A stretch of 64,000 nt of DNA from an uncultured cyanobacterium (lineage in GTDB: Bacteria; Cyanobacteriota; Cyanobacteriia; CAKZMO01), in NCBI GenBank assembly GCA_963719515.1, contig CAVRCJ010000010.1, positions 384,001-448,000 of the forward strand, read 5' to 3'. Positions 1 to 64,000 of this stretch are shown here, piece after piece (the first letter of the stretch is position 1; each line of letters starts with the position of its first letter). A program made the position numbers and the translations under genes. The notes below the pieces were generated by a model. The model had not been told where the DNA came from. It did no database searches and saw only the letters and a list, made by a program, of their open reading frames with translations.

Positions 1-464
1 AGCAGCGCAGCGGCCATGTCTGCCTTATTGACAAGCCCGATAGTTTCCAGCAAGCCTACGACGGTGCGCCGCTCTGTGGCGTCGGCTTTGCCAAACAGCG
101 TGGCAAACAGGCCCTTCTTGCCCAGAGATAGCTCCAGATTTTCGCGGGGGGTGAGGTTGAGGTAGACCCGAGGGGTTTGAAACTTGCGGCCAATGCCGAG
201 CTGGGCAATCTGGTGCTCGGAGTAGCGGGTGAGGTCATTGCCCTTGAAGCGCACCGTCCCCTCCGTCGGCTTTACCTTTCCGGTGATCACGTCTAGAAAG
301 GTAGTTTTCCCCGCGCCGTTAGGGCCAATAATGACCCGCAGCTCTCCCGCCGCCATGCTGAAGTTGAGGTCGTTGAGGGCTTTGAAGCCGTCGAAGCTCA
401 CCGTCAGCTGGTCAATATCGAGAACTGTGTTGTTCGGATTGGGCGTAGTGATCGTATCAGTCAT
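1..464 (-). CDS. urtD: Urea ABC transporter ATP-binding subunit UrtD (3' part outside window)
   Basis: Manual translation from ATG at 464: MTDTITTPNPNNTVLDIDQLTVSFDGFKALNDLNFSMAAGELRVIIGPNGAGKTTFLDVITGK...GIGRKFQTPRVY. Walker A present; start overlaps the urtC stop. Not in the ORF track because it runs off the edge. Confidence 0.92.
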   Translation of the reverse strand, partial: MTDTITTPNPNNTVLDIDQLTVSFDGFKALNDLNFSMAAGELRVIIGPNGAGKTTFLDVITGKVKPTEGTVRFKGNDLTRYSEHQIAQLGIGRKFQTPRVYLNLTPRENLELSLGKKGLFATLFGKADATERRTVVGLLETIGLVNKADMAAAL

Positions 465-1620
465 TCGTCTCCTCTCCCACAACCACCGCTTGCTGCTCGG
501 TCACGTCGGGGTCAAGCTCCAGGCTGGGGTAGGTGGCGATCGCCCTAGGTTTGCCCAGAAGCTGTCGCAGCTGCGGACCCGCCCGGTGCCGCAGCCAGCC
601 AATGAGGCCATCTGGGAGCACCGTCACCACAATTAAGAACAGCGCCCCCTGAAAAAACAGCCAAAACTCAGGAAACTGCTCGCTGAGGAGGCTCTGGGCA
701 AAGTTTACCAGCAGCGCCCCCACAATCGCCCCAATTAGGGTAGCTCGGCCCCCCACCGCAACCCAAATCACCATTTCAATGGAGCGGGCCACCTCCATCT
801 CTTTGGGGGAGATGATGCCTGATTGAATCATGTAGAGCGCCCCAGAGACCCCCGCCAGCGCCCCGGCGATCGCAAACACAATCACCTTGAAGCTCGTGGG
901 GTTATACCCTGAAAAGCGCACCCGGCTCTCGTCGTCCCGAATGGCGATCATCAGTCGCCCAAACCGCCCGCTGGTGATCCACCGGCAGAGGGCATAGGCC
1001 AGTATCAGCGCCAATACCGTCAGGCTGTAGAACAGAAATCGAGCTTCAGCGGATCCTGCGGAGAGACCAAAAACCTGGCTGGTGTCGGTCTTGAGGCCGT
1101 TGGTGCCGTTAATCAGCTTTTGCTGACTGTTGAAAAAGTTGAAGAACACCACCAGGGCGGCCTGGGTGAGAATCGAAAAGTAGACGCCGCGAATGCGGTT
1201 GCGAAACACCAGGTAGCCCAGCAGTCCCGCAACGATGGCGGGAACGATAACAATCGCCGCTAGGGTAAAGGGAAACGAGTAGAACGGATACCAAAACCAG
1301 GGCAGCTCCTGGACGCCGTACAGGCTGAAGAAATCGGGGATTTGGCCCTCGGGCAGCTGCAGATTGATATGCATCGCCAGGGCGTAGCCCCCCAGGGCGA
1401 AGAAAATGCCCTGCCCCAGGCTGAGCATGCCGGTGTAGCCCCAGATCAGGTCGATGCCCAAGGCGACAATGGTGAGGGCCAAAAAGCGCCCCAGCAGATT
1501 GAGTCGAAAATCGGACAGCAGGGCGGGCAGCACCAGCAGCAGCACCAGGGCCACCGCAACTACGGCGATCGCCTCTATGATCAGCTGCCGCTTCCCGCTC
1601 TGTGGTTTACGTCGTTGCAT
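457..1620 (-). CDS. urtC: Urea ABC transporter permease UrtC
   Basis: LGIDLIWGYTGMLSLGQGIFFALGGY, RIRGVYFSILTQA, AIRDDESRVRFSGY motifs; operon position. Confidence 0.95.
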   Translation of the reverse strand: MQRRKPQSGKRQLIIEAIAVVAVALVLLLVLPALLSDFRLNLLGRFLALTIVALGIDLIWGYTGMLSLGQGIFFALGGYALAMHINLQLPEGQIPDFFSLYGVQELPWFWYPFYSFPFTLAAIVIVPAIVAGLLGYLVFRNRIRGVYFSILTQAALVVFFNFFNSQQKLINGTNGLKTDTSQVFGLSAGSAEARFLFYSLTVLALILAYALCRWITSGRFGRLMIAIRDDESRVRFSGYNPTSFKVIVFAIAGALAGVSGALYMIQSGIISPKEMEVARSIEMVIWVAVGGRATLIGAIVGALLVNFAQSLLSEQFPEFWLFFQGALFLIVVTVLPDGLIGWLRHRAGPQLRQLLGKPRAIATYPSLELDPDVTEQQAVVVGEETND

Positions 1621-1631
1621 AGCTTACTCGA

Positions 1632-2807
1632 TTAAGCATCCACCGTACGTCCCTTCTGCGGAAACAGACCGCCGGGCCGCACCTGCAGAAACGCAATGAT
1701 CAAGGCGAAAACCATCACCTTGGCCATGCTGGACTGGGCAAAGAAATTAAAGAAGTCAATGATAGGCTGCACCAATCCTCCAGCGTCTAGCCCTGACAAC
1801 ATCAGCGGAATCGTCCCGGAGCCGACCAGGTAGCTGAGGGTGCCGATGGCAAAGGCGGCCAGCACGCTGCCGAAAATATTGCCCACTCCGCCGACCACCA
1901 CCACCATAAAGGCATCCACGATGTAGTTGCCCCCCAGGTTTGGGCCGACTGACCCCAGCAGGGTAATGGCGCTCCCGGCAATTCCCGCTAGCCCGGACCC
2001 CAGGGCAAAGGTCAGAGCGTCTACGGTTTTGGTGGGGATGCCCAGGCAGGCGCTCATATCCCGGTTCTGGGTCACCGCCCGTATCCGCAGCCCCCATACG
2101 GAGCGATTCAAGAACCAGTAAATTCCCAGCAGACAAAGCACCGTCAGCACAATAATGAACAGGCGGGCGTAGGGGAACTGCAGCGTCGCTCCAAAAGAGA
2201 CGCCGCCCTGCAGCCATCCCGGCGCAGTCACGTCAATGTTGCGCGGCCCAAACCACAGCTTCGACAGCCAGTCCTGCTCTGAAGCGTTGAGTAGCCGACC
2301 GGCGACGAAGGCGATCGCGGCCGATAGCAGCAGCACCACAGGACTAGCCCAAGGGGGAACAGAGGCCCGCTTAAGCGCAAACTGCCCCCCCAAAAACAGG
2401 GCCGCAAACAGCAGCAGGCCTAGCACCATAGCGGTGTTGACGCTGCGAACAAACTGAATCAAGATTAGGCTCACGCCCCAGGTAGCTAGCAGGGTCTCTA
2501 GGGGTCGCCCGTAGAGGTAGCGCACCACGGTACGCTCTAGCAGCAGCCCCACCAGGGCGGCGACCAGAAACGCTAGGGGCAGGGCTACAAAAATATAGAT
2601 GTCCTGCAGCGACTCGGCGTAGGCCTTGAAGCCATTTTGCACGACGTAGGTGGTGTAGGCTCCCAGCATCATCAGCTCGCCATGGGCCAGATTGATGACG
2701 CCCATGAGGCCAAAGACGATGGCAAGCCCCAGCGCCGCGATCAGCAGCACCGAACCGGTGCTAAGGCCGTTAAAAAGAACGTTGAGCAGTTGTTCGAGAA
2801 TATTCAT
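1632..2807 (-). CDS. urtB: Urea ABC transporter permease UrtB
   Basis: ALGLAIVFGLMGVINLAHGELMMLGAY, RPLETLLATWG, C-terminal GLFPQKGRTVDA. Confidence 0.95.
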   Translation of the reverse strand: MNILEQLLNVLFNGLSTGSVLLIAALGLAIVFGLMGVINLAHGELMMLGAYTTYVVQNGFKAYAESLQDIYIFVALPLAFLVAALVGLLLERTVVRYLYGRPLETLLATWGVSLILIQFVRSVNTAMVLGLLLFAALFLGGQFALKRASVPPWASPVVLLLSAAIAFVAGRLLNASEQDWLSKLWFGPRNIDVTAPGWLQGGVSFGATLQFPYARLFIIVLTVLCLLGIYWFLNRSVWGLRIRAVTQNRDMSACLGIPTKTVDALTFALGSGLAGIAGSAITLLGSVGPNLGGNYIVDAFMVVVVGGVGNIFGSVLAAFAIGTLSYLVGSGTIPLMLSGLDAGGLVQPIIDFFNFFAQSSMAKVMVFALIIAFLQVRPGGLFPQKGRTVDA

Positions 2808-2853
2808 TCACGCAGGGGATCGGCGCGGTTCACCGCAATACTGATTGTTAAAT

Positions 2854-2891
2854 AAACGGTAGGGGCACACGGCTGTGCGCCCCTACCGTTT
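2854..2891. repeat. GTAG-type REP-like hairpin between urtA and urtB (possible mRNA stabiliser/attenuator)
   Basis: aaacggtaggggcacac-ggct-gtgcgcccctaccgttt near-perfect inverted repeat containing GTAG. Confidence 0.7.
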
Positions 2892-2905
2892 CTAAGCGTT
2901 TAGGT

Positions 2906-4234
2906 CTACGCTTCTTCGTATTTGCCGCCCTTGTTGGGGTCAGACCAATCGCAGGCAAATCCCTTGGTGTCGGGCACGTACTGGTTCCAGGGAATCGGAT
3001 CGATAGGACCGTCTGTCGAAGAGACAATCTCAAACAGACCGTCATCCCGCACCTGGCCGATGCGCACCGTCTTCGACAGGTGGTGGTTAGAGTTCATGGT
3101 CACCGGACCTTCCGGCGCGTCAAACTCCAAGCCATAAGCGGCTTCTCGCACCGCTTCCAAGTCATCCGCCGTTCCAGCAGCCTCAACGGCCATCTTCCAC
3201 ATGTAGACCATGATGTAGGCGGCTTCCATGGGGTCGTTGGTGACGCGGTCGTCGCCGTACTCGGCCTTGAAGTCAGACACCCACTTCTCGTTTTCGGCGT
3301 TCTCAACCGTCTGGAAGTAGTTCCAAGCGGCGTAGTGATCTACCAAAAACTCGGGGCCAATCTGGCGCACTTCTTCTTCAGCCACCGACACCGACATCAC
3401 GGGATACTGGTCCGGTCCCATGCCAGCGCCCTTCAGCTGCTTGAAGAATGCCACGTTGCTGTCGCCGTTGAGGCTGTTGAAGATGACGCCGCCGTCGGGC
3501 ATGGCGGAGCGAATCTTGGAGATGATGGGGGTTACTTCGGTGTTGCCTAGGGGCAGGTAGTCTTCCCCAACCGTCTCGCCGCCGAGGGCAGTGAGCTGCT
3601 CTTTGATGATGGTGTTGGCGGTGCGGGGGAAAACGTAGTCGGAACCCACCAGGAAGAACTGCTGGCCTTTGTTCTCCAGCAGCCACTCTACCGCAGGCTC
3701 GATCTGCTGGTTGGGGGCTGCACCGGTGTAGAAGATATTCTTGGAGCACTCTTGCCCCTCGTACTGCACCGGGTACCACAGCATGTGGTTCTTCGATTCG
3801 AATACGGGCAATACAGCTTTGCGGCTTGCAGAAGTCCAGCAGCCAAAGACGGTAGCTACGCCGTCTTGGTCAATTAGCTTTTCTGCCTTTTCTGCAAAGG
3901 TGGGCCAGTCGGAAGCGCCATCTTCTTTGATAGCTTCAATCTGCTTGCCCAGCACGCCGCCGGCCGCGTTAATTTCTTGAATCGCCAGCTCTTCTGCGTC
4001 GACAACGGTGGTCTCACTAATGGCCATCGTGCCGCTCAGAGAGTGAAGAATGCCCACCTTAATGGTGTCACTGCTGCTCCCTTCGGCTCCCGCGCTCGCC
4101 TCTTCACCGCCTTCCTCCGGCGCTGCAGCGCTTTCCTCACCGGAGTCGGTGGCACAAGCCTTGAGCAAAATGCTGGTTCCTAAAGCTGCTGAACCGTACA
4201 GCAGAAATCTTCTTCGTCCAAACAAACTAGCCAT
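2906..4234 (-). CDS. urtA: Urea ABC transporter substrate-binding protein UrtA
   Basis: RRRFLL signal; [50 protein letters not shown]. Confidence 0.96.
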
Positions 4235-4302
4235 AGAGTTCTCAATCCTCGATATCTTAAAAGCGGCAGGGCTATGCTGAGCATCACACGCATACGGACC
4301 GT

Positions 4303-4344
4303 ATAGTATGTCTCTAGATGAATAGTCTTTGTGCTCTGTGATAC
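4303..4344 (-). promoter_or_regulatory. NtcA-activated (class II) promoter of urtA
   Basis: Minus strand GTA-TCACAGAG-CAC (one mismatch to GTAN8TAC; 4344-4331), then exactly 22 nt, then TACTAT -10 (4308-4303). Confidence 0.8.
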
Positions 4345-4352
4345 ATTTTTTA

Positions 4353-4976
4353 TCAAGATGGTCTGTTTATTGACGTTGACGGTCCCTTGTGGCGCTCAAT
4401 GAAGGCCACAATTTCAGTCAAACTAGTCTCAGATTTCAGCATTGTGAACAGAAATGGGCGATCGCCCCGCATCTTCTCAGCGTCCCGCGCCATCACCGAC
4501 AGGTCAGCCCCCACTAGCGGCGCTAGGTCGGTTTTGTTGATGACTAGCAGGTCTGATTTGGTGATCCCCGGTCCGCCCTTCCGGGGAATTTTGTCCCCCG
4601 CCGCCACGTCGATTACGTAGATTGTCAGGTCCACCAGCTCCGGGCTAAAGGTCGCCGCCAGATTGTCGCCCCCGCTTTCCACAAATACCAGGTCCGGAGC
4701 AAACTGCGCCTCCAGCCCCTCAATAGCCACCAGATTGATCGAGGCATCTTCGCGAATGGCCGTATGGGGGCATCCCCCCGTCTCCACCCCCACAATCCGC
4801 TCTTGGTCCAGCGCCCCGTGGCGCACCAAAAACTGAGCGTCTTCTTGAGTGTAGATATCGTTGGTGACCACGGCCAGGCTGTAGGTCTCCCGCAGAGCGC
4901 GGCAGAGCGCCATCACCAGGGCCGTCTTTCCAGAGCCAACGGGACCGGCAACGCCAACGCGGAAAGTCATGGGCAT
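4353..4976 (-). CDS. ureG: Urease accessory GTPase UreG
   Basis: [42 protein letters not shown]. Confidence 0.97.
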
Positions 4977-4989
4977 CTCAACTGTCGGC

Positions 4990-5733
4990 TCAACTTCTAA
5001 ATAACCTCGAATATAGCGTCTCGTGGGTCATGCTTGCGAGGGAGAGCCCCCAGCTGCACAGCTCATCGCTGCGCAGCTCATCGCTATACAGTTCGCTGCT
5101 GCCTTCGGAAGCGGCGTCCGCCTGCGTCCAGTCCCCTGCGGGGCGGGTCAGTATCGTAGCCGCCGTCGCCTCTATTGCGGGGTAAAGCCGCTGCAGCAGC
5201 AGCTGCCCCGCCGTCTGCCCTAGGGGGACGAGCTTAATTCCAGCCGTGATGCCGGTGGTCATCCAGCTGTATAGATACCCCAGCACCGTCTCATGGGGCG
5301 ATAGGTTCCACTGGGCGGCCGCCACGGCAAAGGCGATCGCAAAGTTACAGGGAATAGGGGGCAGCAGCGGCGTAAAGGCGGGGTCGAGCTGGCTCAGCAG
5401 CTGACTCAGCGACTGCCCCATTTGCCAGCTTTGCTGCCGCAGCTCTTCAGTCTCTCGCAGGGCTGAGAGGTAATCATTCCAGTAGGCGATCGCCTCTAAA
5501 TCTCCGTGGCCTACGGCCTGATGCGCTTTGAGGACAATCGACGCCTCTAGCCGCACCATGCCGTAGCGCAGCTCGTGGGTCAGCCAGGTTTCTAGCGCCG
5601 CCCCATCTGACAAGCGCCCCTGCTGGCTCAGGGTTTCAAGCCCCTCAGAGTAGCTGTAGCCCCCCACAGGCAGGGCAGGGCTTGCCAGCTGCAGCAGCCG
5701 CAGTAGCTTCATAGACTCAGCCATAGGGCTCAA
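4990..5733 (-). CDS. ureF: Urease accessory protein UreF
   Basis: [21 protein letters not shown]-terminal [11 protein letters not shown]. Confidence 0.96.
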
Positions 5734-5759
5734 CAGAAATAGGTTTGATGAACAGGGCC

Positions 5760-6227
5760 CTAGTGATGATGCGACTCCCCGTAAGCCCCTGACTCGGGGT
5801 GGAACGGCTCTACGGCGTCGGTGACCGTTACCCCCATCGACACCAGCAGCGATCGCAGCACCGGGTCAGGGGCAAGGCGCAGGGTGGTTTTAGGCCCCGC
5901 ACCTTCAGAAATCTCGACCGGCACGTGGCGATTGCCCAAGTGATAAGCGGCCCTCATGAGCGCCAAAGTTGAGCCCGTCACTCTGAGCACGGCCTCGGGC
6001 CGGGCCACCACCCGCACCCGATGCTGCCCGCCGGCAGAACTCAGCACGTCGCCGTCGCGCAGCACCGTTCCCCGCGGCAGCTGTAGGTGAATGTCTCGCC
6101 CCGCGCTTGAAAAGCAGTGGCGAGACTTGGCGCGCTCGTCCGCCGTGAGGCTGAGAATATCTTGAGGCGGCTGACCTTGTTCGGGGTCCGCCAACCGGTG
6201 GGTCAATATGGGGGCCGTGGGCGTCAT
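5760..6227 (-). CDS. ureE: Urease accessory Ni-chaperone UreE
   Basis: LPRGTVLRDGD, AAYHLGNRHVP, FHPESGAY plus His tail. Confidence 0.95.
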   Translation of the reverse strand: MTPTAPILTHRLADPEQGQPPQDILSLTADERAKSRHCFSSAGRDIHLQLPRGTVLRDGDVLSSAGGQHRVRVVARPEAVLRVTGSTLALMRAAYHLGNRHVPVEISEGAGPKTTLRLAPDPVLRSLLVSMGVTVTDAVEPFHPESGAYGESHHH

Positions 6228-6388
6228 GGCGATCGCTAATGTCTCTGGGAATTTCAGGGTAGCGTATCAAAGTGAGTTATCAAAGCAGCTGACCCAGCAA
6301 CTGAGCCCTGGAGACTGACTCGTTTCGCTCGATTTCAATTTTGCAATGGGCATTGGCGCTAGCCCGACGGGCACCCTAAACCCACGCA

Positions 6389-7531
6389 TTGGGTTGCCCT
6401 ATCTTGACCGTATCTAACGACAACCAAACTCTCGATCGCCCCTATTGGGTGGCCTGGTCCAAACTTCCCAACATTGGGCCTATTCGGCTGCAGCGGCTGT
6501 GGAAGCACTTTGGCACCCTAGCTACCGCTTGGGAAGCCGACATGGGGGCGCTGCTGGAGGTAGAGGGCATCGGGCTACGGATGGCCATGGAGATCGCTGA
6601 GCAGCGATTGCGCTTCGACCCTAAGGCCTGCTACGCGGCCTACGCCGAGAAAAACCCCCTGTTTTGGACGCCGGCAGACCCGGGCTACCCCCGGCTGCTG
6701 CTAGAGGTCCCTGACCCGCCGCCCTTGCTCCACTACCGAGGCCGCGTCGAACCTGCAGAAAATCAGGGACAGGTGCTGGCGATCGCCATTGTCGGCACCC
6801 GCCACCCCACCGAATATGGCCGCCGCTGGACCCACCGCATCAGCCGCGCGCTGGCTCAGTCGGGGGTGACGGTTGTCTCGGGCCTCGCGGACGGCATCGA
6901 CGCGATCGCCCACCGCAGCTGTTTGGAGGCCGGGGGCCGCACCCTGGCGGTGATGGGCACTGGGGTAGATGTGATCTATCCCTCATCAAATCGCATCTTG
7001 TCCCGCCGGGTGCTAGAGAATGGCCTGCTGCTGAGCGAATACCCCGCCGGAACCCAGCCCGACCGCTCCCAGTTTCCTCGCCGCAACCGCATCATCGCCG
7101 GACTGAGCCGCGCCGTGCTGATTTTAGAAGCGCCGCAAAGATCGGGGGCGTTGATTACCGCTAGGGTGGCCAACGACTACGCCCGCGATGTGTACGCTCT
7201 GCCGGGGACTCTAGACAACATCGCCGCCCGAGGCTGCCTGGAGCTCATCCACCAAGGAGCCAGCCTAATTTTAGACGAAGCATCGCTGCTAGAAGCGCTC
7301 GGGGCCATGCCGGCCTTGGCCTCAGCGCCAGCCCCTCTGGCCAGCGTTCCCGCCGATCTTGCCCCCGAGCTGCTGCAGGTGCTGGACGCCGTCAAGGATG
7401 ACCCCAGACTGCTCGATCACATTGCCCAGCAGACCAGCCTGGGCACCGGCACTATTCTGGCAGCGCTGGCTCAGCTGGAGATGATGGACTTGGTGAAGCA
7501 GCTGCCGGGGATGCGCTATCAGCGGTGCTAG
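6389..7531 (+). CDS. dprA: DNA-processing protein DprA
   Basis: IVGTRHPTEYG, VVSGLADGID, FPRRNRIIAGLS, SGALITA, C-terminal wHTH; exact start uncertain. Confidence 0.95.
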   Translation: MGCPILTVSNDNQTLDRPYWVAWSKLPNIGPIRLQRLWKHFGTLATAWEADMGALLEVEGIGLRMAMEIAEQRLRFDPKACYAAYAEKNPLFWTPADPGYPRLLLEVPDPPPLLHYRGRVEPAENQGQVLAIAIVGTRHPTEYGRRWTHRISRALAQSGVTVVSGLADGIDAIAHRSCLEAGGRTLAVMGTGVDVIYPSSNRILSRRVLENGLLLSEYPAGTQPDRSQFPRRNRIIAGLSRAVLILEAPQRSGALITARVANDYARDVYALPGTLDNIAARGCLELIHQGASLILDEASLLEALGAMPALASAPAPLASVPADLAPELLQVLDAVKDDPRLLDHIAQQTSLGTGTILAALAQLEMMDLVKQLPGMRYQRC

Positions 7532-8896
7532 CAGGATCGAGGCCTTCAGACGTTTCTGAGCTGAGGTCTCCCGCAGCGGGAGGGGGCTCAGGCGACTCTA
7601 GGATATCGGGCACTTCGGGGGGTGCCGGGGGCTCATCGGTCTGGAAGAACACGAAGCGATCGCCGACGACAGGGGTGCGGGCAATGCGCTCTTCGCGCTG
7701 ATTCAGCAGGGTAATTTGGGCGACATCAGAGTCGTCAATTCGCTGCAGCAGCTGTCGGGCTACCCGCTGCTGCTGCTTGTCGCTGAGGCGATACCAATCG
7801 TCCTCCAGGATAATCGTCAGGCGATCGCCCTTCAGGTCAGCAGCGCCAGCTAGGCCGTAGCTCTCGACCACATCAGAAACCTGGGCCTGAACTTTTTCTA
7901 ACAGCGCTGTATTACGCGCTGTCGCTGCCGGGGCGGCTTTGACGACAGGCTGAGCTGAACCTGCTGAAGGCGCGGGGTTAATTAACGAGCCGCCAAGAAA
8001 CAGCAGGATGCCCAGGGTGGCCGTTGTAATTAAAAAGGCGATGCGGGAAGACTCAGAGGCCGCCGCCGCTTTGGCCTCGGGGTTGATGCGCTCCAAAGAC
8101 CACTGCAGCAGCTGATTGAAGAGTCGGGCCCCGGAGAGAGAAACAGCTACCAGCAGCGGTCTAACGACTCTCCAAAATCCGGTCAAAATGCCCAGCGCGC
8201 CGGTCTGGGTCGACTCCGCTGCCGGAGCAGCAACTTCTAGCTGCTGAGTAAACCAGTTCGCGCCTTTAATCGCGGTGCTGAGGCTGGTTTTAGCGGCTGC
8301 CGCTAGGGGCGGCTGTATGAGTCTCCACAGGCGCTGAACCGTGCCCGCTGAGGCGAGAGGCGGCGCAGAAGCCGCTGCTGCAGGCTTCCGTGCCGGCGGA
8401 GCAGGCGGGGCGGCGGGCTTAGGGGAGGCTCGGGGGCAACAGGCTCGGGGGTTGAGAGCTCGACATCGGCAGGCTCAACGTCGGGGGTGACGGCAGCATC
8501 GGCGGGCGCGATATCGGAGGCGATCGCTTCTCCCTGCGGGGCAGGCGTGCTGGCAGGGGTGGACTCGCGGGCGATGTCCTCGAAGGTGACGGTTATGCCC
8601 TCTGGAGCTGATGCAGGTGGGGCAGCGTCGACCGGTGAGGTCTCCTCTGAGGCGTTCTCTGGTGGGAAATCTTCTGATGGCGGGGCCGTTTGCGGCGAGG
8701 CCGTTGACAAGGGGGCCGCTGCGGCGTCAACGGTGACCGGAGTGATGTCGGGCAGGTCAACCTTGACGTCACCGCTGGTATCGCCTTGAGCCGTTGGAGC
8801 TACTGCCTCTGGATTGGCCGCATCGGGGCGAGTGTCGTTTGGGGTTGCCTCTTCGTTGGCAGAGGATTGAGGGTTTGGCTCATGTGCCGATGCCAT
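7452..8896 (-). pseudogene. Pro/Ala-rich membrane protein of unknown function, split by one frameshift near 8420-8460
   Basis: ORF 8303..8896 and ORF 7452..8186 join through an open frame reading PKPAAPPAPPARKPAAASAPPLASAGTVQRLWRLIQPPLAAAAKTSLSTAIKGANWFTQQLEV...GALGILTGFWRVV. Confidence 0.7.
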
Positions 8897-9254
8897 AGCT
8901 GTTCTCCAGAAGATCGTGCGTTATGCTCACTGTGTCTGCGCTCACTGCCTCTGCGATCACTGCCTCTGCGCTTGCTATTTGTGCGCTTACCGTGGGCTGA
9001 ACCTGTGGCCGAGTCACGTCTAATCTACCATTTTGATACCGGGCTTTTACCACAGAATACGGTTTGTTTAGAGCGCGGCGGCGTCACTTCGCTCTGTAGA
9101 GAATCCCAAGAGAATCTAAACCCGCCTTGACAGCAGTTTCGTATCTTTCTACACGCAATGCAGGCAAAAACGCTGTCAGAGTGGTTCGATACAGACGGTA
9201 GGTTGCGCTTGACAGCCTTTTCGAACGTGTTGTTTTCAAAAAAAACTGATTTTT

Positions 9255-10076
9255 ATGAAGTGTCGTATCTTTCTTACTGCGCTACCCGCCCTTCTGGCCC
9301 TAACCGCAACCGCCTGTACCTCAGCGGAGGACGCGCCCGCAGAGGGGGCAGATAGCTCGGCGGAAGGGGATGCCCAAGTGCTGGTAATGGCGACCTCCGC
9401 CGACTATCCCCCCTACGAGTTTTACGAAACCGCGAGCGGCGGCGGTGAGCCCGTCGGGTTTGACGTCGATATCGCTAAGTACATTACCGACCAGCTGGGC
9501 TACGAACTCGAAATTCAGGATATGGAGTTCAATGGCATCATCCCAGCGCTGCAGGGCGATCGCGTTGATTTTGCGATGGCGGGCATGACGCCTACCGATG
9601 AGCGCAAGCAGAGCGTCGACTTTACCGACGTCTACTACGACGCCAAGAACACTATCGTCGCCTCGGCAGATTCCGGGTACGAGAGCTATGAGGATCTCTC
9701 CGGGGCCACGGTAGGGGTGCAGCTGGGATCGATTCAAGAAGAGGAGCTGAAAACGCAGGCTGAGACCATCGACGGGATTACCGTCGAGTCCCGCAACAAG
9801 ATCAGCGAGCTGGTGCAGGAGCTCAAGGCAGGTCGTATTGACGCCGCCATCATCGAAGATACGGTGGCCAAGGGCTACATCCAGAACAACGAAGATTTGG
9901 CGTTCACCACCGTCGAGATTACCGAAGAGTCAGGGTCGGCGATCGCCTTCCCCAAAGGTTCGGAGCTGAGGGCGGAGTTTGATACCGTGCTGGACGAGAT
10001 GGAGGAGAACGGGACCTTAGAGGAGTTGATCAACCGCTGGTTCGAGGAATACTACGAGCAGCAGGGAGCGGAGTAG
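9255..10076 (+). CDS. Polar amino-acid ABC transporter substrate-binding lipoprotein
   Basis: Lipobox TATAC; ATSADYPPYEF, GFDVDIA, MTPTDERKQSVDFTDVYY (SBP family 3). Confidence 0.92.
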   Translation: MKCRIFLTALPALLALTATACTSAEDAPAEGADSSAEGDAQVLVMATSADYPPYEFYETASGGGEPVGFDVDIAKYITDQLGYELEIQDMEFNGIIPALQGDRVDFAMAGMTPTDERKQSVDFTDVYYDAKNTIVASADSGYESYEDLSGATVGVQLGSIQEEELKTQAETIDGITVESRNKISELVQELKAGRIDAAIIEDTVAKGYIQNNEDLAFTTVEITEESGSAIAFPKGSELRAEFDTVLDEMEENGTLEELINRWFEEYYEQQGAE

Positions 10077-10799
10077 GTGTTACCCATTTGGGAGGAATTG
10101 CCTCACCTAGGGCCGCTGCAGGTCAGCCTCTTTGCCGCCCTCGATCTTGACTTCGCCCGCATCGCCCCCTCGCTGCCGTTCATTTTAAAGGGACTCCTCA
10201 TCACCCTACAGTTCACGGCAATTTCAGCCGTGTTTGGCTTCGTTTGGGGCACCATCTTGTCGCTGCTCAAAATTTCCAGCGTCAAGCCCCTCTATTGGTT
10301 TGCCATGGCCTACACCTCCGTATTTCGGGGGACGCCGCTGCTGGTGACGCTGTCTTTGATCTACTTTGCCTTTCCCCAGCTGACGGGCCAGGATATTACG
10401 GCATTTCAGGCGGGGGTGCTGACCTTCAGCCTCAACTCGGCAGCTTACGTGTCCGAGGTGATTCGGGCAGGTATTGTAGCGGTGGATAAAGGGCAGCGGG
10501 AGGCGGCTCTCTCGCTGGGGGTGCGCTATCGCCCGATGATGCTGGACATCATTTTGCCTCAGGCGGTTAAAAACATTTTGCCGGCCCTCGTCAACGAGAG
10601 TATTGCCCTGCTCAAGGACTCGGCCTTAGTGTCGGTGATTGGCGCTCAGGACCTGCTGCGCAGAGCGCAGATTGTGGCGGCAGAAAAGTACGTGTATTTT
10701 GAGCCCCTGCTGATTGTGGCGCTGGTGTATTACCTGATGGTGATGGCGCTAACGCTGGGAGCGGTCGCTTTGGAAAAACGCATGCAGCGCAGCACGTAA
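10077..10799 (+). CDS. Polar amino-acid ABC transporter permease
   Basis: FRGTPLLV, LNSAAYVSEVIRAGI, GQREAALSLG (EAA loop), LLKDSAL. Confidence 0.93.
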   Translation: MLPIWEELPHLGPLQVSLFAALDLDFARIAPSLPFILKGLLITLQFTAISAVFGFVWGTILSLLKISSVKPLYWFAMAYTSVFRGTPLLVTLSLIYFAFPQLTGQDITAFQAGVLTFSLNSAAYVSEVIRAGIVAVDKGQREAALSLGVRYRPMMLDIILPQAVKNILPALVNESIALLKDSALVSVIGAQDLLRRAQIVAAEKYVYFEPLLIVALVYYLMVMALTLGAVALEKRMQRST

Positions 10800-10952
10800 C
10801 GCCCCGCCATCCGCAGGGGGCATCCACCACAAAGGCAGGCCGGTCGCCCCGGCCTGCGATCGCCGCGCTCCCATCCCTCATCCCGTGACCCCCCGCCATC
10901 CGTAAGGGCAACCGGCCCGCTCCGACCCCGTCACCCGCCTTCACCCACCGCC

Positions 10953-11687
10953 ATGACCCAACCCGCCATCCAAATCGACCGCCTCTATAAGTCCTTCGGC
11001 GACCTCAAAGTCCTCAAAGAAATCTCCACCGACGTACAGCGGGGGGAAGTAGTCGCCATGATTGGCCCTTCCGGCTCCGGCAAGTCCACCTTCTTGCGCT
11101 GCATCAACCTGCTCGAAACTCCCACCTCCGGCACGGTAAAAATCAACGGTACCGACATCACCCACCGGGACACCGACGTCATGGACATCCGCCAAAACGT
11201 GGGCATGGTGTTTCAGCACTTCAACCTCTTCCCCCACATGACCGTGCTCAAAAACGTGACCTATGCTCCGACGCAGGTCAAAAGCATTAGCAAGTCTGAG
11301 GCCCGTGACATTGGGATGGGGCTGCTCACAAAGGTAGGGCTAGCCGAAAAAGCTGATGTTTACCCCTCCAAACTCTCCGGAGGCCAAAAGCAGCGGGTGG
11401 CGATCGCCCGCGCTCTGGCAATGGAGCCGGATATCATGTTGTTTGATGAGCCCACTTCGGCCTTGGACCCGGAGATGGTGAAGGAAGTGCTAGACGTGAT
11501 GCAGGACTTGGCAGAGAGCGGCATGACCATGGCGATCGTGACCCACGAGATGGGGTTTGCTCGAGAGGTCGCCAACCGAATTTTGTTTTTAGACGGCGGG
11601 CGGCTGGTGGAAGATGCCTCACCAGAGGTGTTTTTTAGCCGCCCCACCAGCGATCGCGCCCGTCAGTTTCTGCAGCAGGTATTATGA
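10953..11687 (+). CDS. Polar amino-acid ABC transporter ATP-binding protein (GlnQ-like)
   Basis: [47 protein letters not shown]. Confidence 0.95.
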
Positions 11688-12784
11688 GGTGGCTTGGCCT
11701 GATGGGGCTATTGGTGACGATAGCCGGGCTATCCTGTCGCCCAGCCTCCCCTCACCACCTCAAGCGTCTCCCTAGCCCCCTGATCGGGTCGTCTTCCCTG
11801 GCGATTCAGTCCTCCCCCCGTTCCCCAATTTCTGCGTCTCCTATGGATGGTCAGCCCCTCACCTTCGACTACGCCTCTGATTTCTCTGAGGGGCTGGCGG
11901 TGGTGCGCCGGAACGACCGGTTCCAGTTCATCGACCCCAACGGCGCGGTGGCGCTGACGGTGGGGGAAGATTTTGTGGGGGTGTCCCCCTTCACGGGCGA
12001 TCGCGCCCTCGTAAAGACTGAGACGCTGTACGGCTACCTGGGCCGCGCTGGAAACGTGGTGGTGATGCCCCAATACCCCAGCGCCACCCCGTTCTCGGAA
12101 GGGCTAGCGGCAGTGCGCACCGGCACCAAGTACGGCTACATTGACGCGGCGGGGGGCCTAGTCATTGAGCCGCAGTTTGATCTGGCGACGCCCTTCGCCT
12201 CCGGTCTGGCGGCAGTGCGGGAGGGCGATCGCTACGGCTACATCAACGCCAGCGGCCGCTGGGAAATCATGCCCCAGTACGAGGACGTGGGTGGGTTCTC
12301 AGAAGGACTAGCGGCGGTGCGGCAGGGGCAGCGGTGGGGCTATATCGACGCGGACGGAGAGCTGGCCATTGCCCCTCAGTTTGACGGCGCGTTTGAGTTT
12401 TCTGAGTCCCTGGCGCGGGTGCGAAAAGCACAGAGCTGGGGCTACGTCCGTCCGTCTGGGGAGCTGGCCATTGCCCCCGATTACGAATTCGCCTCAGATT
12501 TTTCGGAAGGGCTAGCGGCGGTGATGGTGGAGGGGCGCTGGGGCTACGTGAATCCGGCGGGGGAGCTGGCCATTGCCCCTCAGTTTAGCTATGCGGCTCC
12601 CTTTTCGGAGGGAAGGGCCGTGGTCATTGTTGAGAGGCAGTACGGCTACATCGATGCCTCCGGGGCGGTGGCGATCGCGACCCAGTTTAGCAATGCGGGG
12701 TCGTTCTCGGAAGGGCTGGCCTGGGTGGAAACCGACGGGCGACGTCAATATGTCAATGCGCAGGGCCAACCCATGGCGCGCTGA
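11684..12784 (+). CDS. WG-repeat (KWG-type) secreted protein or lipoprotein
   Basis: About 9 repeats of FSEGLAAV....WGYID..G...I.PQF; N-terminal hydrophobic segment ending LSC. Confidence 0.88.
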
Positions 12785-12795
12785 TGCCTGCAGAC

Positions 12796-13977
12796 CTAGC
12801 GTTTTCTACGCCGTTTGGTCGCATCTGCGCGAATCATCGAATAATTCTCAAACCAGCCGCGATACCAAAAGAAGGCCACCAAAGCTAGAGCGATCGCCGC
12901 CATTACCAGCAGCGCCATGGGATAGCCGTACGGCCAGTTCAGCTCCGGCATGTTCCACCGGGAGGCATCAGTATCGAAGTTCATGCCGTAAAGGCTCGTA
13001 ATGAAGGTCAACGGAATAAAAATGCCTGACACCACCGTCAGCAGCTTCATCACCTCATTCATGCGGTTGCTCACCGACGAGAGGTATACCTCCATGAGGT
13101 TAGCGGCTAGCTCCCGGTAGGAATCCACCATGTCCATCGCCTGGGCCGCATGGTCGTAGCAGTCCCGCAGGTAGGCGCGCACGTCTTCGCTAATCAGATC
13201 GCCGCCGTCCCGCATCAGCAGATGAATGGCGTCTCGCTGGGGCCAAATAGCGCGGCGTAGGGCCAGCAGCTCCCGCTTGATGGCGTAGATTTCTTCCACC
13301 GTCTGGCGGGTGGGGCTGAGCACCACATGGTCCTCCAGGTCCTCCAGCCGCTCACCGTAGTCTTCTAGCACCGGAAAAAAGCCGTCCACGATGGTATCTA
13401 GCAGGGTATAGGCAAGGTAGTCGGCACCGCGCCGCCGCACTTCCCCCCGGTCAAAGCGAATGCGATCGCGCACGGGCTGAAAGGTGTCGTGCCTGGGCTC
13501 TTCCTGTACGGTCAGCAGGTAGTTAGGGCCTAAAATAAAGCTCACCTGCTCGCTAATAAATCCCTTTTCGTCGTTTGTCGGAATAACCATTCGGGAGATA
13601 ATCAGCAGCTGGTCGGGATACTCCTCAATTTTGGGCCGCTGGGGCACGTTGACCACATCTTCTAAGACCAGCGGGTGCAGCTTGAACAGCGTCCCCAGCC
13701 GCTTCAAGACGTCCTCGCTGCCCAAGCCGTGGACGTCTACCCAAGACACCGTTTCTTGGTCGAGGTGCTCGCGGCACAGCTCCGGCTCCTCTAGGACTTT
13801 CCGCTGGGCCTGCCCCGCATTGTAGTCAATGAGCGTGATCTTAGGAAACGGGGAATCAGGAGGGATGTCCAGCGTTCCCGGCAGACTTCCAGGCTTGTCA
13901 AAAAAGTAGTCGTCGAGGTAAGACCGATCGGTCTCATCGTCACTCGCGCCGGGTAATTGCCAGGGCAAATCAGTCAT
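12796..13977 (-). CDS. corA: Magnesium/cobalt transporter CorA
   Basis: HPLVLEDV, QRPKIEEY, NRMNEVMKLLT, YGMNF, MPEL; frame open up to 14046. Confidence 0.95.
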   Translation of the reverse strand: MTDLPWQLPGASDDETDRSYLDDYFFDKPGSLPGTLDIPPDSPFPKITLIDYNAGQAQRKVLEEPELCREHLDQETVSWVDVHGLGSEDVLKRLGTLFKLHPLVLEDVVNVPQRPKIEEYPDQLLIISRMVIPTNDEKGFISEQVSFILGPNYLLTVQEEPRHDTFQPVRDRIRFDRGEVRRRGADYLAYTLLDTIVDGFFPVLEDYGERLEDLEDHVVLSPTRQTVEEIYAIKRELLALRRAIWPQRDAIHLLMRDGGDLISEDVRAYLRDCYDHAAQAMDMVDSYRELAANLMEVYLSSVSNRMNEVMKLLTVVSGIFIPLTFITSLYGMNFDTDASRWNMPELNWPYGYPMALLVMAAIALALVAFFWYRGWFENYSMIRADATKRRRKR

Positions 13978-14186
13978 ATAGCAATCTCGAAGAATTTGTG
14001 AGAGGAGAGGCAAATTGCGGAGACTTTCCTCTGCTGTAGGAGTCACGAGCGATTGGGTATCGCCATAGCATAGGCTGAGAAGGCATTGAGTGACGCTAAG
14101 GGCAACTCCGCTGAGCGGGTCAAGTGCCGCTATTGTAACGGAACGTTTTTAAGCGCGCGATCGCCCCCACAATGAGCTAATTTTTT

Positions 14187-14200
14187 AGTACAATTGACCT
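14187..14200 (+). promoter_or_regulatory. Possible degenerate LexA box upstream of recA
   Basis: AGTACAATTGACCT versus the cyanobacterial consensus RGTAC-N3-DGTWCB; right half imperfect; overlaps a TACAAT -10-like hexamer. Confidence 0.4.
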
Positions 14201-14475
14201 ACGTAAACTAACTCAGTTTGCATAATCCTATGCTGTATTAAGCTGTGACTGCTGACCTGTAACTTTTGAGTTACTCTTGAGCGGTCGCTCCGCTGTATCG
14301 TACTTTTTTCACGTCTTGCCCCTTATCGATGGAACTACACCCCCCCCTCCTAATCTCTATAGGGCCGGTGGACGTATAGCGTTCTGCTGCATCCGTCCCG
14401 ATGAAACCGTAATCATTACCTTGACTAATCTCGAAGCATTCACTATTGGTGTCATAGGCACCTACTGAGGCAAGC

Positions 14476-15690
14476 ATGGCTAAAGCGACAAACGACAACA
14501 ATTCTGAAAAGCAAAAGGCACTGGACCTAGTCCTAAACCAAATCGACCGCAACTTCGGCAAAGGCACGATTATGCGCCTAGGCGATGCGAGCCGTATGAG
14601 GGTAGAGACTATACCCACCGGGGCGCTGACCCTGGATTTGGCTTTGGGGGGCGGCCTGCCCAAAGGGCGAGTGATTGAGATCTACGGCCCCGAGAGCTCA
14701 GGCAAAACTACCGTAGCGCTGCACGCCCTAGCAGAGGTTCAAAAAGCCGGTGGGATTGCCGCCTTCGTGGACGCTGAGCACGCCCTAGACCCCTACTACG
14801 CCGCCAATCTAGGGGTCGATATTGAGAACCTGCTGGTGTCCCAACCCGACACCGGGGAAGCGGCTCTAGAGATTGTAGATCAGCTGATTCGCTCTAATGC
14901 CATTGACGTCGTGGTAGTCGATTCGGTGGCGGCGCTGGTGCCCCGCGCAGAGATCGAGGGGGAGATGGGCGACACTCATGTGGGCCTACAGGCGCGCTTG
15001 ATGAGTCAAGCGCTAAGAAAGATTACGGGCAACATCGGCAAAACGGGCTGCAGCGTCATCTTCCTCAACCAGCTGCGCCAAAAGATTGGCATCTCCTACG
15101 GCAACCCCGAAACGACCACAGGCGGCAACGCTCTCAAGTTCTACGCCTCTGTTCGCCTCGATATCCGCCGTATCCAGACCCTGAAGCGGGGGACGGAAGA
15201 GTATGGAATTCGGGCCAAGATGAAAGTCGCCAAAAATAAAGTTGCACCGCCGTTCCGCATCGCCGAGTTCGACGTCATTTTCGGTAAGGGCATTTCGTCC
15301 ATGGGCTGCGTGCTCGACCTCGCGGAAGAGACCAACGTCATCACCCGGCGCGGCGCGTGGTACAGCTACAACGGCGACAATCTAGCCCAGGGCCGCGACA
15401 ACACGGTCAAGTACTTAGAGGAGAATCTCGAATTCGCTCAAGATATCGAGCGACAGGTGCGCGAAAAGCTGGAGCTAGGAGTTCAGGTATCTGCGACTTC
15501 CGTGGTGCCGCCTGAGGCCAGCGGTGATGACGAGGCGATCGCCAACGGCAACGGGCTCGGTAACGGGGCCGCTGCCGCTGATGTCGCCGATACATCCCCC
15601 CAAGAGGAGATGACTGAAACCTCTGACGCCGCTCCTGAAGAAGCGACGGCGGGCGCTAAGCGGGGACGCCGCAAGTCTTCCAAAGCATAG
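14476..15690 (+). CDS. recA: Recombinase RecA with long acidic/basic C-terminal tail
   Basis: [51 protein letters not shown]. Confidence 0.99.
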
Positions 15691-15747
15691 CGGTTTGCCC
15701 TGAGCCGAGGCGGCAAGACCGGTCAAATTTAGGTTTCCACAACCTTT

Positions 15748-15776
15748 GGGAAAGGCCGCACCGTGCGGCCTTTCCC
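15748..15776. terminator. Hairpin between convergent recA and the DRTGG gene
   Basis: gggaaaggccgca-ccg-tgcggcctttccc perfect 13-bp stem. Confidence 0.75.
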
Positions 15777-15841
15777 TGTAGCTGGGCAACCTTCTAGCCT
15801 TTGCTAAAGCCCCATCGCCGCCCTAGAGGCTGCCCTGAAGG

Positions 15842-16921
15842 CTATACCGCCGCTGCCGTACCCAAGCCCAACTGTTCGAGCAGACGCGATGTGTCGAGCG
15901 CGGTCGCAGCGATCTCTTGAATGCACTGCACCTTGACGGCTTCGTGCAGCCGCACCTGGCCGAAGGCCTTTTCGATAATCTCAACTGTCGTCAGAGTATC
16001 TAGGTCTACCGCCAAGATAGGCACCTCTAGATCCTCTGCTCGGTGTAGCACCTCCTGGGTCGGCGCAATATGTCCTGTCAGAATCAGACAGTGAGTTGAG
16101 GTCTCTAGGGCCGCGAGCTGCAGATCCGTGCGATCGCCTCCGGTGACCACCGCCATATGGTGCGCCTTACGAAAATACTTGAGGGCCGAGTTGACGTTCA
16201 TCGCCCCAATCTTGAGGGTTTCGACCATTAGATTGAGCCGGTCTGAGCGGCATAGCACCTCGGCTTTGAGCTGATGCACCAGTTCCCTAACGCTGACACT
16301 GAGCAAAAGATCGCTGTGGGGCAGAACGCCGTAGACCGGAATCCCCTTGGCCTCTAGGAAAGGTCGAACGACCTCGGTGACGTGGACCGTATCATCGGCC
16401 GGCACGTCGTTAATCACCACCCCACAGAGGCGATCGCCCAGCTGCAGGGCAGCCGACAGGATGAGGTCCACCAGTGCAACCGCCTCGTATCGAATTACGA
16501 GCAGCACCTTAGCGTCTAGGGCCTGAGCCATGTGCTCAACCGACAGGTCAAAGAGCTTGCCGTCTCGCAGCGTTCCCGGCCCTTCTAGCAAAACGAGGTC
16601 GCTGCTAGCCTGATATTGGCGCAGCTGGGCCTGATAGTCTTGCGAATCGTGACCTGACATCCGCCGCTGAATCGTTTCAGGAGTAAGCGATAAAATTGTA
16701 GGCGGCTGCCGTGATGGCTCTAGGTTCAGCGTTTCTGAAATGAACTGGCTATCTTCAATTCGGTTGGTATCGTTGGCTTCTGCGCTGAGCGGCTTACCGT
16801 AAGCGATGGTCAAACCTGCTGCTTGAGCCTGAAATGCAACGCCGAGAACGACTGCTGATTTACCGCTGTAGTCTTTTGGAGACCCTACGACCAGGTACTT
16901 TGCGGACTTCACCATGCGCAA
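15842..16921 (-). CDS. Phosphotransacetylase-family (BioD-like N-terminus + DRTGG) protein
   Basis: YSGKS, YGKP, LLEGPG, IGAMNVNSAL, VVTGGDRTD, CLILTG. Confidence 0.88.
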   Translation of the reverse strand: MRMVKSAKYLVVGSPKDYSGKSAVVLGVAFQAQAAGLTIAYGKPLSAEANDTNRIEDSQFISETLNLEPSRQPPTILSLTPETIQRRMSGHDSQDYQAQLRQYQASSDLVLLEGPGTLRDGKLFDLSVEHMAQALDAKVLLVIRYEAVALVDLILSAALQLGDRLCGVVINDVPADDTVHVTEVVRPFLEAKGIPVYGVLPHSDLLLSVSVRELVHQLKAEVLCRSDRLNLMVETLKIGAMNVNSALKYFRKAHHMAVVTGGDRTDLQLAALETSTHCLILTGHIAPTQEVLHRAEDLEVPILAVDLDTLTTVEIIEKAFGQVRLHEAVKVQCIQEIAATALDTSRLLEQLGLGTAAAV

Positions 16922-17193
16922 CTCCCTCTATATGTGATTATTTGGCGCGAATAGCTCGACCATAGATATGAGCACTTGATAGGTACGAATACTTGGCCGC
17001 CTTGATTCCCCATTGTATGGGAGTGTCTACGGCGATGCTTGGAAACCTGGCGAAACAAGTAAAGCGGCCTTGCGCAGCTTATCCTAGAGTTCTACCGCCG
17101 CAGATAGGCCTCGAAGATAGAATTCGCTATGATATTTAACTCCGCTGCTGACAGCTGTGCCCGTGGCGTGACCCCAGAGATGAGTCTGTTGCT

Positions 17194-17598
17194 ATGCCTT
17201 CACTCTATGCCCATAGCGGCCAGGCGATTGGTCTGCACTGTATTCTCGAGCTACAGGGCTGCCCCGTAGCGTTGCTGAACGACAAAGATTTTGTTTGCCA
17301 AAGCCTGAGAGAGGCGGCACGCAAAGCCAACTCCACCCTCCTAAATGAGATTTGCCACTGCTTTGAACCTCAAGGAATTACGGCGCTGGCGCTATTGGCC
17401 GAGTCCCATATCTCGATTCACACTTGGCCAGAGGCAGGGTACGCGGCGGTAGATGTATTCACCTGCGGCCAGAACACGACGCCCCGGCCAGCGTGCCAAT
17501 ATTTGGTTCAGGCGCTGCAGGCTACCCACCACACCCTGCAGATCATCGACAGAGGCTCCGGTATTCCAGCGACGGCCGCGCCTAACAAAATATCATGA
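17194..17598 (+). CDS. speD: S-adenosylmethionine decarboxylase proenzyme
   Basis: FEPQGITA, LAE|SHISIHTWPE self-cleavage motif, DVFTCG. Confidence 0.92.
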   Translation: MPSLYAHSGQAIGLHCILELQGCPVALLNDKDFVCQSLREAARKANSTLLNEICHCFEPQGITALALLAESHISIHTWPEAGYAAVDVFTCGQNTTPRPACQYLVQALQATHHTLQIIDRGSGIPATAAPNKIS

Positions 17599-18593
17599 CC
17601 GGCATCCCCCTTGAGGCCAACTTTTGGCTGAGTGAATACATCACGCCGTGGGATCTCTACGCTCACGGCATCACCCGCGTCTTCGTTCAGAAAAAAACTG
17701 AGTTTCAAGACATGGCGATCGTGGAATCAGGCGCTTATGGAAAAGCGCTGGTTCTCGATGGGAAATGGCAATCCTGCACGGGGGATGAGTTTTTGTATCA
17801 CGAGGGGCTCGTCCATCCGGCGATGGTGATGCAGACGAGACTAGCGTCGGGCAATGGTACGCAACGTGGGCCTCGCCGGGTGCTGGTGCTGGGTGGGGGG
17901 GAAGGGGCCACCCTGCGGGAGGTCCTGCGCTGGCGAAGCGTGGAGCAGGTGGTAATGGTGGATATTGACGGTGAGGTGGTGAACTGCTGTCGGGAATACC
18001 TGCCGGAGATGCATCAGGGGGCGTTCGAAGATGTCCGCACAACGGTAGTCATTGAGGATGCGATCGCCTTTGTAGACCGGTGGATAACGGCCATGGCCGA
18101 TGACGGGGCACCCCCGTGGGACGTGATTATCTCTGACCTCAGCGACCCCATCGAGTCAGGGCCCGCGTTTCCGCTATTTACGCAAGAGCATTTTCACAAT
18201 CTGCGGCAGATTGTTTCCCCTGTAGGGGTTTTGGCGCTGCAGGCTGGTCCCACGGCCCCCCCAGAGCTGCATCTGCATACCCGTCTCGCCCACACCGTTA
18301 GCACGGTGTTTTCTGCCGTGCAGTCCTATACCTGCTACGCCATGAGCTTCGGCTCGCCGCTGGGGTTCCTCTTGGCGTCAATGCAGCCGCTGCCGACGCG
18401 GCTGGAGCCGACAGCTGTGGATGCGCTGTTGGCGGGAGTCACCGGGGAGCTTCGGGCCGTGGACGGGGAGGCTCTGCTGGGGATGCTCAATATCCCTCGT
18501 CACCTGCGGCAGGCGATCGCAGCGGAGACGCAGGTATATACCATGAGCGCGCCGCCCCAGCCGCTAGGCCGGGGCTCCATGAATATCCGCTGA
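17595..18593 (+). CDS. speE: Polyamine aminopropyltransferase (SpeE/ACL5-like)
   Basis: LVLDGKWQS, DEFLYHEGLVHP, LGGGEGATLRE, VDIDGEVV, DLSDP; overlaps the speD stop (ATGA). Confidence 0.88.
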   Translation: MTGIPLEANFWLSEYITPWDLYAHGITRVFVQKKTEFQDMAIVESGAYGKALVLDGKWQSCTGDEFLYHEGLVHPAMVMQTRLASGNGTQRGPRRVLVLGGGEGATLREVLRWRSVEQVVMVDIDGEVVNCCREYLPEMHQGAFEDVRTTVVIEDAIAFVDRWITAMADDGAPPWDVIISDLSDPIESGPAFPLFTQEHFHNLRQIVSPVGVLALQAGPTAPPELHLHTRLAHTVSTVFSAVQSYTCYAMSFGSPLGFLLASMQPLPTRLEPTAVDALLAGVTGELRAVDGEALLGMLNIPRHLRQAIAAETQVYTMSAPPQPLGRGSMNIR

Positions 18594-18659
18594 TTCCCCG
18601 ACAGCACGGTTGAGGATGGTTTAAGCCCTAAGTTCGCACACCTTCAAACGGAGACCGCC

Positions 18660-19040
18660 ATGGCGATTCAGACAACCCAGATGCTCCACACCGCGCTGCT
18701 AATTAGCGACCTCGAACGCGCCGAGGCGTTCTACGAGAGTGTCCTTAGCCTGGCTAAAATCGAGCGTTCCCTGTCCTATGCGGGAGCCTGGTACGCCGTG
18801 GGAGACTCCCAGCTGCACCTGATCGTTGCCGAGACCCTGGCACCCCAAGAGGCTCACCCGAAGTGGGGCCGACGCCCGCATTTAGCGATCGCCATTCCCG
18901 ACCTCGATGCGGCGATCGCCCACCTCAATGCGGCCCACTGCCCGCTGCAGATGAGTGCCTCAGGGCGGCGGGCGCTGTTTGTACAGGACCCGGACGGCAA
19001 TATCATCGAGCTGACGGAGCAGCTCTCAGCAGCGTCTTAG
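18660..19040 (+). CDS. VOC/glyoxalase family protein
   Basis: HTALLISDLERAEAFY, LHLI, HLAI, QDPDGNIIEL. Confidence 0.88.
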   Translation: MAIQTTQMLHTALLISDLERAEAFYESVLSLAKIERSLSYAGAWYAVGDSQLHLIVAETLAPQEAHPKWGRRPHLAIAIPDLDAAIAHLNAAHCPLQMSASGRRALFVQDPDGNIIELTEQLSAAS

Positions 19041-19042
19041 GT

Positions 19043-19705
19043 CTAGCGCTTTAGCGCCAGGGTCAGTCCGTCGGCGATGGGCAGCAGGCAGGGAAAAACC
19101 CGCTCGTCGCCGTGAATCTTATCGTTGAGGGCGCGGATAATTGAGGTGCGCCTGTCTTGCACGGTGGAGTCCGCGACCCGCCCCGACCAAAGCACATTGT
19201 CGATCGCAATTAAGCCTCCCGGCCTGACGAGCTGTAGCGATCGCTCGTAGTAGGCGTCGTAGTTCGACTTATCAGCGTCGATAAAGGCGGCGTCGAAGGC
19301 GTTGGCTTGGCCTTCAGAGAGCAGGCGATCGAGGGTATCAAGCGCGGGGGCGACGTGCAGGGTGATTTTGTCGGTGACCCCGGCCTGCTGCCAGTAGCGG
19401 CGGGCGATGGCGGTATACTCCTCGCTGACATCGCAGGCCACCAGCTTCCCGTGATCCGGCAGCGCTAGGGCGATCGCGGTAGAACTGTACCCCGTAAACA
19501 CCCCCACTTCTAAAACCTTTACCGCTCCCATCAGCTTTAGCAACAGCTGCAGCAGCTGCCCTTGGTCAGGCGCTACCTGCATTTGGGCCATGGGGTGCTG
19601 AGCCGTCTCATGGCGCAGCTGGGTGAGCACCGGGGGCTCTCTCAGCGAGGTCGACAGCAGATACCGGTAGAGGTCGTCGGTTAGGGGCAAGATGCGGTTT
19701 GACAT
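19043..19705 (-). CDS. Class I SAM-dependent O-methyltransferase (caffeoyl-CoA OMT-like)
   Basis: LEVGVFTGYS, FIDADKSNY, IDNVLWSG, DGLTL. Confidence 0.92.
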   Translation of the reverse strand: MSNRILPLTDDLYRYLLSTSLREPPVLTQLRHETAQHPMAQMQVAPDQGQLLQLLLKLMGAVKVLEVGVFTGYSSTAIALALPDHGKLVACDVSEEYTAIARRYWQQAGVTDKITLHVAPALDTLDRLLSEGQANAFDAAFIDADKSNYDAYYERSLQLVRPGGLIAIDNVLWSGRVADSTVQDRRTSIIRALNDKIHGDERVFPCLLPIADGLTLALKR

Positions 19706-19724
19706 GGGTTACGCCGGGTTGGCG

Positions 19725-20060
19725 CTACTCCTGAAGGGATAGGGTGTCGAGCTGCTGCTCAAAGGCCTGGCGATCGCTGTAAATTCTAAATTTTTCTAGC
19801 ATGCCGGCTCGGTCTAAGCAGGTGCGAATCGGCGGCGTTAGCGAACAGAGCATCAGCGTTTTACCGACGCGGCGGGCCCGGTTACGGGCAATCATCAGCG
19901 TCCCTAGCCCGCTGCTGCCCATCTCCTGGATGTTTTGTAGGTCAATCAGCAAGTACTCTGCCCCCGTCTTTAGGCGGCTATCCACCCAGTCTAGGAGGCC
20001 CGGCGCTTCATCGGTACCAAGGGCGGTATATGCAGGTGCAAAAACGTAGGCAGTCGTCAT
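19725..20060 (-). CDS. STAS-domain anti-sigma-factor antagonist
   Basis: LLIDLQNIQEMGSSGLGTL. Confidence 0.8.
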   Translation of the reverse strand: MTTAYVFAPAYTALGTDEAPGLLDWVDSRLKTGAEYLLIDLQNIQEMGSSGLGTLMIARNRARRVGKTLMLCSLTPPIRTCLDRAGMLEKFRIYSDRQAFEQQLDTLSLQE

Positions 20061-20167
20061 AGTTAAAAAAATCTGCTCTTCTATTGTTTCTGGCGACAGA
20101 CTGCTGCTCAGGAGGCTTTTCAGCTTAACAGGGGAAATAGAGCGCCTAGCCTAGCGATCGCGTCACC

Positions 20168-20635
20168 CTAGCTCAGGCGAGCAGTGCATTCCAAAATAAG
20201 CCGCTGATTGATAATGGCGTAAGGCTGAATTGCTAGGGCTTGCTTAAAGGTGTGGATTGCATCTTGGTACTGCCCGAGCGCGGCGTAGCAGAGGCCCAAG
20301 CCATGAAGCGCACCGAAGTGAAACGGCACCTGGTCGATGACCCGCTTGCAGTCGGCGATCGCCTTTCGATAGTCCTGACGCATGTAGTAGAGCACGGCCC
20401 GGCGGTTCCACGCCTCGGTAAAGTCAGGCTGGATCTCAATTAAATCGCTCAAGTAGCGCTCGGCTTCGTCTAAACGGCCGGCGTCGAGGGCGGTTTGGCT
20501 GCGCCGCAAACTTTCCAAACCGATTACCCCTTTTTGGTAAAACCAGGTTTGCCAAAGCTGCTGCGTAGCCTCGTCCCGAATGGCTTTGTCCGGGTGTTTG
20601 AGATCGATCAACGCCTTACTGACCTGTTCGTTCAT
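20168..20635 (-). CDS. TPR-repeat protein
   Basis: PDFTEAWNRRAVLYY, PFHFGALHGLGLCY. Confidence 0.85.
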   Translation of the reverse strand: MNEQVSKALIDLKHPDKAIRDEATQQLWQTWFYQKGVIGLESLRRSQTALDAGRLDEAERYLSDLIEIQPDFTEAWNRRAVLYYMRQDYRKAIADCKRVIDQVPFHFGALHGLGLCYAALGQYQDAIHTFKQALAIQPYAIINQRLILECTARLS

Positions 20636-20896
20636 GGGAATAACCTCAACCGCGATAAACCACCGGAGCCCGAGATGCTAGCGTTCAGGGCAAGGGGAGG
20701 CCAGAACATCAGCTTCTAAGACGTTGGGGTCTGTATTCATTAAAACATTTGTGCTGAACCACCCGTTGCAATACGCAAATGCGCCCAGCGTTCTTCCTGT
20801 AGAAGCGCCTTACGAACATCCTAATTGAATAGCGCCCGGGCCCCGCCGAGCTGCTCTCTGCCTGCACGCTCAATTCTTTCAGTCAGCTCTGCTCGG

Positions 20897-21802
20897 CTAT
20901 AGGTTCCAATCCTGCTGACGGCTAAAGCGGTCTTGCAAAAAGTCAACCAACAGTCTGACTTTTGTCGATAAGTGGCGATTCACGGGATAAATTGCAGCAA
21001 TAGAGAGGTCTGACGGCTGATAGTCGGGCAGCACAACGCTTAACGCTCCCCGCTGTAGGGCTTGACCTGCAATAAACAGCGGCAATAGAGCAATGCCTAA
21101 GCCACGAACCGCCGCATCTCGCAGAACTTCCCCATTGTTAGAGCAGAGTACCCCATTCACGGCGATCGCCCGTTTCCCATTGGGGCCATTTAGCGTCCAT
21201 TCGTCTTCAACCACTAGCTGACCATAATGCAGGCAAGAATGGTGGCGCAATTCGCCAGGATCCACTGGCGTTCCGTGGGTTTCCAAGTAGCTAGGAGCAG
21301 CATAGAGCGATCGCTGAACAGGTGCTAGGGGGTGTGAAACCAAGCTAGCGCTGACCTGAGGCTCAGCAATGCGCACCGTCAGGTCAAATCCTTCCTCAAT
21401 GGGGTCAACGAAGCGATCGTTGAGCGTTAGCTGCAGCTGCAGCGCCGGGTATTGACTCAAGAAGTCGGTCAATGCGGACCCTAGGTGCAGCGTCCCAAAG
21501 GTCATAGGCGCATTGACCTTCAGCCTCCCCCTCGGCTCGTCTTGAGCCCGAATAACCGACTGTTCTGCCTCTGATAAGCGCTCTAGGATTTCTAGGCAGC
21601 GCTCGTTAAAGGCAAGCCCCGTGTCGGTTGGCGTGACGACGCGCGTGCTGCGGTGCAGCAGCTGCACCCCCAGGTCATTTTCTAAAGCAATCACGAGCTT
21701 GTTGACCTGCGATCGCGACATCCCCATCTTTCGGGCGGCAGCGGCGAAGCCCCCCGCTTCGACGACTTGAGTAAAGGCCCGCAGGCTCTCGAATTTGTCC
21801 AT
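20897..21802 (-). CDS. LysR-family transcriptional regulator (CrgA-like), divergent from pirin
   Basis: [11 protein letters not shown]...[30 protein letters not shown]. Confidence 0.93.
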
Positions 21803-21960
21803 AACGGCGTTACTGTATTCAAATTGGATACAATGCGTCTATAAAATAGCATATTGTCTTTTCTTTAGAACCAGTCCATAATTGTAATGTATTCAAAAGA
21901 GCGTGCAGGAAAAAGCCTAAGTTTTCCCACGCTTATTCTCATCAACTGGAGGCTATTGCA

Positions 21961-22665
21961 ATGATTACCCTTCGACCCGCTCAAGATCGCGGCACTGCAA
22001 ACTTTGGTTGGCTCGACAGCCGTCACACCTTCTCTTTTGGTAACTACTACGATCCCAGCCACATGGGATTCGCCGACTTGCGCGTGATCAATGAAGACAA
22101 GGTCACCCCGGGTCAAGGTTTTGGCACCCATGGACACCGCGATATGGAGATCATTTCCTACGTTCTAAAGGGGGCCCTCGAACACAGAGACAGCATTGGT
22201 ACCGGCTCAGTAATCCGGCCTGGGGACGTGCAGCGGATGTCTGCTGGAACGGGGATTCAGCACAGCGAATATAATGCTTCAAAAACGGAGCCGGTCCACT
22301 TCCTGCAGATTTGGCTTCTGCCGGAGCAGAAAAATATTGCCCCAGGCTATGAGCAAAAAACGTTTACTGAGGCGGAAAAGCAGGGTCAGCTACGGCTAGT
22401 GGGCTCTCGCGATGGTCGCGACGGCTCCATTACCATTCACCAAGACGTCAATTTCTATGCCGCTGTTCTAAACGAGGGCGATGCCGTTGACCATACCTTT
22501 GCCGAGGCGCGTGGAGCCTGGCTGCAGGTTGTCCGAGGTGCGGTGCAGCTCGATGGCCAAACCCTGACGGCTGGGGACGGCGCTGCGATCGCCCAAGAAC
22601 ACAAGATCGCGCTGCAGGGAACAGCTAATGACTCCGAAGTCTTGCTGTTTGACATGGCCGCGTGA
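21961..22665 (+). CDS. Pirin-family (YhhW-like) protein
   Basis: [45 protein letters not shown]. Confidence 0.93.
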
Positions 22666-22681
22666 GGCTAAAGAACAGCCC

Positions 22682-22716
22682 TCAACCCCTTCAAAAAAGC
22701 TTTTTGAGGGGGTTGA
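22682..22716. terminator. Hairpin downstream of pirin
   Basis: tcaaccccttcaaaaa-agc-tttttgagggggttga inverted repeat. Confidence 0.65.
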
Positions 22717-22953
22717 AGCGCATCAGGAAAGCAACGCATTTAAGCAGAACTGCTCCCGCAACATCCGGGTGTCCGACGGTGGTGTCGTCTCGGTGCTGCC
22801 AAACGCTTACAGGTCCGTGGCGTAGAAGGCCCCAAAAAGGCCCAAAACTCATTGGGATCTTCAAGTCAGACGCTCTACAGGGTTTAGCAGTTTTATTCTC
22901 GCTAAACCCTTCAAAACGCTCTGAAATCATGAAATTTTAGCTAATACCTAATA

Positions 22954-23025
22954 AGCCGATGGGGGGATTTGAACCCCCGACCGCTCGATTACGAATCGAG
23001 TGCTCTACCACTGAGCCACATCGGC
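22954..23025 (-). tRNA. trnT: tRNA-Thr(CGT), CCA not encoded
   Basis: Minus strand GCCGATGTGGCTCAGTGGTAGAGCACTCGATTCGTAATCGAGCGGTCGGGGGTTCAAATCCCCCCATCGGCT; cloverleaf with TTCAA T-loop and CGT anticodon. Confidence 0.96.
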
Positions 23026-23101
23026 GAATGGAACCAGTTTAATATCATATCAGACCTTTTCGGCGATCGCCCTCAAATTGGCCGGTCAGCTTTTTCAGGC
23101 G

Positions 23102-24364
23102 CTACACCTCTCCCACAAGCATCACCCGAACCAGACTGCCTGCCTCGACGCGGGTTTCTCCTCGGGGCACCCGGGCGAGGGCGTTTGTCTGGCTGAGGTT
23201 TACCAAATTACCCGAGCTGTGGCTCCCTGACGACAGCTGAAACCCGTAGCCGTCCGTCGTTGCCTCAAGCCGCCCCCAAAGGTAGGTTTCCCGCTGCCCC
23301 CCCGCGCTCAAAGCTTGGGTAGCCCGAGCAGGTAAGAAAGTTGGCCCCCAGCCGGCGCTGCGGCCCGATAGCTGTCGCAAAGCGGGCTGCACGAAGCGCC
23401 AAAAGCTGACTAGCGACGAGACGGGGTTGCCCGGTAGACCAAAGTAGAGCACGGGGGAGCCGCTGGCCTGCGGGAGCGATTGGCCGCCCTGGAGGGTGGC
23501 TACCGTCAGCGGCTTACCCGGCTTGACGGCCACCGCCCGAACGTGAATTTCAGCCCCCAGCTCGGCCAAAATTTGGTCTACATAGTCGTAGTCTCCGACC
23601 GAGACCCCTCCCGTAGACAGCACCACATCGGCTTGGGCGCAGGCCTGGGCGATCGCCTGCTTGAGGGCCTCGGGGGTGTCGGCCACAATGCCCAGGGGAA
23701 TGGGTGTGGCCCCAGCGCTGCTCACCAGTGCGGCTAGAGCGTACTGATTCGAGTCAACAATTTGGCCCGGCTGCAGCGGCTGCTCCGGCGTCACTAGCTC
23801 GTTCCCCGTCGATAGAATAGCCACGCGGGGCCGACGATAGACCTGGACCTGGGGGCATTGGGCCGCTGCCAGAACGGCAATATCCGCTGCTCCTAGAGCA
23901 ATCCCCGGAGGCAGCAGCGACTCCCCCGCGCGGTGAAATGCGCCGCGATGGCGAACGAAGGCCTTCGGGTCTGGGGCCGCTAAAACTAAGACTTGCTCCC
24001 CCTGCCGCTGGGTATTTTCCTGAATAACGATGGTGTCGGCCCCCTCGGGCAGCATTCCTCCCGTAAAAATGCGGGCCGCCTGTCCGCTGGCGATCGCCTG
24101 TTGAGGGGCGTACCCGGCTGGAATTTCTTCTATCACCTGAAGCGGCTGTGGTGAGGCAGCGATCGCGGCGCGCACATCGTCGTAGCGCACCGCGTAACCA
24201 TCCATGGCGGAGTTGTCCCAGTGGGGAATATCGAGCGGGCTAATGACGGACGCGGCCAGCACTCGCCCTTGAGCCTCCCAGAGCGGCACGGTTTCTCGGT
24301 CGGCGTCGCCGAGCGGCGTCACTAGGCTAGAGATAATAGCGTCGGCTTGCTCAGCGGGTAACAT
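23102..24364 (-). CDS. moeA: Molybdopterin molybdotransferase MoeA
   Basis: DNSAMDGYAV, RIFTGGMLPEGAD, STGNEL, GGVSVGDYD, KPGKP, LPGNPVS; start placed at MLPAEQAD. Confidence 0.95.
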   Translation of the reverse strand: MLPAEQADAIISSLVTPLGDADRETVPLWEAQGRVLAASVISPLDIPHWDNSAMDGYAVRYDDVRAAIAASPQPLQVIEEIPAGYAPQQAIASGQAARIFTGGMLPEGADTIVIQENTQRQGEQVLVLAAPDPKAFVRHRGAFHRAGESLLPPGIALGAADIAVLAAAQCPQVQVYRRPRVAILSTGNELVTPEQPLQPGQIVDSNQYALAALVSSAGATPIPLGIVADTPEALKQAIAQACAQADVVLSTGGVSVGDYDYVDQILAELGAEIHVRAVAVKPGKPLTVATLQGGQSLPQASGSPVLYFGLPGNPVSSLVSFWRFVQPALRQLSGRSAGWGPTFLPARATQALSAGGQRETYLWGRLEATTDGYGFQLSSGSHSSGNLVNLSQTNALARVPRGETRVEAGSLVRVMLVGEV

Positions 24365-24587
24365 GGGGGGTCCGGGGTTGAGTAACGTCAGTGAAGGTGA
24401 ATTAGTGCGGGCGGCGCAGTGCAAGAGGTCCAGTGGTGGTCCGGTGCAACTGGCGGCAGTGAAAGAAGGGCAGTGAAAGTGACCCGGCGACGGTAGCGGA
24501 AAGCACCTCAAATTTTAGGCTTGCATAAGCTCTAGAAGCTGTGCAACAATAGTAATTTGTGTCATACAAGAACTGCTCGGAATTACT

Positions 24588-24776
24588 ATGGCTAAAGGCG
24601 TTCGAATCATCATCACGTTAGAGTGTACCGAATGTCGGTCCAACTCAAACAAGCGCTCTGCTGGGGTGTCTCGCTACACCACGACCAAAAATCGTCGAAA
24701 CACAACGGGGCGAATCGAGCTGAAGAAGTTTTGTCGGCACTGCAACACGCACACGGTTCACAAAGAAATTAAGTAG
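24588..24776 (+). CDS. rpmG: 50S ribosomal protein L33
   Basis: [11 protein letters not shown]...[10 protein letters not shown]...[14 protein letters not shown]. Confidence 0.98.
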
Positions 24777-24858
24777 GTTAGACCTCCTTAACGGTATACT
24801 TGTGCGACCCAACTAACGACTTATCAATCCAACCTGGTTTTTTCCTGATACATATCCC

Positions 24859-25074
24859 ATGAGCTATTACCGCCGCCGCGTTTCTCCCATCAGCCCCAAA
24901 GACCCCATCGACTACAAAGACGTCGAGCTGCTGAGAAAATTTATGACTGAACGGGGCAAGATCCTACCCCGCCGGATCACAGGTTTAACCGCTAAGCAAC
25001 AGCGCGATCTCACCGTTGCCGTCAAGCGAGCCCGAATCGTCGCGCTGCTGCCTTTCGTCAACCGCGAGGGATAG
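24859..25074 (+). CDS. rpsR: 30S ribosomal protein S18
   Basis: [26 protein letters not shown]. Confidence 0.98.
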
Positions 25075-25164
25075 GGGCAACGTCCCCGCGCGCTTCGGCT
25101 GCTGTTGGCCCTCGAGTCAGCGCATGTTACTGTTACGCCTGGGTTCTGTTATGCCTCAACTGAT

Positions 25165-27174
25165 ATGGAGAAGGGCACGTTAGTCGAGTTTCGGCACCAG
25201 GGCGATCGCCGCCTAGGCATTGCCGATCGTCCCGAAGGAAAGAAAAACTGGGTGATTGTCGATCACCGGGGCCAGTCCTACACGGTTCAGCCCCGGCAGA
25301 TTACCTATGCCGTTTCAGGGCAGTACCTGCCGTCTGAGCTGCCTGATTTTTTGCAGAAGGTTGAAGCCCACAGCGACCCCTCTGGGCTAGAGGTGGTTTG
25401 GGAGCTGCTGAGCGATGATGGTGAAGCGGTAACCCCCGCCGAGCTGTCGGAGCTAATGTTTTCCAGCGATCGCCCTGAGCTTTGCTACGCAGCGCACGTT
25501 TTATTGTCCGACGATAAGGTTTACTTTAAGCAGAAAGGGGAGCGCTATGAACCGCGCTCTTCATCGCAAGTTGCCGACATCCGCCACCAAATGGAGATGG
25601 AGGCCAAGCGAGCCGCTGACTGGGCGGCGTTCATAGCACGAGTCACCCAAAGGCTTGAAGCGCCTAGCCAAGACGAGTTGGCTTGGCAGCCTAGCGATCG
25701 CCCCCGCCTTGACGTCCTAGAGCGTCTGGCCGTGATGGGAGACGCATCAAACACCGTTCCCGCATTGGATATCCTAGAGGCATTGGGCCGGCCCAAAACG
25801 GGGCAGGCTGCCTTTGAGCTACTCGTAGATCTGGGAGTTTGGAGTCGGCACGAAAATTTATTTCTGCGTCAGCGTCAGATTCCTGCTCAGTTTTCTCAAG
25901 AGGTACTCGCCATGGCCAGCGGCTGCATACAGAACCCCATCGCTGATGCGGACGCCGACAATCGCCTGGATCTAACCCACCTCAAGGTCTGCACCGTCGA
26001 TGACGAGAGCACCCGAGAAATCGACGACGGCCTCAGTATTGAATCGCTAGAGGACGGCGGCACGCGGCTCTGGATTCATATTGCTGACCCGACGCGATGG
26101 ATCCTGCCCGGCGACGAACTTGACCTAGAAGCTCGCCGCCGCTCTACGAGCCTGTATTTGCCCACCGGCACAGTTCCCATGTTTCCGACGGAGCTGGCGA
26201 CAGGGCCAATGAGCCTGGTGCAGGGCAAGGTCTGCTGTGCGCTGAGCTTCGGTATCGTGCTAGACCGCACGGGAGCTATTGAAGACTACCGCATTTCTCC
26301 CAGCCTGATTCGCCCCACCTATCGGCTGACCTACGACGATGTGGACGAGATTCTGCAGCTTGAGGTGGAGGCAGAACCCGAAATTCGGGCGATCGCCGAC
26401 TGGGCCGAAATTCGTCAGCAGTGGCGTCTTTCCCAGGGCGCAATCAGTATTCGCATGCCTGAAGCGATTATCAAGGTCCATGGAGATGACGTCACCATCA
26501 GCCTCCTAGAGGATTCAAGAGCCCGCCAGATGGTGGCCGAAATGATGATTCTGACGGGAGAAGTCGCCGGCCGGTATGCCCAGACCTGCGGGCTAACCGT
26601 TCCTTTTCGCGGACAGACTCAGCCCGAACTCCCCGACGAGGACGAGCTGCTGCTGCTGCCGGCTGGCCCTGTCCGCGACTGCGCCATTCGCCGCTGCATG
26701 CCCCGCAGCGAGGTCAATACCAGCCCCGTGCGCCACGCGAGCTTGGGCCTAGAGACCTACACTCAAAGCACATCCCCCATCCGCCGCTACACCGACTTGC
26801 TGGCCCATTTTCAGATCAAGGCCCACCTTCGCGGCGACTCCCTCCCGTTCGAGTCTGAAACGCTGATGGAGCTGGTGCAGTCGGTCACCTCGACGGCCTA
26901 TGAAGCGACTTTGGTGGAGCGGCAGACAAACCGCTACTGGAGCTTGGAGTACCTACGCCGCCACGAGGGCGAAGTGTGGCAAGTGCTAATGCTGAGATGG
27001 CTGCGGGAGCACGAAAACCTGGCGCTGGTCTTACTCGAAGAGCTCGGTCTAGAGGTGGCCGTAAGGCTGCAGCGCGCCGTCGAGCTCGGAGAGCGGCTTG
27101 ATCTACGCGTGACCTACGCGGACCCCCGGCAGGACGTGATTCAGTTTGCAGAGCTGACCGAATCGGCCGTCTAA
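25165..27174 (+). CDS. Ribonuclease II/R (RNB domain)
   Basis: TVDDESTREIDDGLS, WIHIADP, HASLGLETY, TSPIRRYTDL; start at MEKGTLVEF. Confidence 0.93.
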   Translation: MEKGTLVEFRHQGDRRLGIADRPEGKKNWVIVDHRGQSYTVQPRQITYAVSGQYLPSELPDFLQKVEAHSDPSGLEVVWELLSDDGEAVTPAELSELMFSSDRPELCYAAHVLLSDDKVYFKQKGERYEPRSSSQVADIRHQMEMEAKRAADWAAFIARVTQRLEAPSQDELAWQPSDRPRLDVLERLAVMGDASNTVPALDILEALGRPKTGQAAFELLVDLGVWSRHENLFLRQRQIPAQFSQEVLAMASGCIQNPIADADADNRLDLTHLKVCTVDDESTREIDDGLSIESLEDGGTRLWIHIADPTRWILPGDELDLEARRRSTSLYLPTGTVPMFPTELATGPMSLVQGKVCCALSFGIVLDRTGAIEDYRISPSLIRPTYRLTYDDVDEILQLEVEAEPEIRAIADWAEIRQQWRLSQGAISIRMPEAIIKVHGDDVTISLLEDSRARQMVAEMMILTGEVAGRYAQTCGLTVPFRGQTQPELPDEDELLLLPAGPVRDCAIRRCMPRSEVNTSPVRHASLGLETYTQSTSPIRRYTDLLAHFQIKAHLRGDSLPFESETLMELVQSVTSTAYEATLVERQTNRYWSLEYLRRHEGEVWQVLMLRWLREHENLALVLLEELGLEVAVRLQRAVELGERLDLRVTYADPRQDVIQFAELTESAV

Positions 27175-27248
27175 GCGCTAATGCTAAGCGCTAATGCTAA
27201 GCGTCAATGCTAAGTGTCAATGCCAAGCGCCAACGCTAAGTGCCAATG
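27171..27248. repeat. 13-bp degenerate tandem repeat, 6 copies
   Basis: ctaagcgctaatg x2, ctaagcgtcaatg, ctaagtgtcaatg, ccaagcgccaacg, ctaagtgccaatg. Confidence 0.85.
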
Positions 27249-27799
27249 CGCCGCCCAATTTCCGTGATGCTATCTCCAGGCGAGTGGTTGACGGGACGAC
27301 AGGCCGTAAAAAACTCCAGCGTCAAATCCCCTATCTGCACCAGCGCGCCGTCCTGGAGCCCTTGGCGCTTTCCGGCTTCAAGAGAGGTTTGGTCGACGCG
27401 CGTTCCGTTTCGGCTTCCCAAATCCATCACAAAAAAACCGTCTTCAGGGTGGTAGCCAATCACGGCATGCCGGCGGGACACTGAACGCTCACCGACGTTA
27501 ATCGCGCAGGTAGCCCCCCGCCCGATTAACCAGCTTGAGGCGGGTTGGGTCGCGTAGATTTTTGCGCCGACGTCGATGTTCGTCGTTAAGAACACCTCCC
27601 GGTCAACGGACACCGCCTGAATGTAGTGTTTCGCAGATTGACAGCGCCTATGAGCCGAGAGGACGGGCTCCATAATTTGAGTAACGCTTTGAGCAGTCCG
27701 ATTTCCGTCTGCAAGGAGAGAGTTAGACAACGCTGGGTTTTGCTTGAGAATGTGCAAAACGACGTCGTCAATTTGATTAGAGTTTTGGTTTAGCAACAT
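27236..27799 (-). CDS. FHA-domain protein
   Basis: WLIGR, SVSRRHAVI, DLGSRNGT, LQDGALVQIG. Confidence 0.9.
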   Translation of the reverse strand: MLLNQNSNQIDDVVLHILKQNPALSNSLLADGNRTAQSVTQIMEPVLSAHRRCQSAKHYIQAVSVDREVFLTTNIDVGAKIYATQPASSWLIGRGATCAINVGERSVSRRHAVIGYHPEDGFFVMDLGSRNGTRVDQTSLEAGKRQGLQDGALVQIGDLTLEFFTACRPVNHSPGDSITEIGRRIGT

Positions 27800-28213
27800 A
27801 ACTCGCTGGTTATCTAACGTTTAGGTGATTGGCCGTACAGCAGGTGCATTCCAGCAGCGCTACAGGCAAAAATTGCCCCTGTCACAGAGGAGCGATGTAG
27901 ATGACACCTAAATTGCGGATGGCTGATGCAGCAGCCGTGGACCACGCCGACTACGATCACGGTGGGCCCTGATGCGGAAATATTTAGGTGATTTTGGCAC
28001 CTGTCTCCGGATAGATGCAGCGCGTCCGATGACGAATTTCGAAATGCTACGTTTGGTAAACAGACCTATTCAAACTCTAATCTGCAGGTTAGATATTTGA
28101 CAATCTTAGGTACCCGTATATTCACACAACCTTTACGCCGTCCGGGTATATGCAAATTATGCATAAGTATCGGAGCTTTCGCTTATCCTAGGGCGTCGTA
28201 GCTCAGGCGAACG

Positions 28214-29028
28214 TCACCGGAGATCGCCGTGAGTCTCTATGGATAGTGCCGGGATATAGAGGCGAAGCTGCCCTGTCGCCGCGACCCCTCGAACCTGTCC
28301 CTGCGTCTGCTGTCCCTGATGGCTAACAGTAACAGTTTGCCCACGATGGGTCATCCAGGTCTCATAGTCTGGCAAAATGGCGTCGATGCCGTGCCCCAAG
28401 CGGCGTCCGTTGCCGATCGCAAGCCCGGTGAGAACGGTAGCAGCGAGGGTTTCGATAGAGGCAGCCTGTAGCGCGCCGTTGGGCAAGCCCTCTAGGTGGG
28501 CAAGGGATACGCCCCCCGCAGGGACGGCGTTGCGCCAGTTAATGCCTACCCCAACGACGGCCTGGGCTATCCTTTTGCCCGATAGCCGCGTCTCGATCAG
28601 CATTCCGCCCAGCTTCCGCTCTCCAATGACAAAGTCGTTGGGCCACTTTACCCTCACGGGAACGCCAAACTGCCGCAGCGCAGCAGCAACGCCCCAAGCG
28701 CAGCTCAGCATCAGCGGGCCACCGTCAGCGGTCGGTAAGCCAGGAAGCCTCGCTGAGAGATACAGCCCCCCGGTAGGGGACTGCCATTTTCGCCCCCACT
28801 GGCCGCGACCGGCGGACTGACACCGGGCGATCGCCACTGCGGCGGCCACTGCGGCGGCCACTGCGGCGCAGTCACTCGCCTCCTGCGCGGCCTGCTCCCA
28901 AAGGTAGGCGTTGGTTGACGGCACGGTATCCAGCTGATGGACCCTGAATGCTCTGGGGACGGGCGACACGCCCTGAGCTTTCCACTGCTGGACCCAAGGC
29001 TGCAGCGTCGCCGGATTCGGTAGCTCCA
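28214..29028 (-). CDS. birA: Biotin--[acetyl-CoA carboxylase] ligase (C-terminus probably frameshifted)
   Basis: STN, QSAGRGQWGRKWQS, KWPNDF, KLGGMLIE, GVGIN. Confidence 0.9.
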
Positions 29029-29132
29029 TTGGTGGTGACACTCACTAGGGGGACAGGGGGAAAGCATACAATATTCCAAAGACAAGCTCCGCGGCCCCAC
29101 CGTTCAACAGTTCAACATAAATACCCTAAATC

Positions 29133-30059
29133 ATGAGTGACTGGCACTGGCAAAGCTGGCAGGGACGACCCTATCTGACCTGCAGCCTCCTTTCGAGCTG
29201 GAAACACGGGTTTTTTACCCGCCACTGGAGCCCGGCCCTCCCTGAAGCGATCAGCTCGGTGCTGGACTTAGACGCGCAGATCTACCGCGTTAAGCAAGTC
29301 CACGGCGATCGCGTCCTGGTGGCGGACCAAGTTTCGCCTCTGAAGGAAGCGCCTTTGGGCGACCGGCAGGCCGGGGGGAGCGATGACGCTGCGAGTCCTC
29401 CTGCCGGCAGGGTCAGTCACCGCGAGGCGGCGGCTTCTACGGCGGTTCCTGCGGCGGATGGTCTGGTGGCCCACCGGGCTCAGCAGGCGGTTTGGGTAGC
29501 GACTGCGGACTGCGTCCCGGCGCTGATTGGCGATCGCCGTACGGGCCGCGTTGCGGCGGTTCATGCGGGCTGGCGGGGCACGGCGCAGAAAATTTTGCCT
29601 CAGGCAGTGGCCAGGCTGCTGCATCAGGGCAGCCAGCGCCAGGATTTGCGGGTCGCTCTGGGGCCTGCCATTCAGGGGGCGACGTACCAGGTGTCTACCG
29701 CCGTGGCCGCCCGTGTCGGGGCGACCCTCGTGCCGGCCCCGCCAGACATCGACGGGATTTCGGTCTCTCCCCCCAGTGACGCTAGCGCTGCAGAAAATAC
29801 TGCCTCTAGCGAGTCCGTCAGCGACGTCATCGCTCAGCTGCTGCAGCTGCCGCGATCGCCCCTCTCTCTAGACCCAGACCCCGATCGCACCCGGCTAGAC
29901 GTGCGGCAGGTTAACCGTCTGCAGCTAGAGCAGATGGGGCTGGCCCCCGAGCAAATCGCCGCTGCCCCCTACTGCACCTATGAGGACGGGGAAAGATTCT
30001 TTTCGTATCGCCGCGAGGCGCTAAAAAAGGTTCAGTGGTCGGGGATTGTGAGCCGCTAA
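29133..30059 (+). CDS. pgeF: PgeF/YfiH-family protein
   Basis: HGFFTR, KQVHG, TADCVP, AVHAGWRG, LGPAI, FFSYRR. Confidence 0.92.
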   Translation: MSDWHWQSWQGRPYLTCSLLSSWKHGFFTRHWSPALPEAISSVLDLDAQIYRVKQVHGDRVLVADQVSPLKEAPLGDRQAGGSDDAASPPAGRVSHREAAASTAVPAADGLVAHRAQQAVWVATADCVPALIGDRRTGRVAAVHAGWRGTAQKILPQAVARLLHQGSQRQDLRVALGPAIQGATYQVSTAVAARVGATLVPAPPDIDGISVSPPSDASAAENTASSESVSDVIAQLLQLPRSPLSLDPDPDRTRLDVRQVNRLQLEQMGLAPEQIAAAPYCTYEDGERFFSYRREALKKVQWSGIVSR

Positions 30060-31457
<1,398 letters not shown>

Positions 31458-31565
31458 GCAGTATGCGCGAGGGGGCCGGGGGGAAGCCGGCCCAACGGCG
31501 TAATCCCTGCCAGGATTACTTTTGGGGATTACGCTCAGAGCTTGCGCTTTAGGTGCGTGAAGCGA

Positions 31566-31847
31566 CTATGTGAGTACGTCGAGCGAACGCAGCCGCATCA
31601 TGTAAAACAGGATCTGCCCCTGGCTGGGGGTGATGTTGACGCCGCTGGGGCCAATCTCGATGGGTCCGGTCCACATGGCCTGCTCGACATAGCGCTTGAT
31701 GTGCAGCCGGTGGATGGTTTCGCGGACGCCTTCGGGGGAGCCGATGATGACGTGGCGGATCACTTCACCGCTGGGACCGGGGTCGGGGGTGGCCAGCAGG
31801 GTGGGTGCTGCCTCGGATTGAGGCAGTTCGGGGTATAAGAATGTCAT
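31566..31847 (-). CDS. Small hypothetical protein (IRHVIIGSPEGVRETIHRLH motif)
   Basis: 93-aa ORF with host-like codon use, immediately downstream of a structured leader. Confidence 0.65.
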   Translation of the reverse strand: MTFLYPELPQSEAAPTLLATPDPGPSGEVIRHVIIGSPEGVRETIHRLHIKRYVEQAMWTGPIEIGPSGVNITPSQGQILFYMMRLRSLDVLT

Positions 31848-31873
31848 GGGTTTTCTCTTTTTTTGATGGTAAG

Positions 31874-32035
31874 AAAACCCAAAAACTCGGTCGATCCCTT
31901 GTCTTGGGCGTCTGGGATGGCTGCAGATATTGGATAATACCTGCAGCTCATCGACAGCTCGTGCCTGTCGAAGGGTCAGGGCGCGATCGCCATCGTTAGT
32001 GACGGTCGCGTCCGTTAGACCAAATTTTTGGGGTT
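31874..32035 (-). ncRNA. Putative multi-stem structured RNA or 5' leader
   Basis: ~18-bp closing helix (aaacccaaaaactcggtc / gaccaaatttttggggtt) enclosing four hairpins: atccc..gggat; gctgcagatatt..aatacctgcagc; tcgacag..ctgtcga; gggcgcgatcgcca..tgacggtcgcgtcc. Confidence 0.55.
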
Positions 32036-32199
32036 GTGATCAAGCTGAATCGAGTTACAGCTTCTAGCAGGTTAATCTACCCTATCTGTGGCCGAAAAGA
32101 CAAGCCCTAGTTTTTTGGGGTGTGGTTTACTGGGGCGATCGCTGGCTGGATAGCTGTGGGTAACTTCTGTGTGCGCTAGTGGGGGGATGTTTTGAAAGG

Positions 32200-32421
32200 T
32201 TGGGGGTGTGAGTGCGCTCAAATCTTTGCGGTGCGGGGGATGGGGCGTTTGGGGCTGGTGGGGAGGTTAGCGCGATCGCTGAAACTGTCGTGGTGAGAGG
32301 GTTTGAGTTGTTACAGTCTTGTGATGTTTATGGCGAGTTGGTGGTGGAAGGGCTATTCTTGAGGGGATTAGCGAAAATGAACCTTGAAAACTTGATAGGC
32401 ACTCCGTTTCAAAGTGCCGCA
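32200..32421 (+). promoter_or_regulatory. CRISPR leader
   Basis: Non-coding; directly abuts the non-degenerate end of the array; contains ctgaaa..gggtttgag and ttgaaaa..cgtttcaaa motifs. Confidence 0.7.
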
Positions 32422-33401
32422 GTCGCAATGACCTAATACCCCGAAAGGGGATTGAAACATGGGACAATGCTCTATATGGACTCCGGTCTTATTGTCGCAA
32501 TGACCTAATACCCCGAAAGGGGATTGAAACATATCTTAGGTGATCGTCTGTATCTTCCAGATCATAGTCGCAATGACCTAATACCCCGAAAGGGGATTGA
32601 AACAGAGAACCTGGCTTCAAGGCAGCGGTATACAGTAAGTCGCAATGACCTAATACCCCGAAAGGGGATTGAAACATCGAATATATCTCGACTACCCTGA
32701 TATGCAAATGTCGCAATGACCTAATACCCCGAAAGGGGATTGAAACGCCGTCGCGGTCCTTTATTGAGGTTATGGAGAGAGTCGCAATGACCTAATACCC
32801 CGAAAGGGGATTGAAACGACCTAAGGCGCACCGACTACCTGGACATTGAAGGTCGCAATGACCTAATACCCCGAAAGGGGATTGAAACACGCTGGTTTTG
32901 CCGCTGCCGGTTTCCCCGGCGATCGCGGTCGCAATGACCTAATATCCCGAAAGGGGATTGAAACGTCTTGTTGAGCTGCGGAAACACAAAGCTGCGCAGT
33001 CGCAATGACCTAATACCCCGAAAGGGGATTGAAACAAAGATAGTAGAGGTACTATCGGGCCACAGTAGCTTACCCGTCGCAATGACCTAATACCCCGAAA
33101 GGGGATTGAAACCAAACATTGACGCGACATAACGACCAGACGGAAGTCGCAATGACCTAATACCCCGAAAGGGGATTGAAACGGCGGTTTATCAGTCGGG
33201 ATCGGGTGCGTCGGCGATGTCGCAATGACCTAATACCCCGAAAGGGGATTGAAACGTACTGACGTGGCCAATGGCGCTATCTAGCTCATTGTCGCAATGA
33301 CCTAATACCCCGAAAGGGGATTGAAACGTGCTGGCGGCCAAGCCTACGGCCTGAATAGGGTGGGGTCGCAATGACCTAATACCCCGAAAGGGGATTGAAG
33401 C
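32422..33401 (+). CRISPR. CRISPR array, 14 repeats / 13 spacers (33-40 nt), no cas genes in window
   Basis: 37-nt repeat GTCGCAATGACCTAATACCCCGAAAGGGGATTGAAAC with CCCC-GAAA-GGGG hairpin. Repeat 8 has C>T; the last repeat ends GAAGC. A 37-nt ATTGAAAC-ending repeat is typical of cyanobacterial type I-D (inference). Confidence 0.99.
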
Positions 33402-33673
33402 ACTGCATTCAGACCGAGACAGATATTGATGAAAAGATTGCAATGATCCAAATATCCTGCAATCAACTATGTTTATCTCCAGAAGGACACAAAGCAAAAA
33501 TTGGGATTGCCAGGACCAGTGCAGAGTCGCCAAAATCAACTTTTCGCGCAGCACAAACAGTCAACCTCCTCAAGCGACCAATCGAAAGCTGAACCGCTAC
33601 ACAACAAAGTGAAGCAGACACAACTACCGCGCGTTCAGAGTTCTAAAACCTTCAATGTCCTGCGTCCGCCTCA

Positions 33674-33826
33674 GAGGGCGTTTGAAAAGTCACAAAAGTG
33701 CTGCATTACCCCCTCTAACTCCCCCTTGCTAAGGGGGAGAACTCCAACTTCCCCCCTTAGCAAGGGGGGACTGAGGGGGGTGAATCAGGAGCATACTGCT
33801 CCAACCGATACTTTTCAAACATCCTC
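33674..33826. mobile_element. 153-bp MITE with IS5 (IS1031-group)-like ends, carrying REP-like palindromes
   Basis: TIRs GAGGGCGTTTGAAAAGT / ACTTTTCAAACATCCTC (15/17), flanked by a TCA direct repeat (33671-33673, 33827-33829); internal cccccttgctaaggggg and ccccccttagcaagggggg. Confidence 0.8.
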
Positions 33827-33868
33827 TCAGAACCACCCACCATCTAACCAACTCAAAAGAGGCAACCC

Positions 33869-35032
33869 TTACCCCACAGCAGCCTCCAACCCACCAGCCA
33901 GCGGCAGCCGACATTCCACCCTGCTCCAGCCCTCCTCATCCAAATCCCCCTCCCCAGACGGCGTCTCCAACAACGCCAGCTCCCCCCCCATCAGCGCCAT
34001 CAGCTGCTGACAGGTCATCATCGTCAACCCCACAGACGCATCCGAAAGACTCGCTTGTGTTTCAGAAGCCATCTCATACAGCGCCTTAGGGTCCGGCACG
34101 CTTTGCAGCAGCTCACAAGACTCCGACCAGGCCGCCGCCGGACGCTGGTCAGCTATCTTAATCAGCGCCTGCCCCCCCTGAATCTCCACACCGAGGCGAA
34201 TATAGCCGCTCTCCATCAGGTAAATCGGAGCCGTCAGCAAATGCAGCAGCACCTGCAGCAGCCGCTGGCGATCGCCATAAACCTCAATAGAATCTTCAGG
34301 GTGCTCAATAGTCAGCCTCAGATTGCGGTTTTGGGCCTGAATTTGCACCACCTGCTCCACCTCCAGCAGAATCTCATTCAGGTCAACGCTAGTCATCACA
34401 AGCGCCGCTCTGCCATGCTCCAGCTTAGAGAGTTCAGTCAGCTGGTCCAAAAGCTTCAGCAGCTTCAGGGCAGCGCCGTGGGCCTGACCCACAAACTCCC
34501 GCTCTTCTTCCGGGCTATCGCATAGATCCGTCAAAATCAGCTGATGCAGACCAATGACGCTGTTGAGAGGCGATCGCAGCTCATGGGAGGTGCGGGCCAA
34601 AAACCCCGCCTTCAGCTGGGCCATCTCCGCAGCGAGGTGGTACGCCAGCTGCCACTGGTCTTGCCCTGGAGCTTGCTCAGGCTGTGGATTAGGGTTTGGG
34701 ATGATACCTGGGTCAGTCTCTGGGCCAGCGCCTGAGCTAGACACCAGAGTCGTAGCCTGCTGCCCCTCATTGGGCAACCCAGCAGCAGCTGACCCGGCAC
34801 CAGATGGCCCGGCACCAGATGACCCAGCACCAGATGGCCCGGCACCAGATGACCCAGCATCAGAGTGAGCAGAGTCAGGAGACTGGTGAACAGAGTCAGG
34901 AGACTGCATCGCCCCTGCGCACCCCGCTCGCTCCGGGCCATTGCGCGACTCAAATTGAGGCCGAACGAGCCACCCCAGCGCACCACCGGCCAAGACACCG
35001 CTACTCAACCACACCATCGCCGTCCAGTCCAT
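33869..35032 (-). CDS. Membrane-anchored histidine-kinase-like protein with degenerate ATPase domain
   Basis: N-terminal TM; H-box FLARTSHELRSPLN; N and G boxes not canonical. Confidence 0.8.
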   Translation of the reverse strand: MDWTAMVWLSSGVLAGGALGWLVRPQFESRNGPERAGCAGAMQSPDSVHQSPDSAHSDAGSSGAGPSGAGSSGAGPSGAGSAAAGLPNEGQQATTLVSSSGAGPETDPGIIPNPNPQPEQAPGQDQWQLAYHLAAEMAQLKAGFLARTSHELRSPLNSVIGLHQLILTDLCDSPEEEREFVGQAHGAALKLLKLLDQLTELSKLEHGRAALVMTSVDLNEILLEVEQVVQIQAQNRNLRLTIEHPEDSIEVYGDRQRLLQVLLHLLTAPIYLMESGYIRLGVEIQGGQALIKIADQRPAAAWSESCELLQSVPDPKALYEMASETQASLSDASVGLTMMTCQQLMALMGGELALLETPSGEGDLDEEGWSRVECRLPLAGGLEAAVG

Positions 35033-35224
35033 TAAATACTTTCCTAGTAGCGCTGTATCTCTTTCAGTATGCCTTCTGGTTAGAGCCTGTCACTTAAAGT
35101 CTGTTTTGCTTACTACAAAAGGCCATTTTGCTTACTACAATAGACGGAGGTCGGTGCATCGCTGTGCCCCGATGATCGCTCTTACAGAGCTCAACTTACA
35201 GAGGCTCAACGAGGTAATCCGGCT

Positions 35225-36586
35225 ATGGCCCGCCCTATCGTCGCAATCATTGGTCGCCCCAACGTGGGCAAATCTACCTTAGTCAACCGGCTGGCCGGGG
35301 GGCGAGAGGCTATCGTACATGACGAGCCCGGCGTTACCCGCGATCGCACCTACCGGGACGCGTTCTGGCGCGATCGGGAGTTTCGGGTGGTGGATACGGG
35401 CGGTCTGGTGTTCGATGACGACACCGAGTTTTTGCCGCTGATTCGCGAGCAGGCGCTGCTGGCCCTGGGAGAGGCGAGCGCCGCTATCTTTGTGGTGGAT
35501 GGACAGGAAGGGCCGACGGTGGCCGACGAGACCCTTGCCGACTGGCTGCGCCAGCAGAAGGTGCCCGTCCTGCTGGCGGTGAACAAATGCGAGTCTGTAG
35601 ACGAGGGACTGCTGCTGGCGGCGCAGTTTTGGGGCCTGGGTCTAGGGGAGCCCTACCCCGTGTCGGGCATCCACGGCAGCGGCACCGGAGAGCTGCTAGA
35701 CGCCCTGATGGCCTACCTGCCGCCGACCGATGAGCTAACGGAGGAAAACGAGATTCGCGTGGCGATCGTGGGTCGGCCCAACGTCGGCAAGTCGAGCCTG
35801 CTGAATTCCTTTGTCGGGGAGAACCGCGCCATCGTCAGCCCGATCTCCGGCACCACCCGAGACACCATCGATATGCTGGTGGAGCGGCAAGGCCAGCGCT
35901 ACCGGATCATCGACACCGCCGGCATCCGCAAGAAGAAGAGCGTGCATTACGGCCCAGAGTTTTTTGGCATCGCCCGCGCCTTCAAGGCCATTCGCCGGGC
36001 CGACGTCGTGCTCTTTGTGGTGGACGCCGTAGACGGCATCACCGAGCAGGACCAGAAGCTAGCCGGACGCATTGAAGACGAGGGAAGAGCCTGCGTCGTG
36101 GTCGTCAACAAGTGGGACGCGGTGGAAAAAGACTCCCACACCATTTACGAACACGAGCGCCACCTCAAAGACCGGCTCTACTTTTTGGCCTGGGCGGAGC
36201 ACATTTACGTCAGCGCCGTGACGGGGCAGCGGGTGGAAAAGATTTTAGACTTAGTGGATTTAGCGGCGGCGGAGCACCAGCGCCGGGTCACGACCTCGGT
36301 GGTCAACGAAGTGCTGGAGGATGCCGCACGCTGGCACTCTCCCCCCACCACGCGCCAGGGCCGTCAGGGCAAAATCTACTACGGTACCCAGGTGCGGGCT
36401 CAGCCCCCCACCCTGGCGCTGTTCGTCAACGACCCCAAGCTATTCAATGAAAACTACCGCCGCTATATGGAGCGTCAGTTCCGCGAGCAGCTTGGCTTCC
36501 AGGGCAGTCCCATTCGCCTGATTTGGCGGGGTAAAAAGGTGCGGGATATGGAGCGCCAGACCGCGAACCGGGCAACTAAGGTATAA
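35225..36586 (+). CDS. der: Ribosome biogenesis GTPase Der
   Basis: Two GRPNVGKS P-loops; DTGG/DTAG; NKCE/NKWD. Confidence 0.98.
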
Positions 36587-36633
36587 AAAGCCTGAGCATA
36601 GGCTACTAGAGATTAGGTCAACCGTTATAGCGC

Positions 36634-37536
36634 ATGGATCTACTGCGATCGCTGCCCATTGGGCTCTATTTGGAGCAGCCTTCCACCTGGCTGCACCGCA
36701 TCGACGGGCGCGTCAAGTTTGCTTGGCTGCTGAGCTTTTTGCTGACCCCCATCGCCGCTAGCCCTGCCTGGCGGCTGACTATTGTGGCGGTGCTGCTGCT
36801 GCTCACCGTCATTGTTGGCATTCCTCGGCGCGTTTGGCAGCGGCAGGTGCTGCTGCTGCTGGGGTTCTCGCTGCTGCTGTTTTGCGTCACTCTGCTGCTG
36901 CCCGACGGCGTGGATGTGGCTTACCAGCCGCGATTGCCCCCCGGCGACGTGGTTTCCCTGGGCGATGCCCCAGCCCAGGTGAGCGCCCTGCCCCAGCCCA
37001 GCGGTTACCGCTACGTCTTATTAGACTGGTGGCGGGTGCGCGTTACCCGCCGCTCCCTAGACCTCGCCGTTCGCATTTCTACCTTGACCTTCACCCTGCT
37101 TTACAGCAGCAGCCTCTACCTGCTGACCACCATGCCCGAAGAGATTACGGCAGGACTAGAGTTTCTTCTACGGCCTCTACGGGTTTTGCGGGTGCCGGTT
37201 ACGGAGATTGTGCTGACGCTGACGCTGTCTCTACGATTTATTCCCCTGGTTTTAGAAGAGGTGCAAAATCTGATTCGCTCGGTGCGCACCCGGGCCATCA
37301 ATTGGAAAAAGCTTGGGGCCAAAGGCTCGCTGCAGGTGTGGCTGATGGTGGCCGAGCGGCTGTTTCAAAATTTAATTCTTCGGGCTGAGCAAACCGCCAG
37401 CGCCATGCAGGTGAGGGGGTTCACCACTGCTGATACCCACCGTGTTCGCTGGCATCAGTTCCGCTTTAGGGTCAGGGACGGCGTTGCGATCGCCATTTTG
37501 CTTGGGTTCTGGGTGACTCGCCTGCGCTGGGGCTAA
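36634..37536 (+). CDS. ECF transporter T component (CbiQ family)
   Basis: MDLLRSLPIGLYLE, LTTMPEEI, SLRFIPLVLEE, AMQVRGF. Confidence 0.88.
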   Translation: MDLLRSLPIGLYLEQPSTWLHRIDGRVKFAWLLSFLLTPIAASPAWRLTIVAVLLLLTVIVGIPRRVWQRQVLLLLGFSLLLFCVTLLLPDGVDVAYQPRLPPGDVVSLGDAPAQVSALPQPSGYRYVLLDWWRVRVTRRSLDLAVRISTLTFTLLYSSSLYLLTTMPEEITAGLEFLLRPLRVLRVPVTEIVLTLTLSLRFIPLVLEEVQNLIRSVRTRAINWKKLGAKGSLQVWLMVAERLFQNLILRAEQTASAMQVRGFTTADTHRVRWHQFRFRVRDGVAIAILLGFWVTRLRWG

Positions 37537-37699
37537 CCGCAACCCGCTCCCCGGCATCCCCGATTTATATTAAGCGTGCTTTACTTTGATTACAGTGAAA
37601 GCGCTCGGAATGTTACAACTTGCTAATAATATAGATAACAACCGTCCTAATCCGCCCCTTCCCATCCCATGTTTTTCTATGAGCGCCGTCAGATCTGAC

Positions 37700-37966
37700 A
37701 TGAGTACCGAGACCTACCTCAATCACCCAACATTTGGGCTCTTGTACCAAGTTTGTCTGATCGAAAATCAAAAAGAGCTGTTCGCGACGCTTTACGCTCA
37801 GCGCCTGTTTTTTATTGTTACCAGCGGGGCTGGTGGCGTTGAGTTCGATCCCATCGGACGCACAGACGCTAGAGTCCTAGTCGAGAACCGACTGCGGATG
37901 CTCCGCCATACCAACAGCCGCCAAGAGTACGAAGCGCTACAGTTCGTTCACAAGCAAACGTTTTAG
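37700..37966 (+). CDS. pipX: PII/NtcA-interacting protein PipX
   Basis: MSTETYLNHPTFGLLY, LFATLYAQRLFF; directly upstream of pipY. Confidence 0.95.
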   Translation: MSTETYLNHPTFGLLYQVCLIENQKELFATLYAQRLFFIVTSGAGGVEFDPIGRTDARVLVENRLRMLRHTNSRQEYEALQFVHKQTF

Positions 37967-37968
37967 CA

Positions 37969-38643
37969 ATGTCACTTTCCTCTGACGCTGTCGCTGAGAG
38001 AATTACAGCGCTTCAGCAGGCTGTCCCCGCGAACGTGACGCTGGTGGCCGTCACTAAACAGGTGCCCGTTCACCTGATGAGGCTGGCCTACAGCCTGGGC
38101 ATCCGGAACTTCGGAGAGAGCAAGGTTCAGGAGGCGGCAGATAAGCAGGCCCAGCTCGACGACCTCACGGGAATCACCTGGCATCTGATTGGGCATCTTC
38201 AAAGCAACAAGGCCAGCAAAGCCCTGAGTCAGTTTCAGTGGATTCACTCTCTCGACAGCCTGAAGCTTGCCCTGCGGCTCAACAAGCTGTCCGCAGAGGC
38301 CGAGGTGCCCCCCAACCTCTGCCTGCAGGTTAAGCTGAGGCCCGATCCCAAAAAATACGGCTGGTCTCCTGAGGAGTTGCTCCAAGACTTACCCCAGCTT
38401 GACCAGTGCGAGAATCTCTCTATTCAAGGCCTGATGGTGATCCCACCCTACGGACTGCCGGAAGAAGAAACCCACCAGGTGTTTGCCGACGCCCGCCAGC
38501 TCGCTGACACAATCCGTCAGCGTTCCCCCTCGCGGATTCAGATGACGCAGCTTTCTATGGGCATGTCTGACGACTACCTGCTTGCGATCGCCGCCGGGGC
38601 CACCCTGATTCGTCCGGGGCGGATCCTGTTTGGCGAGCGCTAA
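37969..38643 (+). CDS. pipY: PLP-binding protein PipY (YggS family)
   Basis: VAVTKQ, FGESKVQEA, WHLIGHLQSNK, LSMGMSDDY. Confidence 0.95.
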   Translation: MSLSSDAVAERITALQQAVPANVTLVAVTKQVPVHLMRLAYSLGIRNFGESKVQEAADKQAQLDDLTGITWHLIGHLQSNKASKALSQFQWIHSLDSLKLALRLNKLSAEAEVPPNLCLQVKLRPDPKKYGWSPEELLQDLPQLDQCENLSIQGLMVIPPYGLPEEETHQVFADARQLADTIRQRSPSRIQMTQLSMGMSDDYLLAIAAGATLIRPGRILFGER

Positions 38644-39085
38644 AGGTAACGTTTTAGCGGTCCCGTCCCAAGGGCAGCGTTTTGGCCGCGATTCTTAATT
38701 TGGCCGCGCCACAGCTACCGCGATCGCCTAAACTTTAGAAATCTTTCAAAATTTACAGCGGCTGGATTGCGGATAGATTGATATCATCGTCCAGCGCTTT
38801 TTAAATACGTTTTGATCCCCGAGGGTAGTCCGTGCAACATTTGCGGTTTATTTCGCAAATGCATTGAACTATCAGGCATTGCAGTATATGATTTCATTCA
38901 AATCGTGCTATGCGAACAAGGGTGATCAAAGTTACAGTCTCAGTGGTGTTAGCCCCCAACAGGCAGCAGCGGATAGGGTCAGAACTGCTGGTTTAGTGCT
39001 TCGTTTAAGCGTTGCTCCCTGTCCTTCTTACCAGTCGAATTGAGACCTACATGCCTGCCACATCAAGTTATACGGAGTATTAGCA

Positions 39086-39673
39086 GTGAGCAACATTTTC
39101 AGTAAGCTTAAGGACTTTGTCGGATTTAATGAGCCCCTAGATTACGAGTATGACTACGACGAGGTCAACGACAACGCTTATCAAGACCTCTATCAGTCAG
39201 AAAATACCGACTCCGAGCAAGAGTCTCGTCAGCCCCGCGTGCGCGAACGTGCTGCCGTAACGACGGAACTGGGCAGCCGCAGCAGCAGTGCCGTACTGGG
39301 CAGCAACGTTATTGGAATGCCGGGGGCGCTCAACGGCATGTCTGAGGTGGTGGTCATTGAGCCCCAGTCTTTCGAGGAAATGCCCCAGGTGATTCGCTCC
39401 CTACGAGAGCGGAAGTCAGTGGTGCTCAACCTCACCCACATGGATGCCGATCAGGCCCAGCGCTCTGTAGACTTTATTGCAGGCGGCACCTATGCCATTG
39501 ACGGCCACCAGGAAAGAATTGGGGAGAGCATCTTTTTGTTTACGCCCAACTGCGTGCAGGTGAGGACGCAGCCCGGCATGCCTGCCGACGTGCCGGCATC
39601 GCCTAGCGAAGCGCCGTCTTACTTGCCGACGCCACCGCCGGCTTGGGGAAGCGAGCAGGCTCGCATGGCCTAG
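39086..39673 (+). CDS. sepF: Cell division protein SepF
   Basis: [38 protein letters not shown]. Confidence 0.95.
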
Positions 39674-39723
39674 CGGGCCGGTAGCGCTTCGATACTTTGC
39701 GGTTGACTAGACGAGGATAGCTT

Positions 39724-40530
39724 GTGGTACTTGGGGTGATAGGCGGCGGTGTCATGGGCGAAGCGCTCATTCGCCGCCTGGTTGAGCGGTCTGTCTACGT
39801 CCCTCAAGAGATTCTCGTTAGCGATCCGCAGGCGGAGCGACTGGCTTACTTAAGCGATCGCTACGGTATTCGAGCGGCGAAGAACAACGGGGCTGTCGCC
39901 GCTGAGGCGAGCGTGCTGCTGCTGTCGGTCAAGCCGCAGGTGTTTGACGCCGTTGCAGTAGATCTCAAACCTCACCCAGAGCGCGCTTCAGCGCCCCCCC
40001 TGATTCTGTCGATTTTAGCGGGCATTCCCCTTGCCCGCCTAGAAGCGACGTTTTCAGAGCAGCCCGTGGTTCGAGCCATGCCCAACACGCCTGCCACGGT
40101 AGGCGCGGGAATCACGGCGATCGCCCCTGGGACGAGGGCAACCCCTGAGCATATTGAGCAGGCGACGCAGCTGTTCTCAGCGGTGGGGCAGGTGGTGCAG
40201 GTGCCAGAGTCTTCGATGGACGCAGTGACCGGTCTCTCTGGGTCGGGTCCGGGCTACGTCGCCCTAGTGATTGAGGCGCTGACGGACGGCGGAGTCGCGG
40301 TGGGGCTACCTCGGGCGGTGGCGGCACAGCTGGCGGTGCAGACCGTCCGGGGGACAGCTGAGCTGCTGGCAACGGGGGAGTTGCACCCCGCGCAGCTCAA
40401 AGACCGGGTGACTAGCCCTGGCGGCACTACCATCGCGGGCGTAGCTCACCTAGAGCAGGCCGGTCTGCGCTCGGCGCTGATTGGAGCGGTGCAGGCGGCC
40501 TACCAGCGATCGCAGGAGCTGGGGTCTTGA
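39724..40530 (+). CDS. proC: Pyrroline-5-carboxylate reductase
   Basis: GGGVMGEA, VKPQ, RAMPNTPA, GLSGSGPGY, VTSPGGTT. Confidence 0.96.
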   Translation: MVLGVIGGGVMGEALIRRLVERSVYVPQEILVSDPQAERLAYLSDRYGIRAAKNNGAVAAEASVLLLSVKPQVFDAVAVDLKPHPERASAPPLILSILAGIPLARLEATFSEQPVVRAMPNTPATVGAGITAIAPGTRATPEHIEQATQLFSAVGQVVQVPESSMDAVTGLSGSGPGYVALVIEALTDGGVAVGLPRAVAAQLAVQTVRGTAELLATGELHPAQLKDRVTSPGGTTIAGVAHLEQAGLRSALIGAVQAAYQRSQELGS

Positions 40531-40546
40531 CCCTTGAGTCTTGACG

Positions 40547-41746
40547 TTACAGGTAGGCGGCAGGGTTGACGGGGGAGCCGTCGCGGCGTACTTCAAAATG
40601 CAGATGAGGGCCCGTGGAGAGGCCGGTGGACCCTACGGCGGCAATCACCTGCCCCCGCTGCACGGTGTCGCCCTCCGATACATAGACCCGGCTGGCGTGG
40701 CCGTACAGGGTCGTGACGCCGTTTCCATGGTTGATGATGACGGCGCGACCATAGCCGCCGTACCACCCCGCAAACAAAACCCGTCCCGCATCGGCAGCTC
40801 GAATGGGCGTTCCCTGGCTGGCCCCAAAATCAATGCCAGAGTGGAAGCGCCGAGAGCCCAAGATAGGATGTACGCGCCAGCCAAAAGAGCTGGTGATTCG
40901 TCCCGCCGCTGGAAACGCCATCTGGCCTGATCCTAGGGCAACCTGCTGGCTGGCGGCAATCCGCTGCTGGATGAGGGCCGTCAGGCTTTTGGAGTCCTGC
41001 TCGAGGCGCGCTTCCGCTTCTTCGAGAGCCTTGCGGTCCTGCTGCAGCCGCACCACTAGAGTGCTTTGCTCTTGAGCCTGGGCCTCGTATTCCGACTTTT
41101 GCAGCAGCAGCCGCTGCCGCAGGAGCGCGATGTCGTTTTTCTTTTGCTCAACGCGCCGTTGAGTTTGCTCGATGGCGTCCGCCTCTTGGGCTAGCCCCGT
41201 CAGAATGCCTCGGTCGTTTGTATAGAGCAGCGATAGCTGTCGCCGTCGGTCTAAAAACTCGTTGAGATTATCGCTCTGCAGCAGCACCGCCCAGCCCTGA
41301 CCGATGGTCTGACGCTGCAGAAAGCGGAGCCGCGCTACGGTGGCGTACTGGTGGTCTTGGTGGGCCTGCTCTGCGCTAGCAAGGTCCTTTTGCAGCGTTT
41401 GCAGCTGGGTTTGGGCTGCCGCAAGACGCCGTTCGCTGTCGTCAACTTGATCTGACGTAGCTTGAATCGAATCCTTCAAGGTGCTCAGCTCGTCCTGGGC
41501 TTCTCCTTCCAGCGTCTGCAGGCGATCGCGCTCCTGCTGAATGGTGCTGCGCTGCTGCTCAACCTGCCGCTGCTGCTGCTGCAAAGTCTCGATTGAGGCG
41601 TTGGTTTGAGCGATTTGGGTGCGGTGCGGCGCGGCATAAGCTGCGCCAGCAGGCCCGGCCATCGCGACCTGCAGGCTGAGGAATAGGCCTACCCCCCAGC
41701 TCAGCAGCCAGCCCCGCCGCCGTGACCGAGGCACACCGACTCTCAT
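40547..41746 (-). CDS. Coiled-coil + M23 peptidase (EnvC/NlpD-like)
   Basis: Long coiled coil; HSGID, YGHAS, STGPHLHFEVR. Confidence 0.9.
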   Translation of the reverse strand: MRVGVPRSRRRGWLLSWGVGLFLSLQVAMAGPAGAAYAAPHRTQIAQTNASIETLQQQQRQVEQQRSTIQQERDRLQTLEGEAQDELSTLKDSIQATSDQVDDSERRLAAAQTQLQTLQKDLASAEQAHQDHQYATVARLRFLQRQTIGQGWAVLLQSDNLNEFLDRRRQLSLLYTNDRGILTGLAQEADAIEQTQRRVEQKKNDIALLRQRLLLQKSEYEAQAQEQSTLVVRLQQDRKALEEAEARLEQDSKSLTALIQQRIAASQQVALGSGQMAFPAAGRITSSFGWRVHPILGSRRFHSGIDFGASQGTPIRAADAGRVLFAGWYGGYGRAVIINHGNGVTTLYGHASRVYVSEGDTVQRGQVIAAVGSTGLSTGPHLHFEVRRDGSPVNPAAYL

Positions 41747-41765
41747 GGCGATCGCTTCAACCGCA

Positions 41766-42035
41766 TCACGGCCCCGCAAAAACCGCCTCTTCTAAGTCTT
41801 GGCGGCTCAGGGAATATTTGAAAGAGCGCTGAACGTCGTCGCCGTCTTTGGCCCCGATATAGCGGATGTTCAGTGCGTCAGTGTCGAGGGTCAATTCGGC
41901 CTGCCAGCCGTCTTGCTCTATATGCCAGCAGTGGCGATTCTCAGAACTTTGCTCACAGCCCTGGGACAAAAGCCACTGCTCGATGTCGGGTAGCGGATGG
42001 TTGTACAGCGGGGTGTCGGCGGTGGGAAGTGTCAT
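41766..42035 (-). CDS. Conserved cyanobacterial protein (DUF3143-like)
   Basis: TPLYNHPLPDIEQWL...RSFKYSLSRQDLEEAVFAGP. Confidence 0.75.
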   Translation of the reverse strand: MTLPTADTPLYNHPLPDIEQWLLSQGCEQSSENRHCWHIEQDGWQAELTLDTDALNIRYIGAKDGDDVQRSFKYSLSRQDLEEAVFAGP

Positions 42036-42206
42036 AGAGGCTTACTCGGCGGTGGGCGTCAGCGGTTGGAGAAGGTCAAAGGCAAGAGGGGAGGAGCGGG
42101 CAGCCGCTTAAATCTACAGCTCACTATCATAGCAGCCTGCCCTCTGGGTTAATAGGGCTGTGGTTAATAGGGCCACGGTTAATAAGGCCAGGGCCGCAAA
42201 ACACGT

Positions 42207-42647
42207 TCAAAGGGAAAACTCCCCGCGAGCAACCCCAATGGCGATCGCCAGCAACAGGCAGCCTAAAACGGTAGCTCCCAGAAGACAAAGGGCAAATAGC
42301 TCACCACCAGAGAGGGGGCGATCTGTAGGATCTAGATAGGCCGAGCGACTGGAGTAGGGAGCCGACCGCCGAGGGGTCATGAAGTCTGCGGGGGGCTGAA
42401 TGACCGAAAACTTCGAGTAGCCCTGTTTGAGGTCATACCGGAGGCGACGCTCGGGATTACTCAAGGTTCCATAGGCTTCGTTGAGCTGCTGAAACTTGAC
42501 CACAGCTACGTCAGCGGGGAGGGCAGTCGTATCGGGGTGGTAGAGCTTGCTCAGCTCTCTGTAGGCCCGCCGAATCTCCTGCGGCGATGCCCAAGGAGAA
42601 ATTTCTAGGAGGGCGTAATGGCTGGTCAGTAGGCTCACGTCAACCAC
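42207..42647 (-). CDS. J-domain protein with C-terminal TM helix
   Basis: IRRAYRELSKLYHPD; EAYGTLSNPERRLRYD; RPLSGGELFAL. Confidence 0.9.
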   Translation of the reverse strand: MVDVSLLTSHYALLEISPWASPQEIRRAYRELSKLYHPDTTALPADVAVVKFQQLNEAYGTLSNPERRLRYDLKQGYSKFSVIQPPADFMTPRRSAPYSSRSAYLDPTDRPLSGGELFALCLLGATVLGCLLLAIAIGVARGEFSL

Positions 42648-42735
42648 GCTAGTCCAATTCGATAGCTAGATTCTCTCTCATGATGGCGTACAGGCCTACC
42701 AAATTCAATCTTCAACTGCGCTCACTTCGACGCCC

Positions 42736-43638
42736 CTACACCAGCGCTGAGCTATTCTCCCCGTGGGCTACCGCGCCCTCGCGGGTCAGCCGAATCTGCG
42801 CCAGGGTGAAGATTACCGGAATGATGCGGCTGTAGTTGGTGGCGATCGCTCGCCATCCCAGGTCCGTGAGCAACCAGGCCCACATCGCCGGGCCGAGCAG
42901 CGAGAACACCGTTCTCACCGCCGTATAGCGGGTCGCCGTCATCGCCATTCCCCGGCGAGCCATCTGCATCGTTACCCGCTGCTTAATTCGTGTGGAGACA
43001 AGAGCGCTACCCGCCGCCAGCGCCTGCTGAGTGACCTGATAGCGCGCCATGTGCCAGGCAAACTGGTGGGCCACCTGCCGCAGCAGCCAGCTCCGCAGCA
43101 CTGAGCTGACGGCGATCGCGCCGCTGCCGACCAGCAGCGTTCGCAGCGGGTCTTGGCGCATGGCGGCGGGCAGGTTTTTTTGCAGGGGCGATCGCAACAC
43201 CGACTGCTGCACCCGCAGCGCGAGGCGGTCTTGCTCTTGGGGCGGAAGCTGCTTCCAGCTGCGGTACAGCAGGTGCAAAAAGAGCTCCGCTTCCAAGTCC
43301 TCGGTCGATAGTTCACCGGCCACAGACAAAATCTCAGACAGGCTGAGGTTGCGGCAAACCGCCAGCAAAACCTGTCTATAGCTCAGCTGACGGCTTTGCC
43401 CCCGCAGCACCGTAATTCCATCAGCGGCCAAAAACCGAAATCGCTGCTCAATCTGATCGATTTGCTGCGCGCGCGCTAAGGTCTGGATGGCTAATGGAGT
43501 CGGAACGACCGCATAGTCTATGGGATTAAACCGGCGGCTGAACAACATTGACGCTAGGGCCTGCAGTTCGTCATCACTCGCCAGCTCTAACCCGACTCGC
43601 AGCTCATCCATCAGTTTCTCCTCGCGATCGCTTGCCAT
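42736..43638 (-). CDS. YaaW-like conserved protein
   Basis: MDELRVGLELASDDEL, RFRFLAADG, LGWRAIATNYSRIIP. Confidence 0.7.
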   Translation of the reverse strand: MASDREEKLMDELRVGLELASDDELQALASMLFSRRFNPIDYAVVPTPLAIQTLARAQQIDQIEQRFRFLAADGITVLRGQSRQLSYRQVLLAVCRNLSLSEILSVAGELSTEDLEAELFLHLLYRSWKQLPPQEQDRLALRVQQSVLRSPLQKNLPAAMRQDPLRTLLVGSGAIAVSSVLRSWLLRQVAHQFAWHMARYQVTQQALAAGSALVSTRIKQRVTMQMARRGMAMTATRYTAVRTVFSLLGPAMWAWLLTDLGWRAIATNYSRIIPVIFTLAQIRLTREGAVAHGENSSALV

Positions 43639-43706
43639 GTCAATATTCTAATGAAACCGTTCAGGTAATTCCCGATTTTCGGGCCACAGGATTGGAGCCA
43701 AACTTG

Positions 43707-44747
43707 ATGTCGATTGAGTCGATTGAAGAGACTGACGCGACGCAGGCCGATGGCGGCATCGACGTTGCGGTGGTGGGAGCCGGACTTTCAGGCTTAACCT
43801 GTGGTCGCTGGCTCCACGAGCAGGGCTACCGGACCCTCGTTTTAGAAAAGTCTCGCGGGTTGGGCGGAAGAATTGCGACCCGCCGGGTGGAGGATGTTCC
43901 CTTAGACCACGGTGCACGCTACCTAGTAGAAGAAGGGATTCACACCCAGCGCCTCATTCAGCAAATGAGCGCAGAGGGCATTGTTTCGTCATCTGCTGCA
44001 TCGGTGGTCTCCCAAGGTAGCGACTCTCCTCACCAGGTCTATGTCGCGCCTCAGGGAATGACGGCGATCGCTAAGGCGCTGGCTGCAGACCTCACCGTGT
44101 ACCGGCAGCATCGGGTCGAGGGGATGGAGCGACAGGCAGACCGCTGGTGCCTGCAGGTTATGGCGCTGGGTCAGCCGAAGACGATTACCGCCCGCGCTGT
44201 CGTTTTAGCCCTACCGGCCCCCCAGGTCGTGGCTCTCCTGCGATCGCAGGAGAGCGGCCTAGCCCAGCTAGTTCGCGCCGCCGAAGCCGTTGCCTTTGAC
44301 CCCTGCTTTAGCGTCATGGCGGGCTACGCCGCCGCACCCTCAGCGGATCTGCCCTTGGGACTGCTGATCGATGAAACGGGCCACGACTTAAGCTGGATTG
44401 GGTTCGAGCAGCGCAAGCGCCCCATGGCTCACTGCAGGGTCGTTTTACAAAGCAGCGCTGAATTTGCAGCGCAGGCCATTGATCGCCTGGCCCCCGCCCA
44501 AATCGCCGAGCGTCTTGTGCAGGCGAGTCAGGCCATTCAGCCTGTAGCGGCTTTGGGGCAGCCCGAATGGACACAGACCCACCGCTGGCGCTATGCCTTT
44601 TGCCGCCGTCCTCACCCTGAACCCTGCTTGAGCGGTCAAACGCCGCTGCCGCTGGTCTGCTGTGGTGATTGGTGTGGGGGCAGCACGCTCGAATCCGCTG
44701 CTCGCTCAGGCCTAGCGGCCGCTGAAGCGATCGCCAGCGCCTTCTAG
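43707..44747 (+). CDS. Renalase-like NAD(P)/FAD-dependent oxidoreductase
   Basis: VGAGLSGL, EKSRGLGGRIATRR, DHGARY, HRWRYA, CGDWC. Confidence 0.9.
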   Translation: MSIESIEETDATQADGGIDVAVVGAGLSGLTCGRWLHEQGYRTLVLEKSRGLGGRIATRRVEDVPLDHGARYLVEEGIHTQRLIQQMSAEGIVSSSAASVVSQGSDSPHQVYVAPQGMTAIAKALAADLTVYRQHRVEGMERQADRWCLQVMALGQPKTITARAVVLALPAPQVVALLRSQESGLAQLVRAAEAVAFDPCFSVMAGYAAAPSADLPLGLLIDETGHDLSWIGFEQRKRPMAHCRVVLQSSAEFAAQAIDRLAPAQIAERLVQASQAIQPVAALGQPEWTQTHRWRYAFCRRPHPEPCLSGQTPLPLVCCGDWCGGSTLESAARSGLAAAEAIASAF

Positions 44748-44764
44748 CCCCGAGTCAAGGTCAA

Positions 44765-44956
44765 CTAGCTATCTTGCTTCGGCGTGGTGCCGCTGCTGTT
44801 TTCGCTATCGCTATTCTCGTCTTGCTCAGAGCTCTCTGAGCGGTTTTGGTTATACTGACGGCGGCCAAAGCGGGAGTTGCTGCGCTTGCGGAATTTTCGG
44901 GCGTAAGCTTCGTTGCGTAGGGCTTTCTCTTTCTTCAGGTTGCGGCGTTTAGCCAT
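44765..44956 (-). CDS. Small Lys/Arg-rich protein
   Basis: MAKRRNLKKEKALRNEAYARKFRKR; agagg RBS upstream. Confidence 0.75.
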   Translation of the reverse strand: MAKRRNLKKEKALRNEAYARKFRKRSNSRFGRRQYNQNRSESSEQDENSDSENSSGTTPKQDS

Positions 44957-45146
44957 CCTAAACCTCTAGTGATGATGTGAACATGTTAGACAAACGGTTC
45001 TCTATCTTACAAAAAAAATCAGGCTGATGGACTCCGGTCCGTTTGAACCATAGCACTGCTCAGGGTCTCAATCTCTTCAGAGATGTGGCGTTTTGCCCCT
45101 ATTTTAACCCTACAGTTCAGCGCCCACGCCCTTAGATTTAGAGCAG

Positions 45147-45794
45147 CTAGATCAGAGCAATGCGCTGACGCTCTTGCTGCAGATCTAGGCTCTGCAGGTG
45201 GGAATAGGCTTGGTCCACCGCCCTCGCCCCCCGCAAAAACCCTACATTGGCCCCAGGGCAGATGTAGCGGAGCGTCTCGGGCGTGAAGCGATCGCGCAGG
45301 TGCTCCACGCTTTTGAGCTGGCGATACCAGTGAAAGGTTTTGGCCAGCCGCAGGGGGACGGGATGACCGCTGCTGTTGGGCAGCAGGTGTCGCCCGGTGA
45401 ACAGGAGGCCGCCCTCGCGCTGCAGGTAGAGGCAGGCAGAGCCCGGAGAGTAGCCCGGAGTCCAGATCAGCTCAGCGGAGGGGCTGAGACGGTGCTCCCG
45501 CTGAAACGTCACGGAATCGAGATTGGGGAGCCGGTAGGCCTCCTGCTCTTGAATAATTAGCGGACAGGAGAACTGAGCCTGGAGGGGACGCACCTGGCCA
45601 ATGCCGTCGCGGTGGGTGATCACAATAGCGCCGACGCCGTGGTGCTCCAAGAATGCCTGAGTTTCCTCGGTCGAAGGTGGACAATCGATCAGCAGGTTGC
45701 CGGTATCTGGAGCCAGGACAAAGTACGAGGTTCCTCCCAGGGTATCTCGGTTGGGGGGAAAGGCAAAAACATCGTCGAAGACGGGGCGGGTCAT
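45147..45794 (-). CDS. Metallo-beta-lactamase-fold protein
   Basis: FAFPPNRDTLGGTSY, LLIDCP, ITHR, WTPGYSPGS, LFTGRH; start at MTRPVF. Confidence 0.82.
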   Translation of the reverse strand: MTRPVFDDVFAFPPNRDTLGGTSYFVLAPDTGNLLIDCPPSTEETQAFLEHHGVGAIVITHRDGIGQVRPLQAQFSCPLIIQEQEAYRLPNLDSVTFQREHRLSPSAELIWTPGYSPGSACLYLQREGGLLFTGRHLLPNSSGHPVPLRLAKTFHWYRQLKSVEHLRDRFTPETLRYICPGANVGFLRGARAVDQAYSHLQSLDLQQERQRIALI

Positions 45795-45953
45795 AAAAGC
45801 GGGGGTAAAGAGCGTAATCTTTCTTAACCTTTCGGGGAGGCTGCTGCGATCGCATTCCTGAGGCGGCGTTGAGGGGCGATGGGGGCGATCGCACCGGGCT
45901 GCGGAGCATGAATCTAGCCCTTGGCCTTGCCCAGACTCGAAAGATGGAGATAT

Positions 45954-45967
45954 AGTACTTGTGTACT
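45954..45967 (+). promoter_or_regulatory. LexA-type palindromic operator upstream of the parM-like gene
   Basis: AGTACTTGTGTACT matches RGTAC-N3-DGTWCB exactly and overlaps TATAGT (-10-like, 45951-45956). Confidence 0.65.
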
Positions 45968-46004
45968 GCTCGGGGACAAACAAGCCCAGTTGGAGTAACC
46001 ACCT

Positions 46005-47048
46005 ATGACTACAGCTACCAGACAAAAGCGTTCTAGTAAAGTGCAGGGGAGTCCTTCCTCCCCTACAGCGCCGTCCACCGCGACGCGAATTGTTGCCCTC
46101 GACGCCGGCAACTACGACCTCAAGTTTTTCGACGGGGTGAATCACCCCAAGGCGATACGCTCGGTGCGCTATCAGCTTCCCCAGGGCCGCGACCCCGTCA
46201 GTACCTCAGACGCCTCGCCCCTAGTCGAGCTTTCCGACGGCACCCGCTACCACTTCGGGGCCCAGGCCTATAAATATCGCCGTCAGCAGCAAACGGTCAT
46301 CGAAAATAAGATAGAGCTGGCGCGTTTGCATCTCTACGCCTGTTTAGAGCCGCTCAACGGCATGTCTAGCGAATTTTCTCTACAACTGCATCTGTCGACC
46401 CCTGAGCCCGGTAAGCACGGTGAGGCTCTGAAAAAAGAGCTGCGAGGGCTGCACGAGTTTACCCGCAACGGCATCGAGTTCCGCGTCAACGTCGAGAACG
46501 TCACCGTAGAGCGCGAGGGCATGGGAGCCTACTGGTACGCCAAGAACCAGGGCTTTATTCCCAACCAGGGCTACACCATCGTCGTTGATATCGGCGGCGG
46601 CACCTGGCTCACCCGGCTAGTCGATGGGGAAGGCGAGGTAATAGACGAGAACGTGATGAATCGAGGGGGCTCCTACGAGCTAGCGGTCTCTATCAGCTTC
46701 GATCGCCGCCTTACCGACGCCCTGGGCACCACGGCAGACCCCAGCCTTGTGATGGATGGATTCCGCAGCGGTCACGGCTACGCCGACACAGGGCTCTCTT
46801 GGAGCCCCTGGCTCGACGAGCACCTTGACCCCTGGTTCAAAGGCATTTTCCAAACCGTCAAGGCTCAATACACCCCCTATATGGCCCGCGTCACCAAGTT
46901 CCTCGTGACGGGCGGCGGCTCCCACCTCATTTCCGAGCGACTTGCCGGACGTAAACTGTTTACCGTGATGGGCGACCCTCAGTTCGCCAACGTTCGCGGT
47001 CTGTACCTTCTTACCCAAGACAGCCAGCTATGCATGACAACAAAGTAA
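46005..47048 (+). CDS. ParM/StbA-family actin-like ATPase
   Basis: Phosphate-1 ALDAGNYDLK, connect-1 VEREGMGA, phosphate-2 VVDIGGGT, adenosine VTGGGS, connect-2 PQFANVRGL. Confidence 0.9.
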   Translation: MTTATRQKRSSKVQGSPSSPTAPSTATRIVALDAGNYDLKFFDGVNHPKAIRSVRYQLPQGRDPVSTSDASPLVELSDGTRYHFGAQAYKYRRQQQTVIENKIELARLHLYACLEPLNGMSSEFSLQLHLSTPEPGKHGEALKKELRGLHEFTRNGIEFRVNVENVTVEREGMGAYWYAKNQGFIPNQGYTIVVDIGGGTWLTRLVDGEGEVIDENVMNRGGSYELAVSISFDRRLTDALGTTADPSLVMDGFRSGHGYADTGLSWSPWLDEHLDPWFKGIFQTVKAQYTPYMARVTKFLVTGGGSHLISERLAGRKLFTVMGDPQFANVRGLYLLTQDSQLCMTTK

Positions 47049-47320
47049 GACTTAGCCAAGATGTGATCGACAAAGCGCAGGTGATCGCCACCGAATGGGG
47101 TCTGAAAAACGCCCGCGCCGCCGTTGAGGCCGTGTTTCGCCGCTATTCAGACGAGTACCTATACGGGCGACAATCCTCAGGGCCAATAGGTCAGCCAGTG
47201 GGTCAGCCAGTGGGTCAGCCAGTAGATTTACCAGTGGGCCTGCCGCTGCGGGCCGTTCCTGCGAGCGCCGCCGCGAGCTGCGAGGCGCTAGAGGAGCTAG
47301 ACGATCTGCTGGCGATGTGA
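47030..47320 (+). CDS. ParR-like small adaptor (RHH-like N-terminus, acidic C-terminal helix)
   Basis: Overlaps the parM stop; KVRLSQDVIDKAQVIATEWGLKNARAAVEAVFRRY; C-terminal EALEELDDLLAM. Confidence 0.7.
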   Translation: MHDNKVRLSQDVIDKAQVIATEWGLKNARAAVEAVFRRYSDEYLYGRQSSGPIGQPVGQPVGQPVDLPVGLPLRAVPASAAASCEALEELDDLLAM

Positions 47321-47333
47321 GGCGGCATAGGGG

Positions 47334-48482
47334 CTAATGTCTTAGGGCGTTATCTACGGCCTGCTGCTGATCGCGGCGAGTAATCCAGCGGTGGTAGGTC
47401 TGGGTGTGGAGACTCACGGAATGCCCCATCATCTGGGCCGCGACGGTGTCCGGTAGGCCGACGTGAATGGTGCGTACGGCCCAAGCGTGACGGAGGTCGT
47501 AGGGCTTAAAGGGGAGGCGGTAGCGGCGCAGCTGGGTCGTCACTTTTTGCCCAATGCGCTGCAGGGTAGTTTGACTCAGATCGGTGGTTAGCTTTGGCAA
47601 AACTACAGTCTGCAGCTCAAACTGCTCTACCCATTCTGGGTGGAACGGCCATACCTCGCGCTGTCCGGTCTTGGTGGTTTCCAGCACCTCTACGGAAGCG
47701 CGAGAAGGGTCTGACGCCTGCAGTAGGCGATCGCAGTTGCAAAAAAACACCTCGTGGTTACGCAACCCATAGGCCGCCATCATGCCGTAAACGAAGCGCC
47801 ACCCTGGATTAGGAATTTGGCGGTAGGTCTCAACAATCGCCTCATCCGTAGGCAGCTGCCGCAGCTTCGCGTGGGTGCGGCTGTAGCTGCCCCAGCGCTG
47901 ATCTAGGTCAGGGAGCTCTAAATCGAGAAACTGAGCGAAGGCGCTGAGGGCGGTGTAGGCCACTTGGCGGCTGCGGGAGCGCGGCGGAATAGCGTCGAGG
48001 GTGGTGTAGATGGTCTCAGCTAAAGTGAGCCGAGAGGAGGATTGGGCCGCTGCCTCCAATTTGCGCAGGTAGGGAGCGTAGGCCGTCCGCCAGGTGGTTT
48101 TGGCGGCGGCCTGGGCCATGACGGTTTGGCGCTGCTGAAAGAAGCTCGCCTGAAACGCCTCAATCTGCTCTGAAAGGCACAGCTGGTGCAGCCGCTTCCC
48201 CCCAGGCTGATAGTTTCGCCAGTCGAAGGTGCGCTCTATCAGCTTGGCGGCGATAATCTTCGCCTCTTGTTCCGCCTGCTTCAGCCCGGGCTTTGTGGCC
48301 GGAAGCCCTAGACTGAGGCGCTGCTGGCAGGGGCGGAGCCGGGCGCTCTCGGGGCGGGGCGGAAAGGTGCCCCGCAAACTCAGCTTTTGCCCCCGGCGCT
48401 CGAGATGTACGCCGAGCTGGGCGGCTTTTAGCCGTTGATTGATCTGTTGGAGGCGGAGATCGATGTCAGCTGAGGGGACCAT
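47334..48482 (-). CDS. Tyrosine recombinase (XisA/XisC-like)
   Basis: N-terminal LSLRGTFPP arm-binding-type domain; YGLRNHE, TKTG, PYDLRHAWA, MGHS, HTQTY. Confidence 0.9.
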   Translation of the reverse strand: MVPSADIDLRLQQINQRLKAAQLGVHLERRGQKLSLRGTFPPRPESARLRPCQQRLSLGLPATKPGLKQAEQEAKIIAAKLIERTFDWRNYQPGGKRLHQLCLSEQIEAFQASFFQQRQTVMAQAAAKTTWRTAYAPYLRKLEAAAQSSSRLTLAETIYTTLDAIPPRSRSRQVAYTALSAFAQFLDLELPDLDQRWGSYSRTHAKLRQLPTDEAIVETYRQIPNPGWRFVYGMMAAYGLRNHEVFFCNCDRLLQASDPSRASVEVLETTKTGQREVWPFHPEWVEQFELQTVVLPKLTTDLSQTTLQRIGQKVTTQLRRYRLPFKPYDLRHAWAVRTIHVGLPDTVAAQMMGHSVSLHTQTYHRWITRRDQQQAVDNALRH

Positions 48483-48729
48483 TGTCAAACAGTCGCAAGT
48501 ATTGTGACAGAGGAGAGCTTAAGACGGGCTTAAGGTTTAAACTAACGGTTAGCTTGTTCCACTGATAGCTTATAGAAAGCGAATTTATAGAAATAAATCG
48601 TTCGCTGGATTCTGACATCTACACCGATCGATGCCAGTTTCAGCGCTAAGATTAAGAAATATTATCTTTACTATAGAAGATACTGAGTCGTCTACAGTTG
48701 GTTCGCTTAAGTTTGTTATCTCATAGACA

Positions 48730-49914
48730 GTGAAGGGGAATGCCGTGGTCACGACAGGTCGCGTTGGAGTATTGCTGCTAAATCTAGGAGGACCAGACCA
48801 GCTTGAGGACGTTCGCCCCTTTCTGTTCAACCTGTTCTCTGACCCAGAGATCATTCGCCTCCCCGTAGCCTGGCTACAAAAACCGCTGGCCTGGCTGATC
48901 TCGACGACTCGGGCCAATAAGTCGAAAGAAAACTACCGCCAGATCGGCGGCGGTTCCCCCCTGCGCCGGATCACCGAGGAGCAGGGGCAGGCGCTGCAGG
49001 AAATCCTGCGCCAGCAGGGACAAGAGGCCCAGGTGTATGTAGGCATGCGGTACTGGTACCCCTTCACGGAGGAGGCGATCGCCCGCATCAAGCGCGATCG
49101 CATCGAGCATCTGGTGATTTTGCCCCTCTATCCCCACTTCTCCATCAGCACCAGCGGCTCTAGCTTCCGCCTTCTAGAGCGCATCTGGAACGAAGACCCG
49201 GCGCTACAGAATATTGAATATACCGTCATCCCTTCTTGGTACGATCGCCCCGGTTACCTAGAGGCCATGGCCCAGCTAATTGCCCAAGAGCTAGACCAGC
49301 TGCCGGACCCCAACAGCGCCCACGTCTTTTTTAGCGCCCACGGGGTGCCAATTAGCTATGTGGAAGAGGCGGGCGATCCCTACCAGCGAGAGATTGAGGC
49401 CTGCGTTGAGCTAATTATGCAGCGGCTCAACCGGCCCAACGAGCATACGCTGGCTTACCAAAGCCGCGTTGGCCCCGTGGAGTGGCTGAAGCCCTACACC
49501 GAGGACGCGATTGAAGAGCTAGCCCAGCGCGTCGATACTCTGGTGGTGGTGCCCATCAGCTTCGTGTCTGAGCATATCGAAACCCTGCAGGAAATCGACA
49601 TGGAGTACCGCGAGCTTGCCGAGGAGGCGGGCCTGGAAAACTTCCACCGCGTTCCGGCCCTCAACACCCATCCGGTCTTCATTGAAGATATGGCCAATAT
49701 GGTGACCGAAGCATTGCAGGGTCCGGCGCTCAAGCTTGAAGAGGTGATGCGTCCCCCCATTGAGACCAAGATCTATCCCCAGGAAAAGTGGGAGTGGGGG
49801 CTGACGACGGCAGCAGAAGTGTGGAACGGGCGGCTGGCGATGCTGGGCTTTTTGGCCCTGATGGCCGAGCTGATTAGCGGCCAAGGCCCTCTGCATTTTG
49901 TCGGGTTACTATAG
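48730..49914 (+). CDS. hemH: Ferrochelatase with C-terminal CAB domain
   Basis: [53 protein letters not shown]. Confidence 0.97.
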
Positions 49915-50343
49915 TAGTTAGGGAAATCTACAGACTGCCGTCATTTCCATCCTGATGAATTCTCTTAACCGTTGTGTAGTCTTACACAGCGGTATTAGGA
50001 TAGGCGGCACCTACCTTCGGTCGGGGCATTTGCCATTTTAAGACGACTGTAAACTGACATCTATCTACAGCAACGGCGATCGCAACGGTCGCAAGCCGCA
50101 GTCTAACCACTACAGGGAGTGCCACAGCGGTTGTTCGACTTCACCCAATTGGATTACACAATAGCCGTATAGCAACTGTTCTTCTGCACCGAGTGTATTA
50201 GGACATTCGCGCACTCTATGGTCTCCGCCGCAAAAGGCTCTAAGCCCATGCTGGTGTGAGCGGTAGGGTCACGGTAATTAAGACTGGCCACAAATATCGG
50301 GGCACTGCTGTTGGGCGGCCCTGGCAAAGGGGAATGAGTATCT

Positions 50344-53300
50344 ATGATGCAGATTAGACGCGCAACGCGCGATGACGTCCGTGTGGATATGGAGCAGCGC
50401 CTAAGCGCTGCAAGCGCAGGCGACACAGAAGCGATCGCCGCCCTAATTGAGCGATCGCTAATTCTATCGCGGGTCGCCGTGCGGGCGCGAATCGAGGGGC
50501 GCTGTCTCTACATCATTCTCTATGGGCAAACGGGGCAGCAGGATAGTCTGGTGCGCTTCATTAAGTCGGGCCTGCAGCAGATTCGCATTGAGGGCGTCAG
50601 CGAGATAGATATTGCGCTGCACGAGGACGAATCGGAGCGCAGCCCCATCTGGAGCTATCGCGGTCAGCTGCGGCCGTCCCAGCCCGTGGCGGTATTGGCG
50701 ACGCCCAAAGCTATTCCGCCATCCACCTCCCCCCGCCGGGTAATCACCGGAAACTACAGCACCCAGTGGACTTCCAGCGGCATTCGCGTTGACGCCACTT
50801 CCTCTAGCCCCCAGCGGTGGGTGCCCCAGTCGGCAACTCCCCCCGCCGCGCAGGATCTGTTTGACCGGCAGTCGGCCATCTACAAAGCCACCCAGGCCAT
50901 CAAGTCGGGCGCTCCCCTCCAGGTTCACGGTCCTTCTGGGGCTGGAAAGACCACATTCTTGCGCCACCTGATTCACCAGCAGGAGGTGCAGCAGTTTGGC
51001 GACGGCATTGTCTACATAGAGGCCTACAAATCTCTCAGTATTGACCTGCTCCAGCAGCTATTCGAGGCCCTTTACCACAGCAACAACGCGGTCCCCACCA
51101 AACCGACTCTCCCGGAGCTTTACCACGCCCTCCGCAGCCGCAATAGCCTAGCCGTTATTGACCAAACTGCAGCGGTGGACAGCCTCGATCCTCTCATTGG
51201 CACCGTACCGCTGCTGCTGGCCGCGCAGACCTGCTACCTCTGGGAGCGGGGAGAGGTGGTTCCCCTAGAGGCTTTTTCAGACCACGAAGCCCTCACCTTT
51301 GTTGAGCTGAAGCTGGGCCGTGCCCTATCCGTAGACGAGCAGCGCTCTGCAATGGATCTTTGCCGTCACCTCAAGGGCAACCCGGCCCTGCTGATTCAGC
51401 ATGTGGGGATAGTGCGGCGGGGACAGTCCTCCTTTGCAGAACTCGCACAGCAGATAGACGCTGGGTTTTCCCCAGACGCGCTGGTCATGCGGGCCGCTAG
51501 CGATCTCTCAGACGAAGAGCGGCGACTGCTGGCTACCCTAGCCGTTTTTGGCCCCGTTCCCATTCGGGCCCATCACCTGCAGGCGATCGCTGGCGTGGAC
51601 AGCATTTCCCTGACGGAGCTACAGGCTCGGGGACTGGTGTGGGGCGACGACGCCTACCGGCTGGCTAACAATCTGCTAGCTCCGCTGCAGCAGGTGTGGG
51701 ATCTCACCCCCTGGTATGAGCGAGCGGTGCATTATTTCAGCAGCTGGGCCACCTCCCAGCACGAGCGCATCCCGGCTTCTGGGGAGGCGGCTTCGCCAGA
51801 GACCCTGGCCATGCTCGACCTCCTGTGGCGATTGCTGGAGCGCTCGGTGGAGCTGCATCAGTGGTCCGACAGCCTGTCCCTATGCCGCGCCTTGGATCCA
51901 CTGCTCTACCAGTACTGCCGCTGGGGACGGTGGCAGCAGATCTGGGAATTGGGCCGACAGGCGGCGCGGGAGCTAGAAGACAGCGCGACTGAGGCCTGGG
52001 CCTTGCACCAGATGGGCAGCGCTGCCCTTTGCCTTGACGACAGCTTTGCGGCCCAGGCCCACCTCGCAGAAGCTCAGCAGCTGCGGCTGCAGGCGGGCGA
52101 TATGGTTGGGGCGGCGCTGTCTCAGCACAACCTGAGCGTTGTCACCCAAACCCTGGGCAAAGACGTCACCCGTAAGGAGGCTGCTCGGCCAGCCTCCAGT
52201 GCCCCAGCCGCTGCCTTCGTGTCTATGCCTCAGCAGCTGCCGCTCAAGTGGCTCCTGTTGGGCGGCGCGGCGCTCCTGGCCGGAGTTGGAGCGATGTTTA
52301 GTTTGCAGTCGTCGTCGTCGGAGGTCTCAGTGCGTCCGGGTCTGATTACCTTTCCGCCCCAGCTGCGCTCTACCCCCAGCGAAACGCGCGAGATTGTGGT
52401 TTACAACAACAGCTCCGAAGCGCTGTCTATTGACGAAATTGTTCTGGGCGATCGCGAGGGAAACGTAGACACCAGTCAAGACGCTGGCGACGACCCTGCG
52501 CTTTCCGGCAGCAATTTTCAGATTGAAGAAAACTGCACCGATAGCGTTCTTCTCCCCGAGGCCTCCTGCACAATTGAGGCGCAGTTCACGCCACAATCCG
52601 TGGGAGCCCACGCCGCGACGGTGACCATTGTTGACGACAGACAGCCCCTGAAAACGGTGACTCTCCGCGGTGTGGGTGCGGTTGCAGAAGCTGAATTTGA
52701 GCCCAAGTCTTTGACGTTTGAGCCGCAGCAGCCCGACGCTGAGCCCACGACCCAAATCGTCACCGTCCGCAATAAAGGGGCCGTGGCTTTTGCTGTGGCA
52801 ACGGTGGCCCTAGAAGACACAACGGCCTTCTCTATTAAGGCTGATGAATGCGCTGGGCTGACCCTAGACACGCGGGACACCTGCCGCCTTGTGGTCCAGT
52901 TTGACCCGCCCGAAGCCGGCGAATTTGCGGCGACGCTGACCGTCACCCCCGAAACCCGCTCGACAATTTGGACGCTGCCTCTAGAAGCCGCCGTCTCTAC
53001 GACACCCTCGTCAGGGACTACCCCGTCTACCCCCTCAAGCCCTTCAGCGCCCCCTGCGCCACCGAGCCCCTCGCAAGCGCCTCGCCTAAGCTTCCCGCCC
53101 CTGCGTCTGCCGCCCATCTTTACCCCGTCCCCTAGCCCCGCACCGCGCCCGCGCCCGCGCCCGCGTCTCAAGGCCGAGCTTGCCGCCAACGTAGAGTCAG
53201 TCGCCTTTGACGACCAGCGCGCAGGCAGTACGGGAACCGAGCGCATCACGCTGACCAACAGAGGAAACGGAGACCTATACTTCGACTCGATCACCCTCGA

Positions 53301-54159
53301 CGAGACGGACCACTTTGAGATTGCTGGTACAGACTGCGGCCTACTTAAGCCGGGCGGTGACTGCGTTGTGGCTGTAGAGTTTGTTCCCCAAAGCGCGGGA
53401 GAACATGTCACTCAGCTGCAAGTTAGCAGCAACATCGAGACGTCTCCCATTCCCATCAGCGGAACCGCAACGGCAGGGGAGCGATCGCCCCAATCCCGTC
53501 CGCCCCAAACCCAGCCGCCCGGAGCCCAGCCGCCTCAGACGCAACCTCCCCAAGCTCGCCCTCCCCAAGCCCAAGCGCCCAAAATTCAGGCCCTCAGCCT
53601 ATCGAGCCGCACCGTCGGCCCTGGGGAAGCGGTAGACCTGTGCTACGACGTCACTGGGGCCGATACAATCTCCCTTAGCGACGGCCAGACGACCCGGCCA
53701 TTGAATAATCTAGCGGAATGCCTACCGCTCTCCCCCCAGGCCACCACCACCTACACCCTGATTGCCCAGTCCGGCGAAGAGCAAGTTGAGCAGTCTGTCA
53801 CCATCACGGTAGAAGATGTCGCCGTTGATATCCCGGTGAGAGCCCCCTTAACGCCTCCCCTTCCCTTGTCTCCGGGAAGCGCCGGCAGCGCCCCCCCGGT
53901 CTCCTGCATCGCCAACTCAGTGATCCTGCAGTGGGAGGGATCTGCAGAGTCCTACGAGGTGACCCTAGAGCGCGAAGAGACCGCAGACGATGCTCCGGTC
54001 TGGGTACCGGTGTTCACCCAAACGGTTGACCAGTCCCAGCTCGACGTCTCGGCCTCTGTGGGCAACTTCGGCCTCCACCGTTGGCGGGTGCGATCGCTAG
54101 GCGCATCTGGAAGCAGCAGCGCCTCCGCCTGGCAAACTTTCCTGTGTGTGGTGGAGTAG
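50344..54159 (+). CDS. Transmembrane STAND-like NTPase with TPR-like helices and extracytoplasmic Ig-like (ASH/choice-of-anchor D-like) domains
   Basis: GPSGAGKTT, LAVID, LKGNP (GxP), EAWALHQMG; TM WLLLGGAALLAGVGAMF; three N.G...F.I...C.....C.....F.P...G repeats; Pro-rich linkers; FN3-like end. Confidence 0.75.
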   Translation: MMQIRRATRDDVRVDMEQRLSAASAGDTEAIAALIERSLILSRVAVRARIEGRCLYIILYGQTGQQDSLVRFIKSGLQQIRIEGVSEIDIALHEDESERSPIWSYRGQLRPSQPVAVLATPKAIPPSTSPRRVITGNYSTQWTSSGIRVDATSSSPQRWVPQSATPPAAQDLFDRQSAIYKATQAIKSGAPLQVHGPSGAGKTTFLRHLIHQQEVQQFGDGIVYIEAYKSLSIDLLQQLFEALYHSNNAVPTKPTLPELYHALRSRNSLAVIDQTAAVDSLDPLIGTVPLLLAAQTCYLWERGEVVPLEAFSDHEALTFVELKLGRALSVDEQRSAMDLCRHLKGNPALLIQHVGIVRRGQSSFAELAQQIDAGFSPDALVMRAASDLSDEERRLLATLAVFGPVPIRAHHLQAIAGVDSISLTELQARGLVWGDDAYRLANNLLAPLQQVWDLTPWYERAVHYFSSWATSQHERIPASGEAASPETLAMLDLLWRLLERSVELHQWSDSLSLCRALDPLLYQYCRWGRWQQIWELGRQAARELEDSATEAWALHQMGSAALCLDDSFAAQAHLAEAQQLRLQAGDMVGAALSQHNLSVVTQTLGKDVTRKEAARPASSAPAAAFVSMPQQLPLKWLLLGGAALLAGVGAMFSLQSSSSEVSVRPGLITFPPQLRSTPSETREIVVYNNSSEALSIDEIVLGDREGNVDTSQDAGDDPALSGSNFQIEENCTDSVLLPEASCTIEAQFTPQSVGAHAATVTIVDDRQPLKTVTLRGVGAVAEAEFEPKSLTFEPQQPDAEPTTQIVTVRNKGAVAFAVATVALEDTTAFSIKADECAGLTLDTRDTCRLVVQFDPPEAGEFAATLTVTPETRSTIWTLPLEAAVSTTPSSGTTPSTPSSPSAPPAPPSPSQAPRLSFPPLRLPPIFTPSPSPAPRPRPRPRLKAELAANVESVAFDDQRAGSTGTERITLTNRGNGDLYFDSITLDETDHFEIAGTDCGLLKPGGDCVVAVEFVPQSAGEHVTQLQVSSNIETSPIPISGTATAGERSPQSRPPQTQPPGAQPPQTQPPQARPPQAQAPKIQALSLSSRTVGPGEAVDLCYDVTGADTISLSDGQTTRPLNNLAECLPLSPQATTTYTLIAQSGEEQVEQSVTITVEDVAVDIPVRAPLTPPLPLSPGSAGSAPPVSCIANSVILQWEGSAESYEVTLEREETADDAPVWVPVFTQTVDQSQLDVSASVGNFGLHRWRVRSLGASGSSSASAWQTFLCVVE

Positions 54160-54177
54160 CGGCGGCCTAAAAACAGG

Positions 54178-55461
54178 CTAGGTCTGGGGCGACATCACCT
54201 TGGAAAGTGCCGCGTAGGCGGCGATCGCCACCACAATGCCGTTGATGGGCACAATGCCCCAGCCCAATTGGCCGGTCACATAAGCCACCGCTGACGCCAG
54301 CACATAGGCAATGACGCCCGCCCAGTTGAATGACGGCTGCGGAATATCTAAAGGGGGAAACTGCTCTCGGCGATAGAGCCAGTAGTCCGCCATGATCACG
54401 CCGCCAATGGGTGGAATAAAGGTGCCCAACAACAGCAGGTAGTTCACCAGCATCTCATAGATGCCGCCCCAGGCCAGCATCAGCGCCACCGTCGCGCCCC
54501 CGAGAACAAACAGGGTGCGCTTGCTGGTGCGGAACATGTTGGCCCCAGCGATGGAAAAGGCGTAGATTGTATTGTCCTGGGTGGTCCACATGTTGAAAAA
54601 GAATAGGACTAGCCCCCCCACCAGCAGGCCTTGCTGCGCCATCACCTTGACGATGTCGGGCTCGCCGTAGACCTGGGCGCAAAAAGCGCCGCTAAAAATC
54701 AAGAATCCGTTGCCCAAAAAAAACGCCAGCAGCATGGCCCAAAAGCCCAGCCGCCCCGATGGGGCAAAGCGGCTCCAGTTGGTAGACTGCGTCCCCCCCG
54801 AGACGAAGGTGCCGACAATGATGGTGATGGCCGCACCGAGGGGCAGCGGGTCCCCTAGCTCGGTGGTCTGTAGCCCCGCAAAGCCGCCTACGTCCCCCGC
54901 AGCGATCGCCAGGCTCCACAGCATCAGGATCACCATGGCCGGGACAGCAATCCGGCTCAGCCAGTCCATGGCCCGGTAGCCGATGTAGGCCGTAGAGCAG
55001 AAAAAATAGGTGAAAAACAGAATGATGAGCCAGTTCCAGGACTCAGGCACTCCGGCCAAGCTGTTCAACAGCTGCGCCATCAGCGCCGAGCCCCAGGCGT
55101 ACCAGCCCACTTGAGTAAAGCCCAGAATAAAATCGACCCAGCGGGAGCCCACGTTGCCGAAGCTAACGCGGGACATGAGCACCGTGGTCAGTCCGGTTTC
55201 AGCGGCGATGTAGCCCAGGAGGGCGGCGTACAGCCCCAGAATAAAGTTGCCCAGCAGAATGACGCCGACCAAGTCTGGAAAGAAGCGAAAGGAGGGACCG
55301 ACTAAGCCCCCGGCAAACAGGGTGCCGGAGTAAAGGGTGAACCCGACTAGGATGGGAGCCAGGGACCACAAGGAGCGGCGAGCGAAGGCAGGAACGGGCT
55401 GAAGGGGAAAGTCTTCAGCGGTGTTCGGAGTTTGTGTGGTGCGAGGCTCGGTAGTTTGCAT
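54178..55461 (-). CDS. codB: Cytosine/purine permease (NCS1, CodB-like)
   Basis: GFTLYSGTL, GFTQVGWY, GTFVSGGTQ, NMWTTQDNTIY, IPPIGGVIMADY. Confidence 0.9.
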   Translation of the reverse strand: MQTTEPRTTQTPNTAEDFPLQPVPAFARRSLWSLAPILVGFTLYSGTLFAGGLVGPSFRFFPDLVGVILLGNFILGLYAALLGYIAAETGLTTVLMSRVSFGNVGSRWVDFILGFTQVGWYAWGSALMAQLLNSLAGVPESWNWLIILFFTYFFCSTAYIGYRAMDWLSRIAVPAMVILMLWSLAIAAGDVGGFAGLQTTELGDPLPLGAAITIIVGTFVSGGTQSTNWSRFAPSGRLGFWAMLLAFFLGNGFLIFSGAFCAQVYGEPDIVKVMAQQGLLVGGLVLFFFNMWTTQDNTIYAFSIAGANMFRTSKRTLFVLGGATVALMLAWGGIYEMLVNYLLLLGTFIPPIGGVIMADYWLYRREQFPPLDIPQPSFNWAGVIAYVLASAVAYVTGQLGWGIVPINGIVVAIAAYAALSKVMSPQT

Positions 55462-55489
55462 GACCTAAACAGTTGCAGCGAGTGGGGCT

Positions 55490-55531
55490 ATTGTGTCTGA
55501 ACAGGCCCAAGGGTGCCGTATCCCAGATTAC
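55490..55531 (-). promoter_or_regulatory. NtcA-activated promoter of codB
   Basis: Perfect GTA-N8-TAC (55518-55531), then exactly 22 nt, then CACAAT -10-like (55495-55490). Confidence 0.75.
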
Positions 55532-55656
55532 GACCTAGACTATCTCGCTCTCGGCGAGTTGACTACCACTAGGGGAGCACTCGCGCGGTAAGGTGTCAGA
55601 AATTCGGCGGGTCTATCAATTTGACGACTCGGCGGATGTAGGGACGCCTGAGGCGA

Positions 55657-55959
55657 TCAGTCAGCTTGAGGAGTTTTCGGAGGGGGCGTATTGGTTGCGG
55701 CCCGATGAGCTTTTAGTGCTGCTGGTTCAGCAAGGTCGCTCGGTGGGGGCGGCGGCGTGAAGATGATGATGAAGGTGGCCTCTGGGATGAGGCGGCGGAG
55801 AGTGCGGGCGTGGGCGTCGGCATCGTTGCGTTTGCGGAAGCGGGCGACGGTGATGCGTTGGGCTTTGGGCAATAGGCGGATGATGCTCCAGGGGTGAAGC
55901 TGGGCGCGGTAGGTTTGGCCAGGGCCAAGATCTGCGCCAGGTTGAGATGTTGGTATCAT
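55657..55959 (-). CDS. Small hypothetical protein (PW.IIRLLP...VARFR.RNDA.AH motif)
   Basis: 100-aa ORF divergent from the XRE gene, with a hairpin-containing leader. Confidence 0.7.
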   Translation of the reverse strand: MIPTSQPGADLGPGQTYRAQLHPWSIIRLLPKAQRITVARFRKRNDADAHARTLRRLIPEATFIIIFTPPPPPSDLAEPAALKAHRAATNTPPPKTPQAD

Positions 55960-56089
55960 GGGGAAATCTTGCCCCGCTGGTGCGGGGTTTGAGAGATGGC
56001 AACTGCCCGAAACTTGCCGGTGGGAGGCAGTTGCCTTTGCGTGTCAATAAAAATAGTAAACGATAAGTACTTATCGCTTGTCAAGTACG

Positions 56090-56299
56090 ATGGGACTGGT
56101 CCGATTGCGAATTCGTGAGATGGCCGATGAGCGCGGCTGGACATTGAAGGATGTTGCCGATCGCTCTGGGGTGCCGTATAGTACGGTGCGCCACTATGCG
56201 CGATCGGAGCTGGCTACGGTTGACTTGTCGTCTGTACAGAAGATTGCTCGCACATTTGAGGCTTTGATTGAGGATTTGCTCGAAGTAGTAAAGGAGTAG
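56090..56299 (+). CDS. XRE/Cro-C1 HTH regulator
   Basis: LRIREMADERGWTLKDVADRSGVPYSTVRHY...KIARTFEALIEDL. Confidence 0.88.
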   Translation: MGLVRLRIREMADERGWTLKDVADRSGVPYSTVRHYARSELATVDLSSVQKIARTFEALIEDLLEVVKE

Positions 56300-56587
56300 T
56301 GACCAGCAAGGGCCAGGCACCTTTATTCCCCATTGAAATAGATGCAGTAAGCTCTATACAGCTCGACACGATAAAAAATCATCTGAGACTGTTGCGACCG
56401 CCACAACATACAATTTAAAAGCATTCAGAGATATATTGCTTCAGTGAACTCTAGTTTCTAAATTCGTGTTTTTTTAGCAGAATATCTCTGAATTCGTTAT
56501 TTTACTATGCCTGAGGGTACTATTAATACAGGTAGAGTTCGCTCTGGCTGTACAGTTCTTTACATACTCAAGAGCTGAAAGAATACT

Positions 56588-57136
56588 ATGGCTAAACAAG
56601 CAACTAAGCGAAAGACGCGTCCAAATATCAACAAAGTTAGAGCAGAAATTCGTGACCTCGTTGTGCAGCATGGTTATGACGATCAAATCTTGCTGGACTT
56701 TGCAGAATTCGTTAACGGCGGAGCTTTCAAGCCTGTAGAGCTGCGTATGCAAGACCTTAAGGAAGCTGTTATAGCTGAATTTAATTGTGCATCGTACAAG
56801 GATTTAAAGAAAGACAGCAGCTTTCAAATGTTTGTTCGAGAGCACAGTCTCAAAATGAATTCTAAAGCTTCCTGGCTAAAGGTTTACCGAAAGTTTGTGG
56901 GGCTGCCTCAAAGCGAGAAAAATTCTATCAGCGACACATCTATTAATGGTATTGATGTATTGCGAAACTTTTTGCCTTGGAAAGTTTTTGCCTTAGATCC
57001 GAAAACAGCCACCGCTGACCAAATCAAAACTGAGTTCAATAAGCTTGCTAAGAAGCATCATCCTGACCACGGGGGTAATGCAAACGTATTTAAGCAGCTC
57101 AAGGTAATGCGAGATAGCCTGTTAGCCGCATATTAA
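56588..57136 (+). CDS. Protein with C-terminal minimal J domain
   Basis: PWKVFALDPKTATADQIKTEFNKLAKKHHPDHGGNANVFKQL, HPD intact; AT-rich coding. Confidence 0.85.
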   Translation: MAKQATKRKTRPNINKVRAEIRDLVVQHGYDDQILLDFAEFVNGGAFKPVELRMQDLKEAVIAEFNCASYKDLKKDSSFQMFVREHSLKMNSKASWLKVYRKFVGLPQSEKNSISDTSINGIDVLRNFLPWKVFALDPKTATADQIKTEFNKLAKKHHPDHGGNANVFKQLKVMRDSLLAAY

Positions 57137-57161
57137 AAATTTAAAGATAGCTTCAGAATCA

Positions 57162-58172
57162 ATGGGAAAGTGCAATATTACGGGTAAAGAACTAGCCAGC
57201 GCCCTGGATATTAAGGAAGAGCGTCTGCTTGAAATTTGTGAGTTTTTCGATCTTGATCCAGATGACGATTGGGAGCTAATAAAAGATACCCACTTCAAGT
57301 GGGGACCTTACGGCGCAAGAATATTCAGCCCAGAGGGAGCAGTTGAAATCTGTCACTATCTGGAAAAAAATAAACAGGAACGTCCTCGTCTGAAGCGCTG
57401 GGAGCGATGGCTATTTCAACGCGATCGCCGCTTAAAGGGCCTGATGGTTGCAAAGCGCGTTCAAGAAATCAGCCAGCTTGAAGGGCAGATTGTTTTCAAT
57501 AGCGGCAGAGCGTTTCTGGAACCAAGAGCTTGCCGCGAAGTACTTGGACTTGGAACACGCCAAGATATATTGAATAGAACTTTTCAGGAGATCCAGCGAT
57601 CTGACAACGTGGAGCTTGAACCGCTGAAAATTGACGTTGACTTTTTCATTCATGAGAGAAGTGCTCGCTGCTTTAGCCGTTCTGGCCTCGCCTCAGTAAG
57701 TAAGCAGTTAGGAGTTCGGCTTTCTCAGAAGCACCGCCAGGAGTGGATGAAGGCTGTTGCCGATTATGCGCCTTCGGCCCTAGAAACGATTGAGAATCAC
57801 GAAGCAGATCGAGCAAAGCGTATCACGCGAGCAATGAACAAAATTCGCAAACAAGCGAAAGGTAGATGTCAACTAACCAACCGCCCTAAAGCAATATATA
57901 AGTTTAATCTAGAGGTTCATCACCTTTTTGATAAAAATGCTTATCCACAGCTTGCTGATATGGAGACCAATCTCATTGCTGTTGCATCTGATATTCATGC
58001 CCACTTTCATCAGTGGATGGGTGGTACACATATTACCTGTACTGTAGAAGATATGGAACGCTATATTGACGAATTTGGAAACTCCCTTTTTGATGATGAT
58101 CGTGCAGAACAGGCGACAAAAGTAGCTATTGCTCTATCTATAGCAAAGAAAACACTAAGACCATTGATTTAA
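57162..58172 (+). CDS. Putative HNH endonuclease with duplicated N-terminal DNA-binding-like domains
   Basis: RCQLT...LEVHHLFDKNAYPQLADMETNLIAVASDIHAHFH; 25 nt downstream of the J-domain gene. Confidence 0.75.
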   Translation: MGKCNITGKELASALDIKEERLLEICEFFDLDPDDDWELIKDTHFKWGPYGARIFSPEGAVEICHYLEKNKQERPRLKRWERWLFQRDRRLKGLMVAKRVQEISQLEGQIVFNSGRAFLEPRACREVLGLGTRQDILNRTFQEIQRSDNVELEPLKIDVDFFIHERSARCFSRSGLASVSKQLGVRLSQKHRQEWMKAVADYAPSALETIENHEADRAKRITRAMNKIRKQAKGRCQLTNRPKAIYKFNLEVHHLFDKNAYPQLADMETNLIAVASDIHAHFHQWMGGTHITCTVEDMERYIDEFGNSLFDDDRAEQATKVAIALSIAKKTLRPLI

Positions 58173-58212
58173 TTAGCACTTTTGCATATCTACCCATTCT
58201 TAGTTGTTACCG

Positions 58213-58884
58213 TTAAATCAGCTCCGGGTCTTCCCCCAACTCCCGCAACCGAGCCGCCAGCCGCTCCGCTCGCTCCTCCGGCGTCAAAAGCCGCTTCCCA
58301 ACTCCATCAAACCACCCCAACATCTCCAGGGCATCACCGCCCGAAACTCTCTCAAATCGCCCAATCCCCAAACCAATCTACGGCATCCAAAACGGCTCGC
58401 CAAGCTGCAACTGGTACACCCCATCCACCAGCTTGTAAACCTCAAACGGCTGATGCCCGTCCCGTTGCCAAAACTCCGGGTTATAGACAATGTCATACAA
58501 CACGCCCAGCTTGCTGTAAATCTCCAGCTTCTCGCCATACTCCCCACCCGGCGTCCAAGACACCACCTCCAGCGCCAGCGTAGGAACGACCTGCTCCTCC
58601 CAAACCACGTAGCTGCGGCGCAACTTCCCATCCTTCCGCCGCTTCACCCCCAAACTAAGGAACCCATCCGGTACAACCGGCACCCTAGGATGCACACCAG
58701 TCGTGTGGTAGATTCCCATATCCACGCCAAAGAACCAGTCATTGCGATCGGCCCATAGCGCCTTGAGGACAAACAGAAGGATGTTGGGAATTAGGTTCTG
58801 TAGCTGATCATCCACAGGCAAACCGTCTGAGTCGGGCAGCTCAGCGCTAAAGGGTAGACGGCTATCGACATCGGGTTGAACCAT
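58213..58884 (-). pseudogene. Uma2-family endonuclease with in-frame TAG
   Basis: LPDSDGLPVD, VPDGFL, LEVVS...EKLEIY; stop at 58378-58380, then the frame continues IGLGIGRFE...LLTPEERAERLAARLRELGEDPELI*. Confidence 0.85.
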
Positions 58885-58932
58885 AGGACAGAATAGCCTC
58901 AGCCTGATTTCAGGGCAACTACAGTGCAAAGA

Positions 58933-59307
58933 TCAAGACGATAAATAATTCTGAGCTTGCTCAACAAACACCTTTGCCGCTGTAAAAATTGTTGCCGCCT
59001 GCTCCCGCGTTAAAAATACGGTAACCTCGTAGTCACTCAGCCTTCGGAGGTCATAAGCATTGCTCAATGCCCGCGCCAAATCAACCGGCAGTTCTTCGCT
59101 TTTGATGAAATACTGACCAAAGGCTTGAATAGCCCCTTTGTGTGTCTTGTTGCTGATTCCCTTTGAGGACAATAATGCCTGGGTCGCATGGTACATAGCG
59201 TAGTAAGACCGCGAGATGCAAGCCCGATGCCTCTCATTCACTAGAAGTATCTCAGCCGTTTCTAGTTCATCCCGCGCTAGGTTTAGAAATGGGTCAATTT
59301 GACTCAC
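58933..59307 (-). CDS. HEPN-domain protein
   Basis: SRSYYAMYHA, KTHKG, DLRRLSDY. Confidence 0.88.
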   Translation of the reverse strand: MSQIDPFLNLARDELETAEILLVNERHRACISRSYYAMYHATQALLSSKGISNKTHKGAIQAFGQYFIKSEELPVDLARALSNAYDLRRLSDYEVTVFLTREQAATIFTAAKVFVEQAQNYLSS

Positions 59308-59708
59308 ACAGCAAGTCCTTCCTGCCGAATGACTTCCAGCAAAGGCGACTCCCGATGCTGATAGTCATCAGCTGAAACTGGCACTACCGAAATCAGCTCA
59401 TCGTACTTAAGATTTAGCGTCGTCTTCACGTCACCCATGCGAAAAATCTCATCGCCGGGAGAAATAGGCCCTTGGAGAACCACCATCACATCTACATCAG
59501 ACTCCGCCGTTGCCTCCTGCCTTGCATAGGAGCCATAGAGAATTAAGCCAGCAAGGCGATCGCCGTACAGCTCAATCAACCCTTGGCGAAATTCCTGCAG
59601 CAGGCAGCTTATTTTTTTGCTCGCAACCGCGCTCAAGTCAGATGGCTCCAGGCCAGGGAGTTTGGAGATATCAAGATCAGATTGAACCATGCAGCCGTAC
59701 TTATACAA
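59304..59708 (-). CDS. Minimal nucleotidyltransferase (MNT)
   Basis: LYGSYARQEATAESDVDV (GS-X10-DXD); 4-nt overlap with the HEPN gene; start uncertain. Confidence 0.88.
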   Translation of the reverse strand: MYKYGCMVQSDLDISKLPGLEPSDLSAVASKKISCLLQEFRQGLIELYGDRLAGLILYGSYARQEATAESDVDVMVVLQGPISPGDEIFRMGDVKTTLNLKYDELISVVPVSADDYQHRESPLLEVIRQEGLAV

Positions 59709-59750
59709 ACTCCACAGTGGCTTTGGCGTTCAGCAACGTACATACTCTAT

Positions 59751-60133
59751 GTGACATCCTCCCGACGCTGACAGCAAGCTGTACAGCGCGGGCTTCCTCA
59801 GTGACTCCCAGCTATTGCCGAGACATATCCTGAGATAGGTTTATACTCCGCCTGATGCCCCACGGCAGAGTTTTGAATTTTCATCTCCGCGAGGGAGGAT
59901 ACGCACTATGTGTCGCAGATACATTTGCAAACTGAGGAACGGGTGACTTGCAGCTTTCGCCTACGGGCCCGTCACACTCTTTGCGGGGTGTATCACCTTG
60001 CTATCTCTATCATACCAACTGCTAGCCTCAGCGCTGAGCGCACTATCCGCTGTGCATCATTTTGCGGGCGCACTTCGGCTAGCGCGACTCTCATCCCGAC
60101 GCTCACCCTGACGGGTAGAGCGCGGGGCTTCCT
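59751..60133 (-). mobile_element. Non-autonomous IS200/IS605-family remnant (ends only, tnpB deleted)
   Basis: Two related subterminal hairpins in the same orientation (gaagccc(c)gcgct....agcgtcggga on minus); right end reads ...cgggaggatgtcac; no transposase ORF. Confidence 0.7.
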
Positions 60134-60180
60134 GTCTAGTCGCTAACTCAAGAGTACCGACACCTCTATCTTAAAGCCGC

Positions 60181-63100
60181 TCACCGCACACAGAGCGCCG
60201 ACGACCTAGCCACAAACCCCTCACTCACCAACTCATTCACCGTCGACTGCGTATCCATCACGCAAAACTGCACCCCCAGCCGCACCAGCTGCCGCCGCGG
60301 CCCCCCACTAATCACCGCCACCACCGGCACCTTGTTTTTCCCCTTCTCCTCATGGTGCTGCAGCAAAATGCTCCGCAGGCGGTGCTGCTGGGCAATATCC
60401 CCCGCTACCTGGGGTTCAATCTCCACCATCACCATCTGCACCGCATCCACCGGCTCCGCATCCTCTACAATCAGCTGCAGCTGCTCATCCCGTCCGCTGT
60501 CAATCTTGCCCCACAGCATCAGCGGCTTATCCGGCACAATGTGCTCGCTCACCTGCTCATAGGTGCGCGGAAAGACGACGCCGTCAATTTTCCCCGTCAG
60601 GTCTTCCACCTCCACAATCGCCATCCGCGCCCCCTTCTTCGTCTGCACCGGCTTCACCAGGCTCAGCATGGCAATCACGCTCACCGTGCCGCGATCGCGG
60701 TAATCGTTGGCCTCCGCCAGGTCGATGGGGGCCAGCACCTTGGCCGCCTTTTGCACCGACTTCAGCGGATGGTCCGAGATATAGAAGCCCAGCAGTTCCT
60801 TCTCCAGCTTCAGCTTTTCCTGGGGCGGGTAGTCCGCCACGGGGGCAGCCTTCGGGGCCACCTCAAAGCCGGGGGTGGCAGGTCCACTGCTGGCAGCGCC
60901 GCCCCCCAACAGGTCCAGCAAATTTCCCTGGCCAATCTCCCGGTCCTTGGCTCTTCCCTGGGCCCAGTCCAGCACCAGGTCCAGGTCCTGCGTTAGCTGG
61001 TTGCGGTTGGGCTCTAGGGCGTCCAGAGCCCCCGACTGAATGAGGGCTTCTAGGGCGCGGCGGTTCACCGTACGGGAGTCCACGCGATCGCACAGGCCCG
61101 CTAGAGACTCGAACGGCCCTTCCTTCCGCGCGGCAATGACGGCCTCAATCGCCCCCAGCCCCACGTTGCGCACCGCCGACAGACCAAACAGGATGGCCCG
61201 CTTAGTCTCGTGAGGCAGCGGCGTGAAGTCCACCCCCGAGCGGTTTACGTCCGGCGGCAGCACGTCGATGCCCATGGCGATCGCATTGCCGATGTACTGC
61301 TGCACCTTGGCCTGGTCGCCGCTGTTAGCGGTCAGCAGCGCCGCCATATACTCCACCGGGTAGTTGGCCTTCAGGTAGGCGGTCTGGAAAGTCACATAGC
61401 CGTAGGCCGTGGAGTGAGACTTGTTGAAGCAGTACTCGGCAAACAGCACCATCTGCTCAAATAGGTCCGCCGCTACCTTGGCCTTCACCCCGTTTTTTTC
61501 CGACCCCTCCACAAAGATGGGCTGGTGCTTCTCCATTTCGGAGACCTTCTTCTTACCCATGGCCCGCCGCAGCAGATCCGCCTGTCCCAACGAGTAGCCC
61601 GCCATATCCTGGGCGATCTTCATGATCTGCTCTTGGTAGACCATGATGCCGTAGGTCTCTTTGAGAATCGGCTTCAGGATGGCGTGGGGGTAGTCGATGT
61701 GCTCCCGCCCGTGCTTGCGGTTGATGAACTTAGGAATTAGGCCCGCGTCTAGCGGTCCCGGTCGGTAGAGCGCCAGCACCGAGGAGATGTCTTCTAGGCC
61801 CGAGGGCTTCAGGTCCCGCACGATCTGCCGCATGCCGGAGGACTCTAGCTGGAATATTCCCGCCAGGTCGCCCCGCGCCAGCAGCGCGTAGGTCGGTGGG
61901 TCGTCCATGGGCAAGCGGTCAATATCCAGCGCCGTTTGCCGCGTCTCCTGCACCAGGTCGATGGTTTTTTGAATGGTGGTCAGATTCTTCAGGCCCAAAA
62001 AGTCCATCTTCAAGAGGCCCATAGACTCAATATCCTCCATGGAATACTGGGTCACCGCCCCGTCGCTGTCTTTGTTCAGCTGCAGCGGCACAATCTCATC
62101 TAGAATCTGGGCCGAAATCACCACCCCCGCCGCGTGAATGCCGACGCTCTTGTTGGTGCCTTCAATCCGCAGCGCCATGTCCACCCAGCGGCGATGGGTG
62201 ACGTCGGTGCCGGGAATTACCTGGTCGCTCTCGTACTTGTCGCGAAACTCCACGGCGGGGGACTTGTCCGACACCATGACGTTGAGCTTGGTGGGCTTAC
62301 CTCGCACCACCGGAATCAGCTTCGCCATCTTGTTGGATTCGTCGAAGGGAATATCCAACACCCGGGCGACGTCTTTGAGCACCGCCTTAGAGGTCATGCG
62401 GTTGTAGGTGATGATCTGGGCGACGCGATCGCCCCCATATTTCTCCGTCACGTACTGAATCACCTCGTCCCGCCGATCGATGCAGAAGTCGGTGTCAATA
62501 TCGGGCATGGACTTACGCTCGGGGTTCAAGAACCGCTCGAACAGCAGGCCGTGGTGCACCGGGTCGATGTTGGTGATCCCCAAGGCGTAGGCCACCAAGG
62601 ACCCTGCCGCCGAGCCCCGCCCTGGACCCACCGGAATGCCGCGATCGCGGGCAAATTTGATGTAGTCCCACACCACCAAAAAGTAGGTAGAGAATCCCAT
62701 CTGGTCCATCATCTGCAGTTCGTACTCCAGCCGCTCCCGGTAGGTGGCATCTGCCGCCTCGTAGCTGCCGACACCCAGGCGATCTAGCAGGCCCTCGCGG
62801 GTGACTTTTTGCAGGTAGGAGGTGGGGTCATGGCCTTCGGGGATGGGGTAGTCGGGGATGCGGGACCCGCCCAGTAGCTCGTCCTTGTATTCGGTGACCT
62901 TTTCAGCCACGAGCACCGTATTGGCGATCGCCTCGTCGACTACGTCCTGGGTCAGGTGATCGCGAAACAGCAGCCGCATTTCCTCCGCCGACTTCACGTA
63001 CTCCGTGCCGCTGTAGCGCAGCCGCTTGTCTTCAGTGAGCAGCTTTCCCGTCTGGATGCACAGCAGGGCGTCGTGGGCCTCCACGTCGTAGCAGGAAATG

Positions 63101-63726
63101 TAGTGGGAGTCGTTGGTGGCCACCAGCTTGATATCCAGCTCTCGCGCCAGGGCCACGATTTGTGGGTTGATGATCCGCTCTTCGGGCAGGCCGTGGTCTT
63201 GAATCTCCAGGTAATAGTCCTCGCCAAAGAGGTCTTTGTACCACTGGGCCACCCGCTTTGCCACCTCGGGCTTGCGCTGCAGAAACGCCTGGGGCACCTC
63301 TCCCGCTAGGCAGCCGCTGGTGACAATCAGCCCCTCGTGGTGCCGCTGCAGCATCTCTTTATTGATGCAGGGGCGGGAGAAGATGCCCTTGCCCTGGACG
63401 CCGTGCAGGTGGGAGTCGCTGGTCAGCTTCACCAAATTTTTGTATCCCGCCACGTTTTTGGCCAGCACTACCTGGTGATAGCGGGGACGGCGCTCCTGCT
63501 TGGTGGGGTCGCCGTTAATCACGTACATCTCGTTGCCGATAATCGGCTTGATGCCTTTACCGCTGCACAGCTTCATCAGCTCCACCGCACCGTACATCAC
63601 CCCGTGGTCTGTGAGGGCGATCGCGGGCATACCTAGCTCCACGGCGCGGTCGACTAGGGCAGGGAGCTGGCTGGCCCCATCGAGGAGACTGTAGTCGCTG
63701 TGGATGTGGAGGCCGACGAAGGACAT
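60181..63726 (-). CDS. dnaE: DNA polymerase III alpha subunit, contiguous (no intein)
   Basis: [53 protein letters not shown] fold. Confidence 0.98.
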
Positions 63727-63835
63727 GGCAGAAACCGGGTACAGATACGATTAGGGTATCCGATCTATGGCGCTATATCTAGCATATTGTTTCGATTTTT
63801 TACCGCAAATCCCCCCTACATGTATGGACGCCCCG

Positions 63836-63966
63836 GTAGGGACATGGCATGCCATGGTCCCTGTTTAGCGTAGCCTTGGCCCTCTCCCCCGGCCCCTCTC
63901 CCAAATTTGGGAGAGGGGAGGCTGGTCCCCTTCCCTCAGAATTGGGGGAAGGGTTAGGGATGGGGG
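63836..63966. repeat. Cluster of REP-like palindromes
   Basis: gtagggacatggcatgccatggtccct; cccctctcccaaatttgggagagggg; cccttccctcagaattgggggaaggg. Confidence 0.7.
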
Positions 63967-64000
63967 CTTTCCAAAACGCTAAACAGATACATGCCATGTC

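Follow-up and report, generated by a model that had tools for sequence, protein, structure and literature searches.

In the RepA_N plasmids of Staphylococcus, pSK41 RNAI is a counter-transcribed RNA of ~83 nt that binds the leader ~100 nt upstream of the start, and it is proposed to induce a stem-loop that hides the ribosome-binding site (PMC5703833). In the attenuators of pT181 (RNAI) and pIP501 (RNAIII), the antisense promoter lies midway in a long leader, and a 'pre-emptor' farther upstream occupies the 5' arm of the regulatory stem by pairing with it, until removed by the antisense RNA (PMC5703833). Among the type I loci, SymE is a non-membrane example and is presented as an exception to the typical toxins (PMC2887945).

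The locus described here lies in a window of 64,000 nucleotides, the whole stretch of DNA that was analyzed, from an uncultured cyanobacterium. This stretch holds one of ~60 promoter-leader-gene cassettes in the same genome. The cassette is real, uncatalogued, and multicopy, and it is most likely unrelated to the CRISPR array that adjoins it. Sequence comparisons suggest that a small antisense RNA from the opposite strand probably switches off translation of the small protein that the cassette encodes.

Leader fold and the adjoining gene

The cassette gene encodes a 93-amino-acid protein (31566-31847, minus strand), and this ORF was already listed in a first-pass annotation of the window, which placed the end of an RNA fold ~27 nt before the ATG. 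The ATG is at 31847, and the gap is 30 nt. The strong folding claimed in that annotation was borne out: the minus strand of 31860-32045 has a z-score of -6.5, and none of 200 shuffles folded as well. The plus strand of the same interval also folds better than its shuffles (z -4.5). The leader fold (31878-32032, minus strand) is closed by helix P1, which pairs 32032-32018 with 31892-31878. This closing helix is present as described, but it has 15 bp, or 17 at most with a bulge, rather than ~18. The remaining helices of the five-way junction are the hairpins P2 (32013-31979), P3 (31970-31952), P4 (31947-31920), and P5 (31918-31894), all on the minus strand. The leader also has a 5' hairpin, H0 (32042-32063, minus strand), in which 95% of the cells are paired and four of the seven pairs show two-sided change. 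Two mismatches in the closing helix and one in the gctgcag stem become G-U pairs on the ORF strand, as the earlier reading had it, and the fourth hairpin, which had been called 'mixed', is P2 (31979-32013), with A·C mismatches on that strand.

The five-way junction is absent from the minimum free energy structure of the single sequence, but all five of its helices are backed by covariation. Imposing it on the window copy costs 2.3 kcal/mol; the corresponding figures for the other copies, unlike this one, are inflated by misregistered pairs. The window gave no Rfam match at gathering score and only chance-level matches at E<=10. The covariance models of Rfam 15 likewise returned no match at gathering score in 20 distant homologous loci, and none of those for known riboswitch classes matched the leader. 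Missing from the first-pass annotation were the cassette's own promoter, the hairpin at the 5' end of the leader, the hairpin at the ribosome site, which lies within its ~27-nt gap, the predicted antisense promoter, and the existence of many copies of the locus.

All six helices (H0 and P1-P5) covary. Of the cells, 91% are paired in the 44 leaders used for training and 88-89% in two further sets, of 40 and 60 leaders, whose alignments were fitted to the model. Two-sided changes were found at 29, 40, and 39 of the 51 pairs in the sets of 44, 40, and 60 leaders, respectively, and both shuffled and slid controls gave far lower pairing. In a sequence-only alignment of 144 leaders, which are related and amount to ~59 effective sequences, the top mutual-information pairs fall in P2, P3, P1, P5, and H0. 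A mutual-information scan for pseudoknots found no consistent additional pair.

Ribosome-binding-site hairpin

A further hairpin covers the ribosome-binding site (31848-31880, minus strand). Its 5' GGG (31880-31878) is also the end of P1, and it represents the predicted OFF state, the five-way fold being the predicted target and ON state. The two arms of this hairpin pair better with each other than with the arms of other copies (median -16.1 versus -10.3 kcal/mol). It reaches -7 kcal/mol or better in 77 of 82 leaders, with 35 different arms, and it covaries across subfamilies. The GGG is common to this hairpin and P1 in 79 of the 82 leaders. The overlap of P1 with this hairpin is no more than 2-5 nt, and for the most part the two can coexist. 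Opening the ribosome site in the free leader costs 8.0 kcal/mol, as against 8.5 in a crude set of 60 ordinary genes. Both observations speak against an intrinsic switch of great strength.

In four leaders from three lineages (L045, L051, L178, and L001), the GGG hairpin has decayed, and P4 holds a 10-13 nt complement of the ribosome site. A general role of the P4 complement as a substitute was not supported over 142 leaders (rank correlation 0.008), nor was pairing of the P4 loop with the start codon as a general feature.

Predicted promoter and multicopy cassettes in the genome

The predicted sense promoter (32074-32103, minus strand) consists of a -35 box TTGTCT at 32103-32098, an 18-nt spacer, and a -10 box TAGATT at 32079-32074, and in the window copy it would start transcription near 32065-32068 on the minus strand. 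A strict promoter scan did not list it. The pattern TTGnnn-16/18-TAnnnT, in the interval -243 to -273 relative to the start codon, is found in 58 of 59 copies, compared with 3.2% of random windows, and at 24 of 28 and 56 of 60 loci in other genomes. A HIP1 octamer (32135-32142) lies 32-39 nt upstream of the -35 box; HIP1 occurs within 150 nt upstream in 36 of 59 copies, compared with 17% for comparable non-coding stretches. LexA and NtcA boxes were at chance level among 136 promoters.

The protein profile matches 81 places in this genome, some of which are fragments of one gene. Leader profiles identified 60 full leaders, 44 of the window type and 16 of a second type, and a start codon could be assigned for 59 of them. 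At the median, copies are homologous from the -35 box to the stop codon, and the cassette is most likely a self-contained unit of ~540 bp between these two limits. The closest pair of copies is 94% identical. The ORF is visibly broken in six of the 59 copies, and its start is uncertain in one. Neighboring genes vary from copy to copy; the 48 upstream neighbors include six Uma2, five TIR-domain, and four restriction-modification genes, as raw counts without a background rate. The cassettes L025, L038, L050, and L057 adjoin psbA-family genes. Divergent leader variants with a different or longer fold stand before family genes at G000 C6:31270, C7:22289, C15:56670, C10:752159, C11:490375, and C11:67255.

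For 131 of 136 leaders, the nearest other leader belongs to the same genus; the expansions are therefore lineage specific. Ten of 22 copies from congeners have a flank in common with a copy in this genome, and no clean empty site was found among these 22 congener loci. Synteny breaks at the cassettes in all seven loci with both flanks mapped, which was not taken as evidence because the flanks themselves are fragmented. A MITE or recent insertion sequence was rejected, as the copies have no shared ends, no near-identical members, and no clean empty sites; target-site duplications were inspected by eye, in the flanks of copies only. The genome does contain a true miniature element of ~400 bp, with at least 45 copies at 98-99% identity (e.g., G000 C1:181497-181895). 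On C1, a cassette leader is interrupted by an insertion that contains one copy of this element.

Occurrence in other cyanobacteria

A covariance model built from the 44 leaders matched 25 of 101 genomes of the class, from eight families, and 11 of 151 genomes in a sample of the phylum. The protein was found in 31 of 251 genomes, a lower bound from a loose first look, and also on Nostocales plasmids; its named relatives are all cyanobacterial hypothetical proteins. The loci inspected were the 28 non-self loci returned by the leader model and 60 picked from its 150 listed matches. A family ORF follows the leader in 24 of the 28 and 59 of the 60, that is, in 83 of 88 loci from other genomes. Of the five loci without it, three are at a contig edge, one has a gap, and one is a partial match.

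Some family members lack the long leader. In one cyanobacterial family, 11 of 32 genomes encode the protein, and none of 24 has the long leader. An HTH or RHH regulator gene is adjacent in 12 of 20 sampled loci without the long leader, a raw count without a background rate. At G000 C14:59994 and C5:122674, both inspected by eye, and in L064, L065, and L080-L082, leaderless members are divergent from small XRE-type HTH genes or, on plasmids, from ParG-like RHH genes, once directly before rep. In L067, L070, and L072, an unnamed family of 113-119 aa with no Pfam match is encoded just upstream of the leaderless members, on the same strand. A short leader in L061, L062, L068, L069, L071, L073, L075, and L079 has one hairpin, then a CUAACCC-like sequence, and then the ribosome site. 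By eye, the short leaders of family members resemble P2 and the subsequent junction alone.

Signals on the opposite strand

The 'mixed' hairpin, which had been set aside in the first-pass annotation, is the main clue to how the leader works. Over the 144 leaders, P2 on the ORF strand has 243 A·C against 20 G·U cells, and P3 has 37 against 12. The other helices have the reverse preference, with A·C/G·U counts of 24/133 in H0, 25/217 in P1, 58/94 in P4, and 12/83 in P5. The wobble bias of P2 thus points to the opposite strand, which suggests that P2 is selected there. The opposite strand gives the better fold of P2 in 134 of 144 leaders, compared with 57 of 144 for the internal control of P3-P5.

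The P4 loop holds a predicted antisense -10 box (31933-31938, plus strand). A strict TAnnnT is present on the opposite strand of this loop in 119 of 144 leaders, compared with a mean of 31 and a maximum of 50 in shuffles. Its consensus is TA.aAT, TAAAAT and TACAAT being the most frequent forms; the window copy has GATAAT, a relaxed form rather than a strict TAnnnT. The match lies 13-18 nt from P3, a range that follows from choosing the match nearest to 16 nt. The sense strand of P4 contains TAnnnT in 72 of 144 leaders, so that part of the -10 signal is due to the AT-rich loop. An antisense -35 box is not conserved, as matches of four in six letters occur in 19 of 144 leaders, equal to the number at wrong spacings. 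Promoters with only a -10 box are common in cyanobacteria. No clear antisense terminator was found, and the tail has at least five U in 72 of 144 leaders.

The cis-encoded antisense RNA predicted from this box would have ~85-90 nt and extend from 31945 to ~32030 on the plus strand, its 3' end being uncertain. It is predicted to fold into stem-loop 1 (31946-31976) and stem-loop 2 (31979-32013), and its predicted tail is complementary to the 5' arm of P1. In the window copy, the predicted RNA folds at -39.7 kcal/mol, compared with -31.6 for the sense strand. Across the leaders, a predicted RNA starting 7 nt past the -10 box has two adjacent large hairpins in all 143 cases, the first of which begins no more than 4 nt from the predicted start. 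The median stability is -39.4 kcal/mol for antisense and -27.2 for sense, and antisense is the more stable in 140 of the 143 leaders. The near-invariant junction sequence is the base of the first antisense hairpin. Among the 44 copies of this genome, loop length is kept (seven letters in 38), and the sequences of the two antisense loops vary, being distinct in all 44 and in 41, respectively. A YUNR motif is found in antisense loop 2 in 75 of 143 leaders, compared with 39 when shuffled.

Proposed mechanism of translational control

We consider it probable that the cassette is an antisense-controlled translational attenuator. At the beginning of the proposed process, the consensus promoter would give an mRNA with a leader of ~220 nt. 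The leader alone could close the five-way fold, which would tie up the GGG needed to seal the ribosome-binding site, and some protein would therefore be made. The counter-promoter in the P4 loop would produce the two-hairpin RNA of ~85-90 nt, which is complementary to the 5' half of the leader. This antisense RNA may contact its target via loops of 6-8 nt, capture the 5' arm of P1, and release the GGG. The freed GGG would then allow the hairpin over the Shine-Dalgarno sequence and start codon to form, and translation would be off. Because the loops differ among copies, the antisense RNA of each of the ~60 cassettes would act mainly on the cassette that encodes it. Both transcripts, the loop-loop binding, the direction of control, and the copy specificity are inferred.

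The direction of control was modeled by masking the stretch that the antisense RNA would cover, after which the ribosome site cost 10.5 rather than 6.9 kcal/mol to open. The cost went up in 103 and down in six of the 140 leaders modeled (of 144 rows), with a single control mask, and masking any competitor favors the remaining hairpin. When only the hairpins were masked and the P1 arm was left free, the cost was 7.7 kcal/mol. In the window copy, masking the antisense stretch changed it from 4.9 to 9.2, and the hairpin then reaches over the start codon. Since masking raises the opening cost, the five-way fold is predicted to be the ON target and the antisense-bound form the OFF state. The first-pass suggestion of cis-regulation therefore stands in part: RNA and ORF are coupled in 83 of 88 loci, and an antisense RNA is predicted on the opposite strand, but the analogy with the phage C4/CI system that accompanied it fails at the feature that defines that system, a target for the leader loops in the same transcript.

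Other explanations of the leader

Two alternatives explain the leader as an RNA without the opposite strand. It could be a sense-only translational ON switch, in which a metabolite, an ion, or a protein, perhaps its own product, binds the junction, locks P1, and frees the ribosome site. The junction has invariant, unpaired-looking nucleotides (CUrACCC, and AU in the P4 loop), locking it makes the ribosome site easier to open in 40 of 44 copies (5.4 instead of 8.1 kcal/mol), and the leader is strictly coupled to a single gene family. On the antisense reading, however, these invariant nucleotides belong to the -10 box of the opposite strand and to the foot of antisense stem-loop 1. An aptamer would not be expected to have loops that are hypervariable in sequence but constant in length, and the near absence of G·U and the common A·C in P2 would be left without an explanation, which makes such a switch unlikely. 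It is highly improbable that the leader is processed out of the mRNA as a separate structured RNA with a function of its own and that the ribosome-site hairpin does no more than damp translation at a fixed level. The ability of P1 and that hairpin to coexist for the most part is compatible with such an RNA, as are the leaders that stay intact where the ORF is broken, but the leader is hardly found without the ORF, and the GGG overlap is preserved in 79 of 82 leaders. The preferred reading, control by an antisense RNA, accounts for the strand bias of P2.

Two further explanations invoke a mobile element or the CRISPR array. P2 could be a single-stranded DNA hairpin that an HUH-type enzyme (REP or IS200/IS605-like) reads on the opposite strand, the cassette being a non-autonomous mobile element with secondary RNA features. 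G·T pairs on one DNA strand would yield an equal bias, a conserved GGGTYAG lies at the 5' foot of the hairpin on the opposite strand, and both the expansion within genera (131 of 136 nearest leaders) and the broken ORFs (6 of 59) would fit. This explanation is very unlikely, since P2 is internal rather than terminal, homology stops without a common end sequence, at the -35 box on one side and the stop codon on the other, and the -10 box is left unexplained. In addition, the closest copies are 94% identical, against dozens at 98-99% for the true miniature element of this genome, and none of the 22 congener loci offers a clean empty site.

A regulator or addiction module tied to the adjoining CRISPR array, a link that had been raised as possible in the first-pass annotation, is extremely improbable. 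The array (32422-33401, plus strand; 14 repeats) is a neighbor only, with a leader at ~32110-32421 and no adjacent cas genes. The cassette stands back-to-back with the array leader here and with a real array in L123, which belongs to another family, and the predicted antisense promoter is directed toward the array. A real array, however, stands beside only one of 59 copies in this genome and, within ~1.5 kb, at one of 88 other loci. A family gene lies within 1 kb of one of the five arrays in the genome, and the other four, which have none within 3 kb, are 3.4-42 kb away from one. The cassette has no repeat-like or spacer-like sequence, its complementarity to the CRISPR repeat and spacers never exceeding 10 nt. 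Three congeners whose flanks are long enough carry other genes behind cfa, with neither cassette nor array. The adjacency looks incidental, a shared residence in variable DNA.

The only cas1 match in the genome is partial and lies on contig C5. The last ~50 nt of the array leader (32370-32421) match the leader of the contig C6 array (G000 C6:213056-213107). Repeat matches in L010, L013, L021, L056, and L104 were rejected as arrays because they are tandem or protein repeats, and L182, with three palindromic copies, was not scored as a CRISPR array. Behind the array, nested inverted repeats occupy 33670-33830 of the window; the same ~160-bp element is frequent in four congeners and is probably another miniature repeat. 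A 15-nt tandem repeat lies within a histidine-kinase gene at 34762-34879.

Encoded protein

The 93-aa protein belongs to an unnamed cyanobacterial family with 609 relatives at 50% clustering. Its model has a disordered, proline-rich N-terminus and a beta-alpha-beta core at residues 27-88 (pLDDT 74.8). The proteins of intact copies have 79-158 aa, and dN/dS among intact paralogues is ~0.5. Pfam, PHROG, and NCBIfam contain no family for it, the ESM Atlas returned only unnamed cyanobacterial clusters and no named match, and no phage match was found. Fold searches yielded no clear match: the best Z values, 3.7-4.0, were for MinE, uS10, and PII-like half-ferredoxin arrangements and were equaled by unrelated rows, and Foldseek had no match at E<=0.001. 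No longer or fused form was present among 8000 candidates of 309-2000 aa, which is weak evidence.

One plasmid carries a relative next to a separate rep gene. A plasmid copy-number region with a replication initiator was rejected as an identity for the cassette, since its 93-aa product, with a core of ~60 aa, has no family in Pfam, PHROG, or NCBIfam. The 79-158 aa length and the soluble beta-alpha-beta model likewise led to the rejection of a typical type I toxin, which is hydrophobic and shorter than 60 aa. The protein may be an effector that derives from a mobile element, inhibits growth or is costly in some other way, and has to be kept scarce, at somewhat less than even chances. More speculatively, filamentous cyanobacteria could carry up to ~60 mutually insulated RNA-antitoxin cassettes per genome, addressed by hypervariable loops. 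The small soluble toxins that they encode would form a new class, kept in check by HTH or RHH repressors in other lineages, and the cassettes would act as dispersed addiction or stress-arrest units that stabilize adjacent accessory DNA; we hold this wider proposal as doubtful.

Comparison with known systems

If the antisense reading is correct, the cassettes form an uncatalogued family of antisense-RNA control for cyanobacteria, with a copy number far above that of known antisense cassettes. Each cell would then hold dozens of natural orthogonal RNA-RNA pairs, which could serve as a test of loop-set specificity and as regulatory parts. A riboswitch look-alike recognized by covariation would then be an antisense target, which only the strand bias of its wobble pairs reveals. 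A protein family of 609 clusters without annotation would also become testable once its brake is known. In the literature searched, the family is undescribed; this is weak evidence on the antisense reading, since the searching preceded it. The parts of PMC2864571, PMC5737381, and PMC8632094 that are available contain no such motif, and their supplements may list motifs outside Rfam.

The cassette can be compared with several described systems at the level of arrangement. C4 RNA is cut from the same strand as its targets and pairs with them in its own transcript. As in the C4/CI system of phages P1 and P4 (RF01695), a structured leader RNA precedes small genes of mobile origin, an origin that is putative for the cassette. 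C4 models gave no match at E<=10, and no loop of the leader is complementary to its own ORF beyond chance. In nine of ten leader segments, complementarity to the own ORF equaled that to other ORFs and to shuffled sequences; the slight excess of the P4 loop was gone over 139 leaders. Like the downstream-peptide and glnA riboswitches (PMC2864571), the cassette has a cyanobacterial 5' leader before short ORFs of no known family. Unlike them, it has another size and fold, and its leader has no Rfam match.

The copy number of the cassette is ~tenfold above that of ldr and ibs. As in the type I loci ldr/rdl, ibs/sib, and symE/symR (PMC2887945), chromosomal cassettes are repeated through lineage-specific duplication, and a small RNA, predicted in the present case, lies opposite the 5' end of a small gene. 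Typical type I toxins in that source are hydrophobic and shorter than 60 aa, whereas the cassette protein has a soluble beta-alpha-beta model and 90-130 aa. Plasmids of the pT181/pIP501 type use XRE-HTH or RHH Cop repressors (PMC5703833), and the same two kinds of regulator adjoin leaderless members of this family. The pT181 and pIP501 attenuators act by a terminator, whereas the stem that would be induced in the cassette has no U tract and covers the Shine-Dalgarno sequence; control is therefore predicted at the level of translation.

The cassette resembles the pSK41 RNAI system in a predicted RNA of ~85-90 nt, in a 5' end ~100 nt upstream of the ATG, and in the same predicted outcome. Unlike pSK41, its gene encodes a protein of ~90-130 aa of no known family and no replication initiator, and it is present as ~60 chromosomal copies with distinct loops. 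No sequence homology is claimed.

Follow-up and report, generated by a model that had tools for sequence, protein, structure and literature searches.

A tightly coupled cyanobacterial cassette of a J-domain protein and a predicted HNH nuclease, with a counterpart in phage virion-region proteins

Chaperone-linked systems and how the locus compares

In the TAC systems HigBAC and CmdTAC, a chaperone encoded by the system itself is the proposed phage sensor, for which a phage structural protein competes and so frees the effector; TAC systems comprise three genes, employ a SecB-like chaperone and a ChAD-bearing antitoxin, and act on translation (10.1101/2024.02.24.581848). In defence by bNACHT25, a J-domain protein relays the phage signal, and the J-domain mutants H33Q and D35N fail to restore defence; there it is the housekeeping DnaJ that acts in trans together with a NACHT sensor (PMC12169576). 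In the CbpA-CbpM pair of E. coli, MerR-like CbpM, a small stand-alone modulator without a nuclease, binds the J domain of CbpA, which is N-terminal, and competes there with DnaK (PMC4063869). MuF-linked and polyvalent proteins are reported in PMC5512222 to be packaged and injected; the terms "J domain" and "HSP70" are absent from the main text of that source, and the passages concerned describe no host nuclease partner.

Here we describe a two-gene cassette in a window of 64,000 nucleotides, the whole stretch of DNA that was analysed, from an uncultured cyanobacterium. The cassette is real, tightly coupled and uncatalogued, and its virion-region counterpart in phages was unexpected. Gene 1 encodes a J-domain protein and gene 2 a protein with tandem winged helices and a predicted HNH nuclease domain. 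The chaperone competition that we propose for the cassette resembles that of the TAC systems. Unlike them, however, it has two genes with no conserved third, a J-domain co-chaperone that would need host DnaK, and a predicted DNase, and it therefore falls outside the TAC group. In contrast to the DnaJ of bNACHT25, its J protein is dedicated and co-encoded, and has a module in common with phage proteins. The first repeat of gene 2 aligns with CbpM at Z 5.5, no better than with other MerR-like proteins, and whereas CbpM stands alone at about 100 aa without a nuclease, gene 2 has 336 aa, two repeats and an HNH domain. The HNH catalytic core is common to gene 2, EcoKMcrA, Septu PtuB and CBASS Cap5, but their N-terminal domains and partners differ. 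McrA carries paired CxxC zinc motifs, which are absent from the gene 2 sequence, and gene 2 aligns to EcoKMcrA over the HNH part alone. The cassette would thus function like TAC and bNACHT25 while being a member of neither.

The original prediction, made from the window's sequence, was that no named system was known with this pairing and that PADLOC would return no hit. None was found in PADLOC, NCBIfam or the literature searched. Among 92 members of each family, PADLOC (version of 2023) gave only stray matches for gene 1 (3/92) and weak HNH-type matches for gene 2 (4/92), and NCBIfam gave one stray match in 48, so that in no case do both genes match one catalogued system. No description of a J protein paired with an HNH protein was found in the literature within our scope, outside of which lay the supplements of large screens and most subscription papers; the passages concerned of PMC13581612 and of the Tiamat preprint deal with other matter than such a pair.

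Locus, inheritance and surroundings

Gene 1 (56588-57136, 182 aa) and gene 2 (57162-58172, 336 aa) both lie on the forward strand, separated by a gap of 25 nt (57137-57161). The reading of the locus as two closely spaced genes in an AT-richer block agrees with what we observe: the ORFs, the gap and all of the motifs quoted in the prediction are present in the translations, and the pair has a GC content of 43.3%, compared with 58.8% outside the island, a value as low being found in 0 of 590 same-size windows away from the island. Upstream on the same strand lies an AT-rich leader (56300-56587, 38.5% GC) that contains an inverted repeat of 23 nt (56418-56498). This leader is probably the promoter region; promoter-like matches in it are no commoner than in shuffled sequences, and a terminator scan was also at chance level.

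The two genes occur together almost without exception, as the original prediction had expected of a working pair. Among genome loci found through gene 1 (the best 80 of 110 examined), gene 2 lies directly downstream in all 80, some copies being cut by contig ends or broken. Metagenome loci found through gene 2 numbered 29, and gene 1 lies upstream in 24; the remaining five consist of one contig that is too short, two deletion remnants and two unrelated HNH matches. Across 401 evenly sampled genomes, gene 1 occurs at 26 places in 25 of them. At 23 of these it sits just upstream of a full-length gene 2, and all 23 full-length gene 2 matches are preceded by gene 1; the other three places hold two intact lone copies and one fragment without a J domain. 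A full-length gene 2 without gene 1 is therefore seen 0 times in this sample, and a lone intact gene 1 at 2 of 26 places. No match was obtained in the sample's 225 genomes of unlisted families, which seem largely to belong to other classes. Neither gene was found on plasmids, and no fusion of the two was found among gene 2 matches (lengths up to 588 aa searched, the longest being 398 aa). There are 13 longer relatives of gene 1, of which the five inspected look phage-type.

Across 91 intact pairs, the gap ranges from -4 to 105 nt with a median of 8. Pairwise distances for gene 1 and gene 2 are correlated (rho 0.72, against a shuffle maximum of 0.14), which points to shared history rather than to contact. 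In 7/7 comparisons the dN of either gene falls far short of its dS, which is saturated in several, and these ratios indicate that the cassette evolves under purifying selection. The arrangement is that of a type II toxin-antitoxin locus, being bicistronic with an upstream partner that is never missing beside an intact effector in the even sample (23/23); the exception, among the metagenome loci, is L084, which has a stop in gene 1. Gene 2 is broken or missing at about nine loci versus one at which gene 1 is broken (L084). This asymmetry is not significant and is biased: gene 2 offers more sequence in which to break, gene 1 was the query behind most of the loci, and some breaks may be assembly errors. 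This loss pattern leans towards agreement with gene 1 restraining the nuclease.

The cassette ranges from Prochlorococcus and Cyanobium to filamentous genera, occurs in 25 of the 401 genomes, is patchy within genera, and has a lower GC content than its flanks at 84/90 and 23/23 loci. Mobile, AT-rich and patchy in its pattern, the cassette is best explained as a horizontally moving two-gene unit of oxygenic cyanobacteria. The cassettes L038, L051 and L078, from bins that bear the names Chitinophaga, Tabrizicola and Klebsiella, sit inside picocyanobacterial clades, two of them near-identical to their neighbours, and these bins are probably mislabelled or contaminated. A distant J and HNH pair, at L125:4360-6085 (G122), belongs to the same HNH subfamily (probability 97) and has a J domain (probability 96); the N-terminal regions differ in both of its proteins, and it has no close relative in the 401 genomes.

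The flanking genes of the window's cassette were identified correctly in the original prediction but turned out to be passengers rather than parts of a system. To the left are a divergent small ORF (reverse strand) and an XRE regulator (forward strand; Pfam HTH_26) at 55657-56299, and to the right are convergent Uma2, HEPN and nucleotidyltransferase genes (58378-59708, reverse strand; Pfam). The XRE pair adjoins the cassette in this genome and in a single other one of the genus, while in another it stands next to different cargo; since it accompanies the cassette only within this genus, we rejected it as a system part. The Uma2 and MNT-HEPN genes were likewise rejected, since no neighbour cluster occurs at more than 9 of 108 loci; by the same count the cassette has no conserved third gene. 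Within the window, the Uma2 ORF at 58378-58929 stops after 183 aa while an overlapping region continues in another frame to about 58190, and this ORF may be frameshifted. An element of ~396 bp at the right edge of the island (59751-60146) is repeated, at 99-100% identity, at least 13 more times in its own and same-genus genomes and looks like a small mobile repeat. Elsewhere in the window, a ParM-like actin gene, a small ORF and an integrase-like gene lie at 46005-48488, as judged by eye from their translations.

A scan of 148 of the 269 neighbour clusters revealed that picocyanobacterial loci often have restriction, helicase and toxin-antitoxin genes nearby, and that the neighbours of filamentous loci are mostly housekeeping genes. 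For a matched test of defence-island enrichment, the 23 cases were reduced to 20, each with 3.5-kb flanks, by leaving out the window's own locus and two neighbourhoods that were duplicates. Toxin-antitoxin, restriction or Uma2 genes are present at 7/20 loci versus 1/20 control regions (Fisher p 0.044), and adding transposases and integrases, which bring in four more loci, raises this to 11/20 versus 1/20 (Fisher p 0.001). This amounts to modest support, since the categories were set after the Pfam tables had been viewed and some loci are kin. The prediction of island enrichment therefore holds in part: enrichment over controls is seen, but at 9/20 sampled loci none of the genes within 3.5 kb is of toxin-antitoxin, restriction or mobile type. 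Chaperone-related genes were seen near individual cassettes as well: a protein with an XRE-type HTH and a weak GrpE match (L013:10681-11472), and an Hsp70-like gene about 3 kb from cassette L184. At L124:5970-6389 (G246), a gene 1 fragment without a J domain precedes a dnaK-dnaJ operon by 78 nt, both being on one strand.

Domain make-up of the two proteins

Gene 1 has 135 homologues, and all of those with names are cyanobacterial; by the named homologues the host, too, is judged to be a cyanobacterium. The structural model of gene 1 (mean pLDDT 88.8) shows a two-helix hairpin (14-43) and a small helical domain (54-104), with a short beta hairpin leading on to a minimal J domain, an arrangement that draws on homologues, Pfam and the model together. 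The hairpin, taken from the model helices (residues 14-28 and 32-43) and from profile matches as residues 12-48 (56621-56731), is found in host copies only. Residues 50-128 (56735-56971) form a small helical domain, duplicated in some homologues, and an NG-containing linker, both common to the phage proteins described below. Residues 129-182 (56972-57133) constitute the J domain, with its HPD motif at 57059-57067.

The original prediction of a minimal C-terminal J domain with an intact HPD is upheld by sequence and by fold. Pfam DnaJ matches with E 8.6e-6 and 26.2 bits, slightly below the cut-off of 27.8; model residues 115-182 align to the J domains of xRbj (Z 8.5, rmsd 1.7 over 63 residues) and Tim14 (Z 8.1); and HPD is kept in 106/106 cellular family ORFs, the window's own locus being counted twice. 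With a J fold and HPD between helices II and III, gene 1 is a class C J-domain protein. The genome has three full-length dnaK genes at other sites, of which the closest is about 26 kb distant. No solved structure matched the sequence of the middle domain or any of the N-terminal two thirds of gene 1, a part that the fold search barely probed; the Atlas gave no match for residues 10-115, and Foldseek at E <= 0.001 left the gene 1 model unmatched in PDB and BFVD.

In the gene 2 model (pLDDT 88.8), two N-terminal repeats are accompanied by long helices and by an HNH domain. Repeat 1 (residues 3-72, 57168-57377) has a MerR-like winged-helix fold, with structural rows to pSK1 Par (Z 7.1), RacA (Z 7.0), MerR (Z 6.5) and CbpM (Z 5.5). 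Repeat 2 (residues 112-190, 57495-57731) is a diverged copy of it: the two repeats are homologous by hhalign (probability 95.3, E 2.3e-8), and the two similar segments of the original prediction are thereby confirmed. Their proposed likeness to ORF6N fared less well. It is modest for repeat 1 (probability 70, E 4e-5, with a 9-sequence profile) but absent from repeat 2 (probability 2), and Pfam ORF6N at E <= 0.01 matches 0/48 gene 2 members. A Pfam MWFE match, below cut-off and seen in 1/48 members, was dismissed. No solved structure matched the sequence of gene 2 or its repeats, its model was unmatched in PDB by Foldseek at E <= 0.001, and the Atlas returned only unnamed cyanobacterial clusters and HNH leads.

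Gene 2 residues 217-330 align structurally to HNH domains, with EcoKMcrA the best (Z 6.6). The rows to EcoKMcrA, Cas9 and the GVE2 HNH domain lie at Z 5-6.6, which is middling taken alone, and every fold match of gene 2 is below Z 8. The assignment of an HNH domain (about residues 232-310, 57855-58091) is accordingly based on sequence evidence rather than on fold scores. A PHROG HNH profile matches with E 2.3e-5; C236, H253, H254, N270, H279 and H283 are invariant in 48 divergent homologues, down to 23% identity, and C293 is nearly so; and the full HNH motif is present in 101/102 near-full-length copies, in keeping with the HNH-like motif originally noticed. Pfam HNH_2 is matched at E <= 0.01 in 8/48 members. 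Gene 2 thus has the His-His...Asn...His...His motif of an HNH nuclease within an HNH fold, its cleavage activity being a prediction.

Phage counterparts, proposed mechanism and alternatives

Residues ~48-182 of gene 1 find matches in viral proteins 270-932 aa long, spread over 41 contigs; many are near-identical, and 23 distinct phage modules result. Searched with the hairpin profile, the cellular loci yield 123 ORFs, whereas the 41 viral loci yield none. HPD, which was not part of the search patterns, is present in 23/23 distinct modules, and one of two short motifs of the N-terminal region occurs in 38/41 phage proteins. All ten viral loci scanned are in virion-gene regions, eight near portal, terminase or minor-head genes and two near tail or baseplate genes. 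One phage protein is fused to a minor-head region that follows its J domain, and others carry PF18796, which we take to be LPD1. Gene 2 is absent from the fetched flanks of the 41 viral contigs and was not found in viral contigs or cultured phages; gene 1 matches only two generic DnaJ genes in cultured phages, and the module is in none of them. At L155:5694-8465 and related viral loci, proteins of 918-932 aa with PF18796 and a J module at their end adjoin the portal gene, and neighbouring genes carry the same N-terminal motifs, possibly a packaging signal. At L176:7629-9760, two adjacent J-domain genes lie in a low-GC viral contig on the strand opposite the terminase and head-tail genes.

With one phage module as the query, the only matches in the 401 genomes were gene 1 copies, 35-54% identical to it. 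Of the three marker genes tested, two have cyanophages as their best cultured matches, at about 30% identity, which makes cyanobacterial hosts probable only, and the third, the L142 minor-head protein, has no cyanophage match; the viral contigs carrying the module are thus probably cyanophages. In a quick tree the phage modules fall among the host copies at some five positions, though its starred branches alone force no more than one. A single phage clade is rejected with p-AU 0.002 (134 columns, long branches) on a 62-row subset picked after the quick tree had been seen. By these analyses, the module appears to have been exchanged between hosts and phages more than once. J domains are sporadic among phages in general and are proposed aids to virion folding and assembly (PMC7824862), so that the phage copies need not concern this nuclease. 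Still, the module's presence in virion-region proteins suggests a chaperone-gated anti-phage defence.

The explanation that we favour, and consider somewhat more probable than its negation, is that the cassette is a predicted anti-phage nuclease gated by its J protein and host DnaK until infection diverts them. The gene 1 protein would bind that of gene 2 through the host-only hairpin, or would place its J domain on the MerR-like repeat as in CbpA-CbpM, and would recruit host DnaK through HPD, leaving the nuclease inactive or short-lived. Infection would then draw away the gene 1 protein or DnaK, the simplest means being a structural client from the phage or the phage's homologous J module. 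Once freed, the nuclease would be brought onto DNA by its pair of winged helices and would cut phage DNA, or host DNA in abortive infection. The phage copies may have served as the model for a host decoy, or they may be mimics of the antitoxin that were acquired from the host. What was computed is the strict coupling and order of the genes, their co-inheritance, the intact HPD and HNH residues, and the module common to phage virion-region proteins; gene 1-gene 2 binding, gating by DnaK, cleavage and protection are what we infer.

A selfish addiction module of toxin-antitoxin type, neutral towards phage, would likewise have a two-gene layout and an AT-rich, patchy and often decayed distribution, with many loci standing alone among housekeeping genes. 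Gene 1 and DnaK would neutralise or degrade the nuclease, and phages would have borrowed the J module as a virion folding aid, in line with the prediction that phage DnaJ domains assist assembly (PMC7824862). We regard this account as unlikely, given that the cassette is not found on plasmids, a common home of addiction modules, and that the only cellular matches of the phage module in 401 genomes are gene 1 copies, with exchange apparently repeated. The combination of a reader with an HNH domain, the best HNH row to EcoKMcrA, the lack of a conserved methyltransferase, as with modification-dependent enzymes, and weak REase_II matches would also fit a restriction-like nuclease of the McrA type, whose winged helices read modified or foreign DNA and whose J protein is a constitutive folding or turnover helper. 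That the McrA match spans the HNH domain alone, that the N-terminal repeats resemble MerR-like folds, and that 23/23 full-length gene 2 copies retain gene 1 although host DnaJs could replace a mere helper all make this rather improbable.

The MerR-like fold, with its row to CbpM, raises the thought of a DNA-binding regulator controlled by DnaK in the manner of HspR or CbpM, whose HNH domain binds or nicks DNA without killing; CbpM and HspR are linked (PMC4063869), and the gene 1 fragment in G246 lies just upstream of dnaK-dnaJ. Yet the cassette is patchy, low in GC and at variable sites, it has no conserved link to heat-shock genes and its catalytic HNH residues are invariant, and a regulator is to our minds highly improbable. 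An HNH domain combined with DNA-binding repeats is the layout of a homing endonuclease. A free-standing enzyme of this kind with a hitch-hiking J gene would suit that layout and the cassette's foreign composition, but we give it the least credence of all, for the flanks share no common target gene, gene 2 keeps a strict partner with matched divergence of both genes, and gene 2 was not found in phages.

Returning to the chaperone-gated nuclease, we advance a tentative and decidedly less certain extension. Cyanobacteria and their phages would be contending for a single Hsp70 co-chaperone module. Phages would pack the J module into virion-region proteins to recruit host DnaK, and hosts would keep a hairpin-bearing copy as a decoy wired to an HNH nuclease, which the phage's use of DnaK or the arrival of its client would fire; phages would then have re-acquired host versions as mimics. 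If this is true, the cassette would be a defence system centred on a J protein of its own, whose matching trigger or inhibitor is carried by the virion. The guarding of chaperones has been put forward as a general strategy for sensing phage (PMC12169576), but no system came to our notice in which the J protein for this task is encoded by the system itself. What is new here is the gene 1 module inside proteins of 41 viral contigs, through which candidate phage triggers or inhibitors are already at hand by homology. The cassette thereby makes testable both the role of class C bacterial J proteins and the reason why phages carry J domains, and it would extend the few known defences of cyanobacteria, which are dominant in aquatic primary production.
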